Assembly: GCA_964345045.1 (NCBI GenBank) | Contig: CAYFPM010000001.1 | Location: forward strand, 467,784-531,783 | Reading direction: 5' to 3' | Source of the DNA: an uncultured Gammaproteobacteria bacterium | GTDB lineage: Bacteria; Patescibacteriota; Patescibacteriia; Magasanikbacterales; UBA922 | Length of the DNA stretch: 64,000 nucleotides | Shown: one piece after another, positions 1-64,000 of the stretch | Position numbering within the stretch: the first letter of the stretch is position 1 | Layout: the number at the start of each line of letters is the position of its first letter | The notes under the pieces: generated by a model | The model's input: the letters and a program-made list of their open reading frames with translations, nothing else | What the model was told of the DNA's origin: nothing | Databases searched by the model: none | Program-made: the position numbers and the translations under genes

Positions 1-492
1 AAGTGAAAATTTGTTTACCTGCCAAACTACTTTTTCTGGCTCAATTGAATGCATTCCATCGAGATGTTCACCACTATTGTTTCTGGCAATAGTTATATGG
101 GGGTGCCATTCTTTGTTGCCAGTATCAAAACCATGCCCGTGCAAAGCTGTAGCTAGGTCTTGGCGCAAGAGTTCTAGTTTGCGGTGTTCATTGGCCACAG
201 CTACATTGACTATATTTGGTTTGGACTTACTTGGAAAACCATTTATTTTGTCTAACCACAAATCCAAAGATTGGTGAGACGTAGCAATTTCTTGACCTAC
301 TTTGGTCACAGCTTCTATAGCCTGATCTGGCCACTCTCCCAAAAAAGCCAAAGTGAGATGAAAATTTTCTGGGGCTGTCCATCTCAAGTGTGCCTTTTTG
401 TTTAAAAATTCTAATTCTTTTTGTAGTCTTTGCAACTCTTGGCTTACTTCTTTGCTTACCTTTAGTGCAAGAAAAAGTCTTTTTTTGTCCAT
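1..492 (-). CDS. thpR: RNA 2',3'-cyclic phosphodiesterase / 2'-5' RNA ligase family (2H phosphoesterase); partial, 3' end runs off window start
   Basis: Not in the ORF track because it has no in-window stop. Manual reverse-complement translation from ATG (492..490) gives MDKKRLFLALKVSKEVSQELQRLQKELEFLNKKAHLRWTAPENFHLTLAFLGEWPDQAIEAVTKVGQEIATSHQSLDLWLDKINGFPSKSKPNIVNVAVANEHRKLELLRQDLATALHGHGFDTGNKEWHPHITIARNNSGEHLDGMHSIEPEKVVWQVNKFSL... with the two H-x-T/S-x motifs (HLTLAFLG, HITIAR) diagnostic of LigT/ThpR 2H phosphoesterases. Confidence 0.65.
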   Translation of the reverse strand, partial: MDKKRLFLALKVSKEVSQELQRLQKELEFLNKKAHLRWTAPENFHLTLAFLGEWPDQAIEAVTKVGQEIATSHQSLDLWLDKINGFPSKSKPNIVNVAVANEHRKLELLRQDLATALHGHGFDTGNKEWHPHITIARNNSGEHLDGMHSIEPEKVVWQVNKFSL

Positions 493-527
493 ATTTTAGC
501 AAAATTATGCTATAATCATAACACAAG

Positions 528-557
528 TTGACAGTAAAATCCAGTATGATATATTAT
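528..557 (+). promoter_or_regulatory. sigma70-like promoter for clpB (TTGACA-N18-TATATT)
   Basis: TTGACA at 528-533, 18-nt spacer, TATATT at 552-557; directly followed by the CIRCE inverted repeat and located ~65 nt upstream of the clpB ATG. Confidence 0.45.
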
Positions 558-583
558 TGGCACTCTTAGGATAAGAGTGCCAA
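557..583 (+). promoter_or_regulatory. CIRCE element (HrcA operator) upstream of clpB
   Basis: TTGGCACTC-N9-GAGTGCCAA is a perfect 9-bp inverted repeat with a 9-nt spacer. It matches the CIRCE consensus TTAGCACTC-N9-GAGTGCTAA with one mismatch per arm. It overlaps the -10 region of the heat-shock chaperone gene clpB. Confidence 0.65.
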
Positions 584-622
584 TAATATTAACTTCGTAT
601 TTTCGTAATTTCGCACATAACT

Positions 623-3259
623 ATGATTCCCCAAAATTTTACCAACAAATCCCAAGAAGCTTTACAAAGAGCCTCTCAAATTGCCAATGAAAATGGCCAG
701 CCACAAATGGAGCCACCTCACTTGTTCTCCTCTCTTTTAGAACAAGAAGACGGCGTTGTGGTGTCTGTATTAAAAAAACTAAACGTTAATTTGGTAGAAC
801 TAAGAGCAGAAACCAAATCTATGATTGGCCTAATTCCTAAGCAAGGTACGGCTATGTCTGGCAATATTGGCCAAATCCTTATGGGGCAAGCCATGATTTT
901 TATTTTGCAAAATGCAGCCCAAGAATCACAAAAGATGGGTGACGAATACATTAGTGTAGAACATTTGCTTCTTGCTTTTCTTACCAACAAAAATCCGGTT
1001 AGCGATATCATGTCGAAGCAAGGTGCTCAGTATGATGATGTGCTAAAAGTTTTGGCTACAGTCCGTGGCACCCAAAAGGTAGATTCCCCTGCTCCAGAAG
1101 CCAAGTACCAAGCTCTGGAAAAATATGGCAAAAACTTTACCGAGCTCGCCAGAAAAGAAAAATTAGATCCGGTAATTGGGCGAGATGATGAAATAAGAAG
1201 AGTAATGCAAGTGCTTACCAGAAGAACCAAGAATAATCCTGTCCTGATTGGTGAACCTGGTGTAGGTAAAACTGCTATTGCCGAAGGTTTGGCCCAAAGA
1301 ATTGTAAATGGAGATGTGCCGGAAAGTTTAAAAAACAAAGAAATTATTGGACTAGATGTAGGATCTCTAGTAGCTGGTACCAAATTTCGTGGAGAATTTG
1401 AAGAAAGATTTAAGGCTGTTCTAAAAGAAGTTAGTGATTCTCTTGGCAAGATAATTCTTTTTATAGATGAATTGCATACTATTGTAGGCGCTGGCTCTAG
1501 CGAAGGAGCGGTGGACGCTAGCAATATGCTAAAACCTGCACTCGCTAGAGGCGAACTGCATACTGTAGGAGCGACTACTCTAAAAGAATACCAACAGTAT
1601 ATAGAAAAAGATGCTGCTTTTGAACGCCGCTTTCAACCCGTAATGGTTCTCGAGCCAGATACAGACGATGCTGTGGCTATTCTTCGTGGTGTCAAAGAAA
1701 AATACGAAGTTCATCATGGTGTGCGTATTACAGACCCGGCTATTGTATCGGCTGTAGAACTTTCCAATCGTTATATTAGTGATAGATTTTTGCCAGACAA
1801 AGCGATTGATCTAATTGACGAAGCTACTTCTGCCCTACGCATGGAGATTGATTCTATGCCAGATGATTTGGACAAAATGAAACGAAAAATGATGAAAATA
1901 GAAATTGAACTTTCTGCTCTAAAAAAAGAAAAAGATCAAACTTCCAAAGATAGAATGAAAAAATTAAAAGAAGATCTGGAAAACCTGCGTGAAAAGAGTA
2001 ATGAACTGGAAGTACATTGGAAAAATGAAAAAGAAATTATTACCAAAATTCGTGATCATAGAAAACAAATTGACAAAATAAAACAACAAGCCGAGATAGA
2101 AGAACGTAAAGGGAATTTGCAAAAAGTAGCCGAGCTTCGTTATGGCAAAATTCCAACACTCGAAGAAGCTATAAAAAAAGACGAAGTTAAACTAGCCGAA
2201 ATTCAAAAAGGGAGATCTATTCTAAAAGAAGAAGTAACAGAAGAAGATATTGCAGCTGTAGTAGCCAGATGGACTGGAATACCAGTACAAAGAATGCTAG
2301 AGGACGAAACTATAAAATTAGCCAGAATGGAAGAGGAATTGAAAAAAAGAGTGATTGGTCAAGAAGAATCCATTATTTCTGTAGCCAATGCTATAAGACG
2401 TTCTAGAGCTGGTTTGTCCGAAGAAAAACGCCCTATTGGTTCATTTATATTTATGGGGCCTACCGGAGTTGGCAAGACCGAACTAGCCAAAGCCTTGGCT
2501 GAGTTTATGTTTAATGATGATGAAGCTTTGATCCGAGTAGATATGAGTGAGTTTATGGAAAAACACGCAGTTAGCAAAATTATAGGTTCTCCGCCAGGAT
2601 ACGTGGGCTACGACGAAGGTGGTCAGCTAACCGAAAAAATCAGAAGAAAACCTTATTCTGTAATTCTTTTTGATGAGATTGAAAAAGCACATCCAGATAT
2701 TTTTAACATGATGCTTCAGATTCTTGAAGATGGTCATGTGACCGATGCCAAAGGTAGAAAAGTAAACTTCAAAAATACAGTTATTATTATGACCAGTAAT
2801 ATTGGTTCTGAATCTATAATGCAAATGGGTAGAGCTGGTGAATTTGGTTTTGGCGACAGTGGAAAAGGTTCTAGTAAAAATAAGGAAGACAAAATTAAGG
2901 AAAAAGTTATGGATGCTCTTCGTGAGCATTTTAAACCAGAATTTTTGAACAGAATAGATGAAATTATTATGTTCCATCCCCTATCTCAAAAAGAGATTAT
3001 GGAAATTGTAGAAATTCAAATTGCCAAAGTTATTGAAAGATTGGCCGAAAAGAAAATTGAAATTAATGTAACAAAAAAAGCCAAAGAATGGCTAGGTAAA
3101 AAAGGTTATGACCCGAATTTGGGAGCTAGACCACTTCGCCGAGTAATTCAAACAGAATTGTTGGATCCTTTGGCTATGATGATGATTGAGGGTGGGGTTG
3201 AATCTGGTAGTGTGGTAGGGATAGATGTAAAAGCTGATAAATTGGTATTGAAAAAGTAA
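623..3259 (+). CDS. clpB: ATP-dependent chaperone ClpB (disaggregase)
   Basis: 878 aa. It has an N domain, two AAA+ modules (GEPGVGKT Walker A in NBD1; [12 protein letters not shown] Walker A in NBD2) and a long coiled-coil middle domain (about 130 aa) characteristic of ClpB rather than ClpA/C. Confidence 0.95.
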
Positions 3260-3270
3260 AAATTATTTAT

Positions 3271-3298
3271 AAAAAGACAGCCTAATGGCTGTCTTTTT
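3271..3298 (+). terminator. rho-independent terminator (bidirectional) after clpB
   Basis: AGACAGCC-TAAT-GGCTGTCT stem-loop flanked by an A-run on the left and a T-run on the right. Confidence 0.6.
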
Positions 3299-3596
3299 AT
3301 TCCCCTGGAAAAATTTTATGGCCATCTTTGTCATAAAGATGAACTGCCAAGACCGGACAAGATTGCGCAGACATTATTAAAGTATCATCGTCTTCGTATT
3401 CTTCTTCATTTTCAGTTACATAAGCCAAATTTTCATCATCCATTTGAAAAGTTTTTTCGGCCACCAAAACACAAGATCTAGCCCCTATACAGCCTTGTCT
3501 GTCTACTACAATTTTTCTTATCCGACCAGTCTTTTTGGTGCCAATAGATACATCCTCAAATTCTTCTTTGATTTTTTTGTCTAGTTCGTCTTCCAT
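3297..3596 (-). CDS. small [4Fe-4S] single-cluster ferredoxin
   Basis: ORF 3297..3644; the likely start is the internal Met (MEDELDKK...). Motif CIGARSC...CP (C-x2-x-x2-C...CP) is typical of single-cluster ferredoxins. It has an acidic C-terminus and is the last gene of the suf operon. Confidence 0.5.
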   Translation of the reverse strand: MEDELDKKIKEEFEDVSIGTKKTGRIRKIVVDRQGCIGARSCVLVAEKTFQMDDENLAYVTENEEEYEDDDTLIMSAQSCPVLAVHLYDKDGHKIFPGE

Positions 3597-3858
3597 ATTA
3601 AATAAATTACATCGTCTTGCTTTAACCAAGAGACAATGAATCAACTTTGATAATACAAATAAGTGTAATCTGCGTTTATTAAAGATCTCCCAAAAAATTA
3701 TTAGCCTCTATAATTTCTTCGGCCTTTAGACTTTGATTTGGTTCAGATTTGTCTTTTACAATGTCGTCTGCAGGGTTGTCTCCACCTTGAATTTTTAGTG
3801 GGTCAATTTGATTTTGTTTTTTTTGATTGTTGTTATGATCGTCACACATATTTAGAAA

Positions 3859-4155
3859 TTAATTACTTGGTAATCCTAAGGCAGCTTTTAATTCTTCCGA
3901 AGGCTGCCATGGTGGGTCAAACGTTACATTTATATCTATATTTTTAAATTTTAATAGCTTTAGACTTTCTCTTATATCTTCTTTGATATGTTCACCCAGC
4001 GGACACATTGGGCTGGTATATGTCATGGTTATTTTTATATCATCTTTGTTTTGTATATCAATATCATAAATAAGCCCCATTGTCCATATGTCTACCCCTA
4101 TTTCCGGATCATCAACCGTTTCTAGCATTTGAATTACATCTTCTTTGGTTGCCAT
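3859..4155 (-). CDS. sufT: DUF59 / MIP18-family Fe-S assembly protein (SufT-like)
   Basis: 98 aa with DDPEIGVDIW...TMTYTSPMCPLGE. The conserved Cys in a TSP-x-CP context is typical of the DUF59/SufT family, and the gene lies inside the SUF cluster. Confidence 0.7.
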   Translation of the reverse strand: MATKEDVIQMLETVDDPEIGVDIWTMGLIYDIDIQNKDDIKITMTYTSPMCPLGEHIKEDIRESLKLLKFKNIDINVTFDPPWQPSEELKAALGLPSN

Positions 4156-4198
4156 ATCAATTATTCGTAAATTCGTGTTATTAGTATTTCGTACATAA

Positions 4199-5461
4199 CT
4201 ATGTAAACATCAACCACTCTGGTTTGAAAATGAGTAATAGACCCAAAATCAACATTAATAATCCGGAAACAAGTTGTACAAATTTGGCATATTTACCATT
4301 GCCACCACTAGTGGCCTTTAGGGTTACCATGGCAATCCCAAAAACAATCATATCGTCTATCATGTAAAACAAAATATAGCCGCCCATGTATAGATATCTT
4401 TCTAACGAGGTTACTTCTGCCAAAGCTAATATCTGTACAAACAAGGCTGGGAAACCAGCTGAACAAGCCAATTCTACCAGATTAACAGAAAAACCAAGTA
4501 AGGTAATTCCAAAGATAGACCATAACAAATTTTTGCGGTGAACTATTTCTTTTAGTTTATCAAAAATATTTTTACTACCTTTCATTCCAGAAACTTTGCA
4601 AGCAACCCCTTCTAATTTTCTATTTTTCCAATAATCTTTTAGGCTAACAGTACCTACTCCAACTGCCAAAGTTCCAATTAACAAACGAACAACCAAAGCT
4701 ACTCCAATAAATAAAATTAATTCTAACCAAGCTGCCATGAACACATAATAAGAAATCCCGCTGGTAAGAATAAATATTGAACCTAGTAACCAACGTTTTT
4801 TGGGTTCTTGCATTGGCAAAAGTAAAGAAATAAGAAATAACAAAACCCACATGGCACAGGGATTGAAACCATCTAATAAACCAATTACCAAGGTTAAAAG
4901 CGGCAAAGATACATTTGTAGCATCAACTTTTCCAAGAAAAGGTACTTCAATATTATTATTTTTTTCTCCAGAAAGGGCTGCTTCTATGGTATTAATTATT
5001 TGTTTTCCGGTTACATCATCGCTAGAATATCCTATGATTAGATCATTTACTCCAATAAAGGCTGCTGGTACTCCAGAAGCTTTTACTTGTCTTTCTTCGG
5101 CCATTTTTTTATAAAGAGCCGCATTGGCCGGATCAGATACTTCAAAAATTTGTATATCTAATTTGTCACCAAATTGTGGTTTGACAACAGACTCTATAAA
5201 AGCAATTTCATCTTTGCAATGTGGGCAAGTATCCAAATGAAACAAAACATACGGTATCTTTTCACTGGCTATTTGCAATTCTGTAGCTTCTTTATCCGCC
5301 ACTTCCAAATCAGCAGCACAAGTGGCTTCGCCATCTTCTGTAACTGCGCAGGGTTCTAAAATAATATCTTCTTCTGCCTTTACATGGTTGAAAAAAAATA
5401 AAAAGCCAAAAGTAAAAAGTATTAGCGTTAAAAATATTTTTGATTTATTTTTAAATATCAT
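4199..5461 (-). CDS. DsbD-like thiol:disulfide interchange protein (periplasmic thioredoxin/glutaredoxin-fold domain with CPHC fused to a polytopic CcdA-like membrane domain)
   Basis: Signal/anchor MIFKNKSKIFLTLILFTFGFLFFF; redox motif LDTCPHCKDE; C-terminal multi-TM region with conserved Cys in TM segments (GFNPCAMW, LACSAGFP) as in DsbD/CcdA. Confidence 0.5.
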   Translation of the reverse strand: MIFKNKSKIFLTLILFTFGFLFFFNHVKAEEDIILEPCAVTEDGEATCAADLEVADKEATELQIASEKIPYVLFHLDTCPHCKDEIAFIESVVKPQFGDKLDIQIFEVSDPANAALYKKMAEERQVKASGVPAAFIGVNDLIIGYSSDDVTGKQIINTIEAALSGEKNNNIEVPFLGKVDATNVSLPLLTLVIGLLDGFNPCAMWVLLFLISLLLPMQEPKKRWLLGSIFILTSGISYYVFMAAWLELILFIGVALVVRLLIGTLAVGVGTVSLKDYWKNRKLEGVACKVSGMKGSKNIFDKLKEIVHRKNLLWSIFGITLLGFSVNLVELACSAGFPALFVQILALAEVTSLERYLYMGGYILFYMIDDMIVFGIAMVTLKATSGGNGKYAKFVQLVSGLLMLILGLLLIFKPEWLMFT

Positions 5462-5470
5462 AATTTAAAT

Positions 5471-6208
5471 TTATTTTATAAATTGGTCATAACCATTTTT
5501 TTCAACCTCGTGAGCTAGTTCTACTCCCCCACTTTTTATAATTTTACCATTTGTCATAATATGTACAAAATCTGGCTCTACATATTGCAAAATTCTGTTG
5601 TAGTGAGTAATAAGCAGTACCCCGTGTTTTGGTGATTTGAACTTGTTAATTCCTTCGGCCACGATCTTGAGAGCGTCTACATCTAGCCCAGAATCTGTTT
5701 CGTCTAGAATAGCATATTTGGGATTTAGGGTTAGCAGTTGCAAAACTTCCATTCTCTTTTTCTCTCCCCCAGAAAAGCCCACGTTCAAGTAACGATTGGC
5801 AAAATCTGAATTCATGTTTAGTTCTTTCATTTTCTCAAGAAGTGCTCTGTGGAATTTGACTGGATTTAATTTTTCACCAGTAAGCGCTGCTACAGAAGTA
5901 CGCAGAAAATTGCTAATAGTGACCCCACCAATTTCTGGTGAGTACTGCATAGATAAGAATAAACCTTGTTTAGCTTTTTCATCTACTTTGGCTTCGGTTA
6001 TATCTTCATTTTCTAGTACTAAATTTCCTTCGGTAATTTCGTATTTTGGATGCCCCATGATGGTATTGGCCAGGGTTGATTTGCCAGAACCATTTGGCCC
6101 CATAATCACATGAACTTCCCTTGGTTTAATTTCCAAATCCAAACCATGTATAATTTCTTTATCTTCTTCGGCAAGTTTTACTTTTAAGTTTTTTATTTGT
6201 AGGGACAT
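5471..6208 (-). CDS. sufC: Fe-S cluster assembly ATPase SufC
   Basis: 245 aa ABC ATPase: Walker A GPNGSGKST, signature FSGGEKKR, Walker B ILDETDSGLD; closely matches SufC. Confidence 0.9.
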   Translation of the reverse strand: MSLQIKNLKVKLAEEDKEIIHGLDLEIKPREVHVIMGPNGSGKSTLANTIMGHPKYEITEGNLVLENEDITEAKVDEKAKQGLFLSMQYSPEIGGVTISNFLRTSVAALTGEKLNPVKFHRALLEKMKELNMNSDFANRYLNVGFSGGEKKRMEVLQLLTLNPKYAILDETDSGLDVDALKIVAEGINKFKSPKHGVLLITHYNRILQYVEPDFVHIMTNGKIIKSGGVELAHEVEKNGYDQFIK

Positions 6209-6223
6209 ATTTTAAAATTAAGA

Positions 6224-6598
6224 CTAAAATTTAGATTGAGTTAGAGATTTTTTGATTGTATCCAATCCCAAGGTCGCACATTTTTTTCTAGTATAACTTA
6301 TTTCAATTCCAAGTAATTCATAAATATCTTGGTCAGTTATTTTTTCTATTTCTTCCTTATTTTTGCCAATCATTTCATCACTAAGCAAAGACATGGCGGC
6401 TTGCGAAATTGCACAGCCATCTCCTTGCCAGCCTATCTCTTTTATTTTTTCATTATCAAACTTTACTCTTACAGTAATATCATCCCCGCAAAGTGGATTA
6501 AGACCTCTTTTTTCTATATCAAAATCATCTAGAACTTTCTTGTTTAGAGGATTGCGGTAGAGATCTAATATAAATTGCTTGTATAGTTCTTCTTGCAT
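6224..6598 (-). CDS. sufU: SufU/IscU-like Fe-S scaffold / sulfur acceptor
   Basis: ORF 6224..6619; the likely start is MQEELYKQFILDLYRNP. Conserved Cys in NPLCGD, GDGCAISQA and RKKCATLG are the three Cys ligands of the NifU/IscU/SufU family. Confidence 0.8.
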   Translation of the reverse strand: MQEELYKQFILDLYRNPLNKKVLDDFDIEKRGLNPLCGDDITVRVKFDNEKIKEIGWQGDGCAISQAAMSLLSDEMIGKNKEEIEKITDQDIYELLGIEISYTRKKCATLGLDTIKKSLTQSKF

Positions 6599-6669
6599 AA
6601 TGTATGGAACACGGATCAAACAGATTTAACGAATTTGTTTTTATTCGTTTGATTCGTTAAGTTAGTGTT

Positions 6670-7890
6670 CTATTCAAAAGTTTTAATAACCTCTTTTATT
6701 CCTTTTACTAGCTGATCAATATCTTTTTTATTATTATAAATCCCAAGCGAAGCTCTGGCTGTACCATTAATCCCCAAATATTTCATTAGAGGCATAGTGC
6801 AATGATGCCCAGCTCGGACGGCCACATTATTTCTATCCAAAATAGAAGCAATGTCATGTGGATGTACTCCATCAATTACAAATGAAAAAGCCAAACCTCT
6901 GTCGGCTATTATGGTTCCGACTAATTTTACTTTGTCTATTTTTTCTATTTCATTCAACAAATATTTGCTTAATTCTTGGCTATGTTCCCAAATATAATCG
7001 TAACCAATAGAATTAACAAAATCCACAGCGGCCCCTAGCCCAATAGCTCCCGCAATATTTGGTGTGCCAGCTTCTAATCTATTTGGCAGTTCGGCAAAAG
7101 TTGAGCTTTCATAGGTAACTTCGTTTATCATGTCCCCACCAAAAAAGATTGGATCAATTTTTTCTAGTTTTTCTTTTTTACCATAGAGAACCCCAATTCC
7201 AGTCGGTCCATAAATTTTGTGTCCAGAAAAAGTTAAGAAATCACAATCAAATTTTTTCACATCAATTTGGAACTGGGTTAGTGTTTGCGCTGCATCAATA
7301 ATAGTTGTTGCTCCAACAGACTGAGACATTTTGATAAGAGGTTTGATAGGACTAATAGTGCCCAAGGCATTGGAAATATGACAAAAAGAAACTACCTTAG
7401 TATTCTTATCAATTTTTTGGCTAGCATCTTTTAAATCTAAATTAAAATCATTTTCCTTTTCTTCTATATTATTACTCTCTAATTCTATAAACCTAATCTC
7501 AAAACCATATTTTTTACTCATCTCTTGCCAAGGCACTAGATTGGCGTGGTGTTCCATTCTGGTTAGGACTATATTATCTTTCTCACTCAAATCCTTACAA
7601 AGTGAATGCGCTAGCATATTCAAACTCATTGTCACTCCAGAGGTAAATATTACTTCATCATGTTCGGCATTTAGAAAGTGAGCTACTTTGGCGCGAGCAT
7701 TTTCGTATTCTAGGGTAGCTTCTTCACTAATTTTATAAACTCCTCTATGCACATTGGAGCGATACTTTTTGTAGTAATCATTTATTTTTTCAATTACAGA
7801 GTTGGGTGTTAGAGTGCTAGCTGCACTATCAAGATAAGCTAGTTTTGGGTTAGCTTTTAGCACTGGGAATTGTTTTCTTATATTTTTCAT
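6670..7890 (-). CDS. sufS: cysteine desulfurase SufS (class V aminotransferase, group II)
   Basis: 406 aa; PLP-lysine region FSGHKIYGPTGIGVLYGK; active-site Cys loop RAGHHCTMPLM typical of SufS/CsdA. Confidence 0.9.
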   Translation of the reverse strand: MKNIRKQFPVLKANPKLAYLDSAASTLTPNSVIEKINDYYKKYRSNVHRGVYKISEEATLEYENARAKVAHFLNAEHDEVIFTSGVTMSLNMLAHSLCKDLSEKDNIVLTRMEHHANLVPWQEMSKKYGFEIRFIELESNNIEEKENDFNLDLKDASQKIDKNTKVVSFCHISNALGTISPIKPLIKMSQSVGATTIIDAAQTLTQFQIDVKKFDCDFLTFSGHKIYGPTGIGVLYGKKEKLEKIDPIFFGGDMINEVTYESSTFAELPNRLEAGTPNIAGAIGLGAAVDFVNSIGYDYIWEHSQELSKYLLNEIEKIDKVKLVGTIIADRGLAFSFVIDGVHPHDIASILDRNNVAVRAGHHCTMPLMKYLGINGTARASLGIYNNKKDIDQLVKGIKEVIKTFE

Positions 7891-8483
7891 AGTTTGATTG
7901 CTATTTTTTCTTCGAAATCTTGTTTAACTTTCTCATCTTCTATTTTATTAAGTACCTCACCAAAATGTCCTTTTACAATCGTCTTAACTACTTCTTCTTC
8001 TGGGAGCCCACGAGATTGCAAATAAAATTTCTTGATTTCATCGATATAAGTAGTTGCTACACTGTGCGAGGCACTCACATCATCATTGGCAATTTCTAGA
8101 GCTGGGACAGCGTCTACCTTGGCATCACGAGAAAGTAATAGCGTATCTTCCTTTTGGTCACCGGAGCAGCCTGCTGTCCCCTTCTTTATATCAATCAGAG
8201 AGGTGTAATCCATCTTGGCTTTGTCATTCAAGACTCCTTTGGTAAGTAATTCGGATTTAGTATACGCAGCTATATGACGGACAATGTGAGAAGATTTGAA
8301 AACTGTTTCTCCACTTCCAAAAAACAATCCATATAGTTCAACTTTAGCTCCCTCGCCTTCGAGCATTACTTCTATATGTCTTTCAGCATTCTCATTATCC
8401 AAAATAATATCAAAAATCACTAGCTCTTCACCACTGGCAATTGATATTTTTTCTGATTTGGTTGTAAATAGTATTTTTTTCAT
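7887..8483 (-). CDS. sufD: Fe-S cluster assembly protein SufD (short form)
   Basis: ORF 7887..8507; the likely start is MKKILF, whose ATG overlaps the upstream GNAT stop as ATGA. C-terminal HSVATTYIDEIKKFYLQSRGL matches the SufB/SufD conserved C-terminal helix region. Confidence 0.7.
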   Translation of the reverse strand: MKKILFTTKSEKISIASGEELVIFDIILDNENAERHIEVMLEGEGAKVELYGLFFGSGETVFKSSHIVRHIAAYTKSELLTKGVLNDKAKMDYTSLIDIKKGTAGCSGDQKEDTLLLSRDAKVDAVPALEIANDDVSASHSVATTYIDEIKKFYLQSRGLPEEEVVKTIVKGHFGEVLNKIEDEKVKQDFEEKIAIKL

Positions 8484-8941
8484 TTTAGATTGATTTTGTA
8501 TATACATTTTTTTCTTTCACCACGAGTGTACATATCCATATCTTTTGGTAAATCTACTATATCTACCAATTCCCCACCAAGTCTTTCACAAGTTTTTTTA
8601 GAAGCTTCATTGTCGGGATTACAAGTAATTAATAAAAAGTCTAAATTGTGTTTTTTGGCTAACCCCAGTAATAATTTCACACTTCTGGCTGCATAGTGAT
8701 GCCCTCTAAAATTTTCATGAACTTTGTAGCCAATATGACCTCTATACTTAATATTCTCATTGTTGCCAATTCTTAAATCAATTTGCCCCATTTCCTCTTT
8801 CGTACTTGCGTTAACCATTTTGAATTTATAAGCTGGTACATAATCTTTTTCTGGAATAGCTGGATTTTTCTCAATCAAAATCAAACTAAGCTCATTATCA
8901 ATAAGCTCCTCCGGATCTAAAAATTTAAATTCTTCTTTCAT
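8480..8941 (-). CDS. GNAT-family N-acetyltransferase inserted between sufB and sufD
   Basis: 153 aa; core GHIGYKVHENFRGHHYAARSVKLLLGLAKK resembles GNAT motif A (acetyl-CoA binding). It is translationally coupled (ATGA) to sufD. Confidence 0.5.
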   Translation of the reverse strand: MKEEFKFLDPEELIDNELSLILIEKNPAIPEKDYVPAYKFKMVNASTKEEMGQIDLRIGNNENIKYRGHIGYKVHENFRGHHYAARSVKLLLGLAKKHNLDFLLITCNPDNEASKKTCERLGGELVDIVDLPKDMDMYTRGERKKCIYKINLK

Positions 8942-8974
8942 AAAATTATAAAATCAAAAATCTTAAATCTGCAT

Positions 8975-10387
8975 TTATCCAATACTTCCTTCCATCTCCA
9001 GCTCAATTAATTTATTAAGCTCGAGAGCATATTCTAATGGCAAAGCTTTTACTACAGGCTCTATAAAGCCCGCTACCACCATTTGCATAGCTTGTTCCTG
9101 ACTCATTCCCCTACTCATAAGGTAAAAAATTTCATCATCCCCAATCTTACCAACTCTGGCTTCGTGAGCAATGTCTACCAGGTTATTATCAATCTTCATA
9201 TATGGGTGCGTGTTCGAAACTGACTCTGGATCCATGAGCAGAGCATCACACTCTACGTTCACAGCCGATCTTTCGGCTTTTTTTAAAACCTTTACTAGTC
9301 CACGATAAGTAGAAATTCCCCCACCAGCCGAGATAGACTTGGCAGCTATGGTTGATTTGGTTTCTGGAGCAGCATGAATTACTTTGCTACCAGTATCTTG
9401 ATTCTGGCCTGGCCCTGCAAAAGCTACCCCCAAACTATCGCTCCTAGCGCCCCGACCACGGAGGACCGAACAAGGATAAAGCATAGTCACTCCACTACCC
9501 ATATTGCCATTGATCCACTCTACTACTCCATTCTCGTCAACAATGGCTCGCTTGGTATTTAGGTTATAAGTGTTTTTACTCCAGTTTTCAATTGAATAAT
9601 AACGAACCCGAGCATTTTTCTTTACAAAAATTTCTACTCCACCAGCATGCAAAGAATTTTTGGTGTATCTGGGGGCGCTACAACCTTCTATATACTGTAC
9701 ATCACTGCCTTCGTCGGCAATTATTAAGGTATGTTCAAACTGGCCACCAGACTCGGCATTCATACGGAAATAAGCTTGGAGGGGCAAATCAACCTTTACT
9801 CCTTTTGGTACATAGATAAAAGTTCCACCCGACCAAACTGCGGCATGCAGCATTATAAATTTGTGATCATTGATCGGGATGCACTGCGTCATGAAGTATT
9901 CTTTGATTAGCTCAGGATATTTCTCTACGGCCACATCCATGTTTTCAAAAATAACGCCCTTTTCTTCCAAATCTTTTTTAATATTGTGGTAGACCACATC
10001 GCTGTCGTACTGGGCACCTACGCCAGCCAGAGCTGTTTTTTCGGCCTCTGGAATGCCCAGTCTATCAAAAGTATCTTTGATATCTTCCGGCACATCTTCC
10101 CAGCTAGTTGCTTCTTCTGTTCCGGGGCGAATGAAATAAACGATTTCATCTAAATTAAGATTTGATAAATCCGGCCCCCAAGTTGGTAGCGAAGTTTCCT
10201 TATAAAGTTCCAAAGCTTTCAATCTTTTTTCCAGCATCCATGCTGGTTCATTCTTTTGTTTTGAAATTTCTTTAACCACCTCTTCGCTTACACCAGGTTT
10301 GGATTTATAAGAAGATCGATCGATGTTGGCATCGTCGTATAGAGTACGGGAAGGTGAAAATGGGAGTTGGGTTTTGGTATTAGTCAT
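8975..10387 (-). CDS. sufB: Fe-S cluster assembly protein SufB
   Basis: 470 aa with full-length similarity to SufB (e.g. ...SGGTFIYVPKGVKV..., HEARVGKIGDDEIFYLMSRGMSQEQA). Confidence 0.95.
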   Translation of the reverse strand: MTNTKTQLPFSPSRTLYDDANIDRSSYKSKPGVSEEVVKEISKQKNEPAWMLEKRLKALELYKETSLPTWGPDLSNLNLDEIVYFIRPGTEEATSWEDVPEDIKDTFDRLGIPEAEKTALAGVGAQYDSDVVYHNIKKDLEEKGVIFENMDVAVEKYPELIKEYFMTQCIPINDHKFIMLHAAVWSGGTFIYVPKGVKVDLPLQAYFRMNAESGGQFEHTLIIADEGSDVQYIEGCSAPRYTKNSLHAGGVEIFVKKNARVRYYSIENWSKNTYNLNTKRAIVDENGVVEWINGNMGSGVTMLYPCSVLRGRGARSDSLGVAFAGPGQNQDTGSKVIHAAPETKSTIAAKSISAGGGISTYRGLVKVLKKAERSAVNVECDALLMDPESVSNTHPYMKIDNNLVDIAHEARVGKIGDDEIFYLMSRGMSQEQAMQMVVAGFIEPVVKALPLEYALELNKLIELEMEGSIG

Positions 10388-10839
10388 GCTTGACTTTTAA
10401 AAAATTTGGTGATATTAAAGTTAGTATGCTGGTAGAATTTATCCGAGAAACGTACTCAACTTTTTTTGGGGTTATTATCCTGTGTTGGCTAGTTTGGCCA
10501 GCCACGCCCTGGTATAGAAAGGATGACCTAGCAAGGTATTTGATCGCAATTTTCGTCAGTTTGACCTTGGGGGTCACGGGGTCTATGATTCATTGGGGGG
10601 TAGTCAAATGGCTTTGATCTGGATCTTGACGATTACCGGTCTACTTCCGGCAGTTTTGGGGGCAGCTCTATTCTGCTTTGTCAAGAGAGATAGATATGGG
10701 CATACTAGTTGGAAGGTAAAACTCTCAACTGGATGTTTGCTCTTGGCTAGCTTGCCTGGTTTGTTTCTGGTACTGGCTACCAGCTAGGTAATCTCAAACA
10801 AAACTACCCACAATCAATAAAGTCATAAAAATTGTGACT

Positions 10840-12084
10840 TTATCTTTTCTGGGTAGTTTTTGTTTTTGTCAGATTTATGACTTCTTTTATCTTCTTTACA
10901 GTATAATCAATCTCTTTTTTTGTATTACTTTTTCCCAAAGTAAATCTAATGCTCTGCTTAGCCTCTTTTTCACTCAAACCACAAGCAAGTAAAACATGAG
11001 AAACTTCGTCACTGTCTGTAGTACAAGCCGAACCACTAGAACACATTATCCCAAATTCACTAAGTCGCAGGATTAATTCTTCCGCATCAATATTATCAAA
11101 AACAACATTCAAATTGTTTGGCAAACGATTCTCTCCAAATTCAGGTCCATTCAATTTGACACTCTTAATTTCCCGCTTAAGCTCTTTCCAAAAGTAATTT
11201 CTCAATTCCTCAATTTTACTACTTATTGTTAATTGTTTACTGTTTAGTGCAATTGCTTTGGTCAATCCTATAATTTCTGGCACGTTTTCCGTTCCGGGAC
11301 GTAAACCAAATTCTTGCCCACCGCCGTAGTTCAAAGATTCCAACTCTACTCCCCTTCTTTTGTACAAAACGCCTACGCCTTTTGGTGCATAAATTTTGCT
11401 ACCGTTTATAGACATCAAATCAACATGAGTTTTCTCAACGTTCAAATTTAGATAGTTTGTAGCTTGGCAAGCATCTGTATGAAAAAATGGAAAAGCTGAT
11501 TTATTCTTTTTTCTAAACTTTAAAACTTCCTTCCCAATATCATTAATTGGTTGAATACTTCCAATTTCATTGTTCGCAAACATAATTGAAACCAAAACAG
11601 TTTCTGGTCGAAGAGCTTTTTTAAAATCATTTATATTTATTAATCCATTTTTATCAACATTGAGATAAGTAACTTCCCAACCTTCTTTTTCCAATTTTTT
11701 AATGGGTTCAAGCACGGCATGATGTTCTATCTTAGTGGTAATAATATGTTTTTTTGCTTTTTTGCCACCCTTCGGGTGATCAGCCGAAGGCTGATTTTCT
11801 AGTTTTTTTGTTAACCCTAATATAGCTAGATTACAAGATTCTGTACCACCGCTAGTAAAAATAATATTATCCGGGTGGGCAAAAAATTCTTTTGCCACTG
11901 TTTCTCTGGCTTCTCTGAGTTTTTTCTTGATTTCTGTTGCCCCTTGGTACAAAGCTGAGGGGTTAAAGTAAAGTTCGGAAAAATACGGTTTCATGGCAGC
12001 CAAAACCTGACTATCTATAGGAGTAGTCGCTGCGTGATCCAAATAAACTTGTTTTTTGGTATTTTTTGGCTTAAATAAGCGCAT
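10840..12084 (-). CDS. cysteine desulfurase, NifS/IscS-like (class V aminotransferase); carries an in-frame palindromic-element insertion
   Basis: 414 aa; YLDHAATTP N-terminus, PLP-Lys motif SINGSKIYAPKGVGVLY, active-site Cys loop SSGSACTTDS. An extra loop LENQPSADHPKGGKKA is encoded by the repeat at 11765-11802. Confidence 0.85.
   Translation of the reverse strand: MRLFKPKNTKKQVYLDHAATTPIDSQVLAAMKPYFSELYFNPSALYQGATEIKKKLREARETVAKEFFAHPDNIIFTSGGTESCNLAILGLTKKLENQPSADHPKGGKKAKKHIITTKIEHHAVLEPIKKLEKEGWEVTYLNVDKNGLININDFKKALRPETVLVSIMFANNEIGSIQPINDIGKEVLKFRKKNKSAFPFFHTDACQATNYLNLNVEKTHVDLMSINGSKIYAPKGVGVLYKRRGVELESLNYGGGQEFGLRPGTENVPEIIGLTKAIALNSKQLTISSKIEELRNYFWKELKREIKSVKLNGPEFGENRLPNNLNVVFDNIDAEELILRLSEFGIMCSSGSACTTDSDEVSHVLLACGLSEKEAKQSIRFTLGKSNTKKEIDYTVKKIKEVINLTKTKTTQKR
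11765..11802. repeat. 38-bp double-hairpin palindromic element, copy 1 (in frame inside the cysteine desulfurase gene)
   Basis: CCACCCTTCGGGTGATCAGCCGAAGGCTGATTTTCTAG contains two adjacent stem-loops (CACCC-TTCG-GGTG and CAGCC-GAAG-GCTG). It is the perfect reverse complement of the copy at 12542-12579. Confidence 0.8.
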
Positions 12085-12147
12085 AAAGTGTTTACATTTG
12101 TAAGGACTATGATATACTTTTTAGACCAATTTGTCAATCCTATAAAT

Positions 12148-12873
12148 ATGCAAAATTTAGCTAAATATACAGTAAAAGTCCTAGAAAAAACGCCTCTTAC
12201 AGCCGATGTGTATCATTTGAAATTGGAAAAACCAGTTGATTTTGGGTATCAGGCAGGCCAATTTATCCAATGGATTTTGAATAAAGAAGATAAAGAAATA
12301 TTTCGTTCATACTCACTTTGTTCTACTCCTCATGCCCCCACTCTAGATCTTTGTATAAAAATTGTCCCTGGTGGAGCCGCTTCGGAAGAAGTCAAAAAAT
12401 TACAATTAGGAGATGTTATTACAATCCAAGGCCCAAGAGGAAGATTTGTGCAAACTGATACTGAAAAAAATCAATTCTACATTGCTACAGGAGTTGGTCT
12501 TGCGCCAATTTTGGGAATTATCAAAGATGAGCTAGAAAATCAGCCTTCGGCTGATCACCCGAAGGGTGGTAAAAAAACAAAACAAAATATTTATTTACTA
12601 TTTGGTGTAAGAAGTGAAAAAGATGTTTTTTGGAAAAATGAATTAGAACAATTGAGTAAAGATTTTTCAAACTTTAATTTTGATATCACTCTGTCTCAAC
12701 CGGATTCAACTGATTGGGATGGGCTATCTGGTAGAGTTACCAATCATTTGGAAGAGCACTCTGCCGAACACAAATTTTATTTGTGTGGCAGTGCGAATAT
12801 GGTAAAAGATGTAAGAAAAATTTTGTTGGAAAAAAAAGTGGAGCCAGGAGACATCCACTTTGAAATATTTTAG
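12148..12873 (+). CDS. ferredoxin-NADP reductase-like FAD/NAD(P)-binding oxidoreductase; carries an in-frame palindromic-element insertion
   Basis: ORF 12088..12873; the likely start is MQNLAKY. FAD motif RSYSL (R-x-Y-S), GGAASEE, NAD motif ATGVGLAPI. The inserted loop LENQPSADHPKGGKKT is encoded by the repeat at 12542-12579. Confidence 0.6.
   Translation: MQNLAKYTVKVLEKTPLTADVYHLKLEKPVDFGYQAGQFIQWILNKEDKEIFRSYSLCSTPHAPTLDLCIKIVPGGAASEEVKKLQLGDVITIQGPRGRFVQTDTEKNQFYIATGVGLAPILGIIKDELENQPSADHPKGGKKTKQNIYLLFGVRSEKDVFWKNELEQLSKDFSNFNFDITLSQPDSTDWDGLSGRVTNHLEEHSAEHKFYLCGSANMVKDVRKILLEKKVEPGDIHFEIF
12542..12579. repeat. 38-bp double-hairpin palindromic element, copy 2 (in frame inside the FNR-like gene)
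   Basis: CTAGAAAATCAGCCTTCGGCTGATCACCCGAAGGGTGG is identical to the reverse complement of 11765-11802. The two copies form a perfect inverted repeat 739 bp apart spanning the divergent gene starts. Confidence 0.8.
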
Positions 12874-12878
12874 TTTGT

Positions 12879-13454
12879 CTAAAACGGCAAAGTCATATTT
12901 ACACCACTAGCAGTTTGTTGCTCGGAAACTGGTGGTGGTTCAAAATCCACGGCAATAGGTTTCAAATCTCCTGTTAGCGAACTATAGTAAAGCATCTTAT
13001 TTTTTTTGCCGTATTCGTAGACTTCTTTGGTTACTTTTACATCTTGTTCACAGTATTTTTTAATTTCATCAATTTTTCCTTCTTCGTACCATTTTACAGC
13101 TTGCAAACCATCGGCACTTTTGGATATTTGGAGAGTAGCTTTGGCAATATCATCTAGTTTGTATCTGCTACCAGACATTTCTTTTATCACTTTTAACAAA
13201 TCCAAATGAGGAATATTTGTCAATTCTCCAGTGTAATATCTATCCAAAATTGGAAGATCAAAACTTTCACTATTGTAACCAATTAGTCTTTCGGCTCTTT
13301 CCAAAATAGGCCAAAGTTGACCAAGTTCATGTTCGTCAAAAGATGTATATCTATCATGTTCATACTCATAAATAGATACTACGGTTACCTTTAGATTGGC
13401 TTGATTTCTAATGTCTCCAAAAGTTTCTATATCAAAAACTATTTCTCTAGACAT
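12879..13454 (-). CDS. DEDD-family 3'-5' exonuclease (DnaQ/RNase D-like)
   Basis: ORF to 13493; likely start MSREIVFDIETFG (Exo I DxE). GYNSESFDLPIL (Exo II) and YCEQDVKVT (Exo III, Y-x3-D) motifs are present. Confidence 0.6.
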   Translation of the reverse strand: MSREIVFDIETFGDIRNQANLKVTVVSIYEYEHDRYTSFDEHELGQLWPILERAERLIGYNSESFDLPILDRYYTGELTNIPHLDLLKVIKEMSGSRYKLDDIAKATLQISKSADGLQAVKWYEEGKIDEIKKYCEQDVKVTKEVYEYGKKNKMLYYSSLTGDLKPIAVDFEPPPVSEQQTASGVNMTLPF

Positions 13455-13599
13455 AATTATTTTTTTACAAATACAAAAAGAAGTGTAACACACTTCTTTT
13501 GAAAATTTAAGTTACCTTTCATTTCTTTTCAAAAGATAAAAAGAAAGGGAAGGTGACAAGTAGTTTGTTTAGCTAGGTGTAGGGGCAGTTGGTCGTGTT

Positions 13600-15207
13600 C
13601 TACTTTACGCCATGCATGCCGCGGTTCAAAAGTGGAACCAGCAGAAGCAAGAGAAAAGCAGCCGCCAAAGCAACGTATCCCAACGGTCCAAAGACCGATG
13701 AGAAGTTCGCCAGGCTATCGAACGAAGACAGCAATTCTGGTGAGTAATTTTGATTTTCACTCAAAATTCCCGCCATTTTTGCTGCCTCCCCTGCTACCAG
13801 ATTGGTTTCTCCAGACCCGGCGGTAAGCTTGGCAATCACTCCGCCAGCATGGTGCGCCATAGCCACCGACAAGAACCAAGCTCCCATGACAGTTCCGCCC
13901 ATCTCCTTGGGGGTGAGCTTGGTAACGAGCGACAGACCAATTGGCGAAAGGCAAAGTTCTCCGGTGGTGTGCAACAGATACCCTACGAGCAAGAAGATCA
14001 TGGGAATGACTGCCGCTTGTTTCACAACCGTGTCCGTTCCCTCGGTCACACTGATATCGGCAACCGAAACAAACCGAACTGACCATGCCAAAACCAGGAA
14101 ACCCAGCCCAAGCTGAGCCAGCCCCAACACAAACTTGGTGGGGGCGGATGGTGGCCAGCGGCTCTTGGCCAACCACTTCCACAGTTTGTCGAAAGGAGTT
14201 GCCAGAAGCAGAATCAGTGCGGGGTTCACAGATTGGAACCATGCTGTGGGGACTTCGAATCCGGCGATCGTTCTGTTCACGTTGGAATTGGTGAACAAAT
14301 TGATCGAAGATCCAGCCTGCTCGAAAAAGGCAAAAAAGATCATGGTGAAGACGAAGAGCGTCAAGACCACGAAGAGTCTATCCCTCACGATTTTCTCACT
14401 ACGAAGGGCTTTCACGAAGATGTAGAGCAACACCAGAATGCAGAAGGGAGTGAGGATATTTCCCATCAGCTCGTAATTCTTCATGAGCCAGGCGAAAAGA
14501 ACCACGCTCAAGAAAGACAGGATGTAGATGGAGTTTTCTGTGCTCACCCCGGGCAGAAGGTTCTTTTCGAGTTTCTGCCTATCGGGCGGATCCCCATTCG
14601 GACCAAGTTTCCCCTGCCCTAGGCCAAAGGTGATCAACCCGATTAGCATACCAACTCCGGCGATTCCAAATCCGTAGGACCAGCCAAATTTGGCTCCGAC
14701 CCAGCCACACAAGAGACCCGAGATTACTGCTCCCAGGTTGATCCCCATGTAGAAGATGGTGAACCCACCATCCCTTCGAGCATCGTTCTCTCGGTAGAGG
14801 CCGCCAACCATATTTGAAATGTTCGGCTTGAACATGCCATTGCCAACGATCAAGAAGGCCAAGGCAATGTAGAGGAAGGTTTCGGTTTCGATGGCCATCA
14901 CGAAGTGACCAATAGCCATGAGAATCGCCCCGAGCAGGACAGTCTTCTTGAAGCCAAGGTATAGATCCGCGATCCGGCCTCCGATGAAGGGCGTGGCGTA
15001 CACCAGAGCTCCGTAGGCGGCGTAAATACCGTAGCTCTTGGCCTTGGCCGCCTCTGTACCCATCTCGTAGAAGAGCGTGCTGGTGAGATAGAGTACGAGC
15101 AAAGCTCTCATGCCGTAGAAGCTAAAGCGCTCCCACATTTCGGTCATGAAGAGCATGAAGAGCTCCGGTGGGTGCTTTTCTTTGGTTGTGATTTCTTCAG
15201 TCGTCAA
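13600..15207 (-). CDS. proton-dependent oligopeptide transporter (POT/PTR2 family, DtpT-like)
   Basis: 535 aa; signature EMWERFSFYGMRALLVLYL (ExxERFxYYG), 12-14 TM helices. The whole gene is about 50-55% GC in a roughly 33% GC background, which is why both strands show many overlapping spurious ORFs. Confidence 0.85.
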   Translation of the reverse strand: MTTEEITTKEKHPPELFMLFMTEMWERFSFYGMRALLVLYLTSTLFYEMGTEAAKAKSYGIYAAYGALVYATPFIGGRIADLYLGFKKTVLLGAILMAIGHFVMAIETETFLYIALAFLIVGNGMFKPNISNMVGGLYRENDARRDGGFTIFYMGINLGAVISGLLCGWVGAKFGWSYGFGIAGVGMLIGLITFGLGQGKLGPNGDPPDRQKLEKNLLPGVSTENSIYILSFLSVVLFAWLMKNYELMGNILTPFCILVLLYIFVKALRSEKIVRDRLFVVLTLFVFTMIFFAFFEQAGSSINLFTNSNVNRTIAGFEVPTAWFQSVNPALILLLATPFDKLWKWLAKSRWPPSAPTKFVLGLAQLGLGFLVLAWSVRFVSVADISVTEGTDTVVKQAAVIPMIFLLVGYLLHTTGELCLSPIGLSLVTKLTPKEMGGTVMGAWFLSVAMAHHAGGVIAKLTAGSGETNLVAGEAAKMAGILSENQNYSPELLSSFDSLANFSSVFGPLGYVALAAAFLLLLLVPLLNRGMHGVK

Positions 15208-15263
15208 GGTTGTCCCCTTCTGTCTGCGAGCGATCCACTCTTTGTTTGTTTTTTCTAGCTAGT

Positions 15264-15317
15264 ACTAGAGGATCGCCAAAATAGATATAAAGCATATTTA
15301 CTTTGAAGATCCTCTAG
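15264..15317. promoter_or_regulatory. 11-bp inverted repeat (ACTAGAGGATC ... GATCCTCTAGT) in the 5' region of the POT transporter gene
   Basis: Perfect 11-bp arms separated by 32 nt, 57-110 nt upstream of the transporter start codon; a candidate operator or attenuator structure. Confidence 0.3.
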
Positions 15318-15438
15318 TTATTTACTACTTGTCAGGAACTCTCCTTAATAATAAATAAAAAGAGTAATATATTACCCTTTTTATTATCAAAAGCAGTTTA
15401 CTGATTAATTTTGTTTTGGTCAAATCTGCTAACTTAAG

Positions 15439-15792
15439 TTAAACTGCTTTTTTGAAACTAACCTTGAAATTAGGTTCGTACTGGTTGCCGTATTCGTCTT
15501 CTACTTCTACAGTTTCCCCTTTCATTAGCGTTGTCATGGCAATATCTGTCAAAACTTCCATATCGCTAGCTATATCAATTTTCAAATCTTCAAGTTGAGT
15601 TAACTCACTAGAAAATTGTTCTTTTATTGTTAGTTCTATTTGTTTTTTCTTTTCTTTCAAATTTTTTAATTTGTCGGTAATGTCTTGATACTCCATAGAT
15701 CCGGCCAGAGCATCTTTGTAAGCAGTCTTTAGGTCTTTTTGTTTCTTTTTGGATTCTTGGATTCTACTAAAAATTTCTTGGATTGATTGCAT
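15439..15792 (-). CDS. hypothetical coiled-coil protein
   Basis: 117 aa, highly charged with heptad-like K/E-rich segments; no recognisable catalytic motif. A hairpin plus T-run lies downstream at about 15362-15390. Confidence 0.4.
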   Translation of the reverse strand: MQSIQEIFSRIQESKKKQKDLKTAYKDALAGSMEYQDITDKLKNLKEKKKQIELTIKEQFSSELTQLEDLKIDIASDMEVLTDIAMTTLMKGETVEVEDEYGNQYEPNFKVSFKKAV

Positions 15793-15845
15793 GTTATTTT
15801 TTTAAAAATAAGTTTGAACATTATAGCACAAACTTATTTTGTCTA

Positions 15846-16403
15846 CTACTCCCCTTCAATTAGGGATATTATTTCACTTTCTCTTGTGTCTTGGCTGGAA
15901 ATATTTTGTATATAGCCATTTTTATCTATATAAATATGGGTATTGGTAAATCGAATACCATATAGATTGGATACTTGACCTTTGTCCAAAGCAATTGGAA
16001 ATTCTATATCGTTGGAATTAACAAATTTTTCTATAGTCCCAATATTTTCACGTAAATTTATTCCAATTATTTCTACATCATTTTTATATTTTTGATAAAA
16101 CTTATTTAATTTTGGCATATCCCTTTGGCAATTGTGGCACCAAGAAGCCCAAAAATCCAATATAACCGGTTTTTGGCCACGAAAGCTAGACAAGGTCACA
16201 GTGCCCCCATCCAAAGTTGACAGGGTGAAATCTGGAGCTAATTCTATATCATTGTTGTGACTGTTATCAGTTTTTAAAATAGAATTGGAATCTGCAGAAA
16301 AATTATTTATTCCTCCCCTACTTTCAATAGATTTAAAAAGTAAAAAACCCAAACCAACTGCAAAAATCATACCATAAACCAACGGCTTTTTGTTTTTAAT
16401 CAT
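15846..16403 (-). CDS. TlpA/ResA-like periplasmic thiol-disulfide oxidoreductase (thioredoxin fold)
   Basis: N-terminal membrane anchor; active site WASWCHNCQRDMP (W-C-x-x-C). Confidence 0.75.
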   Translation of the reverse strand: MIKNKKPLVYGMIFAVGLGFLLFKSIESRGGINNFSADSNSILKTDNSHNNDIELAPDFTLSTLDGGTVTLSSFRGQKPVILDFWASWCHNCQRDMPKLNKFYQKYKNDVEIIGINLRENIGTIEKFVNSNDIEFPIALDKGQVSNLYGIRFTNTHIYIDKNGYIQNISSQDTRESEIISLIEGE

Positions 16404-16408
16404 ATTTT

Positions 16409-17173
16409 TTATAAGTAATCGAGGAGTGCCTCGTATCTAATAAAATTAAATAATTTGTAAGAATACGCCAACCACACATTCATACTATCTGTCACCAACA
16501 AAATTCCTAAGAAAAGCAAAAATAATCCACCAATAAAAGAAATTATATTAAGATATTTTGTTAATTTTTTAATATATTGAGTTGCATGGCCTACTCCTAA
16601 AGCAATTATTAAAAATGGAATAGCCAAACCAAGTGAAAAAACAAACAATAAGAAAGTACCTTCTAGGATGGTCCCCGATGTAGAAGCCAGCAAAAGAATC
16701 GTTCCCAAAATAGGCCCTACACAAGGAGTCCAGCCTGCCGCAAAAGTCATCCCAAACAGAAAAGAACTAGAAGGTTTGCCTGGAGTTAGTGAATTAGCAA
16801 ATTGTAATTTTTTTTCTCGATTTAAAAAATTAAAAAATGGTAATTTAAAAACGTGCATTAAATAAAGACCAAAAAATATTACGAAAATTCCACCAATTCT
16901 ACTAATCCAAATTCTGTATTGAGCCAAGGCTGATCCTGCCAAACCAAAAATTGTACCCAGTAATATAAATACCAAACTAAAACCAATTACATATAACAAA
17001 CCATTTAAAAGTATTTTCCTTTTGGCTTGTTTTAGTTTTTCTGGATTTTTTAGATCAGTTACAGACACACCACTAATAAAGGCCAAGTACCCAGGTATCA
17101 GAGGTAGGGTGCAAGGTGCCAAAAAAGTAATTATGCCGGCAATAAAAGCTGGTATTATAAGAGATATGTCCAT
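16409..17173 (-). CDS. ccdA: cytochrome c-type biogenesis / thiol-disulfide transporter CcdA (DsbD transmembrane-domain family)
   Basis: 254 aa, about 6 TM helices. Conserved FLAPCTLPLIPGY in TM1 and a second Cys in AAGWTPCVGP match CcdA. Confidence 0.8.
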   Translation of the reverse strand: MDISLIIPAFIAGIITFLAPCTLPLIPGYLAFISGVSVTDLKNPEKLKQAKRKILLNGLLYVIGFSLVFILLGTIFGLAGSALAQYRIWISRIGGIFVIFFGLYLMHVFKLPFFNFLNREKKLQFANSLTPGKPSSSFLFGMTFAAGWTPCVGPILGTILLLASTSGTILEGTFLLFVFSLGLAIPFLIIALGVGHATQYIKKLTKYLNIISFIGGLFLLFLGILLVTDSMNVWLAYSYKLFNFIRYEALLDYL

Positions 17174-17177
17174 AATG

Positions 17178-18287
17178 TTATTTGTATAATTCTGTATCAG
17201 GATGAGCTGCTACCCAGCTAAACCAAAAATTAGGAAAAGGATTAATTCTTTCTAAATCCCCATTTTCAAGCTTTTCAAAAATTCTGACAGCATCAATTTC
17301 CGGTTCATATTTTATCAATAAATTTTTGCCTTCAAAATTATCCTCCAATTCACCAATTCTTTTTATACTTTCTGGTAGATATGCTTTGGCTTGTCCATTT
17401 ACTACGATACCTAGTACAAAATCTTTTTGGCTTAATCTATCATCTTGCCCTCTAACCGGGAAAAATATTTCTTCTCTCGTGTAATAATCTCCATAAGGAT
17501 CTGAACCATAAAATCTAACTGCTCCAGTTTCTCTAGATAATACTTGTCCATTTTGGTGTTCTTTTTTCCATTCACCAAATTGAATTTGATCAGAAGGTAA
17601 TACTTTTAGTTCGGCTCCTGTCATTTCTCCTACTATTGCTTCTCCCAAAATTTGTGACCAATAAGAATCTGTTTTTCTGTCGTACATTACCAAGTTTGAT
17701 TGCCACAGTTTTCCACTAGTCCCAAATTCCACTCTCTCTCCTTTTACCAGTGGATCAAAAACTACTCCCGAAATACAAAGTGGGCAGTATGTTACCAGCA
17801 CTTTGTCTCCGGCAAAATCATCATTTACTATTTCGTGCCAAACCAAAATTTGGAATGGATAAAATCTATCAATCCCGTTTATGGAAACTGCTAGGCCGGG
17901 TTCTTCGTCACTCAAAAAAGTAACTTCGTCAGTGGGTATAAATTTTGGATTATCTATAGAAGGAATTCCATCTTTTGGAGGTCCTCCACCAAGAATTTCT
18001 TTTAGAGGTACGCTATGACGCAAACCATCGGTAATAAAAATTTCTTTTTGTTCTATATCTTTTTCACTTTTACTATCCAAATTTTCACCAAGATTTTTTT
18101 CTTTGACTACTACGTCAATTATTTCATTATTATCCGACTCCAAAGTTATAGTTTGGGTAATTGTTTCTGCCTCTTCGGAAACTACAAAAGACTGATTATT
18201 GTTTATGGAAACTTTGCTCAAAAAAATAAACAGTACAATAAGAAAACCAACTGCTAAAAAAACTACTGGAATTATATTTTTGTTCAT
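17178..18287 (-). CDS. DUF3179-like secreted/membrane-anchored protein
   Basis: 369 aa, N-terminal TM anchor, Y-C-P-L-C motif (VTYCPLCISG). The family assignment is from memory of the DUF3179 motif and is tentative. It lies between ccdA and msrB. Confidence 0.45.
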   Translation of the reverse strand: MNKNIIPVVFLAVGFLIVLFIFLSKVSINNNQSFVVSEEAETITQTITLESDNNEIIDVVVKEKNLGENLDSKSEKDIEQKEIFITDGLRHSVPLKEILGGGPPKDGIPSIDNPKFIPTDEVTFLSDEEPGLAVSINGIDRFYPFQILVWHEIVNDDFAGDKVLVTYCPLCISGVVFDPLVKGERVEFGTSGKLWQSNLVMYDRKTDSYWSQILGEAIVGEMTGAELKVLPSDQIQFGEWKKEHQNGQVLSRETGAVRFYGSDPYGDYYTREEIFFPVRGQDDRLSQKDFVLGIVVNGQAKAYLPESIKRIGELEDNFEGKNLLIKYEPEIDAVRIFEKLENGDLERINPFPNFWFSWVAAHPDTELYK

Positions 18288-18354
18288 ATTATGTTATTTA
18301 GGCTTATATAGATTCAGTATATTTTTTGAGTCCCGCAGGGTCAATTGTGGATAA

Positions 18355-18741
18355 TTATTGATCCTCTTTTGCAAAATTAAGTGCTACTGAATTTATACAA
18401 TATCTTTTGCCACTTTCTCCTGGACCATCGTCAAATACATGCCCCAAGTGAGAGTGACATTTACTACAAACAACTTCCACTCTGTTCATCCCCAACGAAG
18501 TGTCTTCTATAAGTTTTACAGCTTTGGAATTGAGCACATCGCTAAAGCTAGGCCAACCAGAACCAGAATCAAACTTGTCCTGGGAAGAAAAAATTACATT
18601 ATCGCAAGCCGCACATCTATAATTGCCACTTTCTTTATTGTGTAATAATTCTCCTGTAAAGGGGGTTTCTGTGCCCTTTTCCCGTAAGATTTTATAGGCT
18701 TCTGGGCTTAGTTCTTTTTTCCATTCTTCATTTGTTTTCAT
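18355..18741 (-). CDS. msrB: peptide-methionine (R)-S-oxide reductase MsrB
   Basis: 128 aa; CAAC and CSKCHSHLGHVF zinc-binding Cys pairs, GWPSF, catalytic RYCINSVAL; matches MsrB (SelR). Confidence 0.9.
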   Translation of the reverse strand: MKTNEEWKKELSPEAYKILREKGTETPFTGELLHNKESGNYRCAACDNVIFSSQDKFDSGSGWPSFSDVLNSKAVKLIEDTSLGMNRVEVVCSKCHSHLGHVFDDGPGESGKRYCINSVALNFAKEDQ

Positions 18742-18795
18742 ATGTTTTTAATGGTTAATTTTTTGCTTAAATAAGGCAAAAAAAGGGTTTTTAGT

Positions 18796-18824
18796 CTTGA
18801 CAAAAAGCTATTTTTTTGTTATAC
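18796..18824 (+). promoter_or_regulatory. consensus sigma70 promoter TTGACA-N17-TATACT
   Basis: TTGACA 18796-18801, 17-nt spacer, TATACT 18819-18824. This implies a transcript start near 18831, so the downstream ORF more likely begins at the Met at 18865. Confidence 0.55.
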
Positions 18825-18864
18825 TTCTTTGTCTTATACTAACATAAATTTAATAATCAAGCTT

Positions 18865-20400
18865 ATGTTTGGTAAAAAAAGCTTTACAAAATTAATCACT
18901 TCTCTCCTTGTACTTTTTGGAATTTTTGTAGCTGGCGAAACTTTGGCTATGGAATTGCCTTCCGGGAGCTTGGTAAAAGCAGCTGGGAATCCTTCTGTAT
19001 ATTATTTGTCAGAAAATGGAACAAAACATCAGTTTACCAACGCTCAAACTTATCATACTTGGTACAGTAATTTTAGAAAAGTAAAAAATGTAAACCAAGC
19101 AGATCTTAATTTGATAAAAAGTGGGAAAAAAGTAACAGTTCACCCTGGTTTGGCTTTGGTAAAATTTCCAAATAGTACCAAAGTCTATGCTGTAGAAACC
19201 GGAGCAACACTCCGATGGATCACTAGCGAACAAGCTGCCAAATCTTTGTATGGATACAATTGGGTAAAAAGAATTATAATCTTACCGAATTCTGACCAAG
19301 AGAATTATAGTTTTGGTAAAAATATTGTAGATTCTACAGATTACCAAAGAAACCAAAATGTTATTGATGCTAAAACTATTGATTTGGAACTAAAAAATAT
19401 CGAAAACAAAACCAAAGTTAAGGTTATCAAAAAAATTGAAAAAGATGTAAAATCCACCTACGCCAAAAGCTACGGTGTGATAAAAGAAAAACAAGTTATT
19501 AAAGATAATAAAGTATATGAACCGAGTTTGAATTATCTAAATACTGGTTTAAGCAATAATATTAATCCTAATTTTCATCCAAACTACACTTATTATAGAG
19601 TAAATGCCAAAGCCGAAGAATCCAAATTAAAACTATCATTATCCGCACAAGACCCAAAAGCCAAAATCAGCGTAAATGGACTTGAATTTATAAATGGTAC
19701 CAGTACTTATTATCCACTTAATTTTGGTAGAAATAAGATAGCCATTAAAATAACTACTAGGCAGGGTAAAACCAGAACTTATAATTTAATTGTTACTAGA
19801 GAAATATTGGAAAATAACAATTTGTTAAGCAGTCTAAACGAAAATATTTTGGATGAGCTATCCCCTGCTTTTGCACCGGGAGAAACTTATTACAAACTAC
19901 GAGCTGCCAGTCATGAACAAAGTATAGATATAAAGGCCAATACATCGGACAACAAAGCCAAAGTGTCTATAAATGGAAATGAAGTAAGATCTGGTTGGAA
20001 TTACAATCTATATTTAGAACCTGGTTTAAATATTGCTAATATCACCGTGACTGCCGAAAATGGTTCGGAGAAAAAATACAAACTAGAAATCTACAAATCA
20101 AGATTTGCCAATGCCGATGCCCTAGACTTGGATCAACTTGAAACAAGTTTAAACAAAGAATTAAGACCAAATTTTGATCCAGATAGATTAAAATATTATA
20201 TAAAGGCTAAAAGTAATGATGAAAGAATAGATATCTATGCCAGAGCTAAAAAGAATTATGCCTATGTTTATATAAATGGCCAAAAAACAGAACATAAATC
20301 CATCCGATTGTTTTATGGAAAAAATAATGTAGAGGTAATGGTAGAGCTAGATTCTGGAGAAAAAAAGGTTTATAAATTAGAAATAGAAAGACCTTTGTAA
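18865..20400 (+). CDS. secreted protein with three cadherin-like beta-sandwich repeats
   Basis: ORF from 18829; the likely start is MFGKKSF... with a signal peptide LLVLFGIFVAGETLA. Three roughly 85-aa repeats (LSxxFxPxxxxYxxxAxxxxxxIxIxAxxxDxKAKVSINGxE...GxNxIxIxVTAEnGxxKxYxLxI) match the cadherin-like beta-sandwich domain pattern. Confidence 0.6.
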   Translation: MFGKKSFTKLITSLLVLFGIFVAGETLAMELPSGSLVKAAGNPSVYYLSENGTKHQFTNAQTYHTWYSNFRKVKNVNQADLNLIKSGKKVTVHPGLALVKFPNSTKVYAVETGATLRWITSEQAAKSLYGYNWVKRIIILPNSDQENYSFGKNIVDSTDYQRNQNVIDAKTIDLELKNIENKTKVKVIKKIEKDVKSTYAKSYGVIKEKQVIKDNKVYEPSLNYLNTGLSNNINPNFHPNYTYYRVNAKAEESKLKLSLSAQDPKAKISVNGLEFINGTSTYYPLNFGRNKIAIKITTRQGKTRTYNLIVTREILENNNLLSSLNENILDELSPAFAPGETYYKLRAASHEQSIDIKANTSDNKAKVSINGNEVRSGWNYNLYLEPGLNIANITVTAENGSEKKYKLEIYKSRFANADALDLDQLETSLNKELRPNFDPDRLKYYIKAKSNDERIDIYARAKKNYAYVYINGQKTEHKSIRLFYGKNNVEVMVELDSGEKKVYKLEIERPL

Positions 20401-20416
20401 ACAAAAAGACCCAAGT

Positions 20417-20450
20417 AAAAAACTGCTCTAGAAAGAGAGCAGTTTTTTTA
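20417..20450 (+). terminator. rho-independent terminator
   Basis: ACTGCTCT-AGAAAG-AGAGCAGT hairpin followed by a T7 run immediately after the stop codon at 20400. Confidence 0.65.
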
Positions 20451-20584
20451 TTTTTATATACATGGAGATTTGTTTCTATCTTATATTGTGTGTCTAGATA
20501 AGTAAGGTCAAATCGTACTACAGCCCCCCCAACTCCCCCTATTAGGGGGAGAGTTTTTTGACGTAGTTTTTTTATTTCTATAAA

Positions 20585-21388
20585 TTATTTTTTGAAGGAA
20601 CTTATAATTACTCCCAGTATAAAAATAGTTGCCCCCAACAAAACTATAGTTGCTCCGGAAGGAAGATCAAATATATAAGAAATAATAAGCCCCAGATTTA
20701 CCAAAAAAAGTGTGGTTATTATAGAAAAAAATCTATAGGATTTAAAAGATTGGGCAAAAAGACCACTTATCGAACTAGGTATAATCAAAAGAGCGCTAAC
20801 CAGAACAATCCCTAATAATTTGATAGAAAGAACTATAGCTATAGTGACAGCTATGTACAAACTATAATCAAAAAACCAATTGGACTGTCCATGCAAATAA
20901 GCTCCCTCTGGATCGACTGTAGCAAAAGTTAATTGTCTGGAAAAAATATATAAAAACAGCAAAAGAGTCAAACCTACAATAAGAGTAAGCACAAAGTCTG
21001 TAGTATTTATTGCCAAAATATTTCCAAATAAATAACTTACTAACTCTGGTTGGTAGCCGGAATAAAAGTTTAGCAAAATTACACCCAGAGCCATACCGGA
21101 TGTAAAGAAAATTCCAATTGCAGCATCGCTGCTAATATTGGTTTTTCTCTCTACAAAAAAAATAATCGAGGCAATAGTGATAGCAGCTACCATGGCTACA
21201 TAAGTAGGCGTCCACCCTAGCAAAAGAGCCAAAGCTACTCCGGCCAGTGAGGCATGGGCAATTCCATCACCCAAAAAACTCATTTTCTTGGCGACAACAA
21301 AAATGCCCAACCAACCCAAAAGAATAGCAATAAAATTGCCTGCCAAAAAAGCTCTTTGCATAAATGGTAGTGTGAATATCTCCAGCAT
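20585..21388 (-). CDS. znuB: metal (Zn/Mn) ABC transporter permease, ZnuB/MntB-like
   Basis: ORF to 21481; the likely start is MLEIFTLPFMQRAFLAG. About 8 TM helices and the conserved GDGIAHASLAGVA region typical of ZnuB/TroC permeases. Confidence 0.8.
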   Translation of the reverse strand: MLEIFTLPFMQRAFLAGNFIAILLGWLGIFVVAKKMSFLGDGIAHASLAGVALALLLGWTPTYVAMVAAITIASIIFFVERKTNISSDAAIGIFFTSGMALGVILLNFYSGYQPELVSYLFGNILAINTTDFVLTLIVGLTLLLFLYIFSRQLTFATVDPEGAYLHGQSNWFFDYSLYIAVTIAIVLSIKLLGIVLVSALLIIPSSISGLFAQSFKSYRFFSIITTLFLVNLGLIISYIFDLPSGATIVLLGATIFILGVIISSFKK

Positions 21389-21389
21389 A

Positions 21390-22121
21390 CTATTTTTCGC
21401 AATGATGATGATAAGCTCCGGCATGATGACCGTACATTTCTTCCAAAATTTTGGCAGTAAGTACAGATTTTGGTACACCATGACAAACCAATCTTTTGTT
21501 TATACAAAGCACATGAGAAGCATATTTGAATACCATATCCAGCTCATGAGATACAATCAAAGTGGTAATCTTTTTTTCTTTTTGCAACTTTAACAACAAA
21601 TCGTAAATAGTTTGTTCTCCGGCCACATCTATATTGGCTGCCGGCTCATCCAAAATCAAAATATCTTTTTTGTGGATCAAAGCTCTGGCTACCATAAGAC
21701 GTTGAAATTGCCCCCCAGACAATTTGTTTATTTGTTTATCCCAAATATTATTAAGGTCAACATTCTCTAGAGCCTTTTTGGCAGCTTGTTCTGTTTTGTG
21801 TTCGCTATATTCACACCGGGAAAGAAGTAAAAATTCTTTAACAGTTATGGGTACTTTGGCAGCAAATACCAATTTTTGAGGAACATAACCTATATGTTCT
21901 CTTATTTCCTGAGGAGATTTGCCAAAAATTTTTACTTCACCCGAGCTAGGTTTTTCCAAACCTAAGAGTAATTTTACCAGAGTGGTTTTTCCTGCTCCAT
22001 TTGGTCCAATCATTACAACCAAAGAACCTTTTTCTACAGAAAAACTTATATCATCCAATATTGAAGTGGTTTCATACAACTTTGAAACTTTATTTACTTC
22101 TATGATTTTTTGACCACTCAT
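21390..22121 (-). CDS. znuC: metal ABC transporter ATP-binding protein, ZnuC-like
   Basis: 243 aa; Walker A GPNGAGKTT, signature LSGGQFQRL, Walker B ILILDEP; His-rich C-terminus. Confidence 0.85.
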   Translation of the reverse strand: MSGQKIIEVNKVSKLYETTSILDDISFSVEKGSLVVMIGPNGAGKTTLVKLLLGLEKPSSGEVKIFGKSPQEIREHIGYVPQKLVFAAKVPITVKEFLLLSRCEYSEHKTEQAAKKALENVDLNNIWDKQINKLSGGQFQRLMVARALIHKKDILILDEPAANIDVAGEQTIYDLLLKLQKEKKITTLIVSHELDMVFKYASHVLCINKRLVCHGVPKSVLTAKILEEMYGHHAGAYHHHCEK

Positions 22122-22130
22122 AAATGAGTT

Positions 22131-23219
22131 TTACTTTTGAGTATTGATAATGCTATTTACATTATAGTCTATCAAATCTATGTAAGTTTGTCTTTCTTTT
22201 TCCCCACCAAGAGGATCCAAGATCCCCAAGCTAACATTATTATCATTAGCAAAACTTTCCAAACTAGCTGCAGAAAATTGTGGTTCTACATACATAGCTT
22301 TTATATTTTTTTCTTCAATAATGTGTTCCAAATTAGCTAAATATTTTGGAGTAGGTTCTTTGCCTGCAAAAGGCTCAAATGTTGCCAAAATATTTAGACC
22401 AAAATGATCTGCAAAATAATCAAAAGCATCATGAAAAGTTACTAAATTCTTATTATTTACTTTTGCTATTTTTTCTTTCCATTCTTTGTTTTTTGTTTCG
22501 AGTTCATTTATAAACAAATCTCTACGAACTCTAAAATCTTTTTCCAAAGCTGGATAATCTTCGCTCAATTCTGTGTAAATAACGTTGGCTATTACTTTGG
22601 CATTATCTGGGCTAAGCCAGTAATGTGGATCGTTTTCTCCATGAGCATGCTCATGTTCGTGTTCATGATCACCTTCGTGGTCATCATGGTCTTCGTGATG
22701 AGACTCTTCATCATGATGATCTTCATGAATTTCTTCATGTTCGTGGTGGTCATGATCTGCGTGTTCTTCGTGTTCGTCTTCATGATGTTCACCTTCCTCT
22801 TCATGTTCCTCGTGATCATCATGCTCTTCAAACTCTTTCAAATTAATACTCTGGCTAAGATCAACTAGCTCGGCAGAATCTATATTGTCTACAATCTTTT
22901 CTACCCAACCATCTAGCTCTTGGCCGATCATAAAAATAGTCCCGGTTCCCTTTAAGTTTTTTAACAAACTAGGATTGACCTCAAAATAATGAGGGCTGCC
23001 GCCTGGTGGCAAAATTGAAACTACTTCCAAATCCTCTCCTCCGATTTGTCTAGTAATGTCATAGATCGGAAATATAGTAGCGGCCACTTTTGGCTTGTTT
23101 TCTTTGTTTGTTCCTTTTATCTCCTTATCTGAATCTAGATTTAAAATAGCAAATACGCCTAAGATAGTGGCTATTATAATTCCAGCAACTACAATTATTT
23201 TCTTACTTTCTTTTTTCAT
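22131..23219 (-). CDS. znuA: metal ABC transporter substrate-binding lipoprotein ZnuA-like with a roughly 60-aa His/Glu/Asp-rich loop
   Basis: ORF to 23243; the likely start is MKKESKKIIVVAG (signal). The TroA/ZnuA fold is interrupted by HDDHEEHEEEGEHHEDEHEEHADHDHHEHEEIHEDHHDEESHHEDHDDHEGDHEHEHEHAHGE, the characteristic Zn-binding His-rich loop, here unusually long. Confidence 0.85.
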   Translation of the reverse strand: MKKESKKIIVVAGIIIATILGVFAILNLDSDKEIKGTNKENKPKVAATIFPIYDITRQIGGEDLEVVSILPPGGSPHYFEVNPSLLKNLKGTGTIFMIGQELDGWVEKIVDNIDSAELVDLSQSINLKEFEEHDDHEEHEEEGEHHEDEHEEHADHDHHEHEEIHEDHHDEESHHEDHDDHEGDHEHEHEHAHGENDPHYWLSPDNAKVIANVIYTELSEDYPALEKDFRVRRDLFINELETKNKEWKEKIAKVNNKNLVTFHDAFDYFADHFGLNILATFEPFAGKEPTPKYLANLEHIIEEKNIKAMYVEPQFSAASLESFANDNNVSLGILDPLGGEKERQTYIDLIDYNVNSIINTQK

Positions 23220-23224
23220 ATTTA

Positions 23225-23596
23225 TTATGAACATTTTATACATAGTCCGGTTAGGACAAATGAATGATGAATATTTTTAAAACCTTTTATTTTTTTATCT
23301 TTAAAATCACAACCTATACAACTTGTTTTTTCACATTTTGTACAAACCACATGGTGGTGGTGTTTTTTTCCATGCTTTTCAAAATGTATTTCTCCATGAT
23401 TGGTAAAAGCCGGATGAATTAAATCTAGCTCTACCAACAAATCCAAGGTTCTATAGATTGTAACTTTGTCCAAGCTTGGCAGTTTCTGCATTAGTTCCCT
23501 AGCAGAAAACAGGCCTTCTTGACCCTCTATATAATTAATGATTGTTATCCTGTTTGTGGTTAACTTATACCCTTTTTCTTTTAATTCTTTTTTCAT
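23225..23596 (-). CDS. zur: Fur-family metalloregulator, probably Zur
   Basis: ORF to 23665; the likely start is MKKELKEKGYKLT. Winged-helix N-terminus, HHHH plus C-x2-C...C-x2-C metal sites (CTKCEKTSC, CIGC). Lies immediately upstream of znuA-znuC-znuB. Confidence 0.75.
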   Translation of the reverse strand: MKKELKEKGYKLTTNRITIINYIEGQEGLFSARELMQKLPSLDKVTIYRTLDLLVELDLIHPAFTNHGEIHFEKHGKKHHHHVVCTKCEKTSCIGCDFKDKKIKGFKNIHHSFVLTGLCIKCS

Positions 23597-23801
23597 AAGA
23601 TTTAAAAAAGCAGTGGGGATACTTTTAAAGAAGGACAAGGTGACAAACAAATTTACTCCTAGCATTTAAATCCATCCCCACCACTTTTTGTAATATAATG
23701 CAACTGAGTTTCATTGTCAACACTGCCTGTGGATAATAACTACCCTAAATCAAAATCCCAAAAATTTTTATTTATGGTATAATTATTTAAACATAAACAA
23801 A

Positions 23802-24482
23802 ATGATTAGTCTAACAAATATAACAAAACAATACACAGCAGACAGTACAGGTTTAACAGATGTACATTTGCATATAGATCATGGTGAGTTTGTCTCTGTA
23901 GTCGGCGAAAGTGGTAGTGGAAAAACTACCTTGGTTAAGCTTTTGATTGCCGAAGAAAGACCTTCTGCAGGTACTATCAATATAGGCGGCTGGGATATTA
24001 CAGACATTCCTTATAGAGATATTCCCCTACTCCGCCGACAAATTGGCGTAATTTTTCAAGATTTCAAACTTTTACCCAAAAAAACTGTTTTTGAAAATGT
24101 GGCTTTTGCTTTGCAAGTTTCCGGAGAATCTAGATCTAGAATCAAAGATATTGTTCCCAAAGTACTGGATATTGTAGGGCTGGGGCACAAAGCCGATCGT
24201 TATCCCGGGCAATTATCTGGTGGTGAACAGCAAAGAGTTGTTATAGCCAGAGCCTTGGTACATAGACCCAAGATTCTGGTGGGAGACGAACCTACAGGAA
24301 ATCTAGATTCTATAAACACCGAAGAAATTATAGAAATTTTCAAAAAAATAAACGAGTTTGGCACCACTATCTTACTAGTAACTCACAATCGAGAAGTTGT
24401 TAATAAACTAAACAAACGAGTAGTTACTATCCACGAAGGTAAAATAATTTCTGACGAAAAAAAAGGTAAATACAGATTATAA
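23802..24482 (+). CDS. ftsE: cell-division ABC ATPase FtsE
   Basis: 226 aa; Walker A GESGSGKTT, signature LSGGEQQRV, Walker B LVGDEPTGNLD; followed directly by ftsX. Confidence 0.9.
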   Translation: MISLTNITKQYTADSTGLTDVHLHIDHGEFVSVVGESGSGKTTLVKLLIAEERPSAGTINIGGWDITDIPYRDIPLLRRQIGVIFQDFKLLPKKTVFENVAFALQVSGESRSRIKDIVPKVLDIVGLGHKADRYPGQLSGGEQQRVVIARALVHRPKILVGDEPTGNLDSINTEEIIEIFKKINEFGTTILLVTHNREVVNKLNKRVVTIHEGKIISDEKKGKYRL

Positions 24483-24484
24483 TT

Positions 24485-25393
24485 ATGTTAACTTTTTTAA
24501 GAGTTTGTAAATTTGCTGTTCAAGATATTATTCGTAATATCAGTTTGTCACTCATGACAATACTTATTTTAATTTTAATGCTTTTGTCAGTTAATACTCT
24601 TTTTATAATTAGATTTTTGACTATAGAAGCTACTCACACTATAAAAGATCAGATAGATGTGAGTGTATTTTTTTCTCATACTGCTACCGAAGCACAGATA
24701 ACCGAAGTAAAAAATTATATAAATTCTTTTCCAGAAGTAACTGAACTAAAAGAACAATCTAGAGAAGAAGTTCTTAACCAATTTAAAGAACAATACAAAG
24801 ACAATCCAGACATAGTAGCCTCTATAGAAGAATTGGGTGAAAACCCACTTGGCCCTACTATGATTGTAAAAACTCGTCGTCCGGATGATTATCACAAGAT
24901 TATAAAATCTTTAGATGTGCCAGAATACCAAAGAGTGGTAGTAGCCAAAACATTTGCCAATAGTGAGCAAGCTATCGCTAGGATAAACACCATAACTACT
25001 CAGGTAGAAAAATTTAGCATAGCTCTAACAACCTTATTTGCTATTATTGCCTTTTTAATTATTTTCAACACTATTCGCGTAGCTATTTATACTCACAGAA
25101 TTGAAATAAGTATAAAGAGGCTGGTTGGGGCTACTAACTGGTTTATCCGCACTCCCTATATCATAGAATCCTTTATTTTTACCTTTATTAGTATTGGAAT
25201 TACCATGCTTTTGCTCTTCTTGGCTACCCGTTTTCTAGATCCGTTTATAGCAGTTTTGTTCGATAAATCCAGCTTATTGACAAATTACTACATTTCTAAT
25301 ATAATCATGCTGTTCGGTTTGCAGTTTTTGGCAGTTTTGGTGCTAACCGTAGTCTCTAGCTCTCTAGCTATGAGAAGGCATTTGAGAGTCTAA
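24485..25393 (+). CDS. ftsX: cell-division permease FtsX
   Basis: 302 aa; N-terminal TM, large periplasmic domain, three C-terminal TM helices; position after ftsE. Confidence 0.85.
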   Translation: MLTFLRVCKFAVQDIIRNISLSLMTILILILMLLSVNTLFIIRFLTIEATHTIKDQIDVSVFFSHTATEAQITEVKNYINSFPEVTELKEQSREEVLNQFKEQYKDNPDIVASIEELGENPLGPTMIVKTRRPDDYHKIIKSLDVPEYQRVVVAKTFANSEQAIARINTITTQVEKFSIALTTLFAIIAFLIIFNTIRVAIYTHRIEISIKRLVGATNWFIRTPYIIESFIFTFISIGITMLLLFLATRFLDPFIAVLFDKSSLLTNYYISNIIMLFGLQFLAVLVLTVVSSSLAMRRHLRV

Positions 25394-25428
25394 GTTATTG
25401 CACTTAGTAAACTCTAACTCAAATACAT

Positions 25429-25499
25429 TCGGGGGTCGTCTAATGGTAGGACTCCAGGTTTTGGTCCTGGCTATCGGGGTTCGAATCCCTGCCCCCGAG
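25429..25499 (+). tRNA. tRNA-Gln(UUG)
   Basis: Hand-folded cloverleaf: acceptor TCGGGGG/CCCCCGA (U1-A72), D arm GTCT-AATGGTA-GGAC, anticodon stem CCAGG/CCTGG with loop TTTTGGT (anticodon TTG), T arm CGGGG-TTCGAAT-CCCTG, discriminator G. Confidence 0.7.
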
Positions 25500-25552
25500 C
25501 GAAGCTAAGTAAACTAAGTTTTCTAGGTTTACTGAGTTGCTCAAGTTATTTA

Positions 25553-25581
25553 TTGACGGCCAGTTTTTTTCTTGTTAAACT
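25553..25581 (+). promoter_or_regulatory. candidate promoter TTGACG-N17-TAAACT upstream of the intron-containing tRNA
   Basis: -35 TTGACG 25553-25558, 17-nt spacer, -10 TAAACT 25576-25581; about 85 nt upstream of the tRNA 5' end. Confidence 0.3.
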
Positions 25582-25666
25582 GTTCACGTTTACATATTAT
25601 TTGTATAACAAAATAACTTAGACAACTCAGTTTACTTATATTGTAACTTAGTAAACTTAGATATAT

Positions 25667-26069
25667 TCGGAGGTAGCTCAGTGGTAGAGCAGTTGGCTGT
25701 AAAGACTTAGCAGCTCTCGATGGAAACGTCGAGATGAATAACGGAGTGAACTGTCAGGAACCCTACGTCTCCTTGTGAGATACGGGAATCTGCAGCCAAG
25801 CTAGCTAGTTAATTTTGTCCGCTTTACGAAGCGGTTTGTAGCTATCTAGAAGGTTCAGAGACTATCCCATGCCCCACTTTGTGGGTCTGTACGGGAGTAC
25901 TCTTTGGTAATTTTTTACCAAAGGGGAAGCGCTCCGCACCCTAGCGTCTTCGCACTTTGACGAAGTGTCCCCCGGGACAACGGCGAGGGTGATGATATAG
26001 TCCACGCTCTTGGGAAACCTAGAGAAACGTGTAACCAATTGGTCGCGGGTTCGAATCCCGCCCTCCGAG
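25667..26069 (+). tRNA. tRNA-Asn(GUU) gene interrupted by a group I intron (exons 25667-25700 and 26032-26069)
   Basis: 5' exon TCGGAGG-TA-GCTCAGTGGTAGAGC-A-GTTGG-CTGT; 3' exon TAA-CCAAT-TGGTC-GCGGG-TTCGAAT-CCCGC-CCTCCGA-G. Joined, these give a 72-nt cloverleaf with acceptor TCGGAGG/CCTCCGA and anticodon loop CTGTTAA (GTT). The exons are separated by 331 nt. Confidence 0.7.
25701..26031 (+). other. group I self-splicing intron (331 nt) inserted between anticodon positions 35 and 36 of tRNA-Asn
   Basis: Conserved group I core elements are present: R GTTCAGAGACTA (25853-25864), S GATATAGTCC (25994-26003), Q AATCTGCAGCCAAG (about 25786-25799), P-like TACGGGAA. P1 pairs 5'-exon GCUGU with intron GCAGC (25710-25714), with the U·G wobble at the splice site. 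P10 pairs intron TTA with 3'-exon UAA. The intron ends in G (omegaG 26031). No ORF lies inside. Confidence 0.75.
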
Positions 26070-26073
26070 CACA

Positions 26074-26103
26074 TAAAAAATTGACTTAATGAAGTCAATT
26101 TTT
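26074..26103 (+). terminator. rho-independent terminator after the tRNA cluster
   Basis: AAAAAATTGACTT-AATG-AAGTCAATTTTTT: perfect 10-bp stem plus T-run. Confidence 0.7.
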
Positions 26104-26150
26104 TATTGATTTGCATTGGACGGTTCGAACTTCTAATGTTATTCTTTTTA

Positions 26151-26573
26151 TATATGAGAAATAAATATAAACATTTTGACTGGCATTCAGTAGGATTTAA
26201 TTTTGGAAATTGGGAAGAAGAATTGATTTGGGCATTAGACATGCCTGTTCAGAAAATAAACATTGATGAACTTACTTGGCATCTTGATATTCCATATTGG
26301 AAAAATGACAATGGAGAACGTTGGGCGATATCACCTCGAGATGTGATAAATAAAGAAGTAGGAAGTGTAAAAGAACAGAATAGAGTACACGACGTTGATA
26401 TATCTTATCCTATTGATTTGTATAAGCACGATGGAAAGCTATTTGTACTTGATGGTCTCCACCGACTTGTAAAACAATATGTGGATGGTGCAAAACGTAT
26501 TCAAGTAAGGATTGTTCCCAAAGATCGTTTTCATGAGGTTGCTTCTGAACATCCATTTGAATTGCCAAATTAG
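26151..26573 (+). CDS. ParB/sulfiredoxin-like nuclease-domain protein (hypothetical)
   Basis: ORF from 26106; the likely start is MRNKYKH (after the terminator). C-terminal ISYPIDLYKHDGKLFVLDGLHRLV resembles the ParB N-terminal/Srx fold motif (h-x-DG-H/h-HR). Confidence 0.45.
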   Translation, partial: YMRNKYKHFDWHSVGFNFGNWEEELIWALDMPVQKINIDELTWHLDIPYWKNDNGERWAISPRDVINKEVGSVKEQNRVHDVDISYPIDLYKHDGKLFVLDGLHRLVKQYVDGAKRIQVRIVPKDRFHEVASEHPFELPN

Positions 26574-26662
26574 AAAATTGAATTAATTCACCATAAAGAT
26601 AGTTCTGAAAAAGCCTTGGCAATTATAAAAAGATGGGAGCAAAATTAAAATAATAATATTTT

Positions 26663-27430
26663 ATGAAAGAAATATACAATGACATAACAAATTACCTTGT
26701 TGAATCTGGAAAACGGATAAAAACTAAAGCTGGACAAATAGAAGACATTGGCGTTACAAAAAAGTATTTGACCCACGAAGATTTGGCTATTGAAAATGGA
26801 TTAAAAGATATAATAAAAAATTATAATTCAAATCATCAATTTTTTGCTGAGGAAGAGAATGACGTTTTTAAAGAAGCCGATGATATTTGGATTTCTGACC
26901 CAATTAGTGGAACACGTGCTTTTGTAAATGGACTAGCCCACTATGGTATGGCCATAGCACATGTACACAAAGGGAAAGTACAATTTTCTGCAGTATATGA
27001 TCCATCTGTTGACGATCTATACACTGCTTATAGAGGAGAAGGAGCTTTCTTTAATAATACTCCACTTATTATTAAAGAAACAGATGAAAAACCAAAGGTG
27101 CAATTCCAATTGGCCAGCACTAGAAAAGATGAAAAAGCTGCTGTAGAGATTTTTACTCATCTAAGTAGTAAATTTAACCTATATAGAACATATAGTTCTC
27201 AGGCTATTAATTATTGCCACGTAGCAAAAGGTATATATAGCGGAATGGTCTGCTTTGCAAAAGATAGTTTTGCAGATTTTGCCTCCTCGCTAATTATCCA
27301 AGAGGCGGGCGGGGTATTTACAAATATAGAAGGAGAAAGTAATATCAAACAAAGCGATAGGACTTTTGTGGCTGGAGATAAAAATATCCATAAAGAACTC
27401 CTCTCCATTGTAAGAAAAGTTATTGAATAA
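26663..27430 (+). CDS. inositol monophosphatase family protein (SuhB/CysQ-like phosphatase)
   Basis: 255 aa; metal-binding motifs FFAEEEN (EE), WISDPISGTRAF (DPIDGT), and a C-terminal WD-x-AAG-like region (SSLIIQEAGG). Confidence 0.8.
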   Translation: MKEIYNDITNYLVESGKRIKTKAGQIEDIGVTKKYLTHEDLAIENGLKDIIKNYNSNHQFFAEEENDVFKEADDIWISDPISGTRAFVNGLAHYGMAIAHVHKGKVQFSAVYDPSVDDLYTAYRGEGAFFNNTPLIIKETDEKPKVQFQLASTRKDEKAAVEIFTHLSSKFNLYRTYSSQAINYCHVAKGIYSGMVCFAKDSFADFASSLIIQEAGGVFTNIEGESNIKQSDRTFVAGDKNIHKELLSIVRKVIE

Positions 27431-27712
27431 ATAACATATATGCTAAACAAAGTTATCAAAAATTTAAAAAAGAATAATTCGAAAATTCCTAATTTAGGAT
27501 CTTCGTCTTACAACCAAACTTCTTCTAGCAAGAAAAGTCATAATTCTGGCTTTCATACCAAAGGTAGTAGTGAGGCAGGTGCCAAAAGGCAAAGAAGCAT
27601 GGGAAACCGAAATACAAAACCACCCAGATAAAACAGTCCACAAGAGGCTGTTTTTTGATTTGACTAAATTTAAAATAAATGAAAAAATTTAGTTATGGTG
27701 GTATACGCAGTG

Positions 27713-27898
27713 ATGGAGATAACAGCCAAGATTTACCCAAAGGGTACTCGCAGGCTTTTTCGCTGTCCAAACTGTGGAAATGGAGCACACTGCAAATATA
27801 AAAGAGGAAAGAGTCGGAGGAATAGTAGACTTCACTTTTGGAAATGTCCTGGATGCAAGGCTATATTCACAACACCCAAGCGTATGGATACTCCATAG
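27713..27898 (+). CDS. small zinc-ribbon protein (hypothetical)
   Basis: 61-67 aa with two C-x2-C pairs (CPNCGNGAHC ... CPGCKAIF) and a basic composition. It lies on the + strand between flanking terminators, which favours this frame over the overlapping ORFs. Confidence 0.3.
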   Translation: MEITAKIYPKGTRRLFRCPNCGNGAHCKYKRGKSRRNSRLHFWKCPGCKAIFTTPKRMDTP

Positions 27899-27980
27899 TA
27901 AAGTCAAAAGAAAATCTAGTTTCAGCGGTTCTAGAAAGCATATGATAGACTACTACCAAAAATCGCCAAGTCACAAAAAT

Positions 27981-28008
27981 AAAAACACCTCTCGTTAGGT
28001 GTTTTTTG
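27981..28008. terminator. bidirectional rho-independent terminator
   Basis: AAAAACACCT-CTCGTT-AGGTGTTTTTT between convergent genes. Confidence 0.6.
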
Positions 28009-28013
28009 AATTC

Positions 28014-28463
28014 CTAATTCCATCCAAAATAACTTAAAGGCTCCCCCTTTTGCCACTCTTTAAACATTTGTTGATAATAATCTATCAAATTATTTGGGAG
28101 AAATTCTAGGCTGTGCCATGACAGTTCCTCACATTTGTTAGGCTCTGTATTAATAATATCTCCTCTCCATTTTTTACATAAGAAGAAATAATCCACTCTT
28201 TCATGATCTCCACAATAACGATGCATTGTATGAACTAATTCCAAATTTTTTTGATCAATGTTTATTCCCACTTCTTCCTGGGCTTCACGAACCATAGCCC
28301 TATGGAGAGTTTCCCCGCCATCTACATGACCTGCAGGAAGACCATATTCTCCATCACAGTAACCTGTATTTTGCCTTAATAATAAAAGAATCTTTCCGTC
28401 ATCTTGCTGAAGTATTAAATATACAGATAAAATTGCTTTAAATTTTTCTTTCCAATTCCCCAT
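28014..28463 (-). CDS. NUDIX hydrolase
   Basis: 149 aa; Nudix box GLPAGHVDGGETLHRAMVREAQEEVGI (G-x5-E-x7-REUxEExGU). Confidence 0.8.
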   Translation of the reverse strand: MGNWKEKFKAILSVYLILQQDDGKILLLLRQNTGYCDGEYGLPAGHVDGGETLHRAMVREAQEEVGINIDQKNLELVHTMHRYCGDHERVDYFFLCKKWRGDIINTEPNKCEELSWHSLEFLPNNLIDYYQQMFKEWQKGEPLSYFGWN

Positions 28464-28540
28464 AATTTTATTTTTATAAATAAAGCCAATAATCGGAATC
28501 GAACTGGTAACCTACGGTTTAGCTGCCCGCAATTTGTTTG

Positions 28541-28614
28541 AGCCATGAGCGAGATTTGAACTCGCGACCTACGCGTTACGAGTGCGTTGCTCTACCTGCT
28601 TGAGCTATCATGGC
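28541..28614 (-). tRNA. tRNA-Thr(CGU)
   Basis: Minus-strand cloverleaf GCCATGA-TA-GCTC-AAGCAGGTA-GAGC-A-ACGCA-CTCGTAA-CGCGT-AGGTC-GCGAG-TTCAAAT-CTCGC-TCATGGC-T. Anticodon CGT; a 31:39 A·C mismatch, as seen in some Thr tRNAs. Confidence 0.75.
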
Positions 28615-28620
28615 AAATAA

Positions 28621-28650
28621 AAAAGCAGTAAAATCAAATTCACTGCTTTT
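28621..28650. terminator. terminator hairpin between the YceI-like gene and tRNA-Thr
   Basis: AGCAGT-(12 nt)-ACTGCT flanked by an A-run (left) and a T-run (right). Confidence 0.5.
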
Positions 28651-28659
28651 TTTGTCTAA

Positions 28660-29430
28660 TTATTTCGTCAAAAATACATTAAATCTAACTTCCATTTCAT
28701 TGTCTACAGTATATACATTGGCCAATTTAGGAGGCTGTACATTAAAATCAGACATCTTGATATTGGCAGTACCATCGGCAGACATAGCCTCTCCACTACT
28801 AACTCTTACAGAAAAAGGAACACTCTTGGTAACACCATTGATGGTAAGATTCAAATTAACATTTTTTCTGCTACTTCCGCTAAGATCCAAATCCAAGTCA
28901 TTTCCAGAAACCAAAATTTTCTCCCCCAACAACCCTTTTACTATACCGTCTCTACTACCCGATCCACTAGCAAAAGTTACCTCTATCTCAGCCTTTACTT
29001 CTACTTTTTTATTTTCTTTTACTACCACCTTACCGGTTATATCATTGGTCGTACCAATTACTTCTTCGGTTGGTCTAGAAAAAAACTTTTTTTGTACTAC
29101 ATAACTAGCTTTGGAATTACTAGCAATTTTGTAAGAAACAGCTTCTTCTGTTGTGGCTTGAGTATTTTCATTAACTTCGGGAGCAGTTTGTGCATTATTT
29201 GCATTGGTATTTGTAGCTGGAACAGTTTCTTCTTTTACCTCGCCAGAATTCGCCGCAGGACGAGCGTCGGCGGGTTTGTTTTCTTCTTCTACAACTGGGG
29301 TAGTACTTTCTTTTGTTTCTATTTTGGATTCTAGATTAGAATCTGATACTTCCTCTGTAGAGGTCAAAAAGTAATAAGCACCAATAACTAAAATTAATAG
29401 TCCCACTATTATAGCCAAACCTTTTTTCAT
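28660..29430 (-). CDS. YceI-like periplasmic/secreted protein with membrane anchor and low-complexity linker
   Basis: 256 aa; signal/anchor MKKGLAIIVGLLILVIGAYYFL, a T/E/N-rich linker, and a C-terminal roughly 170-aa YceI-like domain (YKIASNSKASYVVQKKFF...TGKVVV...FASGSGSRDGIVKG). Confidence 0.65.
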   Translation of the reverse strand: MKKGLAIIVGLLILVIGAYYFLTSTEEVSDSNLESKIETKESTTPVVEEENKPADARPAANSGEVKEETVPATNTNANNAQTAPEVNENTQATTEEAVSYKIASNSKASYVVQKKFFSRPTEEVIGTTNDITGKVVVKENKKVEVKAEIEVTFASGSGSRDGIVKGLLGEKILVSGNDLDLDLSGSSRKNVNLNLTINGVTKSVPFSVRVSSGEAMSADGTANIKMSDFNVQPPKLANVYTVDNEMEVRFNVFLTK

Positions 29431-29515
29431 ATTTTGCTATTTATTATATAAAAATCCCACAGTGTTGCGGGATTTTATTTTATGATTTTATAGACTAGTT
29501 GTCAACTTGTGTATT

Positions 29516-30577
29516 TTATTCTGTATCCTCTTCTTCATGAGCCTCACTCCCCTCTTTCATATCTACCAATGGCTCCAAACCTTCAAAAGGATTGTGAACT
29601 GGCAAAAGAATTTCAATTTTGGCAGACCGAACTTGGTCATCCATAAATCTCACAAAATCTCGAACTTGTCTTTTTTCGTCTACTTTTACAATATGAAAAC
29701 CAAATTGGGTTTCTACCAAACCATCATAAAGTTCCCCTCTTTCCAAACCAAATACAGCTTTTTCAAACTCTGGGACCATTACGCCCTGTCCAAACCAACC
29801 CAAATCTCCACCAAGATCTTTGGTAGAATCACTACCATACTGTCCAGCCAATTCAGCAAAACCCTCTCCATTTTTTATTCTTTGCAAAACTTCTTCAGCC
29901 TGGTTTTTGGTTTCTTGTTTTTTTTCTTCGTCTTTAAAAAGAATATGTCTGGCACGCACTTGTTCTCCAGCGTTATACTCACTATAGTTTTCATCGTCTG
30001 CCAATGAAAATGCTTCTTGAAAACTTTGTTCTAAAGCAAATGGCACAATTATTTTTTCTATATATTTATCAAACTCCCAACCGTACTGATCCATCAAATC
30101 AGCGGCTGCTGCTTCTTGATTTTCATAAGGTGCCAGTAGTTCTTGTTTTAAATTTTCAATGTTTTCTTCTGTGGCCTCTACTCCAAAATCATCTGCCAAA
30201 TCTTTTACCAAAGTATTGATAAGCAATCGACTCAAGACTTGATCAGAGATTTGTTCTTCGGAAAATTCCGGAAATCCGGCTGGTTGTTTTTCGTAAAAAG
30301 CTTTGAGAGTTTTTAATTCATCGGCATAATCTGCATACAAAACTTTGTTGCCATTTATCTTGGCTACGGGTGTATCAAAAACTCTGGATACACTTACTGC
30401 AAAATTGTCTGTAGAAGCTTGTTTAATCTGATTATTTGCCCAAAATACAGCGGCTACGGCTAATAATACAACTATGGCTAAAATACCTCCAAAAAAGGGC
30501 TTAAGGCCATTTTTGGGCTGTGAACTCATCTCAAGCTTCCTTTCTTGGTCTTTTGGGGTTTTGTCTTTATTTTCCAT
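29516..30577 (-). CDS. PpiC-type (parvulin) peptidyl-prolyl isomerase, PrsA/SurA-like, membrane anchored
   Basis: 353 aa; N-terminal TM; parvulin domain [11 protein letters not shown]...[23 protein letters not shown]...FGFHIVKV. Confidence 0.8.
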
Positions 30578-30581
30578 ATCT

Positions 30582-30995
30582 TTAGTTAATAATTTTATCT
30601 TTATTGATAAAGTAATATAGCCATTTTATAGGATTGGATAATTCTTGTCTATTGTTAGTATCTTCTATGTTATTTATATTTTTACTAGCATGTCCGGCAT
30701 TCAATACCAAAACTTTTTCTCCAGGTTTTTTTAAATTAAGCTCTGTCCTGGCTTTTTCTTCTACAAAGCTATCACTAAGCACATAATCTAACAGCTCCAT
30801 TGATTCTATTTTTTTTCTTTCCAAATTTTTTATTTCGTTTTCTAATTCTGCTATTTCTTGATTTATCTTGTAGCCACTGTAGTAAGATCTTAAAAAACCA
30901 AATATAACTAAAATTGTAATAGGAATAGCAAAAATCAAAAACAGACGTGATTCAAAAAAACGTCTTAGAGAACTGTTTTGTCTGGTATTTTCCAT
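30582..30995 (-). CDS. FtsL/FtsB(DivIC)-type septum formation initiator
   Basis: 137 aa; single N-terminal TM, coiled coil, conserved [16 protein letters not shown]-terminal motif; immediately upstream of a Mur ligase gene, as in dcw clusters. Confidence 0.6.
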
Positions 30996-31016
30996 GTCGG
31001 TATTATACCATCAAAA

Positions 31017-32366
31017 TTATTTTTTATCTCCTTTTTTTTGTAGAGCTTGTCTAACTTTTTTTCTGTCGTCCCAATCTATCATTTTTCCACCAGCCACACA
31101 CATTTTTTGTTCACTACCTTTGCCAGTTACCAAAACCAGGTCTCCTGCTTGTGCCATGTCCACGGCTTTTTGGATAGCTTCTCCCCTATCCAAAATTTTA
31201 TAATAATTTTTTTCTAAGTTTTTGCCATAATCTTCCAAACCTTTGGCCACATCGTTTATGATCTCCATAGGATCATCATCGTAAGGATCTTCGTCTGTTA
31301 CAATCGCAATATCTGCTTTTTCGGCTATAATTTTGGCTAGTGTAAAGCGTCTCTCTTTGTCTCTTCCTCCACCAGTAGAGCCAAAAACATGAATAACTCG
31401 TTTGGGTTCTAATAATTCTACAACTTTATAAAGTTCTTCCATAGCCACAGGTTCAAAAGCATAGTCCACTATTATTTTAAAATCAAAATTTTCGGCCTCT
31501 TTTATAAATTCAATTCTACCTGGAACAGATTTGAGATCATTGACAGCTTTTTGGATATTTCTTTCTTCTAGTTTGAGTGTTTTTGCCACAGCTACTGCAA
31601 CGGCTATATTCATAGCATTATAAACTCCATAAAGAGAAGGATGAAAACGATGTTCTTCTATTGTAAAACTTAAACCTTCTTTATCAACTTCTAAATTTTT
31701 TATTTTTATATCGGCTTTTTTACTACCAAAAGTTAGCTTTTGAGAAAAATTATATTTTAAAAATTCCGAAGTGTAATCCAAATCTCCGTTTACCAAAGCT
31801 GTTTTGGGGATCCTACCTGTTTTTTGGGTTTGATTGGTTTGTAAATTTGGTAAGTCTTGAATTTGTTTTACTTTACAATTTGCTACATATTCAAAAATAC
31901 CGAGTTTGGCAGCTTTGTAATTTTCAAAGCTACCATGAGAATCTATGTGTTCCGGATACAAATTGGTTAAAATCATTTGATCATAATTTATAAATCTATG
32001 ACGATGTTGCAAATATCCTTCTGAAGTGGTCTCTACAATCGCAATATCACATTTGGCCTCTACCATTTTTCGTAGGTACTTTTGTATTTCCATCTTGCCT
32101 AGCATGGTCATTTTTTTGTCATTTAACCTGCACTCACCTGCCACACAAAATTCTATGGTAGATAGCACCCCAACTTTAAAACCCATATTTTCCAATATTT
32201 GTTTTAAAAAATAGCACGTACTGGATTTGCCACTGGTCCCGGTTACTCCTATCACTAGTATTTCTTCCGAAGGATGTTTGTATTTAAAGGCTCCATACCA
32301 AGCAAAAAAAAGATGCCTTAAATTTAAGAGCAATTTGGGTATAATTTTTTTAATTATAGTTTTCAT
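31017..32366 (-). CDS. murE: Mur ligase, most similar to MurE (UDP-MurNAc-L-Ala-D-Glu:diamino acid ligase) with a short N-terminal domain
   Basis: 449 aa; ATP site GVTGTSGKSST; TNLYPEHIDSHGSFENYKAAKLGIF (Mur ligase central motif); C-terminal GGRDKERR...VTDEDPYDDDPMEIINDV...LVLVTGKGSEQ resembles the MurE C-terminal domain. Confidence 0.55.
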   Translation of the reverse strand: MKTIIKKIIPKLLLNLRHLFFAWYGAFKYKHPSEEILVIGVTGTSGKSSTCYFLKQILENMGFKVGVLSTIEFCVAGECRLNDKKMTMLGKMEIQKYLRKMVEAKCDIAIVETTSEGYLQHRHRFINYDQMILTNLYPEHIDSHGSFENYKAAKLGIFEYVANCKVKQIQDLPNLQTNQTQKTGRIPKTALVNGDLDYTSEFLKYNFSQKLTFGSKKADIKIKNLEVDKEGLSFTIEEHRFHPSLYGVYNAMNIAVAVAVAKTLKLEERNIQKAVNDLKSVPGRIEFIKEAENFDFKIIVDYAFEPVAMEELYKVVELLEPKRVIHVFGSTGGGRDKERRFTLAKIIAEKADIAIVTDEDPYDDDPMEIINDVAKGLEDYGKNLEKNYYKILDRGEAIQKAVDMAQAGDLVLVTGKGSEQKMCVAGGKMIDWDDRKKVRQALQKKGDKK

Positions 32367-32443
32367 ATTTTACTAGAGTTTAGCTTATTTATCTTCTAAA
32401 ATCAAGATAATTGACTTAAGCAATTTTTTGTTGTAATTTCATT

Positions 32444-32884
32444 TTGGAGGTTCTGTTGAGCAATTTTTGGACATGGGTAATAATCAGACCGTGTCCTATT
32501 TGCAAGACACGACCTGGTTACAATAGAGCGGCCTCTCGCTATAGAAAATCCAATAGAAGGGAGATTATCTACGGATACACTGAATGCACTCTATGTGCAG
32601 GATCCTGGTATATTAGAATTACCAGATGCAGTACCTGCAAGACAAAAGGCAACAGACGATGTACTGAATGCTTTGGGGAATTGTGGGTTTACGAACCCAA
32701 TATCATTTGCCCAAACTGTTATGGATGGGGCAAAAAGGGCATGTTTGATTGCCTAAGATGCCTTGGTGAAGGTACAATACCTAGACTTTGCGAGTACTGC
32801 TGTGGCAGGAAAACTCTAGGTAAAGGCAGCAGCACTAGACCCTGCAACGGATGCAATGCCGATGGCAAGGGCAGACGCTACTAA
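32444..32884 (+). CDS. Cys-rich small protein with eight C-x2-C motifs (DnaJ-zinc-finger-like C-x2-C-x-G-x-G repeats)
   Basis: 146 aa, 17 Cys: CPIC, CTLC, CSTC, CTEC, CPNCYGWG, CLRCLGEG, CEYCCG, CNGCNADG. The local GC is about 45%, against about 30% in flanking DNA. A clean terminator follows at 32913-32942. Confidence 0.4.
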   Translation: MEVLLSNFWTWVIIRPCPICKTRPGYNRAASRYRKSNRREIIYGYTECTLCAGSWYIRITRCSTCKTKGNRRCTECFGELWVYEPNIICPNCYGWGKKGMFDCLRCLGEGTIPRLCEYCCGRKTLGKGSSTRPCNGCNADGKGRRY

Positions 32885-32912
32885 AGTAACCAGGAAATAA
32901 CTTCATAATTAA

Positions 32913-32942
32913 AATCAACTTACAAAATAAGTTGATTTTTTA
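32913..32942 (+). terminator. rho-independent terminator
   Basis: AATCAACTT-ACAAAAT-AAGTTGATT followed by a T7 run. Confidence 0.7.
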
Positions 32943-33020
32943 TTAAATATATAATCTTTTTTGTAATATTAAAATTGACAATTATTAATTATCTTGTTAT
33001 TTATTCTTTAGGGGAAAAAT

Positions 33021-33293
33021 ATGTTAAGGAGAAGCGCATTTGTATTGTTGTTTGTACTATGGTTAAGGAGTATTGACCAGATAAAATACCAGGAAGAGAC
33101 AAAACCAATCTTTGCCTTACAAGGAGTAAGGGAAGAAACCATATCTACATATACTTTGGTGGGGAGGACAGTACCAAAAATCCATTGTATACTTTGTCTC
33201 GATACGGGACTACGAGAATATCACACCGACCATTACCAAAGATATTTGGCTCCCTGCAAAATGTGCCAAGCATGGAAAAAGCTAAGAGGGTAA
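33021..33293 (+). CDS. small secreted Cys-containing protein (hypothetical)
   Basis: 90 aa; signal-like N-terminus MLRRSAFVLLFVLWL; two C-x2-C pairs (CILC, CKMC); followed by a terminator at 33345-33376. Confidence 0.3.
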   Translation: MLRRSAFVLLFVLWLRSIDQIKYQEETKPIFALQGVREETISTYTLVGRTVPKIHCILCLDTGLREYHTDHYQRYLAPCKMCQAWKKLRG

Positions 33294-33344
33294 ATTTAAG
33301 AACCGCGGCTATAGAGGCCCTGGCCAGCGGATCAAATCAAAACC

Positions 33345-33376
33345 AAAATCCCAAGTTATTACTTGGGATTTTTTTA
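33345..33376. terminator. bidirectional rho-independent terminator
   Basis: AATCCCAAGT-TATT-ACTTGGGATT followed by a T7 run; A-rich on the left side. Confidence 0.7.
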
Positions 33377-33391
33377 TTGTAAAAAATAATC

Positions 33392-33970
33392 TTATCTTTG
33401 CAAGCTTATATCGTAAACCACTTTTTCAATTTTACTATTGGCTTGCTTGGCCTGATCAAATTTGTTTCGCAAATAACTAGTCAAATCAAATTCTATCAAC
33501 TCTCCTATTATTTCATTAGAAGCTTCGGCACATTTTTTTACCATTGTCTCATCTTTGTTGGTAGCCGCTTTTATAGCATAGCGGTATAGTTCCCCAGGCA
33601 AATCACAAAGCCCCGCAAGGAACACTCCTTCCTCTATATTTAAGTTAGCTACTTTGCTTACTTTTTTATTATCAATAAAATTCATAAAAAGCTGCGCTTC
33701 TACAAATTCTTCTTGGGCAGCTTTGAGAGATCCTTCTTGCAGCATATTGCCATCTTTTTTGTAGGCCGTGTGCAGTGATTTTAAGATTTGTAAACTTTGT
33801 TTTAATTTTTCACGAGCTTCTTTGGTATTCCCTCTGTGCAAATCAAAGATAACTCTTTTTGACAAATGGAGTGAATCGCCGCTTCTTTTTATGATATCTC
33901 GTCTTTTTTCAGCTCTTTTGTGCAAAAAAGTTTTCAATGAATTTATGTATTTTTTGTCTACAAATTTCAT
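33392..33970 (-). CDS. hypothetical all-alpha protein
   Basis: 192 aa, charged and helical; no motif I can assign. Confidence 0.35.
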   Translation of the reverse strand: MKFVDKKYINSLKTFLHKRAEKRRDIIKRSGDSLHLSKRVIFDLHRGNTKEAREKLKQSLQILKSLHTAYKKDGNMLQEGSLKAAQEEFVEAQLFMNFIDNKKVSKVANLNIEEGVFLAGLCDLPGELYRYAIKAATNKDETMVKKCAEASNEIIGELIEFDLTSYLRNKFDQAKQANSKIEKVVYDISLQR

Positions 33971-33971
33971 A

Positions 33972-36662
33972 TTAATTAGTTAATTTAGTTAGTTTAGTTC
34001 GACTTATAAATAAAAATTTAATTAATTCTATAATAAACAAATTCATAAGTCCAAATCCAAGTATGAGTAACCAATAAAATGGTTCTAACGGAACTGTGCG
34101 AAGGATAGTTTGAAATGGTGGCCAATATATAGCCAAAATCAACATTATCCAACCAAACAAAAGTGCTGTGTTTAGATATTTATTACTAAAAGGATTGAGC
34201 TGCCAAAAGTAATGTCGCATACTTCTAACTGAATAAATATAAACTTGAGCGGCGACACCTAATCCCAAAAACATCAAAGTCCTGGTAAAATGAATGTCCC
34301 CTGTTTTTTTCCAAAAATATACAAACAAACTAAACAGAACTAGATTCGAAACTACACTAATAGTAGTTACCATATATTTCATTTCTTTATCTAATATTTT
34401 TTCATTACTTTTTCTTGGGGGCATAAACATATTCTCCTTGTCTCCCTTGTCAAAAGCCAAGGCAATATTTGGGAAAGAATCTTGGATTACATTGATCCAA
34501 AGAATTTGTGCTGGTAAAACTGCCAAGGGGAAACCAGCAATTAAACTCCCTGATATCAAAATCACTTCGGAAAAACTACTGGCCAACAAATAAAGAACTA
34601 CTTTTTTTATGTTTTGATATATAGTTCTCCCCTCTTCTACGGCGGCCACAATCGTTTCTACACTATCGTTCAAGAGTACCAAATCAGATGTTTCTTTGGC
34701 CACATCGGTACCAGAACCCAGAGCTACTCCAATATCAGCCCCTTTTAGTGCTGGAGCATCATTAACTCCATCTCCGGTCATAGCAACCACGTCGCCATTC
34801 TTTTGAAAAGCTCTAACTATTTTTATTTTGTGCTCCGGATTGACTCTGGCAAAAACAGTTACATTTTTTATAAGATCCGCCAAATCTTCTTCCGATACCT
34901 TATCTAATTGTTGTCCTTCCACAATATTTTTATCAGCAGAAGGCAAACCAATTTGCTTGGCAATAGATCCAGCAGTGTGCGCATGGTCCCCAGTAATCAT
35001 CACTATATGAATTCCAGCTTTTCTGGCCACCTCTAAGGTTTCGTAAACTTTTGGTCTAAGTGGATCAGACAATCCGGTTAACCCTACAAATACCAATTCT
35101 TTTACATCTGATTTATTTAATTTATTTTTATTTTCATCAAAATTTTTAAATCCTACACCAATTACTCTCAATCCTCCTCCGGTCATTTCTTCAATTTTGT
35201 TTAGGTAACTAATCTGTTTTTCTTTGGTCATCTTTCGTACTTTTTTTCCATCAAAATAATGGGTAGCATTTTTAAGGATTACTTCTGGGGCTCCTTTGAT
35301 ATACATTTTTTTATCATCATCTTCTTTATTTAAGGTAGCCATAAATTTGGTACTACTCGAAAAAGGGATTTCATCCAATCTTTGATATGTGTTATCAAAT
35401 TTTACTTTGTCCAAACCAGCCAAAACTGCGGCTTGAAGCAAAGCTATATCGGTAGTGTCTCCCAAAAAGCCAAATCTGTTTTTGGCTTCTTCATTAATTT
35501 GTAAAATAGCATTGTTACAAAGTAAACCTATTTTCAAAGCAAAAAATTCTAAATTATCTCTAGTTTTATTGGTATATTGTAATTTTTTTATATCGGCAAA
35601 ATTAATCTCTCCAGCTTCGGTATAGATCTTTGTTAATTTCATTTTGCCTTCTGTCAGCGTCCCTGTTTTGTCTGTACATATTACACTTACAGAACCCAAC
35701 GTTTCGGCAGCTACCAATTTTCTAACTAAAGATTTTCTCTTTAAAATATGTTGCATCCCAATGGCCAAAATAATAGTCAAAGAAATTACTAAACCTTCGG
35801 GGATAGCGGCTACGGCTACGGCTACAGAAGTTTTAAAAACTTCCAAAAAAGTATAATGTTCTTCTCTTCTAGCCAAACCCAAAAAGAATATAAAAGTTGC
35901 CAAAATCACAATTATAACAGATAAGATTTTGCCCATCTGAGAAAGTTGCTTTTGCAAAGGAGTTTGTTCATCTGTTGTTTCTTTTACTAATTCGGCAATT
36001 TTACCAATTTCGGTACTTTTACCTGTGGCAGTAACCAAAACTTTGGCTTCTCCATCTACTGCCGCAGTCCCACGAAACACCATGTTTACTCTGTCCGCCA
36101 ATCTTACTTCCGTACCCAAGACTTTTTTATTTTTGTGTACCGGTTCTGATTCCCCTGTCAAAGCTGATTCATCTATTTTCAAATCTTTTTCTTCTATTAT
36201 TCTCCCATCTGCTTGAATCTTGTCTCCGGCCGACACAAGTAAGATATCTCCAGGCACAATTTCGTTACTAGATATTTGGATCTTTTCACCATCTCTTATT
36301 ACCAAGGCTTTGTACTCTACCAGGGACTGTAGTCGCGACAAAGCTTTATTTGCTTTGTCTTCTTGAAAAAAACCAATCATTATATTTATAATAGCTGTCC
36401 CCAAGATAATAGCCATATCCAAAGTCTCTCCAAGTAAACCACTTACCAAACCAGCTACAATCAAAATTAGAATAAGTGGACTTTTCCATTGATCCAAAAA
36501 AGTATTTAATCTATTAAAACCGGCATCAGATTTTGACAAGATATTCGAACCATATTTGCGCAATCTTAGCTTTATTTCTGATTCTGACAAACCCTTTTCT
36601 CCTGTACCGAACTCCCTAAATAAATCTTCTATTTTGTAGCTATATAGCATAGATATTGACAA
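33972..36662 (-). CDS. P-type cation-transporting ATPase (P2-type, Ca2+/Mg2+-ATPase-like)
   Basis: 896 aa; phosphorylation site ICTDKTGTLTEG, MITGDHAHTAGSIAKQIG, hinge VAMTGDGVNDAPALKGADIGVALG, 10 predicted TM helices. Confidence 0.9.
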   Translation of the reverse strand: MSISMLYSYKIEDLFREFGTGEKGLSESEIKLRLRKYGSNILSKSDAGFNRLNTFLDQWKSPLILILIVAGLVSGLLGETLDMAIILGTAIINIMIGFFQEDKANKALSRLQSLVEYKALVIRDGEKIQISSNEIVPGDILLVSAGDKIQADGRIIEEKDLKIDESALTGESEPVHKNKKVLGTEVRLADRVNMVFRGTAAVDGEAKVLVTATGKSTEIGKIAELVKETTDEQTPLQKQLSQMGKILSVIIVILATFIFFLGLARREEHYTFLEVFKTSVAVAVAAIPEGLVISLTIILAIGMQHILKRKSLVRKLVAAETLGSVSVICTDKTGTLTEGKMKLTKIYTEAGEINFADIKKLQYTNKTRDNLEFFALKIGLLCNNAILQINEEAKNRFGFLGDTTDIALLQAAVLAGLDKVKFDNTYQRLDEIPFSSSTKFMATLNKEDDDKKMYIKGAPEVILKNATHYFDGKKVRKMTKEKQISYLNKIEEMTGGGLRVIGVGFKNFDENKNKLNKSDVKELVFVGLTGLSDPLRPKVYETLEVARKAGIHIVMITGDHAHTAGSIAKQIGLPSADKNIVEGQQLDKVSEEDLADLIKNVTVFARVNPEHKIKIVRAFQKNGDVVAMTGDGVNDAPALKGADIGVALGSGTDVAKETSDLVLLNDSVETIVAAVEEGRTIYQNIKKVVLYLLASSFSEVILISGSLIAGFPLAVLPAQILWINVIQDSFPNIALAFDKGDKENMFMPPRKSNEKILDKEMKYMVTTISVVSNLVLFSLFVYFWKKTGDIHFTRTLMFLGLGVAAQVYIYSVRSMRHYFWQLNPFSNKYLNTALLFGWIMLILAIYWPPFQTILRTVPLEPFYWLLILGFGLMNLFIIELIKFLFISRTKLTKLTN

Positions 36663-36766
36663 TTAAGTAAAATAAGTATATCATAGTCATCATCTAATAT
36701 ATAAGCTAGCTAATTCGGGAAGAAAATTAGATAAAATAGTTTTTTGGGGGAAATTATATTAAACAT

Positions 36767-36830
36767 GGTTTGGTAGTAGAAGCAGCTAGAGCAGCCCCGA
36801 CTTTACGTCGGGGACGGTCGTGGGTTCGAC
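36767..36830 (+). pseudogene. tRNA-like 5' fragment (acceptor/D-arm and T-arm 5' half only), upstream of tRNA-Lys
   Basis: GGTTTGGTAG...AGCAGCCCCGACTTTACGTCGGGGACGGTCGTGGGTTCGAC shares the 16-nt run ACGGTCGTGGGTTCGA with the downstream tRNA-Lys. It lacks a T-stem 3' strand and acceptor 3' strand and contains a 6-bp hairpin CCCCGA-CTTTACG-TCGGGG. Confidence 0.3.
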
Positions 36831-36874
36831 TAATTATAGATCAATTTCGCTAGCAAAAATTACAATACATACAT

Positions 36875-36947
36875 GGTTCGGTAGCTCAGTTGGTAGAGCA
36901 GTGGCCTTTTAAGCCAACGGTCGTGGGTTCGAATCCCACCCGAATCA
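36875..36947 (+). tRNA. tRNA-Lys(UUU)
   Basis: GGTTCGG-TA-GCTC-AGTTGGTA-GAGC-A-GTGGC-CTTTTAA-GCCAA-CGGTC-GTGGG-TTCGAAT-CCCAC-CCGAATC-A; anticodon TTT. Confidence 0.8.
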
Positions 36948-36953
36948 CAAATT

Positions 36954-37172
36954 ATGAACACTCTCAAACCCGGTATTTATCGGCATTACAAAGGTAAAGA
37001 ATATCAAGTTATAGCCGTAGTCAAACACAGCGAAACTCTAGAAGATTTGGTTTTGTACAAAGCTCTCTACGACAATCCAAAATCAAAACTGTGGGTACGC
37101 CCGCTCGAGATGTTTTTGGAAAATGTAATAATAGAAGGAGTTCCAAAACCAAGATTTGAATTTGTAAAATAA
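36954..37172 (+). CDS. DUF1653-family small protein
   Basis: 72 aa; YRHYKGKEYQVIAVVKHSETLEDLVLYKALYDN...WVRPLEMF matches the DUF1653 consensus pattern; terminator at 37172-37199. Confidence 0.55.
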   Translation: MNTLKPGIYRHYKGKEYQVIAVVKHSETLEDLVLYKALYDNPKSKLWVRPLEMFLENVIIEGVPKPRFEFVK

Positions 37173-37253
37173 AATCCCCCTTTCAATGGGGATTTTTTGT
37201 TTATGATACAAACCTATAATACAAATAAACATTTTGTGATATAATTTTTCTGT

Positions 37254-38210
37254 ATGCAATCAATTGTTAATTCCATATTACCGGTTTTCACTCTTATTTT
37301 TTTAGGAGCTATTTTGAAATTAATTCAAAACCTTCGTCATCCTTTTGCAGTTAGACTTTGTCGAGCTACAGGACACTGCGACGAAAAATGGAGCCAAGTT
37401 TTAAACAAATATGCTCTTTATATTGCTTTGCCAGCGCTTATTATAAATGGACTAGCCAATACAGAAAAAGCTCGATTAATTTCTACAGAAATAATAATTA
37501 TCACTTCATTAATATTGGTTGGTTTTATATTAATAATTTTTTTGCTTACCAAACTTTTTAAACTACCAAAAGAGTTGGCCAATACATACCTAATGGGAAG
37601 CTTCTTTGGAAATATCGCTTATATTGGAGCGCCCTTTATCTTGTCTTTGTTTCCCGGCACGGCTGGCAATATAAGTATAATAATTGCTATTCACATTGCA
37701 GTTGCCTTTTCATTAGGTATTTATATATTGGAATTTAGCAAACACAAACATCCCAATTTTGATGAAATAATCAAAGGAGTGTCTACCAACCCTCTAATTA
37801 TAGCTGTCGTCTTTGGATTACTTTTGATGTTTATAGATAACCCTTTACCAAATTTTATAAACACCACCCTTAGTATGCTGGCAGCCAGTGCTTCTCCGGT
37901 TGTATTGGTAGCCATTGGTATGTTTATTACTGGTAATTTTTATCTAGACAAAGGTATTATTCACGCTTTTTCTATTAGTGCCCTCAAACTTATTGTTTTA
38001 CCTTTTATCTTTATACTTTTTGCCAATATTATTGGCCTCGATGGCAATTTTGATATCGCTATACTAGAAGCCGGAATGCCGGTGGCACTAACAAACTTTG
38101 CTCTGGCCGAAATTTATCCTATCAACAAAAAAATTATGGCAAAGACCATAATTATTAGCACCATAGCTTCGATATTTAGTTTATCTCTATTAGCCAATTT
38201 TGTTATCTAA
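37254..38210 (+). CDS. AEC-family (auxin efflux carrier / MdcF-like) transporter
   Basis: 318 aa, about 10 TM helices, typical N-terminus MQSIVNSILPVFTLIFLGAIL and ...YIALPALIINGLAN. It contains a roughly 23-aa GC-rich in-frame extra segment NLRHPFAVRLCRATGHCDEKWSQ. Confidence 0.7.
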   Translation: MQSIVNSILPVFTLIFLGAILKLIQNLRHPFAVRLCRATGHCDEKWSQVLNKYALYIALPALIINGLANTEKARLISTEIIIITSLILVGFILIIFLLTKLFKLPKELANTYLMGSFFGNIAYIGAPFILSLFPGTAGNISIIIAIHIAVAFSLGIYILEFSKHKHPNFDEIIKGVSTNPLIIAVVFGLLLMFIDNPLPNFINTTLSMLAASASPVVLVAIGMFITGNFYLDKGIIHAFSISALKLIVLPFIFILFANIIGLDGNFDIAILEAGMPVALTNFALAEIYPINKKIMAKTIIISTIASIFSLSLLANFVI

Positions 38211-38224
38211 AAATTTGCTAATAA

Positions 38225-39298
38225 CTAAATTAGCGAATCAAATATTCTTTTTATATCTTCCGATTTTGCTGGTGGCAATTTTTTGTGCAAATTATTTCCC
38301 ATCTGCTTACGCTTTTTTTCATCCAAAAGTAAATCTTTAATCAAAGCTGCCAAATGCAAACCATTGGTAGTTTTTTCACTAACCAAAGCTATGGCTTCGG
38401 CTCTTTCCAAAAAACGTACATTTTCTTCTTGATGACCTGGCTTGGGTACAATTATAGCCGGCTTAGACATAGCCCCCAGTTCGGACAAAGTTCCAAATCC
38501 TCCCCTACCTATTACCAAGTCGGCAATTTTGTAGGCATGTTTTAATTCTCTATCCAAAAATGGATAAGTTTTGTAATGATCAAATTGCTTGGTAGCTCGC
38601 AAAATCATTTCCGAAGGTCTTTGTTTACCATATACATGAATAATATCTGCCATACCTTTTAAATGAGGCATTGCTTCCAAAATTAATTGATTTACTCTAG
38701 CAGAACCTGTTCCCCCTCCCATAGCCAAAATTACATATTTGTTAGTTAAATTAAATATATGTTTGGCGTCAGTTTCTTTCCCCAAAAGAATATTTTCTCT
38801 TATAGGATTCCCCAACCACAAAGTTTTCTTTTTATCAAACATCGCTACATGATCTTCCAAAGAAGTAGTAATTACTTTTGCAAATGGAGCCATTAGTTTA
38901 ACTGCTAGCCCTACTTTTACATCTTGTTGGTGCACCCAGGTTGGCACCCCAAACAACCAAGCTGCCCAATGAAGTGGTACAGAAGTATATCCCCCGGCCG
39001 AAATACAAACATTCGGATTATCTTTCCAAATTATCCAACAAGCTTTGAAAAAAGAAAACAAAAATCTAAAAATGTCTACAAAATTTAATGGTGACAAATA
39101 GCGTCTAAGTTTCGCTGTTGGAAAAGTAAAAAAACTAATATTTCTAGTTAATATAATTTCTTTTTCAGGACCTTTTTTGGTGCCATACCAAACAAACTCT
39201 GCTTCTGTATACGAGTTTTTTATTATAGAATGTATGGCCAAAAGTGGCGTAACCGGCCCAAGAGTTCCACCTCCGGAAAATAATATTTTTAACTTCAT
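38225..39298 (-). CDS. murG: undecaprenyldiphospho-MurNAc-pentapeptide beta-GlcNAc transferase MurG
   Basis: 357 aa; N-terminal SGGGTLGPVTP (G-loop), C-terminal GGFGTLSELGAMSKPAIIVP; adjacent to ftsW. Confidence 0.85.
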   Translation of the reverse strand: MKLKILFSGGGTLGPVTPLLAIHSIIKNSYTEAEFVWYGTKKGPEKEIILTRNISFFTFPTAKLRRYLSPLNFVDIFRFLFSFFKACWIIWKDNPNVCISAGGYTSVPLHWAAWLFGVPTWVHQQDVKVGLAVKLMAPFAKVITTSLEDHVAMFDKKKTLWLGNPIRENILLGKETDAKHIFNLTNKYVILAMGGGTGSARVNQLILEAMPHLKGMADIIHVYGKQRPSEMILRATKQFDHYKTYPFLDRELKHAYKIADLVIGRGGFGTLSELGAMSKPAIIVPKPGHQEENVRFLERAEAIALVSEKTTNGLHLAALIKDLLLDEKKRKQMGNNLHKKLPPAKSEDIKRIFDSLI

Positions 39299-40398
39299 GT
39301 TGAATTTTTTGAAACATTCATAAGTAAACCTACAGCTGTCATAGCAATAATCAAAGCAGTCCCACCATGACTAACAAACGGTAGTGGAACTCCGGTAAGT
39401 GGCAAAACCCCCACCATGGCTCCAATATTCAAAAAAGATTGAGCCATAAACCAAATAATAATCCCAGCTACTAATAATTGGCCAAACTTATCTTCTGATT
39501 TTTTGGCTAATTGTAAACCTCTGTAAGCAATTAGTATTAAGAGTACCACCAACAAGCTTGCAAAAACAAAACCCATTTCTTCGGAAATAACAGCGTAGAT
39601 ACTATCAGCATGAACTTCTGGAAGATATTCAAACTTTTGTCTAGAATGCCCCAAACCAAGCCCAAACCAACCACCCGTACCAATCGCCAAGAAGGCTTGA
39701 TTGATATGATACCCAATCCCCAAAGGATCTAATTCTGGGTGCAAAAAAGTAGTTAATCTAGCGGCTCTATAAGGAGCAATCAAAATCATAGTAATAAAAC
39801 CCAAAACACCAGCTAGAGCCAAACCCAAGATATGTACCAAGCGACTACCTGCCAAAAATAGCATTCCAAAAATTATAACGAACAAAATTGAAGAAGTTCC
39901 AATATCTGGCTGTAATACTACTAGACCTACTGGTAACAAAGCTATACCCAAAGTCGGCAAAAAACCAGTTTGCAAATTGTATAGATTGTCTTTTTGGATA
40001 GCAATATAAGCTGCCAAAAAAAATATAATACCAAGCTTGGCAAACTCTGCCGGCTGAAAAGAATAACTACCAAAAACAAGCCAACTTTTGGAACCTGTCC
40101 CAAGAGTAGCTCCCAAACCGGGAATAAACACCAATAACAAAAGTAATGTAGAAAATAAAAAAGCCGGAAAGGCAATTTTTTTTACAAATTGATAACTTAT
40201 TTTTGAAGCGATAATAAAACCTATTAGACCCGGCAAAAAACCAAATAACAATTGTCTTTTTATAAAAAAATACTTATCTCCAAACTTGTCATAACCAATT
40301 GGAGCGCTAGCCGAAGTAAGCATGAGCAAACCAAAAATAAGTAATATTACAAAATAAATTAACAAAACATGATCTGCGCTTCTTTTGGAAGAAGTCAT
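39295..40398 (-). CDS. ftsW: SEDS-family peptidoglycan polymerase FtsW/RodA
   Basis: 367 aa, 10 TM, conserved ...PDIGTSS... and ...GGTALI... segments; 4-nt overlap with murG. Confidence 0.8.
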   Translation of the reverse strand: MTSSKRSADHVLLIYFVILLIFGLLMLTSASAPIGYDKFGDKYFFIKRQLLFGFLPGLIGFIIASKISYQFVKKIAFPAFLFSTLLLLLVFIPGLGATLGTGSKSWLVFGSYSFQPAEFAKLGIIFFLAAYIAIQKDNLYNLQTGFLPTLGIALLPVGLVVLQPDIGTSSILFVIIFGMLFLAGSRLVHILGLALAGVLGFITMILIAPYRAARLTTFLHPELDPLGIGYHINQAFLAIGTGGWFGLGLGHSRQKFEYLPEVHADSIYAVISEEMGFVFASLLVVLLILIAYRGLQLAKKSEDKFGQLLVAGIIIWFMAQSFLNIGAMVGVLPLTGVPLPFVSHGGTALIIAMTAVGLLMNVSKNST

Positions 40399-40401
40399 AT
40401 G

Positions 40402-40767
40402 TTAGGCATTTAAGAAGATAAGCAAACCGGCCATTACCAACAAAAATATCTGACAAATTAAACTAATCGAATTTACTACTAAAGATACAAATTTATCTTT
40501 TGCAAACAAAAACCATCCAATTAAAAAATTAACCAACAAAATAGCAGTGCCAGTAGCCGGTACTCCAAAAACTCTCCACCACTCCCCTATATAATCTATC
40601 CCAAACAATATATTGTAATGTAGATAAATAGCATTTTCTTGTGGGGTAATTGAAACAGCCAACCATATCCAAGTAGCCACATTTAATAAAAGAGCTAGCC
40701 CAATAAGAAGCCAACTTACTTTGTACTTAAGGTAGAGCTTAATAGGATATATTTTTTCGTGAGACAT
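40402..40767 (-). CDS. hypothetical small membrane protein
   Basis: ORF to 40818, but a strong + strand promoter occupies 40812-40840; likely start MSHEKIYPIK. Four predicted TM helices. Confidence 0.35.
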   Translation of the reverse strand: MSHEKIYPIKLYLKYKVSWLLIGLALLLNVATWIWLAVSITPQENAIYLHYNILFGIDYIGEWWRVFGVPATGTAILLVNFLIGWFLFAKDKFVSLVVNSISLICQIFLLVMAGLLIFLNA

Positions 40768-40811
40768 AAAAATAGGTATTTTTAGACTAATTATAGGGCA
40801 AATTGAGCCTA

Positions 40812-40840
40812 TTGACAAACCAGGGATTAATTGGTAGTAT
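40812..40840 (+). promoter_or_regulatory. sigma70 promoter TTGACA-N17-TAGTAT for rpmA
   Basis: TTGACA 40812-40817, 17-nt spacer, TAGTAT 40835-40840; it yields a roughly 75-nt GC-rich 5' UTR. Confidence 0.5.
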
Positions 40841-40921
40841 ATTCAGGATTTAATTAGCGACATGGTTAGCGACGCATTGGTCAAGGAGGACAGGGCGGGC
40901 TGCTTAAGTGAACCATAGTAT

Positions 40922-41206
40922 ATGGCACACAAAAAGGCTGGTGGTAGTACCAGACTGGGACGTGATTCCCAACCCAAGTACCTCGGCACCAAAGTTGGTG
41001 ACGGTCAAACGGTAAAAGCAGGAGCAATTTTGATTCGCCAAAGAGGCACCAAAATTCATCCTGGTAAAAATGTCAAAAAAGGTGGAGACGATACTTTGTA
41101 CGCCAAACTTGCTGGCAAAGTAAAGTTCAACCAAAAAAAGCGTACTCGCTTCGATGGCACCTTGAAAATGACAAAATTTGTAAATATTATTCCAAGTGGA
41201 AAATAA
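40922..41206 (+). CDS. rpmA: 50S ribosomal protein L27
   Basis: [29 protein letters not shown]...[14 protein letters not shown] matches the L27 N-terminal signature; terminator at 41209-41236. Confidence 0.9.
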
Positions 41207-41208
41207 AA

Positions 41209-41236
41209 TAATCCCCCGATATATCGGGGGGTTTTT
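41209..41236 (+). terminator. rho-independent terminator after rpmA
   Basis: CCCCCGATATATCGGGGG perfect palindrome followed by a T5 run. Confidence 0.7.
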
Positions 41237-41270
41237 ATTTTGTTGAGCAATTTGTTAATATAAAATAAAT

Positions 41271-42086
41271 ATGCAAGAATTTTTTATAAACGTATTAAAA
41301 GCCCTCGTAAGCCAAATCATAGGTGTGTTTGGTATTTTTTTTCTGCTTGGCTTTTTGTTATCTTTGATTCAAAATCATACAAGAAAACTATATTTAAACA
41401 CTGTTGGCTGGAAAGGGATTTTATGGACTTCTTGGATTGGCACTCCTATTCACGAATTTGGTCACCTGCTTTTTGCCAAAATATTTCGCCACAAAATAAC
41501 CAAAGTAGCTATTTTTCAACCCAACGAAGAAACCGGAGAACTAGGTAGTGTAGACCATAGTTACAACCCCAGAAGCCTTTATCAAAAAGTGGGTAATTTT
41601 TTTATTGGTTCTGCTCCTATGATATTTGGCTCTATTTTTATTTGGCTAATGGTTTATTTACTTTTACCGGGCGGAGACAAAATTTATCAAACTCTATTTA
41701 CATCTAGCGATTCTCTTCAATCTATTTTTTCATCTACAGTCAAAATGCTAATTATATTGTTTCACCCCCAAAATTTTTCAACTTGGACTTATTGGCTTTT
41801 TTTGTATATTACCTTTGCAATTGCCTCTCACCTGGCTCCCAGCCAGGTCGATAGAAAAGGTATGTGGCAAGGCTTCTCTTGGATTATTTTAATTTTATTT
41901 TTTGTAAATATTTTTTCATTGGCTTTACAACTAGATCCTACTACCTATATTTTAAAGATAAACCAATATATCGGATTTTTTATAGCAATTTTCACCTATG
42001 CGCTCATTGTTTCAATTTGTCATCTTCTCTTCTCCAGTGTAATATTAGGAATATTCAATCACCTTGCCGCAAGCAACGGAAGATGA
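41271..42086 (+). CDS. polytopic membrane protein with HExxH motif (putative zinc metalloprotease, DUF3267/M50-like)
   Basis: 271 aa, about 6 TM; HEFGHLLFAKI (H-E-x-x-H) in a membrane-proximal loop. Confidence 0.45.
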   Translation: MQEFFINVLKALVSQIIGVFGIFFLLGFLLSLIQNHTRKLYLNTVGWKGILWTSWIGTPIHEFGHLLFAKIFRHKITKVAIFQPNEETGELGSVDHSYNPRSLYQKVGNFFIGSAPMIFGSIFIWLMVYLLLPGGDKIYQTLFTSSDSLQSIFSSTVKMLIILFHPQNFSTWTYWLFLYITFAIASHLAPSQVDRKGMWQGFSWIILILFFVNIFSLALQLDPTTYILKINQYIGFFIAIFTYALIVSICHLLFSSVILGIFNHLAASNGR

Positions 42087-42164
42087 ATCTGAAATTTCTT
42101 TACAGCACTTAGAAAGCTAAGAGCAATCTTGTCCCGATTTATCGGGATTCAAAAAATAATAATT

Positions 42165-43238
42165 ATGTTAAAACAAAAAATAAAAAGCATCCAAACAGAG
42201 TTAACCAAGCAAAATTTAAGTGGTTTATTTATTGGAAATTTTGGTTTTACTCAGGCAGATACTTTGCTTTATTATCTTTTGTTAGCACAACCAGAATATT
42301 TGCTTTGTTTTATCCCGCAAAAAGGTAAACCAGTTTTGTATACAATTCCTTTTGAGGCAGAAGAATTGAAAAAAAATTACCCTGAATTTAAAGTAAGAAA
42401 ATTTGATAAGACTATTGTAGAGCTGCTCGAAGATAATATAGCCGAAAAATCCAGGGTTGGAATTCGCATTGGTAGTTTACCGGCTTCTGTATACCTAGGA
42501 ATAAATATCATAAAAAAAGTAAAATTTGTTGATTTTAAAAATGAAGAAAAAATTGTGGCCAAAAAACAACCTGAAGAAATAAAAATATTAAGCAAAGCCT
42601 GTCAAATAACTGATCAAGTTTTTGAAAAAACTATAAAAAATTGGAAAAAATTCAAAACCGAAAAAGAATCTAGAAACTTTATAAAAATTGAATTTGCCAA
42701 ACTGGGTTTGGAAGAATCCTTCCCTACTATTATTGCTTCGGGTGCCAATGCTGCCAACCCCCACTACCACACCAAAAACCAAATTATCCAAAAAGGGTTC
42801 TGTGTAATCGACATGGGAATTAAATACAAAGGATATTGTTCTGATATGACTAGAACAATCTATGTAGGGACTCCTAGCCAAGAAGAAATAGACCTATATA
42901 ATCACTTACTGCTTATCCAAAAACAAACTATTGAAAAAGTAAAAGTTGGCACAAACGTAGGAGAACTTGATACTTTTACACGCGATAGAATGGGCAAAAA
43001 ATTAAACAAGTTATTTATTCACGGTCTGGGACACGGACTAGGTAGCCAAGTTCACGAATGGCCAAGTGTAAGTAAAAGCCAAAATATAATTTTGGAAGAA
43101 AACATGGTAATTACTATTGAACCTGGAATTTACCAAAAAAATAAGTTTGGAATAAGAATAGAAGATGATGTGGTAGTTTCTACAGGAAGACCCAAAATAC
43201 TAAACAAAGCCACAAAAAATTTGATAATCAAAAAATAA
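42165..43238 (+). CDS. M24-family Xaa-Pro aminopeptidase/dipeptidase
   Basis: ORF from 42129, but a hairpin occupies 42131-42150; likely start MLKQKI. Metal ligands in CVIDMGIKYKGYCSDMTRT, HGLGHGLG, MVITIEPGIY, GIRIEDDVVV. Confidence 0.8.
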   Translation: MLKQKIKSIQTELTKQNLSGLFIGNFGFTQADTLLYYLLLAQPEYLLCFIPQKGKPVLYTIPFEAEELKKNYPEFKVRKFDKTIVELLEDNIAEKSRVGIRIGSLPASVYLGINIIKKVKFVDFKNEEKIVAKKQPEEIKILSKACQITDQVFEKTIKNWKKFKTEKESRNFIKIEFAKLGLEESFPTIIASGANAANPHYHTKNQIIQKGFCVIDMGIKYKGYCSDMTRTIYVGTPSQEEIDLYNHLLLIQKQTIEKVKVGTNVGELDTFTRDRMGKKLNKLFIHGLGHGLGSQVHEWPSVSKSQNIILEENMVITIEPGIYQKNKFGIRIEDDVVVSTGRPKILNKATKNLIIKK

Positions 43239-43243
43239 AAACA

Positions 43244-43293
43244 AATTAAAAAAAGGGATAATTTTTCACTCAACCTTAGAGTAAAATTATCCC
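43244..43293. terminator. bidirectional terminator (14-bp stem)
   Basis: AAAGGGATAATTTT-(17 nt)-AAAATTATCCCTTT followed by a T-run. Confidence 0.6.
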
Positions 43294-43305
43294 TTTTTTT
43301 TCTTA

Positions 43306-43623
43306 TTAAATAGCCTTAAACGGGCTATTTTTTGTTAATTCACTTTTCAATCTAGCAGCTTCGGCTTCTACCAACTCTCCACCATATTCTCCACTGTGAG
43401 CAGTATGTTTGCCATAGCTGGCAGCTTTTTGATCCAAATGTAGATTTACCCTTATTCCTCTGTTTGTTTTGTCTATATAAGCATGAAATCTAGGGTATTC
43501 CGCCCCAGCAATCCTTCTTACATAGCTAACTTCTCCTCTTCTATTTATTTTTTCGGCATAACCAGCTCTTCTTATTAGCATCCTAATATTTGTATTTGTG
43601 GCCAAATCTAGATCTATTTTCAT
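43306..43623 (-). CDS. hypothetical protein
   Basis: 105 aa; no confident family assignment. Confidence 0.35.
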   Translation of the reverse strand: MKIDLDLATNTNIRMLIRRAGYAEKINRRGEVSYVRRIAGAEYPRFHAYIDKTNRGIRVNLHLDQKAASYGKHTAHSGEYGGELVEAEAARLKSELTKNSPFKAI

Positions 43624-43626
43624 AAA

Positions 43627-44043
43627 TTAACCAAAAGCTAAAATAATTTGTGACATTATCACAAAACCAAATAGACTATAAAAATAATTTATAGCCCATA
43701 GATTACACTTGCGTCCAGCATATTTGTAATCTACCAAACTGGTAGTTGCCACAAACCCAACCCAAATCATACTTGCTACTTTGAATGCTTCTGCAGGGGT
43801 TGTTACTTGCAAAAGTATTATAAAATTTGCCAAAAAGAAAGCTGCGAGCAAAGATGTAACAAAGCTGGTGATATGAGCTGGTGTTTGTTCTTTCATTTTC
43901 TTTTTTACTTCTGCTTTGGACATATCCCCCATGCCCATAAGCTTTCGCCATTTTTGGCCAAACAGCATGTTTGACCACCAAATCATGCCAAACAAAACAT
44001 TGGCAATAGCAGCTACCAAGACTGCCAAAAAATTTACTTCCAT
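43627..44043 (-). CDS. DUF1761-family membrane protein
   Basis: ORF to 44079; likely start MEVNFLAVLVAAIANVLFGMIWWSNMLFGQKW, matching the DUF1761 N-terminal pattern; 4 TM. Confidence 0.5.
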   Translation of the reverse strand: MEVNFLAVLVAAIANVLFGMIWWSNMLFGQKWRKLMGMGDMSKAEVKKKMKEQTPAHITSFVTSLLAAFFLANFIILLQVTTPAEAFKVASMIWVGFVATTSLVDYKYAGRKCNLWAINYFYSLFGFVIMSQIILAFG

Positions 44044-44079
44044 ATTTTTTGTGTTAAGATTAAAAAATACTTTTAACAA

Positions 44080-45231
44080 TTATTTTTGCGGTTCAAACAC
44101 ACCTACAGAATCTTCTATTTTTATAACGGTTTCATCTTCTTCGTCTTCTATATCAAATATTTGCAACAAAACATCTCTCAAGTGATTTACCTTTTTATCT
44201 ATCGATTTGCCTTGATCCTTGGTCATATATATCCTTTTATTTATCTCCATAGAAAAAATAAATACATCCGGAAATCTGTGTTTGAACCATTGCAAAATAC
44301 CGCCACCACCAAATGGTTTATTCCTTTGTACATCATCACACCCCAATCTCTTCATTTTGTTTTGCATACTTCTTACTACCGGCATATAAAAATTGGGGAT
44401 ATGTTCTGTGCCAAAACTAATATCTGGTCTATCTTCACTATCTTTCATAGAATGCCCATCAAATATGATATTAAATCTATATGTTTCGATCAATCTTTCT
44501 AAAGCAAAATAAAACTCATCATAACTATCCAAAAGTTTTTCTTTTTCCTTCTTGCTCAAAGGTTCTTTCCAAAATTTTTCTACCCACTTTTCGGAATTGT
44601 TTTCGTATATGGCTCTGTCCCGCGGTCTATTGAAATCACAGGCAAATCTAGATTGTTTGGTATTGATCCAAATCCCATTTTTTTTCAAAACCAAATCCCC
44701 GTAAATTAGATTAGTATCGGTATCTTCTATCAAAGATTTTTGTTTGGCAGATATGTTTTGTTTTTTCTGGATTTCTTTTGGAACCAATTCTCCAGAATGT
44801 ATAGTCAACAAAAGAAGATTAAAACTATTTTTTTTGTAATTATCGTAAATAATAACCCCCCTTTTTGTAATAGTAACTTTTACTTCGTTATTTTTTTCGT
44901 AAACCCATTCTATCTCTTGTTTGACTGCTCTATATGTATCCAAATCTACAAAAAAATGCTTAAAATACGACTTGTTCCTATCTCTATAAAATTCATGCAA
45001 ATTTCCATTCAAAAACTTACCCAAAACTTTGTAATGTTTTAGGGCGCTAATAAAATTTAGATACGGATCATCTTCTATTCTTTTTGTTAATTTTTGTATT
45101 AGATCAAATAGAAAAAACCTTTTGGATATACCTACAGTAAGAGAAGTTAAACTAGGATTAATTACTATAGGACTAATCGTCTCAAATAACATTTTTAACT
45201 CTTTTATTTTGTCTGTTTTTTTAGTTGGCAT
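44080..45231 (-). CDS. N-formylglutamate amidohydrolase (FGase)-family zinc hydrolase homolog with N-terminal extension
   Basis: 383 aa; LLLTIHSGELVP and NIIFDGHSM resemble the conserved HSG...P and D-x-HSM motifs of the FGase family (PF05013). Confidence 0.4.
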   Translation of the reverse strand: MPTKKTDKIKELKMLFETISPIVINPSLTSLTVGISKRFFLFDLIQKLTKRIEDDPYLNFISALKHYKVLGKFLNGNLHEFYRDRNKSYFKHFFVDLDTYRAVKQEIEWVYEKNNEVKVTITKRGVIIYDNYKKNSFNLLLLTIHSGELVPKEIQKKQNISAKQKSLIEDTDTNLIYGDLVLKKNGIWINTKQSRFACDFNRPRDRAIYENNSEKWVEKFWKEPLSKKEKEKLLDSYDEFYFALERLIETYRFNIIFDGHSMKDSEDRPDISFGTEHIPNFYMPVVRSMQNKMKRLGCDDVQRNKPFGGGGILQWFKHRFPDVFIFSMEINKRIYMTKDQGKSIDKKVNHLRDVLLQIFDIEDEEDETVIKIEDSVGVFEPQK

Positions 45232-45552
45232 AATTTTTTTTCTGCAAGAAATAATATCTTTCTTCTATAATTTTCAAATTATACTGCTTGGTTTTTAATA
45301 AATTTTTCTGCATATTTTTATACCCCTAATATTACTACAAAAGCGTTGATAATTAAAATAAACTTATTCAAAAAATCAAAGCCTTTGTTTTGCTCTAAAA
45401 TCCACAGATATAGGACAAAATCTTGACAATTACCCTAAATTGTACTATATGCTCTTATCGTCGCAGACTATGTGAGAGCTATACCTAGCTTTGACATGGC
45501 CTGCGAGCCAAAAAACAGAGGCAAAAACGCCTCCAAGAAGGAGTCACAAAAA

Positions 45553-45921
45553 ATGAAGGTCCTAATAGTAGACGACAGCCGTGCCATGCGAGCGATTATC
45601 CAGAGAACGCTACGGCAGGCAGGGTTCAACATCCAGATCAAAGTCGTCGAGGCAACCAACGGCCGAGAAGGACTGGAGAAGGTCGCGAAGGAATCGCCTG
45701 ACCTAATTCTGTCCGACTGGAACATGCCGGAAATGAACGGCCTGGAGTTCCTCCAGGCGCTACGCCGTGATGGCAACGAAACCATCTTTGGCTTCGTCAC
45801 CTCGCTCGCCACGCCGGCGATGCAGAGGGAGGCGACCTCTTCGGGGGCTTCGTTCTACATCACCAAGCCGTTCCGTGAGCAGATCTTCAAATCTGTCTTG
45901 GAGCCGTACTTCAACGGCTAG
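45553..45921 (+). CDS. single-domain CheY-like response regulator (GC-rich orphan)
   Basis: ORF from 45472; likely start MKVLIVDDS, preceded by AAGGAG 11 nt upstream. Receiver residues DD (N-terminus), D in LILSDWNMP, T in FGFVTS, K in YITKPF. About 55% GC. Confidence 0.7.
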   Translation: MKVLIVDDSRAMRAIIQRTLRQAGFNIQIKVVEATNGREGLEKVAKESPDLILSDWNMPEMNGLEFLQALRRDGNETIFGFVTSLATPAMQREATSSGASFYITKPFREQIFKSVLEPYFNG

Positions 45922-45930
45922 GCCCTAGAC

Positions 45931-45971
45931 GAGTAGGCGGTGACCGCACATATCGTGGTCACCGCCTACTC
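45931..45971 (+). terminator. perfect 15-bp GC-rich hairpin immediately after the response-regulator stop (no U-tract)
   Basis: GAGTAGGCGGTGACC-(11 nt)-GGTCACCGCCTACTC. Confidence 0.45.
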
Positions 45972-45999
45972 CCAAATTCTCAAATAATAATTACTACTT

Positions 46000-46027
46000 A
46001 AAAAAACAGCTTTATAGCTGTTTTTTC
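46000..46027. terminator. bidirectional rho-independent terminator
   Basis: A-run, CAGCT-TTAT-AGCTG, T-run; between the regulator (+) and tRNA-Ser (-). Confidence 0.6.
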
Positions 46028-46046
46028 GAACCTATCCCGATAAGAG

Positions 46047-46131
46047 CGGAGAGGACAGGATTCGAACCTGCGAAGGCTTGCACCTTACACGCTTTCCAAG
46101 CGTGCTCCTTAAACCACTCGGACACCTCTCC
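46047..46131 (-). tRNA. tRNA-Ser(GGA)
   Basis: Minus strand: GGAGAGG-TG-TCCG-AGTGGTTTAA-GGAG-C-ACGCT...; anticodon stem CACGC/GCGTG with loop TTGGAAA (anticodon GGA); long variable arm; T arm GCAGG-TTCGAAT-CCTGT; acceptor 3' CCTCTCC-G. Confidence 0.8.
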
Positions 46132-46178
46132 GCCCTGATCGGGACGCACTAGACCACTATGCCTGCCCTGCCGCAGCT

Positions 46179-46964
46179 TTAGCGGAGGCGGGCGAACCTT
46201 CCTTTTTTAATCTTTTGGAAAAAATTAATCCCCAAAAACACGAGAAGAATACTAAAATATTGAGCTGGCGTCAAGCCAAGGTATCTGGCATCGGCCTCTG
46301 CAATGTCCCTAGCTCGAAAAAAATCCAAGACAAAACGAAGTACTCCATAATAAACAAACAAGACAGACAAAAACCAACCAGCTGGTTTTTTCTTTTTTCT
46401 AGAAATAAAAAAGAGTATTGCCAATGGAATTAAAAAAATAATTTCCAAAAGAGCCATTTCTAATCTAGGTCCATCCGGAGTATTTATTGCCAAAAAACAA
46501 TTACATTTCATACCCAAATGATCGTGGATACTAAAACACCCTACTCTACCTAGCATCCAACCATACACAGCCCCAAAAGCTAACAAATCTGCAATTTTTA
46601 TTAGTCTAGAATTGTTATAATTAATTTTTTTAAATTTTATATAAAACAAAACAGCAGCAATAGCCCCAAACAATCCCCCAAAGGACGACAGCCCACCATG
46701 CCAAATTTTGAATAATTCTCCTGGATTTTGCCAAAAGAAAGTTAATTCATAAAAAAAGATATGGAATAATCTGGCTCCCACTACTCCACCAACTACTGCC
46801 CAAATAGCAATGTCGAGCATTTGTTCTTTATTCTCTTTGTAAAAATCAGCTCTTTTGGCAATTATAATCATAGACAAAATCATGCCCAGAGCTACAAAAA
46901 ATCCCCACACTTGTATAGGAAGACCAAAAAAATTAAATTCTGTAAATTTAAACCAAGGCAACAT
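46179..46964 (-). CDS. lgt: prolipoprotein diacylglyceryl transferase
   Basis: 261 aa; conserved ...GGVVGARLFH..., IWHGGLSSFGG, and MLGRVGCF regions of Lgt. Confidence 0.85.
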   Translation of the reverse strand: MLPWFKFTEFNFFGLPIQVWGFFVALGMILSMIIIAKRADFYKENKEQMLDIAIWAVVGGVVGARLFHIFFYELTFFWQNPGELFKIWHGGLSSFGGLFGAIAAVLFYIKFKKINYNNSRLIKIADLLAFGAVYGWMLGRVGCFSIHDHLGMKCNCFLAINTPDGPRLEMALLEIIFLIPLAILFFISRKKKKPAGWFLSVLFVYYGVLRFVLDFFRARDIAEADARYLGLTPAQYFSILLVFLGINFFQKIKKGRFARLR

Positions 46965-46969
46965 TTTTG

Positions 46970-48343
46970 TTATATCTTATGATGATTATTAAACTTGTGT
47001 TGGCTTTCAATTACTTTCAAAACTCCATCTACATCATCTACAATTTGATACAATTCGTCGTCTTCATCTGAAATTGTTTTTTTGCCATGAACTAGGACTT
47101 CCTTTATATAATTGTGCAAAGGTTGCCAAAAAGCATGGTCTACCAAGATTACCGGAACTTTTGGCATTTTGAAAGTTTGGATAAGTGTAAGTACTTCAAA
47201 AAGTTGATGCAAGGTACCAAGACCACCAGGGAAAAACACAAAAGCTTTGGTAGGAGCAGTTACAATTAATTTTCGAGTAAATGGAAAATCAAATTGAATA
47301 GACCTATTCATATAAGCATTCAAATCACTCCTTTTTCCTACCTTCATACCAATTCCAATAGATTTACCTCCATGCTCAAAAGCACCTTTGTTGGCTGCTT
47401 CGGCTACCCCGTTTTTACCACCTGTTACTACGGAAAATTTATTTTTGGTCAATTCCTTGCCCAAATCATAAGCCAAATCATAATAAGGAGTTTCTTCTAA
47501 AATGCTCTTGGTTCCAAGCACAGTAACTGCATCTTTCATACCAGTTACAAACTCAAAACCTTCTACCAACTCGGCCATAACTCGAAAAATCTTCCAATCA
47601 ATATTACCTTCGCAATGAAAATTATTTGGAGAAAGATCGCAACTTTTATCTATATCTTCTACATGTTTTACAATTTCGTAGGCTTCTTCGGCACTATCCA
47701 CTATATGCCAGGTAGATATTTGCTCAAGAGTAATAGAACCAACAGTATCACACTGAGAAGCCAAAAAATCTATAAGAGGTTGCCAAAAACTTTTGCCTAC
47801 CAAAACAATTGGTACTTTGGTAAGCATTTTTAATTCCATCAAATCTGCCACTTCAAAAAATTCATCTAATGTTCCAAAACCTCCTGGGAAAAACACAAAA
47901 GCATTGGCCGGAGAGGTCAGCATGACTTTTCTAGTAAAAAAATAATGAAAAGCCGTAGATTTTTTTACATAGGGATTTATTCGTTGCTCAAATGGAAGTT
48001 GAATATTTAAACCAACCGATTCTCCCTTGGCTTCAAAGGCTCCTCGATTGGCAGCCTCCATAATTCCTGGTCCTCCACCGGTAATAGTGGTAAAACCACC
48101 TTTGGCTAGTAGTGCCCCAAATTTTTTAGCTTCTTCATAACAGTCTTCTTTTTCTTCTATTCTGGCAGAGCCAAATATAGTAACTTCATTTTTCAGAGTT
48201 GCCAAAAAATTATAGCCTTCTACTAACTCGGCCATAACCCGAAAAATTCTCCAGGTATCTCTATAATCTTCAAATTCATGAATCGGATGCATTACATCTT
48301 TGTCAGATTGTTCTTTTAATTTTTGGAGAGTTTTTTCGTCCAT
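46970..48343 (-). CDS. tandem-duplicated LOG-family (TIGR00730; Rossmann-fold nucleotide N-ribohydrolase-like) protein
   Basis: 457 aa with two homologous roughly 190-aa halves. Each has ...GGGPGIMEAANRGA.../...GGKNGVAEAANKGA... and the PGGFGTLDEFFE / PGGLGTLHQLFE motif characteristic of LOG/YgdH(PpnN)-like proteins. Confidence 0.6.
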   Translation of the reverse strand: MDEKTLQKLKEQSDKDVMHPIHEFEDYRDTWRIFRVMAELVEGYNFLATLKNEVTIFGSARIEEKEDCYEEAKKFGALLAKGGFTTITGGGPGIMEAANRGAFEAKGESVGLNIQLPFEQRINPYVKKSTAFHYFFTRKVMLTSPANAFVFFPGGFGTLDEFFEVADLMELKMLTKVPIVLVGKSFWQPLIDFLASQCDTVGSITLEQISTWHIVDSAEEAYEIVKHVEDIDKSCDLSPNNFHCEGNIDWKIFRVMAELVEGFEFVTGMKDAVTVLGTKSILEETPYYDLAYDLGKELTKNKFSVVTGGKNGVAEAANKGAFEHGGKSIGIGMKVGKRSDLNAYMNRSIQFDFPFTRKLIVTAPTKAFVFFPGGLGTLHQLFEVLTLIQTFKMPKVPVILVDHAFWQPLHNYIKEVLVHGKKTISDEDDELYQIVDDVDGVLKVIESQHKFNNHHKI

Positions 48344-48353
48344 AAAATAATTA

Positions 48354-49802
48354 TTATTTTGCTAAACCTTGCAAGACTTTTTCTAAATTGTAACCAACTT
48401 GCATAATTCTAGATTCTTGCATTCTAGGACCAATTATTTGCAAACCAATAGGCAAACCAGATTTGGTAAAACCACTTGGCATAGATATAGCCGGCAAACC
48501 GGCAACAGAAGCTGGTGCCACAAATACATCGGCCAAATACATCTCTAGTAAATTGTCTTTTTTTTCTCCCAGACCAAAAGCAGGAAAAGGCGAAGTAGGT
48601 GTAACCAATATATCTACAGAGTTAAAAACTCGTTCAAAATCTTGCTTTATCAAAGTTCTAACTTTTTGGGCTTTTTTGTAATAAGCATCGTAGTAACCCG
48701 CAGACAAACTATATGTACCTACCATAATTCTTCTTTTAACTTCTTCTGGGAAACCTTTGGCTCTAGATTCTGTATATATTTGGTACAAATTTTCGGCTTC
48801 GTCACTTCTTACTCCATACCTAATTCCGTCCAATCTAGCCAAATTGGAACTATCTTCACTAGGTACTACAATATAATAAACAGGTATAGCATATTTGGTA
48901 TAAGGGAGTGAAACATCTACCACTTGGCAGCCTGATTTTTTTAGTTGTTCTACAGCATCCATTACATTTTTTCTCACTTCTTCGTCTAGGCCTTCTAGAT
49001 GGAAATATTCTTTTGGAATCCCAACTCTAAGACCGGCAAAATCTTTTTTGATTTCTTTGGTATATTTTGGAACAGAATCTGAAACAGTAGTAGCGTCTTT
49101 TGGGTCTACCCCAGCAATAACCTCCATTACCATAGCCATATCTTCTATAGTTTTGGTCATAGGCCCTACTGTATCTAGAGAAGATGCCATAGGCATAATG
49201 CCATAACGAGAATTGCGACCATAACTAGGACGCAACCCCACTACTCCACACAAACTGGCTGGCTGACGAATAGAACCTCCAGTATCCTCGGCAATAGAAA
49301 AAATACACTGATTATCTGCTACAGCTGCTGCCGAGCCTCCGCTACTACCACCGGCGACCTTGGTCTTGTCGTGTGGATTGTGTACAGGTCCATACATAGA
49401 ATTCTCATTGCTAGCTCCATGACCAAAAGCATCACAATTTTGTTTGCCTACCAAAATCCCACCTTCTTCATTTATCTTGTTTATAACAGTAGCTTCAAAT
49501 GGAGGTTTGTAATTATCCAAAATTTTGGCAGCTCCGGTAGAGCGTACATCTTCTGTACATATAGCATCTTTGGCTCCAAAAGGAATACCTGTAAGCAAAC
49601 TAGATTTACCAGCAGATATTAGATTGTCGGCTTCTTTTGATCTTGCCAAGGCCAAATCTTTGTTAATGCTAATAAAAGCATTGATATCATCATTATCTGC
49701 TTCAATTTTTTCGAGGCAAGCTTTTGTTAATTCTGTAGCCGAAAATTGTTTGTTGTCCAAACCTTTTCTAGCTTCTCCAATTGTAAGTTCGTTCAAAATC
49801 AC
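48354..49802 (-). CDS. gatA: Glu-tRNA(Gln)/Asp-tRNA(Asn) amidotransferase subunit A
   Basis: 482 aa amidase-signature enzyme: GGSSGGSAAAVA, catalytic Ser-cisSer-Lys context. Confidence 0.9.
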   Translation of the reverse strand: MILNELTIGEARKGLDNKQFSATELTKACLEKIEADNDDINAFISINKDLALARSKEADNLISAGKSSLLTGIPFGAKDAICTEDVRSTGAAKILDNYKPPFEATVINKINEEGGILVGKQNCDAFGHGASNENSMYGPVHNPHDKTKVAGGSSGGSAAAVADNQCIFSIAEDTGGSIRQPASLCGVVGLRPSYGRNSRYGIMPMASSLDTVGPMTKTIEDMAMVMEVIAGVDPKDATTVSDSVPKYTKEIKKDFAGLRVGIPKEYFHLEGLDEEVRKNVMDAVEQLKKSGCQVVDVSLPYTKYAIPVYYIVVPSEDSSNLARLDGIRYGVRSDEAENLYQIYTESRAKGFPEEVKRRIMVGTYSLSAGYYDAYYKKAQKVRTLIKQDFERVFNSVDILVTPTSPFPAFGLGEKKDNLLEMYLADVFVAPASVAGLPAISMPSGFTKSGLPIGLQIIGPRMQESRIMQVGYNLEKVLQGLAK

Positions 49803-49881
49803 AAAAATTATCCAAAATTAATAGTCATTCAATATTATTACAAAAACAAAAATCTGCGTAATCTATAAAAAATCAGTGCAA

Positions 49882-50178
49882 TCAGTCCTTAAATACAGCT
49901 TTTACTTTCAAAAATTCACCTAACTTTTCTGGGAATTGTTTTATTAATTTCATTCTGGTTTCCGGATCACATTCTACTACTACATCTTCTCGAAAAACAT
50001 TATCCAATCCTGTAACTTGGCAAGTCTCTTCTACCCCATTAGTTTCTACTTCTGAAAGAGTCTCTACATAATCAAAAATTACCGAAAGTTCTCCGGCATA
50101 TTTTTCTTTTTCTTTATCATTTAGCTTTAATCTAGCCAAATCTGCCACAACTTCAATTGTTTCAATATCTATTTTTGA
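49882..50178 (-). CDS. gatC: Glu-tRNA(Gln)/Asp-tRNA(Asn) amidotransferase subunit C
   Basis: ORF to 50223; likely start MSKIDIETIEVVADLARLKL; typical GatC length and sequence. Confidence 0.8.
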   Translation of the reverse strand, partial: SKIDIETIEVVADLARLKLNDKEKEKYAGELSVIFDYVETLSEVETNGVEETCQVTGLDNVFREDVVVECDPETRMKLIKQFPEKLGEFLKVKAVFKD

Positions 50179-50310
50179 CATACTCATTATGCTCATTTTA
50201 CCTAGAAAAATAAGATCTGACAAGGATTCCCTTCTATTTATCTAAAAACAAACTCGCTTTTGCAAGTCTGTTTATTTTTTTAACTACAATTTACATGATA
50301 AAATATTTCT

Positions 50311-50389
50311 GTCCGCGTAGCTCAGCCAGGTAGAGCGCTCAGTCTACTAAACGAAGCAGAGGTCGTCGGTTCAAATCCGATCGCGGACA
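50311..50389 (+). tRNA. tRNA-like gene with canonical acceptor, D and T arms but a non-canonical, 5-nt-expanded anticodon region (identity undetermined; possible pseudo-tRNA)
   Basis: GTCCGCG-TA-GCTC-AGCCAGGTA-GAGC ... GTCGG-TTCAAAT-CCGAT-CGCGGAC-A. The 27 nt between the D stem and T stem (GCTCAGTCTACTAAACGAAGCAGAGGTC) cannot be folded into a 5-bp anticodon stem with a 7-nt loop. GCTCAG occurs twice (50320-50325 and 50337-50342). Confidence 0.45.
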
Positions 50390-50401
50390 TCTCTCTAAAA
50401 A

Positions 50402-52459
50402 CTACCCGACTAATTTTAAAAACTCCGTTTCTGACAAAATATTTACTCCCAATTGCTTGGCTTTGGCAAATTTACTACCAGGATTTTCTCCTACAATCAC
50501 ATAATCTGTTTTTTTGCTAACAGAGCCAGACACGTCTCCCCCTTTTTCACGAATTTTTTCTTTGGCTTCGTCTCTACCCAAAGACTGCAAAGTCCCTGTC
50601 AATACAAAAATCTTTCCAGATAACTTTTTATTTTTAGTTTTTGATTTTTGGTTTTTTACAACTATCCCGGCTTTTAACAAATTATTTATTAATCTTTGAT
50701 TATCAATATCTTGAAAAAATTCAAAAATAGATTCGGCTACTTTTGGACCAACATCGTCAACTTGTTCCAATTCTTCTTGACTTGCTCCCATTAGATTATC
50801 TATATTTTCAAAATTATCTGCCAATCGAACAGCTGTCTCTTCTCCAACTTGATTAATACCAAGTGAAAATACAAATCTAGATAAGGTTATACTTTTTGAC
50901 TTTTCTATAGCTTCTATTAAATTTTCAGCAGATTTTTCTGCAAATCTTTCAAGAGGTTCTAGATCTCCTTTTTTAAGATTAAAAATATCAGCCACATCTT
51001 TTATCAAACCACACTCTACCAATTGTTCTACAATTTTTTTACCAAGGCCATCTATATTAAAAGCTTTTTTGGCTACAAAATGAATAATTCTGTTTAATTC
51101 TTGTGCATAGCATTTGGAATTGGAGCAAAACAAAGCTGCAGAAATAGCTCCCTTTTTACTACTTACATTTTTTCTAATTACATCCGATTTACAAATTGGA
51201 CATTTTTTTGGCTCTTTAACTTTTTTCTCTTCACCTGTTCTCATTTTATCCAAAACTTTGACTACCTTTGGGATAATGTCCCCGGCCTTTTCTACCACCA
51301 CAGTATCCCCAATTTTTATTCCCAATCTTTTTATTTCATCAAAATTATGCAAAGTAGCGTGTGTTACAGTGGTCCCTGCCAAATAAACTGGTTCCATAAA
51401 AGCTACAGGGGTAAGCGCTCCGGTTCTACCCACTTGAACATAAATATCTTTTATTTTGCTAATCCCTTCTTCGGCAGCAAATTTTAGAGCTATAGCCCAT
51501 CGCGGAGCTTTGCCTGTAAAACCCAAAATGTCTTGATATTCTTTACTATTAACTTTTATAACAACACCATCTACCCAAAAAGGTCTGGAATGTTTTTCTT
51601 TTTCCCATTTTTTCCAAAAAGAAATAATTTTTTCTAAGCTATTTGTTTTTAGCCAATTATTATCGGTAAGAAATCCCAGATCTTTGAGAGTTTCTAGTTC
51701 ACCAGCTTGATCTTTGGTAGCTTTTTCTACAAATTTTTCCGGCAAAGAAATATCTCTATCTACTTTTGATATATCATAAGCAGTAAAAGACAAACCTCTT
51801 TTGGCCACAATATTTGGATCTAGCTGTCTTATAGTACCGGCAGCTACATTTCTAGGATTAGCATATTTTGTTTGGCCTTTTTCTTCTCTTTCTTTATTTA
51901 TCTTGTCTAGCAAAGCGCCAGAAAGCCAGATTTCTCCCTCTACAACTCCGGAAAAAGGTTTTTTGAGACGCAGTGGTACAGATTGAATAGTTCGTACATT
52001 TTGAGTTACATCTTCTCCCACTTTGCCGTCTCCTCTTGTAGCAGCATTTACCAATTCTCCATTTTTGTAAGTCAAAACTGCATGTAGACCATCTATCTTT
52101 AATTCTGCGGTATAAACAATTTCTTTATCCCCCAAATGAAACTCTTTTTCTAAAAATTTTTTTACCCGATCTTGCCAATTTTTTAAATCTGTTTCATCAA
52201 AAGCGTCATTAAAAGACCACTGTGGTACAGTGTGCTTAATTTTTTTAAACTTATCGAGAGGCTTACCTGCCACCCGCTGAGTAGGAGAATTTTTATCTAC
52301 CAAATTTGGATATTTTTCTTCTATTTTTCTCAGTTCATCCATCAGCCCCTCGTACATTTTATCTGTTACTTCCGGATCATTTTTTACATGATATCTATAA
52401 CGCAAATCATCTATTTGTTCTCTTAATCTTTTTACTTTTTGTTTTAATTCTTTATTCAT
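50402..52459 (-). CDS. ligA: NAD-dependent DNA ligase
   Basis: ORF to 52480; likely start MNKELKQKVKRLREQIDDLRYRYHV. Adenylation motif KIDGLHAV (K-x-DG), OB fold, Zn-finger C-x2-C...C-x-C, HhH and BRCT regions. Confidence 0.9.
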   Translation of the reverse strand: MNKELKQKVKRLREQIDDLRYRYHVKNDPEVTDKMYEGLMDELRKIEEKYPNLVDKNSPTQRVAGKPLDKFKKIKHTVPQWSFNDAFDETDLKNWQDRVKKFLEKEFHLGDKEIVYTAELKIDGLHAVLTYKNGELVNAATRGDGKVGEDVTQNVRTIQSVPLRLKKPFSGVVEGEIWLSGALLDKINKEREEKGQTKYANPRNVAAGTIRQLDPNIVAKRGLSFTAYDISKVDRDISLPEKFVEKATKDQAGELETLKDLGFLTDNNWLKTNSLEKIISFWKKWEKEKHSRPFWVDGVVIKVNSKEYQDILGFTGKAPRWAIALKFAAEEGISKIKDIYVQVGRTGALTPVAFMEPVYLAGTTVTHATLHNFDEIKRLGIKIGDTVVVEKAGDIIPKVVKVLDKMRTGEEKKVKEPKKCPICKSDVIRKNVSSKKGAISAALFCSNSKCYAQELNRIIHFVAKKAFNIDGLGKKIVEQLVECGLIKDVADIFNLKKGDLEPLERFAEKSAENLIEAIEKSKSITLSRFVFSLGINQVGEETAVRLADNFENIDNLMGASQEELEQVDDVGPKVAESIFEFFQDIDNQRLINNLLKAGIVVKNQKSKTKNKKLSGKIFVLTGTLQSLGRDEAKEKIREKGGDVSGSVSKKTDYVIVGENPGSKFAKAKQLGVNILSETEFLKLVG

Positions 52460-53235
52460 TATAAAAATGCTAAGTACCAATCTAAAATATTTTTACCCCA
52501 AAACATGGTTATAATTGTCCCCAAAACCAAATATGTCCCAAAGGCAGTTTCGCCTTTCCAAGTTTTTTTCTTTAGTATAATTTGAATCACACTAAAAATT
52601 GCTCCTAGGACATAAGCCAAAATGAGAGCAACCAGTACCAATGGCCAGCCCAAAATTGTTCCCATAAGAATTCCATAACGAACATCTCCCCCACCTATCC
52701 AAGTACCTTTTGATAAAATATACATCAGAAAGAAAAAACCAGCCCCAACCAAAATTCCCAAAAGCATAGAATCCCAACTATGCCAACCAAAACCAATAGA
52801 AATTACAAACAAAAATATACTTAAAGTAACGGTGGTAAAAGTAAGAATTTCTCTATAATAAAGATCATAAAGAAATATAAAAGTTAAAAAAACAATTAGC
52901 ATCCAATCTCTAATCATTTCTGGGTTCATACTCCAAGCCATAGGTTTGTGATATATGCTTATACCCAAAAAAGCCAATCCCATCCATATCTCCACAATTG
53001 GATAATTTTTGTTTATTCTGCACTTACAATTTCGACATTTCCCAAGCAAAGTAAGATAACTAAAAACAGGAACATTATCGTACCACTTTATTTGGTATCT
53101 ACAGTCTGGACACATGGATCTCGAACGACTAATACTTATATTCTCCCTAGTCCTCCAAACCCAAGCATTAACAAAGCTGCCAAAAGCAGAACCTGCTAAA
53201 AAAATTATTATTTTGTAAATTATATCCATACCCAA
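52459..53235 (-). CDS. pilD: type IV prepilin peptidase (A24 family) PilD
   Basis: 258 aa; N-terminal tetracysteine CPDCRY...CRNCKCRI; conserved Asp-containing TM loops (ISKGTWIGGGDVRYGILMG). Confidence 0.8.
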   Translation of the reverse strand: MGMDIIYKIIIFLAGSAFGSFVNAWVWRTRENISISRSRSMCPDCRYQIKWYDNVPVFSYLTLLGKCRNCKCRINKNYPIVEIWMGLAFLGISIYHKPMAWSMNPEMIRDWMLIVFLTFIFLYDLYYREILTFTTVTLSIFLFVISIGFGWHSWDSMLLGILVGAGFFFLMYILSKGTWIGGGDVRYGILMGTILGWPLVLVALILAYVLGAIFSVIQIILKKKTWKGETAFGTYLVLGTIITMFWGKNILDWYLAFL

Positions 53236-53271
53236 TTAAATATGTTGCTCCTTATAATTATAGCAGTTTGG

Positions 53272-53300
53272 CAAAAGAAAAAAACCCCCTGTCGGAGGTT
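53272..53300 (-). terminator. rho-independent terminator after the pilin gene
   Basis: A-run, ACCCCCTGTCGGAGGTT imperfect hairpin, T-run (on the minus strand the T-run follows the stem). Confidence 0.5.
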
Positions 53301-53315
53301 TTTTTGTGACTATTT

Positions 53316-53747
53316 CTATTGGATACCTACTGGGCTGGCGGAAATTCCACCGGCGTTTAGATTGGCCACACCTGTTTCTAGAGTAGTAGATACGGTATAA
53401 GTACTTCCATCAACAGAGTAATATGTATAAGAACCACTAGCCAATGGATCGGCAGGGACCAAACCTAGGTAAGGTGAAGAACATCCAGCAGTACCCCATC
53501 CACTTGAGTTAAGACAAGCATAACTTCCGGCACCAAGTGTTACAGCAGGATCTGCTGTTGGATAAGCATCGTTTTGACTAAAGTAACTTTCCAAAGCGGT
53601 TTGGATAGCTTTCATGTCGGAAACTCTCTTAGAATCTCTGGCTTGCTCACGAGCACTATTTAGAGCTACAACTGCCAAAGTTGACAATAGACCAATAATA
53701 GCGATTACAACCAACAACTCAATAAGGGTAAAACCTTTTTTATTCAT
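53316..53747 (-). CDS. type IV pilin / pseudopilin (prepilin-type N-terminal cleavage/methylation domain)
   Basis: MNKKGFTLIELLVVIAIIGLLSTLAVVALNSAR: class III signal (G|FTLIELLVV) with Glu+5; 143 aa. Confidence 0.8.
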   Translation of the reverse strand: MNKKGFTLIELLVVIAIIGLLSTLAVVALNSAREQARDSKRVSDMKAIQTALESYFSQNDAYPTADPAVTLGAGSYACLNSSGWGTAGCSSPYLGLVPADPLASGSYTYYSVDGSTYTVSTTLETGVANLNAGGISASPVGIQ

Positions 53748-53793
53748 GTTCTCACCCCCTTTCTCGTGTAAAATTTAATTAACATAATACGCA

Positions 53794-54207
53794 TTATAAT
53801 TTCAAAGCTTTTTTAACCTTGTCTACTGTTTCCGATGGTTTAAAATGAGCTTTGATAAGGTAATCTACTGCACCAAGTTTTATACCTTTGTCTACGTCAT
53901 CTTTTTGTCCCAAGTTGGTAAGCATAATTACAGGGACTTTTTCTGTTTTTTTATCGGCTTTTAATTTTTTTAATATTGTAAAGCCATCCATTTTTGGTAA
54001 AAGTACATCTAGCAAAATAATATCCGGAGATACTTCTTTGGATAGTGTTAGACCTTTGTCTCCACTTTCGGCGACTTCTACTTCAAAACCTTCCATCTCA
54101 AATTTTGTTTTGTAAATATTAGCCAAAAAAGTGTCGTCTTCCACTAATAGGATTTTTTTATCTTTTTTATCTGCCATATCTTTTTTTAAATTACGTTTAT
54201 TATACAA
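53794..54207 (-). CDS. single-domain response regulator (CheY/PilH-like)
   Basis: 137 aa; receiver residues LLVEDD, ILLDVLLPKMDG (phospho-acceptor Asp), LTNLG, YLIKAH (Lys). Confidence 0.75.
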   Translation of the reverse strand: MYNKRNLKKDMADKKDKKILLVEDDTFLANIYKTKFEMEGFEVEVAESGDKGLTLSKEVSPDIILLDVLLPKMDGFTILKKLKADKKTEKVPVIMLTNLGQKDDVDKGIKLGAVDYLIKAHFKPSETVDKVKKALKL

Positions 54208-54249
54208 AATTTATTTTTTACTGTGAAGGTTACTGTGGATAGATACAAA

Positions 54250-55419
54250 TTATTTTTTGTTATCTACCATTCCTCGTAGAGCCAAACCAATAGTTACAGC
54301 CATACGTGGACCATAACTATCTAAAATACTCTTTAGACCTTGTTGGTATACGACTCTGGCCCAAGGATCTCCTACAAACACCTTTAACGGAAAATTCTCT
54401 TTTATTATTTCTGCTATTGGTGGGAAGACACTAGCCCCTCCTGTTAAAATTATTTTTTCTGGATGTTTGTTTTCATTGCCTGTTTGGCTTAAAAACAAAT
54501 CAAAACTATATTGAATTTCTTTTATAATTGGGTCTAATAAATTTAAAAATAAATCGGTTGGAATTTTGCCTATTCCTAACCTAGAAATATCTGATTTTAC
54601 TATTTCTGTTAAATTTTTTTCTATCCCCAAAGATTCTTCTAAAACTGTACTAAAATGATTTCCTCCAACTTGGATACTACGATGTGTAACTGGTAAACCT
54701 TGATCTACTATAAAAAAATTAGTCCTCTCAGCTCCTACATCTACAATCATAGCCGTAGCTTTGTCTCTCCCCACCAAGCATCTTTCCAAAGCAAAAGCTT
54801 CTGTTTCTAATTCTTCTAGTTGGAAACCGGCTTTTTGAAAAATACTAGTATAAAAACGAACCAAATCTTTTGGAGCAGCCGTAACCAAAACTCTAATGCT
54901 TTTGCCTTTTTCGGATGGGGGCGATGGTACTACTTGATGCACCACCTGCATTTCTTCTATTGGACGTGGTAGCATTTTTTTCACCTTGGCCATTACATGA
55001 TGAGAAATTTCGTCTTTTGAAACCTTGGGCAAGGTAATAATGGCATGAAAAACTTGAGAAACAGGTAGACTAGCGGTAACTTTTTTGGTAGTTATTTTGG
55101 CAGCTTCGGCAGCAGCTTTTAGCAAATTAGCATACTTGTCTATGCGAGGATCTGCTTTTCCAGCCAAATTTTTGTTTAGTTGTTTTTCATCGCCTTTGTT
55201 TTCGTAAATTATAGTTTTGGCATCGCCTTTGCCCTCGGCCAAAAGATCTTGCGCTGTCTTGTCTTTATTAGTATCTACATGAATATCCAGATTTTGATCG
55301 GCCATGGCATAAGTCCAAAGCAAAGGTCTTCCTTTGACCTTGTGCAATTCGACTAATTTTATTCCACCGGCTCCAATATCTACTCCCAGTGAACTTTCAG
55401 TTTTGCTAAATAAACTCAT
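54250..55419 (-). CDS. pilM: type IV pilus assembly protein PilM (actin-like ATPase fold)
   Basis: 389 aa; N-terminal LGVDIGAGGIKLVEL and C-terminal ...ILTGGASVFPPIAEII... match the PilM/FtsA-like fold. Confidence 0.75.
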   Translation of the reverse strand: MSLFSKTESSLGVDIGAGGIKLVELHKVKGRPLLWTYAMADQNLDIHVDTNKDKTAQDLLAEGKGDAKTIIYENKGDEKQLNKNLAGKADPRIDKYANLLKAAAEAAKITTKKVTASLPVSQVFHAIITLPKVSKDEISHHVMAKVKKMLPRPIEEMQVVHQVVPSPPSEKGKSIRVLVTAAPKDLVRFYTSIFQKAGFQLEELETEAFALERCLVGRDKATAMIVDVGAERTNFFIVDQGLPVTHRSIQVGGNHFSTVLEESLGIEKNLTEIVKSDISRLGIGKIPTDLFLNLLDPIIKEIQYSFDLFLSQTGNENKHPEKIILTGGASVFPPIAEIIKENFPLKVFVGDPWARVVYQQGLKSILDSYGPRMAVTIGLALRGMVDNKK

Positions 55420-55529
55420 ATGGAAACATTATACCACACTTTGATTATCTTTGTGGATATTCCCCCATATTTTTGTGGCTAGACAAAGCCTACTCTCTCT
55501 CGTATACTTCTATAAAATAACATTTTTTT

Positions 55530-56882
55530 ATGCTCAAACTTTTTAATACCTTGGGTCGAGAAGTTCAAAATTTTATACCTCTAAAAAATACATCCGTTGG
55601 GTTGTACTCTTGCGGGCCAACTGTTTATAACTATGTTCATATTGGCAATCTGCGTGCTTATATCTTTGCTGATATTTTAAAAAGAGTTTTGGAATACAAT
55701 GACTACACTGTTAACCATGTAATGAACATTACAGACGTAGGGCATTTGACCGATGATGCTGATTCTGGTGAAGACAAAATGGAAAAAGGTTCAAAACGTG
55801 AAGGCAAAACTGCTTGGGAACTGGCTGATTTTTATACCAAATCTTTTTTGGGAGATATACAATCAGTAAATATAAAAATGCCAAATATTATGCCTGTGGC
55901 TACAGAGCATATACAAGAACAAATTGATCAAGTTCAAAAATTAATTGATGGTGGCTACACATACGAAACAAAAGACGGTATTTATTTTGATACCACCAAA
56001 ATTGACGACTACGGCAAACTAGCTCTACTAGAAAAACAAGATTTACGTGCCGGAGAACGTGTAGAAATGGGAGAAAAAAAGAATCTTCATGATTTTGCTT
56101 TGTGGAAATTTAATAAACCAGGAGAAGAAAGACAAATGCAATGGGAAGCTTTTGGGAAATTGGGTTTTCCTGGTTGGCATATAGAATGTTCGGCTATGAG
56201 TATGAAATACCTTGGTGACCAGTTTGATATCCATACCGGAGGGATTGATCATGTCCCAATCCACCACACCAACGAAATTGCCCAAGCCGAAAGTACTACC
56301 GGCAAAAAACCTTGGGTAAAATATTGGCTGCACAATGAATTTTTGAATATTGGTAATGAAAAAATGGCCAAATCCGGCAACAACTTTATTACTTTACAAA
56401 CTCTTAAAGACAAAGGAATTGAACCTCTCGCCTACCGTTATTTCTTACTGCAATCACATTATAGAAAACAAGTTAATTTTAGCTACAAAGCTTTGGAAGC
56501 TGCTCAAACAGCCCTTAATAAATTGAGAGAGCACATATATAAAAACGAAACTGAAACCACCAAGGGAGAGATAGAAAAAAAATTTTTGGCAGCCATAAAC
56601 GATGATTTAAATACTCCAGAAGCTTTGGCTTTACTTTGGACTACTTTAAAAAACAAAGAAATTAGCAACGAAACTATTTTCAAATTTGATAAGGTATTTG
56701 GTCTTGATCTAGCCAAGCCACAAAAACAAAAAGAAATACCGACAGAGGTAAAAGAAATTTTAGAACAAAGACAAAAAGCTAGAGAACAAAAAAACTGGGC
56801 AGAAAGTGATAAGTTAAGAGATGAAATTGCCAAACTTGGTTTTAAAGTAGAAGATACAGACGAAGGACAAAAAATAATTTAA
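55530..56882 (+). CDS. cysS: cysteine--tRNA ligase
   Basis: 450 aa class I aaRS; HIGN (VHIGNLRAY), Zn ligands including the CSAMSMKYLG region, and KMAKSGNNF (KMSKS). Confidence 0.9.
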   Translation: MLKLFNTLGREVQNFIPLKNTSVGLYSCGPTVYNYVHIGNLRAYIFADILKRVLEYNDYTVNHVMNITDVGHLTDDADSGEDKMEKGSKREGKTAWELADFYTKSFLGDIQSVNIKMPNIMPVATEHIQEQIDQVQKLIDGGYTYETKDGIYFDTTKIDDYGKLALLEKQDLRAGERVEMGEKKNLHDFALWKFNKPGEERQMQWEAFGKLGFPGWHIECSAMSMKYLGDQFDIHTGGIDHVPIHHTNEIAQAESTTGKKPWVKYWLHNEFLNIGNEKMAKSGNNFITLQTLKDKGIEPLAYRYFLLQSHYRKQVNFSYKALEAAQTALNKLREHIYKNETETTKGEIEKKFLAAINDDLNTPEALALLWTTLKNKEISNETIFKFDKVFGLDLAKPQKQKEIPTEVKEILEQRQKAREQKNWAESDKLRDEIAKLGFKVEDTDEGQKII

Positions 56883-57703
56883 TGGACAAAATATTTCTTA
56901 TACAATTAATTACTTCTTTTTTGGTTGGTGGTTCTTTTATTGCCTTTATGTCATTTTTGGCAGAAAGAACCAACGACAAAATTTCTGGTATTGTTTTGGC
57001 CTTTCCTACTACTGTGGCTCTCGGGTATTTCTTTTTGGGTTGGTCGCAGTCACCAGAAGTAATATCCAAAATCGTCCCCACCACACTTATCCCTTTTGGA
57101 CTTGGGGTTTTATACCCTATTTTTTATATACTCACCGCAAAAAAAATAGAAATATTAGTAACTAATAAATTAAAACAAATTAGTCTTAGTTTTTTTATAA
57201 GTATAATCCCTTGGTTTTTGTTTTCTATACCAATTGCCTTAGCCAAATTTTCTAATTTTATTATTGGGACTTCTTTTTACTTTTTTTGTTTAATTATTTC
57301 ACAAAAATTTTTAAATAAGTACAACAGCCTTCCCAAACCAAAAATGCCTCAATATACTAATAAACAAAAAATATTTCGAGCTTTATTTGTAGGATTAGTA
57401 ATCTCTTTGGTAGTTTTTTTGGCCAAAGTATCTGGTCCTTTTACCGCTTCTATTTTTACCATGTTCCCGGCAGCATTTTCTTCTACCCTGATGGTCTTGC
57501 ACAAACAATACAAAGCAAGTAATTTATTACCTATTGCTAGAACCATACCAATTGGTTCATTGTCAATCTATGTATTTGTAATTGCCAGCATCTACACTTA
57601 CCCTATGTTTGGGATTTTTGGAGGAACTCTGGCTTCTTATTTTGTTAGTCTAATTTTTTTCTTAATACTTATTCAAAAAGTAAATACGAAAATAAAATTA
57701 TAA
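56882..57703 (+). CDS. hypothetical polytopic membrane protein with an internal two-fold repeat
   Basis: 273 aa, 8 TM; two halves share ...SGIVLAFPTTVALGYFFLGW... / ...SIFTMFPAAFSSTLMVLH.... Confidence 0.4.
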   Translation: MDKIFLIQLITSFLVGGSFIAFMSFLAERTNDKISGIVLAFPTTVALGYFFLGWSQSPEVISKIVPTTLIPFGLGVLYPIFYILTAKKIEILVTNKLKQISLSFFISIIPWFLFSIPIALAKFSNFIIGTSFYFFCLIISQKFLNKYNSLPKPKMPQYTNKQKIFRALFVGLVISLVVFLAKVSGPFTASIFTMFPAAFSSTLMVLHKQYKASNLLPIARTIPIGSLSIYVFVIASIYTYPMFGIFGGTLASYFVSLIFFLILIQKVNTKIKL

Positions 57704-57791
57704 TTTATTCACCTCTCTCCCCTTTTTTGGTATAATACTTTTAGTTAATTTAAAATAAGCGATCTTAAATCGCATATCTTTCTGTATTGGT

Positions 57792-58409
57792 ATGGCCGAT
57801 ACAAATCAACAACCCAGAATAAATCGAGAAACCGTCGATAGCCAAATGGAGCACTCTATAAACGAAGCTCCAAATTTGATGTCCGAGTATCAAGCAACTC
57901 CCCAATCTATAACTCCAGAAATCACCAAACCTGCAATAGAACAAGTTGGAGAAACCTTGCCCAAACCAGAAGTAGAAAGAAAAACCGAAATAGAACCATC
58001 CAAAGAATCAATTGAAAAAAAAGAGGAAGAAGGTTTCTTGGAAGATGCTCTAGAAGGGATAAAAAGTAAACTAGGTAGAGGCAAAAAGAAACAAGTCCAA
58101 ATACCACAAGTAAGAGACGAAATTACCCTAAAAGTAGAAAAAGTAATGGAAGAAGGACTAAAAGAAGCTTTTCACGCCATGACTCCGGTACAAAGACAAG
58201 AATTCAAAATAAAGGGAGAAGAAACTGCTATAAAAATTAGAGAACTTTTGAAAAGTACTCATGTAAAAGTAAAAAAGATTTTTACTCTTTTGGTAGAGTG
58301 GTTAAAAATGATACCAGGAGTAAATAGATTCTTTTTGGAACAAGAAGCCAAGATCAAAGCCGACAAAATAATTTCTCTAAAACATTTTGATAAGCACTCT
58401 AAAAAGTAA
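57792..58409 (+). CDS. hypothetical charged protein upstream of the T4CP-like ATPase
   Basis: 205 aa, E/K-rich, predicted helical. Confidence 0.35.
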   Translation: MADTNQQPRINRETVDSQMEHSINEAPNLMSEYQATPQSITPEITKPAIEQVGETLPKPEVERKTEIEPSKESIEKKEEEGFLEDALEGIKSKLGRGKKKQVQIPQVRDEITLKVEKVMEEGLKEAFHAMTPVQRQEFKIKGEETAIKIRELLKSTHVKVKKIFTLLVEWLKMIPGVNRFFLEQEAKIKADKIISLKHFDKHSKK

Positions 58410-58440
58410 GTCTTCTGCTGTTTCAAAGAGTAAAACTGAT

Positions 58441-61011
58441 ATGCTAACAATCTTTCAATTTGCCGCCACTCCAGACTTTACTAGTCCCCCAAGAGCCAAC
58501 CTTTTAGAAGATCCTTTTTTCTTTTGGCTTTTTTTTCTTTTGGCAATTGTTCTTATAATTTTAGGCTTTTTATTTTTGTTGCGTTCTCTTCTAAGAGGTA
58601 CTCACAGACAAACAAAAGCTTTTAATAGAGTGGTACTGCGAATACTTGTCCCCAAAGAAAGAAAATCAGAAGGCCAAGGAGGTCAAGCCGGACAAGAAGA
58701 TAGACTAGAACAAGTAAAAGAAGAAATTGGTATTACAGAAACTTTTTTTTCGGCCATAGCCGGACTCAAGGCCCAAAGAGGAATCCTAAACTGGCTACGT
58801 GGCAGAAATGATCATTTTTCTTGCGAAGTAGTAGTACAAAATGGTCTTATTTATTTTTATATAGATGTTCCGGCTCAGATGCGTCAAGGGATAGAGCAAC
58901 AAGTTCATGCTCAATATCCCTATGCCGAAATAGAAGAAATGACTGATTACAATATTTTTCACGAGCAATCCAAAATTGTTGGAGCTTATCTAGTATCCGA
59001 TCGAGGAGGTTCTTTTCCTTTCAAAACTTACAAAAAAATGGAGTCCGATCCAATGGTAGCGGTTTTAAATGTGCTTGCCAAAATAAGAAATGGCAACGAT
59101 GCCGCCGCTGTACAATTTGTATTACGATCGGCTCACAAAAAATGGCGTCGCAAAGGGATCGAGATAGTAAGAGAGGTTAAAAAAGGTAAAAAATTCGAAG
59201 AAGTAGCCCACAAAACTTGGGTATCCAAATTTTTTGGTTGGTTTGCCAAGGGTGTTTCTGAATCATTGCAAAAACCTGGGGAAAACAAAGATACTCCTTA
59301 TCAATTATCCCCTCTCGAAGAAGAAATGATAAAAGGAATGGAAGAAAAACTTTCCAAAGGTGGTTTGGGAGTCACCATTCGTTTGCTTAGCGTAGCCGAC
59401 AACTCCGAATCTGCCAAAATGAATTTGGACAACTTAATCAACTCTTTTAGCCAGTACAATTTGTATCGTTATGGCAATAGTTTCAAAGCTGTCCTACCAA
59501 AAAATCAATCTCTTTTGATAAGAGATTTTATATACCGTTCACACAATGACAAAAGAGAAGTAATTCTAAACACCGAAGAAATTGCTAGTTTGTGGCACTT
59601 GCCTTTGCACTCTACCGAAGTCCCAAATATCAAATGGCTCACTGGTAGACAAGCTCCTCCACCATCCAACCTGCCAACCTCTGGTCTATTGCTTGGCTAT
59701 ATTAATTATCGTGGCCACAGACAAGATGTGTTCCTAAAAGAAGCCGACAGACGAAGACATCTCTACATTATTGGTAAATCTGGTAGTGGTAAGTCTGTGA
59801 CTATTGCCAACTTGGCAATTCAAGATATTAAAGATGGAAAAGGAGTAGCTATAGTAGATCCTCATGGAGATTTGGTAGAAACAGTTCTAGAACACGTCCC
59901 AAAAGAAAGAGCCGACGACGTGGTGATTTTTGATCCATCGGATCTAGAGCGTCCTATAGGACTAAATATGCTAGAAGCTGGAGACGAAGATCAAAAAGAC
60001 TTTGCCGTACAAGAAATGATCTCTATCTTTTACAAACTTTTTCCACCAGAAATGATTGGTCCTATGTTTGAGCACAACATGAGAAATGTGATGCTAACTC
60101 TAATGGCTGATCTCAATGATCCTGGGACTATTATAGATATCCCTAGAATGTTTACTGATGACGAATATGTAAAAAAGTACTTGGTAAAACTAAAAGACCC
60201 GGTTGTAAAAGCTTTTTGGGAAAAAGAAATGGCCAAGACCAGTGACTTTCACAAATCTGAAATGCTTGGTTATCTTATTTCCAAAGTAGGTCGTTTTGTG
60301 GGCAATGAGATGATGAGAAATATCATGGGGCAACAAAAATCCGGCTTTAACTTTCGTGATATTATGGACAACAAAAAAATTCTTTTTGTTAATTTGTCCA
60401 AAGGTAAAACTGGGGAGGTAAATGCCAAACTACTTGGCCTAATCACCGTAGCCAAACTACAAATGGCGGCCATGGCTCGTGCCGATATGCCAGAAGAACA
60501 AAGAAATGATTTTTATCTATATATTGATGAGTTCCAAAATTTTGTAACTGATTCTATCTCGACTATTTTGTCCGAAGCTAGAAAGTATAAGCTAGATCTT
60601 ACAATTGCTCACCAATATATGGGGCAGCTGGCCGACGACAAAGGTAAGAATGATATTCGAGACGCAGTTTTGGGTAATGTAGGTACTATGATGGTTGGTA
60701 GGATTGGCCCAGAAGACTCAGAGATTCTAGCCAAAGAGTTTGCTCCTACTTTTGGTTCTTATGATCTGTTAAACACCCCTCAATATTCTTTTTATGCCAA
60801 AGAATTAATTGATAACCAGTCTAGTAAACCATTTTTGCTACGAGCTTATCCTCCGCAGTCTGGTAGCAAGGAATTGGCCAGCGCAATTAAAGAACTCTCT
60901 AGACTCAAATTTGGACGAGACAGAAATATTGTAATTTCGGAAATTATGGAAAGAACAAAATTGGATCAACCTGATCCAGGCAAAACCGATATGGTAGAAA
61001 CATCTTTATAA
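58441..61011 (+). CDS. membrane-anchored FtsK/HerA-superfamily ATPase of the VirD4/TraG/TraD (type IV coupling protein) type
   Basis: ORF from 58387; likely start MLTIFQF. N-terminal TM (FFFWLFFLLAIVLIILGFLFLL), a roughly 350-aa middle region, and a C-terminal ATPase: Walker A IIGKSGSGKSV followed by VAIVDPHGDL, Walker B FYLYIDEFQNF, and the conserved TIAHQYMGQL (Q-x3-QL), as in T4CPs. Confidence 0.6.
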   Translation: MLTIFQFAATPDFTSPPRANLLEDPFFFWLFFLLAIVLIILGFLFLLRSLLRGTHRQTKAFNRVVLRILVPKERKSEGQGGQAGQEDRLEQVKEEIGITETFFSAIAGLKAQRGILNWLRGRNDHFSCEVVVQNGLIYFYIDVPAQMRQGIEQQVHAQYPYAEIEEMTDYNIFHEQSKIVGAYLVSDRGGSFPFKTYKKMESDPMVAVLNVLAKIRNGNDAAAVQFVLRSAHKKWRRKGIEIVREVKKGKKFEEVAHKTWVSKFFGWFAKGVSESLQKPGENKDTPYQLSPLEEEMIKGMEEKLSKGGLGVTIRLLSVADNSESAKMNLDNLINSFSQYNLYRYGNSFKAVLPKNQSLLIRDFIYRSHNDKREVILNTEEIASLWHLPLHSTEVPNIKWLTGRQAPPPSNLPTSGLLLGYINYRGHRQDVFLKEADRRRHLYIIGKSGSGKSVTIANLAIQDIKDGKGVAIVDPHGDLVETVLEHVPKERADDVVIFDPSDLERPIGLNMLEAGDEDQKDFAVQEMISIFYKLFPPEMIGPMFEHNMRNVMLTLMADLNDPGTIIDIPRMFTDDEYVKKYLVKLKDPVVKAFWEKEMAKTSDFHKSEMLGYLISKVGRFVGNEMMRNIMGQQKSGFNFRDIMDNKKILFVNLSKGKTGEVNAKLLGLITVAKLQMAAMARADMPEEQRNDFYLYIDEFQNFVTDSISTILSEARKYKLDLTIAHQYMGQLADDKGKNDIRDAVLGNVGTMMVGRIGPEDSEILAKEFAPTFGSYDLLNTPQYSFYAKELIDNQSSKPFLLRAYPPQSGSKELASAIKELSRLKFGRDRNIVISEIMERTKLDQPDPGKTDMVETSL

Positions 61012-61024
61012 TTTGAATAACATT

Positions 61025-61145
61025 CTTAACTGTCATTGCGAGGGAGCGATAGCGACCGTCGCAATCTCAACTAAGAAAGTATTATAGATTGCCACCCTTC
61101 GACTTCGCTCAGGGCAGGATCGGACACAATGCTCCTCGCAATGAC
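61025..61145. repeat. GC-rich structured intergenic element closed by a long-range 17-bp inverted repeat
   Basis: CTGTCATTGCGAGGGAGC (61024-61041) pairs with GCTCCTCGCAATGACTG (about 61131-61147). The interior contains the hairpin GCGAC-C-GTCGC and the segment CCACCCTTCG, which matches the first 10 nt of the palindromic element. About 52% GC in an AT-rich spacer. Confidence 0.35.
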
Positions 61146-61293
61146 TGAAAAGTATAAATACAATTATCCACCTTCTCTCCCCTATCTATCCCCCACTCTT
61201 GCTGACAAGCAAAAACTAACTTGTTAAAATATATAAAAATAATTCAAACCTTCGGGTTTGATTTTAATTCAAAATAAAAATCCAAACAAAAAT

Positions 61294-62001
61294 ATGAACG
61301 CTCTCTCAGATATCCTTTCGAATAACGACGATATATTTCCACAACAGTCTGATGTTACTGAACAATCCTCAGTGAACAATGATATTGAATTGGAAACAAA
61401 CAAAGATAACTTCAACAATGGAACAATGGAACAATCGGACAATGAGAAATCAGAAGCAAACCTCGAGTCAACACACCACTCCCCGTCTAATCCAGACCTG
61501 CAACAACTAAAAACCATAATCTACTCTATGCAAGATCAGCTCTCTAGTATGCTCCGAATGATAAATGGTGAAGAGATCAAAAAACATGATCTAGCCACCG
61601 AAGGCAACAGCGAACTAATGCCCACTGGTGAGCAAATTGTAGAAGGAGTTTTCAATGGCGAAAAAATGATTGGCCCAGATGGCAAGGAATACTCTATCCC
61701 CCCAAACTATGCTAGCAAGTCTAAGCTAGTAGAGGGAGACATGATGAAGCTAACTATTACCAATCGTGGTCAGTTTATTTACAAATCTATTGCTCCTATA
61801 GAAAGAAAACGTCTAAAAGGAGAATTGGTTCATGATCCTGTCACCGGACAATGGAGCATTCTGGCCGATGGCAAAACCTATAAGACACTTACAGCCTCTG
61901 TCACCTATTTTAGGGGCAAAGCTGGAGACGAAGTAGTATTTTTTGTTCCAGAGACAGGAAACAGTGAATGGGGGGCGGTTGAGAATATTGTTGGTAAATA
62001 A
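61294..62001 (+). CDS. hypothetical protein with disordered N/S/E-rich N-terminus
   Basis: ORF from 61258; likely start MNALSD; no assignable motif. Confidence 0.35.
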   Translation: MNALSDILSNNDDIFPQQSDVTEQSSVNNDIELETNKDNFNNGTMEQSDNEKSEANLESTHHSPSNPDLQQLKTIIYSMQDQLSSMLRMINGEEIKKHDLATEGNSELMPTGEQIVEGVFNGEKMIGPDGKEYSIPPNYASKSKLVEGDMMKLTITNRGQFIYKSIAPIERKRLKGELVHDPVTGQWSILADGKTYKTLTASVTYFRGKAGDEVVFFVPETGNSEWGAVENIVGK

Positions 62002-62100
62002 GTAATTTTATAAAAGTAAAGAAAAAAAGGCATCTTGACAAAGATGTCTTTTTGGTTTAATTTAATATACTGCTTTATAGCAGTAGGAGGAAACAAAAGC

Positions 62101-62625
62101 GTGAAAACGATCTTTCGAATTACATTGATGATGCTCTTGCTTCTGGCCGCATGCAAAGAGGACAACACTCGCTGCAGCGGAAGGTTCCAAAACAGTAACA
62201 GAACGAAGACGTTCAATACCAACGTTGATCGTTTCATGAAACTGGTACTACAGGAGAACCCGGAGAGACAAATCGCTGTAGGTTTGCACAATGAGAACAA
62301 ATCTATCGAACGATTTGCCCACGGCCGCCACTTCCCAGATGGCAATGGGTACACGATTTTTCCAGACGAGGAGCCCTGGACGCACCTCATGTTCCATGAG
62401 TGCATCGAGGGGAAATGGAAATATTTTGGCGAAGTAGAACTACCTCGCCAGCCAATAATTCCCGATTCTCCACCCAAAACCCTGAAATTCGACCGTATTT
62501 CTACAAGAAAGGCAGAAAAAGACGGCCTCATCAACTGGCTTGCTCGAAAGCCAAGCTACCTCAAAGAAAAACCTCTCCTAGGTGGACAGGTAACGAGGTA
62601 TGTCGTAAAAAAGCCCGACTACTAG
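62101..62625 (+). CDS. putative lipoprotein (GC-rich gene)
   Basis: Alternative GTG start gives VKTIFRITLMMLLLLAACKED with lipobox LLAAC. About 50% GC; terminator at 62716-62746. Confidence 0.4.
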   Translation: MKTIFRITLMMLLLLAACKEDNTRCSGRFQNSNRTKTFNTNVDRFMKLVLQENPERQIAVGLHNENKSIERFAHGRHFPDGNGYTIFPDEEPWTHLMFHECIEGKWKYFGEVELPRQPIIPDSPPKTLKFDRISTRKAEKDGLINWLARKPSYLKEKPLLGGQVTRYVVKKPDY

Positions 62626-62715
62626 GTTCACTAGCCTACTGGCTAGTAATATAAGTAACCACCCTGTCGGCTCCACTCCAAACAGCAGCAAAAAATGATG
62701 CTTTTTGAAATAAAC

Positions 62716-62746
62716 AAAACCCACTATTGCAATAGTGGGTTTTGTT
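62716..62746 (+). terminator. rho-independent terminator (20-bp perfect palindrome)
   Basis: AAAACCCACTATTGCAATAGTGGGTTTTGTT. Confidence 0.7.
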
Positions 62747-62917
62747 ATTGACAAATCTACAAAAACGTGGTATTCTTAGACGTTCTTGCCTACCAGGCAG
62801 AACCACTGCTGGGGAGCAGTGAGCAACGCAATCGGCGTAGCTAAAATCATGCAGGCGGCTTTTAAAATGCCCACCTGATATGTGCCCCACGCGCCCTCAA
62901 CCTCTAAGGAGGCTCGT

Positions 62918-63217
62918 ATGGCATACCCCGACAAGATCAAATATTCACGAGAGTTCAAGACAGCAGTGCAGTCACTCCGCCGATGTGACAACAAAGCAGA
63001 AATGCTGAGGCTGTTGAAAGAAGGCTCCCCCTATCTAGGAAGGCATCTATCTACGCTGGCACAGAATACTATTGAGCCAGCAAGAATCCTAGAACTGCTT
63101 GATTCTGACGATACAGAGACGCTTCGAGAAGAAGCTCAACTGATTGCAGACTACCAGGCAGCGTACTCCATGTGGAGCAAAATCATAGACGCCCACACTG
63201 GCAACTGCAAGGCCTAA
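62918..63217 (+). CDS. hypothetical protein (GC-rich gene)
   Basis: ORF from 62882; likely start MAYPDKIKY, preceded by a strong SD AAGGAGG 6 nt upstream; 99 aa. Confidence 0.4.
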   Translation: MAYPDKIKYSREFKTAVQSLRRCDNKAEMLRLLKEGSPYLGRHLSTLAQNTIEPARILELLDSDDTETLREEAQLIADYQAAYSMWSKIIDAHTGNCKA

Positions 63218-63415
63218 TTGCTTATTATAATTGGTAGTAGGGTATGAGAAGGCAAGTAAAATCGTGTGCTAGTGGATGGCAACATCCCAGAGCACCGTGT
63301 AAGCCCTTCTCCCCAGAAAAAAGTTACTTACACAACAGCTAAGTGCCTTTTACCTGGAATTACAAAGAAAAAAACCGACTTACTATGTAAGTCGGTTTTT
63401 TAGACTCAAAGTTTA

Positions 63416-63688
63416 TTAAGCTTTGTCTGGGTCTGTCATGTGACCAGAAACCAATTTGGTCATGGCAAACATGTTTACTTGCTTTTGACCGTCGAATAGT
63501 GGCAACAATTTATCATCTGCAATAATTTCACGTTTGTTTTCTGGATTTTGCAAATCATTTTTCTTGATGTACTCCCAAAGTTTTTTTACAACTTCTCCTC
63601 TAGCCATAGGTCCTTTACCTACTACGGCTTCTAGTTCCTCTGAAAGGTTTAGCGGTTTCAGAAGAGCTGGGTTTGCTTTTCTTGGCAT
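63416..63688 (-). CDS. SWIB/MDM2-domain protein
   Basis: 90 aa; LSEELEAVVGKGPMARGEVVKKLWEYIKKNDLQNPENKREIIADDKLLPLFDGQKQVNMFAMTKLVSGHM matches the bacterial SWIB domain pattern. Confidence 0.7.
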   Translation of the reverse strand: MPRKANPALLKPLNLSEELEAVVGKGPMARGEVVKKLWEYIKKNDLQNPENKREIIADDKLLPLFDGQKQVNMFAMTKLVSGHMTDPDKA

Positions 63689-63722
63689 AGTATTATGCTT
63701 ATGTAATTAATTACTAAAAGTT

Positions 63723-63753
63723 CAGCCACAGGCTGACACCCGATGAGTCGGGT
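63723..63753. repeat. double-hairpin element, variant copy 3 (intergenic, upstream of dnaX)
   Basis: CAGCC-ACAG-GCTG-AC-ACCCGA-TGAG-TCGGGT has the same architecture (CAGCC-N4-GGCTG, then a 2-3 nt spacer, then an ACCCG...CGGGT hairpin) as the in-frame copies at 11765 and 12542. Confidence 0.4.
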
Positions 63754-63899
63754 TAAACTTATCCACACTATACCATAGGCTACCTAGAGAGTGCAAGGGA
63801 AATAAGAATAGAACCCTTTACCCCACCCCTTCACTCCGATATAATACTTCCATTAAAAAGTTTAAAAAATAAAAATTTTAATTTAGAAATTGTAAGATT

Positions 63900-64000
63900 A
63901 TGGCTCTCTACCACACTCACCGTCCGCAAGATTTTGACTCTATAGTAGGTCAAACTCATATCAAAGAAACTATCAAAAACCAAATCAAAACAAACAAAGT
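63900..64000 (+). CDS. dnaX: DNA polymerase III subunit gamma/tau, N-terminal fragment (continues beyond window)
   Basis: Not in the ORF track because it has no in-window stop. Translation from ATG 63900: MALYHTHRPQDFDSIVGQTHIKETIKNQIKTNK, the conserved DnaX N-terminus (Y-x-x-x-RPQ-x-F-x-x-VVGQ-x-H). Confidence 0.7.
   Translation, partial: MALYHTHRPQDFDSIVGQTHIKETIKNQIKTNK

What the first reader, a model, noticed from the sequence alone, without database searches (positions are those of the whole stretch)
32440..33380. Module of two small Cys-rich secreted/zinc-finger-like proteins in a GC-shifted segment, each with its own terminator
The 146-aa ORF has 17 Cys arranged as eight C-x2-C pairs, several in the DnaJ-type C-x2-C-x-G-x-G arrangement. 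The following 90-aa ORF has a signal-peptide-like N-terminus and two C-x2-C pairs. Local GC is about 45% versus about 30% around. Both are followed by textbook terminators, suggesting they are real, independently expressed small genes. The function could be metal binding, an anti-sigma/zinc-ribbon regulator, or a secreted effector or RiPP-like precursor. Nothing similar is annotated in the window's core genes.
Basis: partly seen in the sequence, partly recalled or inferred. Interest (0 to 1): 0.55.

Follow-up and report, generated by a model that had tools for sequence, protein, structure and literature searches.

The report
Orphan zinc-knuckle gene insert in CPR
A 1-kb stretch of probably foreign DNA, found only in this one uncultured Patescibacteria population, splits a conserved gene pair and carries one credible small gene for a four-zinc DnaJ/anti-TRAP-type "zinc-knuckle" protein plus a second, doubtful small ORF; it is a modest curiosity and does not point to a new kind of system.

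Summary
ORF1 (32456/32444-32884, +) has 17 Cys in eight CxxC motifs. ORF2 (33021-33293, +) has a hydrophobic N-terminus and two CxxC. Each is followed by a stable hairpin and a T-run.

The two ORFs fill a 1,025-bp gap between a Mur ligase and a Translin-family gene. In related Magasanikbacteria-like genomes those two genes are adjacent on one strand, and no relative carries either ORF. The junction is hypervariable across the clade.

ORF1 is very probably a real protein gene:
- The CxxC pattern far exceeds shuffles.
- All 16 knuckle Cys align with four double-knuckle units of DnaJ/anti-TRAP-type arrays (hhalign 91%, E 1e-6; phmmer E 2.6e-8).
- It has GGAGG 5 nt before the TTG start.

It falls below the Pfam and NCBIfam cut-offs and has no J-domain, so it resembles the family but is not a certified member.

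ORF2 is unproven. Its length is what chance gives, it lacks codon periodicity and it has no homologue. Only its SD-like motif, start codon and terminator speak for it.

Both ORFs have non-host GC3 and codon usage, and both have SD-like motifs that host genes lack (1 of 30), which suggests horizontal acquisition.

The structured-RNA, RiPP, anti-sigma and metallothionein readings found no support. Function is inferred only: a zinc-scaffolded binding protein.

The parts
32367..33391 (.). Lineage-specific 1,025-bp segment between the Mur ligase (31017-32366, -) and the Translin-family gene (33392-33970, -)
   Evidence: In 15 related genomes Translin and the Mur ligase are neighbours on one strand. 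The gap is 60 bp or less in 6 of them and holds 235-761 bp of mutually unrelated sequence in 9. None has ORF1 or ORF2 by tblastn. No terminal repeats or target-site duplication were found.
32411..32439 (+). Possible promoter of ORF1 (TTGACT, 17 nt, TAATTT)
   Evidence: Read directly from the sequence. The -10 hexamer is weak and the consensus scan did not call it. Inference only.
32446..32450 (+). Shine-Dalgarno GGAGG, 5 nt before TTG 32456
   Evidence: Only 0.37% of all start codons in the window have GGAGG at -16..-4, and 1 of 30 host genes has any SD-like core.
32456..32884 (+). ORF1 coding sequence: 142 aa (146 aa if TTG 32444 is used), 17 Cys, eight CxxC knuckles forming four predicted Zn(Cys)4 units, pI 9.4
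   Evidence: See for the ORF, its distant relatives, the CxxC statistics, the PDB matches, the physicochemical properties, the profile comparison, the alignment and the fold search.
32911..32941 (+). Terminator T1 after ORF1: 12-bp perfect AT-rich stem, 5-nt loop, T-run
   Evidence: -10.7 kcal/mol, z = -5.05, 0 of 200 shuffles fold as well; inverted repeat I11.
32975..33003 (+). Possible promoter of ORF2 (TTGACA, 17 nt, TATTTA)
   Evidence: Read directly from the sequence. The -35 hexamer is perfect and the -10 is weak. The scan did not call it. Inference only.
33010..33015 (+). SD-like AGGGGA, 5 nt before ATG 33021
33021..33293 (+). ORF2: 90 aa, signal-peptide-like N-terminus, CxxC-x19-CxxC near the C-terminus; coding status uncertain
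   Evidence: The only database match is an identical copy of itself. There is no Pfam, NCBIfam, PHROG, PADLOC or PDB hit. It lacks the purine peak at codon position 1 that all 31 host genes show. Its length is within chance.
33345..33376 (.). Bidirectional terminator T2, shared by ORF2 (+) and probably by Translin (-)
   Evidence: 12-bp stem with 4 G-C pairs. -15.5 kcal/mol on the + strand and -17.2 on the - strand, with 0 of 200 shuffles as stable. It has the same form as host terminators at 37171 and 41210.

Best explanation
The 1,025-bp gap is a lineage-specific insertion, probably acquired horizontally, at a hypervariable junction between a Translin-family gene and a Mur ligase in a Magasanikbacteria-like (Patescibacteria/CPR) genome. 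It carries two small transcription units on the strand opposite to all their neighbours, an arrangement like phage 'morons'.

**ORF1** is a real gene for a 142-aa basic protein with no J-domain. It is built from four tandem anti-TRAP/DnaJ-type double-knuckle units: C13/16+C44/47, C58/61+C69/72, C85/88+C99/102 and C112/115+C130/133.

**Inferred mechanism for ORF1:** each unit chelates one Zn2+ through four Cys. The resulting rigid, positively charged scaffold binds a partner macromolecule. By analogy with anti-TRAP the partner is most likely a protein, so ORF1 would act as a small adaptor or inhibitor and not as an enzyme.

**ORF2** may encode a small exported or membrane-tethered protein with one CxxC...CxxC pair, but it may equally be a non-functional ORF.

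**Shown versus inferred:** the anatomy, the absence from relatives, the motif homology, the foreign-like composition and the SD motifs are shown. Zinc binding, expression, the partner and the function are inferred.
For: **Synteny and insertion**
- Translin and the Mur ligase are adjacent on the same strand in 15 relatives, with gaps of 60 bp or less in 6.
- Every gene from 28014 to 36662 is on the - strand except these two ORFs.

**ORF1 as a protein**
- It has 8 CxxC motifs, against a maximum of 3 in nucleotide shuffles.
- An exhaustive phmmer search of 1.84 billion proteins finds, besides itself, three HNH plus DnaJ_CXXCXGXG array proteins, with E from 2.6e-8 to 6e-4.
- hhalign to their array profile gives probability 91% and E 1e-6.
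- MAFFT places all 16 knuckle Cys in register with four double-knuckle units.
- The best PDB sequence hits are anti-TRAP 3LCZ (E 0.015) and the DnaJ Cys-rich domain 1EXK (E 0.09).
- The top Foldseek hits of the (weak) model are anti-TRAP and DnaJ zinc-finger structures.
- ORF1 shows strong codon-position periodicity and host-like sense-strand purine loading.

**Foreign origin**
- GC3 is 0.44 for ORF1 and 0.385 for ORF2, against 0.28 +/- 0.07 for host genes.
- Coding log-odds are -0.13 and 0.01, against 0.37 +/- 0.11 for host genes.
- Both ORFs have SD-like motifs 5 nt before the start codon, while 1 of 30 host genes has one. Only 6 of 173 ORFs of at least 60 aa have one, and these include the clearly foreign high-GC POT transporter.

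**Terminators and gene calls**
- Both terminators are more stable than all 200 shuffles.
- Both ORFs are called as genes in the NCBI, ENA and Logan assemblies.
Against: - There is no homologue with the same architecture anywhere, so no conservation, dN/dS or covariation test is possible.
- The four independent assemblies are 100% identical to the window, so no polymorphism data exist.
- ORF1 scores below every curated cut-off: Pfam PF00684 12.6 versus 32.7 bits, NCBIfam RtpA 15.5 versus 65. Part of the phmmer and hhalign signal may come from Cys/Gly composition.
- The AlphaFold models have low confidence (pLDDT 36 and 49), and the fold matches are not significant (best E 0.047).
- The promoters are weak and were not called by the scan.
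- ORF2 has no support from length, periodicity or homology.
- No mobile-element hallmarks flank the insert, and no related sequence was found in viral contigs or metagenomes.
- There are no expression data.
Confidence: 0.6

Rival explanations
1. The segment is inert foreign or junk DNA. ORF1 would be a decaying C-terminal remnant of a larger knuckle-array gene, such as an HNH plus zinc-knuckle defence-candidate protein, and ORF2 a chance ORF. Neither would be expressed or functional in this host.
For: - Both are orphans.
- Codon usage is unlike the host.
- ORF2's length is expected by chance and it lacks coding periodicity.
- ORF1's only relatives are long HNH-array proteins that match PADLOC PDC-M01B.
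- The same junction in relatives holds unrelated sequence that looks non-coding.
Against: - ORF1 is intact across all eight knuckles, with no broken CxxC.
- It has a well-placed GGAGG plus a start codon and its own terminator.
- No HNH-like sequence lies upstream; the stop-free stretch is only 154 codons.
- ORF1 lacks the roughly 20-residue spacers of the HNH arrays, so it is not a simple fragment of one.
Confidence: 0.22
2. The GC-rich ORF1 region is a structured non-coding RNA on either strand, and the Cys-rich frame is a by-product. This would parallel the GC-rich structured elements that occupy the same junction in relatives.
For: - The initial fold of 32440-32945 gave z = -5.1 (+) and -6.8 (-).
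- A 9-bp long-range inverted repeat, CCTGGTTAC / GTAACCAGG (32513 / 32886), spans the stop codon.
- Relatives L004 and L014 have a roughly 230-nt GC-rich element closed by a 12-16-bp helix at this site.
Against: - Restricted to the CDS, z is -2.2 and -3.3, within the range of host controls (-1.4 +/- 1.5, minimum -5.2). The early values were inflated by the terminator and by mixed composition.
- There is no Rfam hit at gathering threshold or at E up to 10.
- nhmmer finds no similarity to any relative's element.
- A 9-bp repeat in about 500 nt is expected roughly 0.5 times by chance (my estimate).
- Eight in-register CxxC motifs matching a protein profile are not explained by an RNA.
Confidence: 0.05
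3. ORF1 is a metal-buffering, metallothionein-like protein functionally tied to the nearby P-type ATPase.
For: ORF1 is 12% Cys, and a cation P-type ATPase lies 1.1 kb away (33972-36662).
Against: - The ATPase-Translin-Mur ligase synteny is ancestral and exists without ORF1 in all relatives.
- The ATPase has Cation_ATPase_N and Cation_ATPase_C domains and no listed heavy-metal-associated domain; I infer from that domain set that it is P2-type.
- The Cys are arranged as regular CxxCxG knuckles, typical of structural zinc sites, and not as the CxC/CC clusters of metallothioneins.
Confidence: 0.05
4. The pair is a RiPP-like or secreted Cys-rich peptide module, or a zinc-binding anti-sigma regulator.
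For: ORF2 has a signal-peptide-like N-terminus, and both products are Cys-rich.
Against: - No radical-SAM, YcaO, lanthipeptide or other maturase gene, transporter or sigma-factor gene lies within about 10 kb.
- ORF1 is too long for a precursor peptide and has no leader or signal sequence (maximum Kyte-Doolittle score over 19 residues is 0.67).
- ORF2 has H-C-x2-C, not the ZAS motif H-x3-C-x2-C, and its Cys lie C-terminal to the hydrophobic segment.
- There are no PADLOC or PHROG hits.
Confidence: 0.03

Closest known systems
Anti-TRAP (RtpA; Pfam PF15777, NCBIfam NF058604; PDB 2BX9, 3LCZ)
   Same: It is a small protein with no J-domain whose core is one CxxCxGxG...CxxCxGxG double knuckle binding one Zn through four Cys, and it works by binding another protein. 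ORF1 residues 83-108 (CPNCYGWGKKGMFDCLRCLGEG) align to it, and it is the top Foldseek hit (2.0 A over 30 residues).
   Different: Anti-TRAP is 53 aa with a single unit and assembles into trimers and dodecamers (PMC2896485). It belongs to the Bacillus trp regulon. ORF1 has four units and a 25-residue basic insert in the first. It scores 15.5 bits against a cut-off of 65. No TRAP partner is known or was tested here.
DnaJ central cysteine-rich domain (Pfam PF00684; PDB 1EXK)
   Same: It uses the same CxxCxGxG motif class with Zn(Cys)4 centres. ORF1 gives weak hits to PF00684 (E 0.17), to TIGR02349 at the DnaJ zinc-finger region (E 0.0017) and to 1EXK (E 0.09).
   Different: ORF1 has no J-domain, no G/F region and no C-terminal substrate-binding domains. 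It has eight motifs instead of four, and it is below the Pfam gathering score (12.6 versus 32.7 bits).
Plastid DnaJ-like zinc-finger proteins without a J-domain (BSD2, ORANGE, PSA2, ZnJ2, ZnJ6)
   Same: They are stand-alone DnaJ-type zinc-finger modules with CxxCxGxG or CxxCxxxG repeats that act as holdases, assembly factors or thiol-redox proteins (PMC5818400, PMC8999238, PMC4806229). ORF1 mixes both motif variants.
   Different: They are eukaryotic plastid proteins with four repeats plus targeting or membrane segments. No detectable sequence relationship was found beyond the motif.
HNH-nuclease proteins with C-terminal arrays of DnaJ-type double knuckles (P0002, P0003, P0005; PADLOC candidate PDC-M01B)
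   Same: These are the only significant sequence relatives of ORF1 (phmmer E 2.6e-8; hhalign 91%). They have the same tandem double-knuckle repeat, and all 16 Cys align.
   Different: They are 470-540 aa, with an N-terminal HNH domain and roughly 20-residue spacers between units. ORF1 is a compact array with no nuclease domain and does not itself hit PDC-M01B.
Phage 'morons' (autonomous promoter-gene-terminator units inserted between conserved genes; recalled from established phage genomics, not tested here)
   Same: The architecture matches: small orphan genes with atypical composition, each with its own start signals and terminator, wedged between two genes that are adjacent in relatives.
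   Different: The setting is a chromosomal cell-wall and cell-division gene cluster, not a prophage. No phage genes are nearby and no related viral contig was found.

Membership tests
DnaJ_CXXCXGXG zinc-finger domain (PF00684) | Score at or above the Pfam gathering threshold (32.7 bits) | tested here: not met
   12.6 bits, E 0.17.
DnaJ_CXXCXGXG zinc-finger domain (PF00684) | Repeated CxxCxGxG motifs spaced so that pairs can form Zn(Cys)4 centres | tested here: inconclusive
   ORF1 has eight CxxC at spacings of 31, 14, 11, 16, 14, 13 and 18 residues. Only 2 are perfect CxxCxGxG, 3 are CxxCxG and 3 are CxxCx3-4G. All 16 Cys align to four double-knuckle units of bona fide PF00684 arrays, with hhalign probability 91%.
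DnaJ/Hsp40 co-chaperone | An N-terminal J-domain with the HPD motif | tested here: not met
   No J-domain hit in Pfam or NCBIfam, and ORF1 contains no His at all.
DnaJ-like zinc-finger proteins (any) | Stoichiometric zinc binding by the Cys quartets | not testable with these tools
   This needs metal analysis of purified protein. The AlphaFold models are too poor to judge the geometry.
Anti-TRAP (RtpA) | NCBIfam NF058604 score at or above 65 bits; single-unit protein of about 53 aa | tested here: not met
   15.5 bits, E 0.014, covering only residues 89-112 of the 146-aa form. ORF1 is 142 aa with four units.
Anti-TRAP (RtpA) | Presence of the TRAP (MtrB) partner in the genome | not tested
   Only 64 kb of the genome is available, and no search for MtrB was made.
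Sec signal peptide (ORF2) | Positively charged n-region, 7-15-residue hydrophobic h-region, small residues at -3 and -1 of a cleavage site | tested here: inconclusive
   MLRR, then an 11-residue hydrophobic core, then LRS followed by I. The peak Kyte-Doolittle score is 2.7 over 11 residues and 1.14 over 19 residues, too short for a transmembrane helix. No SignalP-type predictor was available.
RiPP precursor | A modifying enzyme and/or export genes in the neighbourhood; a short precursor with a leader | tested here: not met
   The neighbours are cell-envelope and housekeeping genes. ORF1 is 142 aa.
Zinc-binding anti-sigma factor (ZAS) | An HxxxCxxC motif and an adjacent sigma-factor gene | tested here: not met
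   ORF2 has HCxxC, ORF1 has no His, and there is no sigma gene nearby.
Structured non-coding RNA | A match to a curated family, or folding stability beyond the genomic background, or covariation | tested here: not met
   No Rfam hit. The CDS fold z-scores of -2.2 and -3.3 lie within the control range. Covariation cannot be tested because no homologues exist.
Moron-like autonomous gene cassette | Its own promoter and terminator, inserted between genes that are adjacent in relatives, with atypical composition | tested here: inconclusive
   The insertion, the terminators and the atypical composition are met. The promoters are only weak matches found by eye. There is no phage context.

The most novel reading that the evidence does not exclude
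The Translin-Mur ligase junction of Magasanikbacteria-like genomes may be a dedicated cassette-exchange hotspot. It holds unrelated GC-rich structured elements in some lineages, small orphan genes here, and nothing in others. On this reading ORF1 would be the first stand-alone compact four-zinc knuckle array, used as a mobile-element-derived inhibitor, for example of a host or rival defence protein related to the HNH-knuckle (PDC-M01B-like) systems that are its only relatives.
Probability: 0.1. Interest if true: 0.6.

Novelty: new variant of a known kind. Interest (0 to 1): 0.3.

Why it matters
If ORF1 is expressed, it adds a compact eight-knuckle, four-zinc protein with no J-domain to the DnaJ/anti-TRAP zinc-finger class, from a phylum (CPR) whose small orphan proteins are almost entirely uncharacterised.

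The case also shows that even a reduced genome of roughly 0.6 Mb or more, judging from its 621-kb contig, takes up and keeps foreign mini-cassettes inside a conserved cell-wall gene cluster. In this genome, whose own genes largely lack Shine-Dalgarno motifs, SD motifs tended to mark the foreign-looking genes (four of the six SD-bearing ORFs are foreign-looking; one is a host pilin-like gene).

None of this overturns current understanding. The value is descriptive unless a function, for example as an inhibitor of a defence nuclease, is shown.

Tried and rejected
- **Rfam.** Gathering and permissive scans of the window and of four to nine related loci found nothing in any of the gaps. ARAGORN found no tmRNA there.
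- **RNA fold of ORF1.** The first fold z-scores of -5 to -7 looked like an RNA. They collapsed to background once the terminator and the AT-rich tail were removed and host controls were run (one search timed out).
- **Homologue searches.** The word-indexed search of 5.8 billion proteins for both ORFs, the exhaustive HMMER search for ORF1, viral contigs for both ORFs, metagenome contigs for ORF1 and tblastn against 80 syntenic loci found only identical self-copies plus three distant array proteins.
- **Other libraries.** PHROGs and PADLOC gave nothing. A PDB sequence search for ORF2 gave nothing.
- **Structure prediction.** AlphaFold2 on the single sequence gave pLDDT 36, and with a 4-row alignment pLDDT 49. 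Neither is usable as independent evidence. Foldseek hits match the theme but are not significant.
- **Polymorphism.** Four assemblies are 100% identical to the window, so no selection test is possible.
- **Mobile-element boundaries.** No terminal inverted repeats or target-site duplication were found.
- **ORF1/ORF2 paralogy.** None was found.
- **The relatives' GC-rich element.** Attempts to enlarge the L004/L014 element into a family by nhmmer and by a metagenome pattern scan recovered only L014's own population and one chance match.
- **The relatives' gap ORFs.** Pfam scans gave no convincing hits.
- **Literature.** A search for the source project PRJEB17505 found no paper.
Full report
**Observation.**
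- ORF1 spans 32444-32884 on the + strand. A GGAGG at 32446-32450 sits 5 nt before a second in-frame TTG at 32456, which is also the start of the database copy P0001, so the product is probably 142 aa.
- ORF1 has 17 Cys in eight CxxC motifs. Two are perfect CxxCxGxG, three are CxxCxG and three are looser.
- Dinucleotide shuffles of the gap never give more than 3 CxxC in one stop-free stretch. Shuffling ORF1's own residues gives a mean of 1.8 and a maximum of 7 in 20,000 trials. A stop-free stretch of this length occurs in 8 of 1000 shuffles.
- ORF2 (33021-33293, 90 aa) begins MLRRSAFVLLFVLWLRS and has CxxC-x19-CxxC near its end. Its length is what chance gives, since the longest stop-free stretch in shuffles averages 79 +/- 18 codons.
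- Both hairpins are real: -10.7 and -15.5 kcal/mol, with 0 of 200 shuffles as stable. T1 is AT-rich. T2 is bidirectional, resembles host terminators, and probably also terminates the Translin gene on the other strand.
- The GC shift is real for ORF1 (45%) and mild for ORF2 (40%), against 36% for the window.

**Context.** The window comes from a Patescibacteria (CPR) genome close to Candidatus Magasanikbacteria. The nearest species in the genome collection share about 55-63% identity in the adjacent Mur ligase.
- The ORFs fill a 1,025-bp gap between that Mur ligase (31017-32366, -) and a Translin-family gene (33392-33970, -; PF01997, E 6e-19).
- In 15 relatives the Translin gene lies directly upstream of the Mur ligase on the same strand. 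Six have a gap of 60 bp or less. Nine have 235-761 bp of sequence unrelated to the window and, apart from two close pairs, unrelated to each other.
- None encodes anything like ORF1 or ORF2.
- Every other gene from 28 to 36.6 kb of the window is on the minus strand.
- The simplest reading is a lineage-specific insertion at a hypervariable junction. No terminal repeats or target-site duplication mark its edges.

- The 506-nt stretch folded with z = -5.1 and -6.8 on the two strands.
- Relatives L004 and L014 carry a GC-rich element of about 230 nt closed by a 12-16-bp helix at the same site.
- With the terminator and the AT-rich tail removed, the ORF1 coding sequence gives z = -2.2 and -3.3, inside the spread of 24 host control segments (-1.4 +/- 1.5, minimum -5.2). 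ORF2 gives positive z.
- Rfam finds nothing at gathering threshold or at E up to 10.
- nhmmer finds no similarity between the window's segment and any relative's element.
- The RNA reading is therefore not supported. Covariation cannot be tested because there are no homologues.

**ORF1 as a protein.**
- The word-indexed search of 5.8 billion proteins finds only an identical copy.
- The exhaustive HMMER scan of 1.84 billion representatives adds three proteins of 470-540 aa, with E from 2.6e-8 to 6e-4. They combine an HNH nuclease domain with arrays of DnaJ_CXXCXGXG repeats, and the one I scanned (P0002) also matches the PADLOC defence candidate PDC-M01B.
- Against a profile of those arrays, ORF1 residues 39-111 score hhalign probability 91%, E 1e-6.
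- In a multiple alignment all 16 knuckle cysteines fall in register with four double-knuckle units: C13/16+C44/47, C58/61+C69/72, C85/88+C99/102 and C112/115+C130/133. ORF1 lacks the roughly 20-residue spacers of the arrays and has a basic 25-residue insert in its first unit.
- The best PDB sequence matches are anti-TRAP (3LCZ, E 0.015) and the DnaJ cysteine-rich domain (1EXK, E 0.09).
- The curated thresholds are not reached: PF00684 12.6 versus 32.7 bits, RtpA 15.5 versus 65. There is no J-domain.
- AlphaFold models are poor (pLDDT 36 and 49). Their best Foldseek matches are again anti-TRAP and DnaJ zinc fingers, but these are not significant.
- The protein is basic (pI 9.4; 26 K+R against 9 D+E) and has no hydrophobic segment.
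- ORF1 shows strong codon-position periodicity of an unusual kind driven by TGY and GGN codons. Its sense strand has the purine and G excess typical of host genes.

**ORF2.** Nothing supports it beyond its signals.
- It has an AGGGGA 5 nt before the ATG, a perfect TTGACA upstream, and terminator T2 downstream.
- It has no homologue other than itself and no hit in Pfam, NCBIfam, PHROGs, PADLOC or PDB sequences.
- It shows no relationship to ORF1 or to the knuckle arrays.
- It lacks the purine peak at codon position 1 that all 31 host genes show.
- Its hydrophobic core is about 11 residues. That suits a signal peptide but is too short for a membrane helix.
- I put its chance of being a real gene near one half.

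**Foreign origin.**
- Host genes have GC3 of 0.28 +/- 0.07 and coding log-odds of 0.37 +/- 0.11. ORF1 has 0.44 and -0.13, and ORF2 has 0.385 and 0.01.
- Host genes in this window almost never have a Shine-Dalgarno motif (1 of 30), and many have a TATAAT box right before the ATG. Both ORFs carry a well-placed SD-like motif.
- Only 0.37% of all start codons have GGAGG in place, and 2.1% have any of four 5-mers, so a joint chance occurrence is of the order of 1e-4 (my inference).
- Of the six ORFs of at least 60 aa with such a motif, one is the obviously foreign high-GC POT transporter. The high-GC ORF at 62882 has AAGGAGG before an internal ATG.
- This supports acquisition from an SD-using donor. 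The window shows that this genome does take up foreign genes.
- No donor was found: there are no related viral or metagenomic contigs.

**Mechanism (inferred).**
- ORF1 most likely folds around four Zn(Cys)4 centres, one per double knuckle as in anti-TRAP, giving a rigid, positively charged scaffold that binds another macromolecule.
- By analogy with anti-TRAP and the plastid DnaJ-like zinc-finger proteins (PMC2896485, PMC5818400, PMC8999238), I favour a protein-binding adaptor or inhibitor (about 35%). The alternatives are a holdase or thiol-redox role (about 20%) and nucleic-acid binding (about 20%).
- The cassette layout resembles phage morons: small orphan genes with their own start signals and terminators, wedged between genes that are adjacent in relatives.
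- RiPP, anti-sigma and metallothionein readings are rejected because no partner genes or motifs are present, and because the nearby P-type ATPase is part of the ancestral synteny.

**Verdict.** ORF1 is a divergent orphan variant of a known class, the DnaJ/anti-TRAP-type zinc-knuckle proteins without a J-domain. ORF2 is unproven. There are no expression, polymorphism or conservation data, so function remains inferred. Interest is modest.

Noticed in passing
window 33392-33970 (-): This is a Translin-family protein (PF01997, E 6e-19) in a bacterial genome. It is conserved directly upstream of the Mur ligase in 15 Magasanikbacteria-like genomes. From memory, Translin is mainly eukaryotic and archaeal, so its role here is unknown.
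   Followed up: partly
L004 5642-5879; L014 5650-5868 (also L086); gaps of L005, L007, L016, L017: The Translin-Mur ligase junction is hypervariable in relatives. L004 and L014 carry a GC-rich element (core about 0.6) of roughly 230 nt closed by a 12-16-bp helix with one A-U to G-C compensatory change. Their flanking genes are about 80% identical, but the core is too diverged for blastn. There is no Rfam or tmRNA hit. Other relatives have unrelated GC-rich structured inserts of 350-490 bp. This could be an unknown RNA or a small mobile element; it is unresolved.
   Followed up: partly
window, 30 confident gene starts: Host genes almost entirely lack Shine-Dalgarno motifs (1 of 30), and several have a TATAAT box ending 5-10 nt before the ATG, for example 30995, 37254 and 55419. 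This suggests leaderless or SD-independent initiation. SD-like motifs occur at the foreign-looking genes and at a pilin-like gene.
   Followed up: partly
window 13600-15207 (-): A POT/PTR2 peptide transporter (PF00854, E 1.5e-71) has GC 0.52 and GC3 0.65 in a 36% GC genome, and an AAGGGGA before its start. It is a clear horizontal acquisition.
   Followed up: partly
window 45472-45921 (+): A stand-alone response-regulator receiver domain (PF00072, E 9e-26) has GC 0.55 and GC3 0.73. It is another foreign-looking gene.
   Followed up: partly
window 62035-63217: A GC-rich island (0.46-0.51) holds ORFs of 196 and about 99-111 aa with no Pfam hit. The second has AAGGAGG 6 nt before an internal ATG at 62918.
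   Followed up: partly
window 27695-27898 (+): A 67-aa ORF with two CxxC pairs gives weak zinc-ribbon hits (E about 1e-4, below the cut-offs). It is another small Cys-containing ORF in an intergenic stretch.
   Followed up: partly
window 50310-50391 (+): ARAGORN calls this tRNA as Ser with anticodon ACT. Rfam scores it 49 bits, the weakest of the five tRNAs. Its anticodon arm looks irregular in the sequence and in the MFE fold, so the identity call may be wrong or the tRNA may be unusual.
   Followed up: partly
L012 5566-5913; L015 5345-5695: Two relatives share a 115-116-aa ORF (85% DNA identity) in the same junction, on the same strand as the flanking genes. It gives a weak hit to EF-Tu domain 2, below the cut-off.
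   Followed up: partly
L017 10949-11226 (+): A group I intron (Rfam RF00028, 83.7 bits) lies about 320 nt downstream of a tRNA-Gln in a related Magasanikbacteria genome.
   Followed up: no

Follow-up and report, generated by a model that had tools for sequence, protein, structure and literature searches.

The locus analysed here is the Magasanikbacteria copy of a gene module that is vertically inherited on the chromosomes of CPR bacteria, and its central gene encodes a membrane-anchored ATPase in which a DUF8128 domain precedes a motor of the coupling-protein (T4CP) type. This ATPase is homologous over its full length to a family of Bacillus-phage ATPases, a kinship that was missed in the original prediction made on this DNA.

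Results

Organization of the locus

Three genes lie on the same strand at 57792-62001 (+) of the window, by which we mean the whole stretch of 64,000 nucleotides analysed, from the chromosome of a Candidatus Magasanikbacteria. The open reading frames had been correctly placed beforehand (57792-58409, 58387-61011 and 61258-62001, all +); the upstream one codes for 205 aa, and the other two for 874 and 247 aa when counted from TTG. The ATPase, predicted with 857 aa, is there but has 856, as it starts at ATG 58441 (58441-61011, +, stop codon counted in) and its product is identical to the database protein P0001, while for the downstream gene ATG 61294 is the most likely start, which gives 235 aa, equal to P0270. 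The GC content matches that of the host chromosome. Upstream of the first gene there is a sigma-70-like promoter candidate (TTCACC-17-TATAAT with TG; 57708-57736, +), a consensus match in a region where such sites are no more numerous than expected from shuffling, and a terminator-like hairpin, with a 13-bp stem followed by a T-run, closes the module at 62024-62053 (+).

The structured element that had been noticed in the gap that follows the ATPase gene is a hairpin of ~115 nt (61032-61146, no strand assigned; z = -3.2) whose ends are inverted repeats of 12 nt, GTCATTGCGAGG...CCTCGCAATGAC. It is missing from a 69%-identical relative and from every other locus fetched, and in the relative L002 just 15 nt separate the ATPase stop from the next gene; it is a genome-specific insertion in this gap.

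In the window annotation pilD, a pilin, a response regulator and pilM are found at 52459-55419 on the minus strand, and the window holds housekeeping genes only. The earlier statement that no VirB4, relaxase or other type IV secretion system (T4SS) part is present holds for the annotation of the whole window, which also lacks pilB, pilC, pilT and comEC.

The ATPase: anchor and motor

Kyte-Doolittle windows exceed 1.6 only at residues 19-55 of the ATPase, where a single membrane helix, F26-L47 (58516-58581, +), is predicted, followed by the positive cluster RSLLRGTHRQTK; by the positive-inside rule the N-terminus would be outside and most of the protein cytoplasmic. The C-terminal half is a motor of the TrwB/VirD4 coupling-protein type, that is, a nucleotide-binding domain with a helical insertion and a C-terminal tail (59728-61008, +). 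Its Walker A motif, GKSGSGKS (residues 445-452, nt 59773-59796), and its Walker B motif, in YLYIDEFQ (residues 692-697, nt 60514-60531), are intact and invariant throughout the family, and the remaining motifs on which the original prediction relied, VDPHGDL, IDEFQ (within YLYIDEFQ) and TIAHQYMGQL, were all found.

Four Pfam families match residues ~437-780 above their gathering scores: T4SS-DNA_transf (1.3e-12), TrwB_AAD_bind (6.5e-12), DUF87 (3e-9) and TraG-D_C (4.4e-7). All but TrwB_AAD_bind had been named as families to search, together with AAA_10, which, like CagE_TrbE_VirB, finds no match in the ATPase; FtsK_SpoIIIE and HerA_C remain below threshold. The TrwB profile matches at 3e-8, and HHalign gives the C-domain a probability of 96-98% against TrwB and of 86-93% against the VirB4 C-domain. 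With the full ATPase model Foldseek finds TrwK/VirB4, TrwB, HerA, DotL and Cag-beta, the best match being full-length TrwK. Pfam, profile, HHalign and Foldseek comparisons thus bear out the prediction of a membrane-anchored T4CP-type ATPase of the FtsK/HerA/VirB4 superfamily.

The N-terminal domain

The middle domain that had been left unassigned corresponds to Pfam DUF8128 (PF26449), an alpha/beta domain at residues 54-429 (58600-59727, +), modelled with a pLDDT of 89.9 and a pTM of 0.87. When this model is compared with solved structures, the best 14 matches are all TrwK/VirB4 (E 1.6e-5, probability 1.0, TM ~0.42, range 0.41-0.43) and are followed by a large gap, so that the VirB4 N-terminal domain is the only solved structure that it resembles; at this moderate TM, the structure comparison assigns DUF8128 a VirB4-N-terminal-domain-like predicted fold. 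Sequence-profile comparison detects no similarity between DUF8128 and the VirB4 N-domain, and this is uninformative, because two genuine VirB4 N-domains, taken as positive control, gave only 5.9%. In the viral structure library the model also matches phage G gp155 (1.4e-6), which is VirB4-like by Pfam.

Phage relatives

The whole ATPase is homologous to PHROG 5156 (E 9.8e-85 over residues 122-839), a family that includes SPO1 gp27.4, phage G gp156 and D6E ORF23, and whose function entry in PHROG is "unknown". The DUF8128 domain alone matches this family at 7.6e-22 and, in BFVD, phage G gp156 at 2.4e-18 with a TM of 0.60; in HHalign against the phage family the N-domain reaches 98-99% and the C-domain 99-99.9%. 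DUF8128 is therefore homologous to the N-domains of gp27.4, gp156 and D6E ORF23. SPO1 gp27.4 was linked to 0305phi8-36 orf201 by Pathria et al. 2012 (PMC3357382), who proposed this ATPase as the "coupling ATPase/translocase" of a Bacillus-phage "DNA translocation operon", which is dispensable in the laboratory and whose function is inferred (PMC3357382).

Both domains are shared, over the full length, between the phage proteins (gp27.4, orf201, gp156, ORF23) and the CPR ATPase, but the N-terminal membrane helix of the latter is absent from the former. The phage ATPase gene adjoins a Replic_Relax relaxase-like gene and an actin-like partition gene; across the phage operons the neighbours are a relaxase-like gene of the Replic_Relax or MobC type, an actin-like ALP gene and small membrane proteins, to which phage G adds a VirB4-like gene. 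None of these neighbours occurs in the CPR loci, and no homologues of the CPR proteins c2, c3 and c4 are found in the phage operon.

Distribution and partner genes

More than 2,100 homologues of the ATPase were found, the best 120 with 67-75% identity over the full length, which is far beyond chance. They occupy at least 600 species loci in some 20 named CPR lineages (38-76% identity), and some loci carry a second copy; the family spans all the major CPR lineages, always amid housekeeping genes. Synteny was assessed in 81 independent loci with flanks of up to 8 kb, and no VirB4, relaxase or other T4SS gene was found in any of them within that distance.

The two unassigned flanking genes do belong to the module, as had been supposed, each being found in 26 of the 81 loci. 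The upstream partner, c2 (57792-58409, +; 205 aa), is acidic and of low complexity in its N-terminal half, helical and conserved in its C-terminal half (...IPGVNRFFLEQEAKIKADKI...), with no predicted membrane helix; it lies directly upstream of the ATPase on the same strand, and its 1,213 database matches are all unnamed or "hypothetical". The downstream partner, c3 (61294-62001, +, from ATG, in the reading frame opened by TTG 61258; 235 aa), combines an acidic, variable N-terminus with a helical segment and with a beta-rich, conserved C-terminal region of ~130 aa (...IPPNYASKSKLVEGD.LKLTI...); it has 3,300 matches, and is found on the same strand 1-6 genes downstream of the ATPase, mostly directly adjacent, usually followed by dnaX. 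Neither has a family in Pfam, NCBIfam, PADLOC or PHROG. They are CPR-specific soluble proteins that flank the ATPase in ABY1-type lineages, and in other CPR classes unrelated small proteins stand in the place of c2.

Discussion

The CPR ATPase shares with the canonical T4CPs (TrwB of R388, VirD4, TraG/TraD, DotL, Cag-beta) the C-terminal nucleotide-binding domain, a region aligned with the all-alpha domain of TrwB, a membrane anchor and the predicted condition of a hexameric translocase. It differs from them in having one membrane helix where they usually have two, an extra cytoplasmic domain of ~375 residues between anchor and motor, and no relaxase or T4SS genes nearby, and in being a core chromosomal gene, whereas they are plasmid or ICE cargo. 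With VirB4 (TrwK of R388, TrsE of pSK41) it shares the layout of an N-domain followed by an ATPase in ~800-860 aa, although its C-domain is closer to T4CP and no VirB3, VirB6 or VirB8 accompanies it. FtsK/SpoIIIE and HerA belong to the same P-loop superfamily of hexameric nucleic-acid pumps and give weak profile and fold matches, but the FtsK gamma domain and multi-pass N-domain, as well as the HAS barrel of HerA, are lacking.

T4CP homologues were already counted throughout the Patescibacteria by Quinonero-Coronel et al. 2025, in 2,918 of 3,035 genomes (96%), a figure that rests on generic VirD4 profiles and may take in other paralogues; only 148 of these homologues lie near virB4, VirB4 being found in 80% of CPR genomes, and it was remarked that the orphan VirD4-type homologues might be "exapted for other functions" (PMC12102498). 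From these figures we calculate that a T4CP homologue occurs with no detected VirB4 in at least 501 genomes. The orphans are very probably the same family as the ATPase of the window, which does not differ from them and would be a typical member; NCBI calls its members [quoted passage not shown]. That survey covers neither the N-terminal domain nor the phage kinship nor the conservation of the flanking genes.

Alternative explanations must be weighed. The ATPase could be a stand-alone DNA-handling translocase, independent of any T4SS, serving chromosome or replicon segregation or resolution in the manner of FtsK/SpoIIIE, or pumping DNA in or out by some other route, and c2 and c3 would then be accessory factors of its own. 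This is possible but doubtful. It would agree with the recurrence of DNA-metabolism neighbours (dnaX in 29 loci, RmuC in 10, an XerC/D-type recombinase in 6, ribonucleotide reductase in 7, SWIB in 5-7), with the phage homologues that adjoin actin-like partition proteins and an integrase, and with T4CP homologues being commoner than VirB4. It would also agree with the finding that the T4SS genes of S. epibionticum are essential and its t4cp homologue is not (PMC12102498). However, adjacency to housekeeping DNA genes may be ancestral gene order, draft metagenome genomes may lack VirB4 because they are incomplete, and one helix per subunit cannot in itself make a DNA channel. Moreover, a replacement of FtsK by this ATPase is not required, because FtsK reportedly turned up in a study of the Saccharibacterium TM7x.

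The idea put forward originally, a motor for DNA uptake or translocation working with the neighbouring pilD, pilin and pilM, now appears very improbable. The pilus genes do lie about 2.5-6 kb upstream in the window, the closest complete relative, L002, likewise has pilM within reach, and competence by type IV pili and ComEC has been described for CPR (review, PMC12857230). Nevertheless, that relative is the only one of the 81 loci with pilM close by, and pilin and pilD are near the ATPase in none; in L002 itself pilM-cysS and the module stand some 6 kb apart, with unrelated genes (pyrG, rplI, era, an exonuclease) in between, while in the window the pilus set is encoded on the other strand, with cysS and a DUF3147 gene intervening, and pilB, pilC, pilT and comEC are absent. 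Conservation beside the ATPase extends to the flanking genes and not to the pilus set, whose adjacency is a matter of local gene order. It is hardly credible that the protein serves anti-phage defence as a HerA/MADS-like ATPase, or that it is carried as cargo by a prophage or an integrated mobile element. PADLOC does report mad8 (6.8e-15) and weak HerA matches, the closest non-CPR homologues are phage-encoded, and soluble relatives with the C-domain only (38-41% identity) are found on phage-like contigs; but the PADLOC matches are confined to the P-loop core, which is generic, and their scores do not exceed those of the T4CP profiles; apart from the XerC/D-type recombinase, the vicinity of the gene in the window and in the CPR loci is free of other defence genes, integrases, relaxases and phage genes, and the GC content is that of the host. 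A single-copy gene, highly conserved and syntenic amid housekeeping genes across a phylum-level radiation, is the opposite of defence islands or mobile cargo.

We consider it the most likely reading, and somewhat more probable than not (roughly 0.55), that the ATPase is a hexameric DNA or nucleoprotein translocase feeding a separate channel, perhaps that of a CPR type IV secretion system encoded elsewhere. By analogy with TrwB, FtsK and HerA, it would form a ring of six subunits on the cytoplasmic side of the membrane, and ATP would drive the threading of a polymer through its central pore. Since six single helices cannot form a channel, the substrate must pass to another conduit, for which the best candidate would be the chromosomal CPR T4SS, presumably encoded elsewhere in most Magasanikbacteria (Table S1 gives VirB4 as "Yes" in two Magasanikbacteria rows); docking could occur via the VirB4-like N-domain, and c2 and c3 may be adaptors or substrate-recognition partners. 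Against a partnership with the T4SS stand the genomes with no detected VirB4, the non-essential t4cp homologue of S. epibionticum and the absence of T4SS genes within 8 kb in the 81 loci; the T4SS cluster of Se has no recognisable coupling protein (PMC10633639), and the case for the partnership is circumstantial. The ATPase of the window is an ordinary member of a family present in nearly all ultra-small (CPR) bacteria, in which the polymer threaded would most probably be DNA or nucleoprotein.

Architecture of the ATPase

The module at 57792-62001 is made up of three ORFs, as the original prediction had it, all on one strand, and the central one, which starts at the ATG at 58441 and runs to 61011 (+), encodes a protein of 856 aa, one residue fewer than had been stated, identical to the database protein P0001. 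The motifs quoted at that time are in place, Walker A as GKSGSGKS (residues 445-452) and Walker B as YLYIDE (residues 692-697), and this intact catalytic core is invariant at both sites across 25 diverse members of the family. Near the N-terminus lies the only hydrophobic helix (F26-L47), with clustered positive charges directly after it, so that, following the positive-inside rule, about 800 residues of the protein should be cytoplasmic.

The likening of this ATPase to the type IV coupling proteins (T4CPs) is borne out by its C-terminal domain. Residues ~437-780 are matched by T4SS-DNA_transf, TrwB_AAD_bind, DUF87 and TraG-D_C, each over the curated Pfam cut-off (PF02534 with 47.7 bits against 20.1, PF10412 with 45.5 against 20.5, and PF12696 with 30.3 against 22), while AAA_10 is absent from the Pfam report and the NCBIfam matches to conjugative coupling proteins stay below threshold. 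The TrwB profile matches the protein at 3e-8, and the alignment made by HHalign continues through TrwB residues 115-507. Between Walker A and Walker B there is a helical block (~515-645), a candidate for the all-alpha domain that T4CPs carry as an insertion, which in the full-length model is of low confidence (pLDDT 45-62). In the HHalign comparisons the C-domain reaches 96-98% with TrwB (E 2e-9 to 8e-14) against 86-93% with the C-domain of VirB4, and is nearer to the former.

The N-terminal half is of another kind. In the precomputed annotation it corresponds to PF26449 (DUF8128), both in P0001 and in all of the 120 best homologues listed. The full-length protein was modelled first, with AF2, but at a pLDDT of only 64, and this model served for domain-level Foldseek matches only, the best of which was full-length TrwK/VirB4, followed by TrwB, HerA, DotL and Cag-beta. 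Residues 54-429, the large middle domain that had been left unassigned, were modelled alone from a diverse alignment of 42 sequences, giving a pLDDT of 89.9 and a pTM of 0.87, and the predicted fold matches the VirB4 N-domain of TrwK: among solved structures the top 14 matches are all TrwK/VirB4 chains of R388, with a clear gap below them (E 1.6e-5 to 1e-2, probability 0.95-1.0, TM 0.39-0.43, ~420 columns), and among predicted viral structures the VirB4-like gp155 of phage G is also matched (1.4e-6). At the level of sequence, Pfam finds no match in the ATPase to PF03135, the VirB4 N-terminal family, and HHalign finds no profile signal between DUF8128 and the VirB4 N-domain (less than 1%), TrsD or the TrsE N-domain. 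This silence is uninformative, since a control with genuine VirB4 N-domains, the proteobacterial VirB4 against the staphylococcal TrsE, also came near to zero (5.9% probability only). With a VirB4-like fold in its N-domain model and a C-domain nearer to TrwB, the protein would join an N-domain resembling that of VirB4 to a motor resembling that of VirD4. In the literature, no paper was found that mentions DUF8128 or describes a T4CP with a VirB4-like N-domain. For the long DUF8128 proteins (1,000-2,000 aa) no names are available.

The canonical T4CPs (VirD4, TraG, TrwB) typically have two N-terminal helices directly before the nucleotide-binding domain, whereas here there is only one, and the 375 residues of DUF8128 are placed between it and that domain. 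The family differs from the canonical forms in three respects: (i) the extra domain, VirB4-like according to its model; (ii) the lack of linkage to a T4SS (VirB4) or a relaxase, of which none is found in the 64-kb window or within 8 kb in 81 independent loci; (iii) and finally, its status as part of the core genome. Partners of the VirB3, VirB6 or VirB8 type were likewise not found near the ATPase loci.

Distribution and gene neighbourhood

Over their full length, the best 120 homologues share 67-75% identity with the ATPase, and those that carry a name belong to Candidatus Magasanikbacteria or to Patescibacteria. When residues 1-430 were compared with one representative per 50%-identity cluster, 1,816 clusters were found at E <= 1e-3, and the full-length members with DUF8128 mostly measure 780-880 aa. 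With each species represented by a single genome, at least 600 loci were obtained, of which 80 were kept (38-76% identity), and these include Magasanik-, Uhr-, Falkow-, Komeili-, Buchanan-, Doudna- and Berkelbacteria, Staskawicz-, Moran-, Peregrini- and Peribacteria, as well as Woese-, Curtiss-, Davies- and Levybacteria and Paceibacterota. Judged by these homologues, the gene is strongly conserved across the Patescibacteria (CPR) and does not look like mobile cargo. The copy studied here typifies its family, which is catalogued but has yet to be characterised.

Neighbours were counted from ORFs called in 84 loci and clustered by BLASTP, with a phmmer recount on 81 independent loci. The upstream partner c2 (57792-58409, 205 aa) occupies position -1 on the same strand in 26 of the 81, and the downstream partner c3 follows the ATPase on the same strand at a distance of one to six genes, in most cases as the very next gene, also in 26. 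The latter would be of 247 aa from a TTG but more probably of 235 aa from the ATG at 61294 (61294-62001), as in the equal database protein P0270. The immediate flanks are thus part of the module in ABY1-type lineages, and as c2 and c3 travel with the ATPase in a large subset of lineages, they are its obvious candidate partners or substrate adaptors. Neither has a family match in Pfam, NCBIfam, PADLOC or PHROGs; for c3, the sub-threshold Pfam hints are to beta-barrels of the MazE/AbrB type and of the Mu-transposase C type, and no PDB entry was matched significantly in a profile search (DotY, with E 0.45, is a curiosity only). In other CPR classes position -1 is taken by a different small acidic protein, which is c4 in 19 loci and others in Microgenomates. 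The idea that c2 and c4 could be one diverged family was set aside, as HHalign gave no signal, yet one member of c4 reached E 1.8e-4 against the c2 profile.

Beyond the partners, dnaX usually comes right after c3 (29 of 84 loci) and cysS is near the ATPase in 17 of the 81. The other neighbours in the CPR loci are of housekeeping kind: corA, lysS, a ribonucleotide reductase gene, rmuC, prmC, tgt, a sigma-70 gene and a gene for a recombinase of the XerC/D type. VirB4-like, relaxase-like and actin-like proteins were found in none of the CPR loci searched. The genes of the window are also of housekeeping kind by annotation (clpB, suf genes, ftsEX, ftsW, murG, divIC, gatCA, ligA, cysS, pilD, a pilin, a response regulator and pilM), and the annotation of the whole 64 kb yields no pilB, pilC, pilT or comEC, and no VirB4 or relaxase, as had been claimed for these last two.

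The position of the module beside pilus genes had suggested a DNA motor coupled to the pilus, with the question of whether it always lies next to pilM or cysS. Among the 81 independent loci, pilM is near the ATPase in one, that of the closest relative, and the pilin and pilD in none; because the pilus neighbourhood is not conserved, the pilus hypothesis does not stand, and the adjacency in this genome is incidental. A defence ATPase similar to HerA, the other role proposed, does find matches in PADLOC (mad8 at 6.8e-15 and weak ones to HerA), but these cover the P-loop core only, no partner defence genes accompany them, and the context is one of housekeeping. Both pilus coupling and defence are poorly supported.

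Some CPR genomes hold a second ATPase paralogue, longer or in tandem, a few genes away (L039 13633-16560, L050 12226-15447 and L058 3587-6163) and with the same T4CP-type Pfam domains, which fits the approximately two T4CP homologues per genome in a published survey (Quinonero-Coronel et al., 2025; PMC12102498). At 63416-63688 (-) of the window, a protein of 90 aa is essentially one SWIB/MDM2 domain (1.6e-29), and five other loci of Magasanikbacteria type keep it in the place between the end of the module and dnaX.

Relatives in phages

Against predicted viral structures, the matches of the N-domain model are much stronger than in the PDB, with gp156 of Bacillus phage G at E 2.4e-18 and TM 0.60, and others in the phages JL and Slash. 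PHROG 5156 matches the ATPase at 9.8e-85, with residues 122-839 on positions 75-808 of a profile of 824, and the N-domain alone at 7.6e-22; both domains give 97.9-99.9% in HHalign with gp27.4 of the SPO1 type, gp156 and ORF23 of D6E. A tblastn search returned 53 phage records (phage G with 84% coverage and 6e-47), whose hosts are Bacillus, Lysinibacillus, Brevibacillus and Geobacillus (two "Deep-sea thermophilic phage D6E" records), with one Microcystis record as the exception. By these profile and sequence matches, the protein is homologous over the full length, in both domains, to the coupling ATPase of PHROG 5156 (SPO1 gp27.4 type).

In SPO1-like phages the gene is accompanied by a Replic_Relax protein (gp27.3), an actin-like protein (gp27.9) and small membrane proteins, in D6E by an actin-like "partition protein" and an integrase, and in phage G by gp155, VirB4-like according to Pfam (P-loop_TraG, AAA_10). 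In this last phage (locus L117, 4243-8385) gp155 is directly upstream of the DUF8128-type gp156, a natural pairing of the two types of ATPase, and the N-domains of both fold like that of the CPR protein. This group of phage genes has been named a "DNA translocation operon", described with a relaxase, a coupling ATPase and VirB6-like and MreB-like proteins, and is dispensable for the laboratory growth of 0305phi8-36 (Pathria et al., 2012; PMC3357382). The phage proteins of PHROG 5156 are without the N-terminal membrane helix that the CPR ATPase has; the partners of the phage operon (a Replic_Relax/MobC-type relaxase, actin-like, and VirB6-like or other small membrane proteins) are found neither in the window nor in the 84 loci, and c2, c3 and c4 are unrelated to the proteins of that operon.

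There are also soluble relatives of the C-domain alone (38-41% identity, about 430-456 aa) on phage-like metagenomic contigs. Two of them, on the IMG/VR contigs L096 (4935-6233) and L098 (4926-6296), are of 432-456 aa and 40-41% identical to the motor domain, with no membrane helix and no DUF8128, and a reading of the translations by eye suggests M23 peptidase-like, HNH-like or PD-(D/E)XK-like genes beside them.

Other features of the region

Between the ATPase and c3 there is a hairpin of ~115 nt (61032-61146) with terminal inverted repeats of 12 nt, which has a single copy in the window, is missing in the 69%-identical relative, has no Rfam match, and may be a small insertion of the MITE or REP type; Rfam gave only sub-threshold noise on this hairpin and on 57.6-64 kb of the window. 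Downstream of the module, an island of 1.3 kb (62054-63370) has a GC of 0.46-0.50 against ~0.35 around it, and is flanked by convergent terminator-like hairpins at 62024-62053 (+) and 63401-63369 (-). Its ORFs, one of 193-196 aa with a lipoprotein-like signal (MMLLLLAAC) and one of 111 aa, have no family match, and the island is absent from relatives, nor does any of the fetched loci contain a homologue. Compared with 20 shuffled versions, the stretch 62054-63040 has a much more stable fold (z = -8.3), probably owing to several perfect hairpins. An echo of this island is the GC-rich ORF of 285 aa, also with a lipoprotein-like signal, found directly upstream of the module in the 1.23-Mb relative L002 (8473-9330, -), although the sequences are unrelated.

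Elsewhere in the window, a tRNA-Ser of 82 nt (50310-50391; Rfam tRNA, 49 bits) is given the anticodon ACT by ARAGORN, which would be unusual, and since no standard anticodon arm can be drawn by eye, this assignment is doubtful. A Translin-family protein (Pfam 6e-19), of a type uncommon in bacteria, is encoded at 33392-33970 (-), next to the gene of a P-type cation ATPase, and a POT/PTR2 peptide transporter gene (13501-15400), with a GC of ~0.44 against 0.35 around it, may have been horizontally acquired.

Possible role of the family

Patescibacteria account for much of the diversity of bacteria; they are unable to make nucleotides and depend on other cells, on which they live, and how they move DNA and proteins across the envelope is a central question. 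A survey found 5,713 VirD4-type T4CP homologues in 2,918 of 3,035 genomes of the group, only 148 of them near virB4, and VirB4 in 2,417 genomes (Quinonero-Coronel et al., 2025; PMC12102498). By subtraction, no fewer than 501 genomes carry a T4CP homologue but no detected VirB4. A T4CP-like ATPase is present in ~96% of the genomes and almost never lies beside a T4SS. In S. epibionticum the T4SS is essential and the T4CP homologue is not, and it has been suggested that such homologues were "exapted for other functions" (PMC12102498); in the T4SS cluster of Se, neither a coupling protein nor a relaxase can be recognised (Wang et al., 2023; PMC10633639). As two Magasanikbacteria rows of Table S1 of the survey are VirB4-positive, a T4SS elsewhere in the source genome is likely.

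By homology with TrwB, FtsK and HerA, the ATPase would assemble into a hexameric ring at the cytoplasmic side of the membrane, threading DNA or nucleoprotein at the expense of ATP and passing it on to a separate channel, which would be needed since a channel cannot be built from six single helices. The replacement of FtsK by this ATPase was considered and set aside, as FtsK reportedly appears in the literature on TM7x. The most economical partner, supported only indirectly, would be the chromosomal T4SS of CPR, on whose inner-membrane platform the VirB4-like domain suggests docking; the same domain could instead mean that the protein is a form intermediate between VirB4 and VirD4. The predicted fold, the pairing of gp155 with gp156 and the occurrence of VirB4 in the majority of genomes speak for such a partnership with the T4SS, and against it speak the lack of linkage to T4SS genes, the greater frequency of T4CP homologues than of VirB4, and the non-essentiality in S. 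epibionticum. The main rival is a role in DNA handling independent of any T4SS, which is favored by the recurrent neighbours of DNA metabolism (dnaX, rmuC, xerC/D) and by the partition and integrase genes that adjoin the phage homologues.

The broadest reading, to which about one chance in five could be given, is that the DUF8128-type ATPases are a distinct third branch of the VirB4/VirD4 ATPases, common to CPR chromosomes and to phages of spore-forming Firmicutes, which in CPR would be a core cytoplasmic motor with no need of a conjugative T4SS and would, together with the CPR-specific c2 and c3, move DNA or nucleoprotein across the membrane. The value lies in any case in the family and not in this locus, whose copy is nothing out of the ordinary within a family that the databases already contain. 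As the phage operon is equally unexplained and its ATPase is homologous over the full length, the study of either system would inform the other. If the existence of this third branch were true, its members in CPR could serve to take nucleic acid from the host cell, or to handle the chromosome at division.
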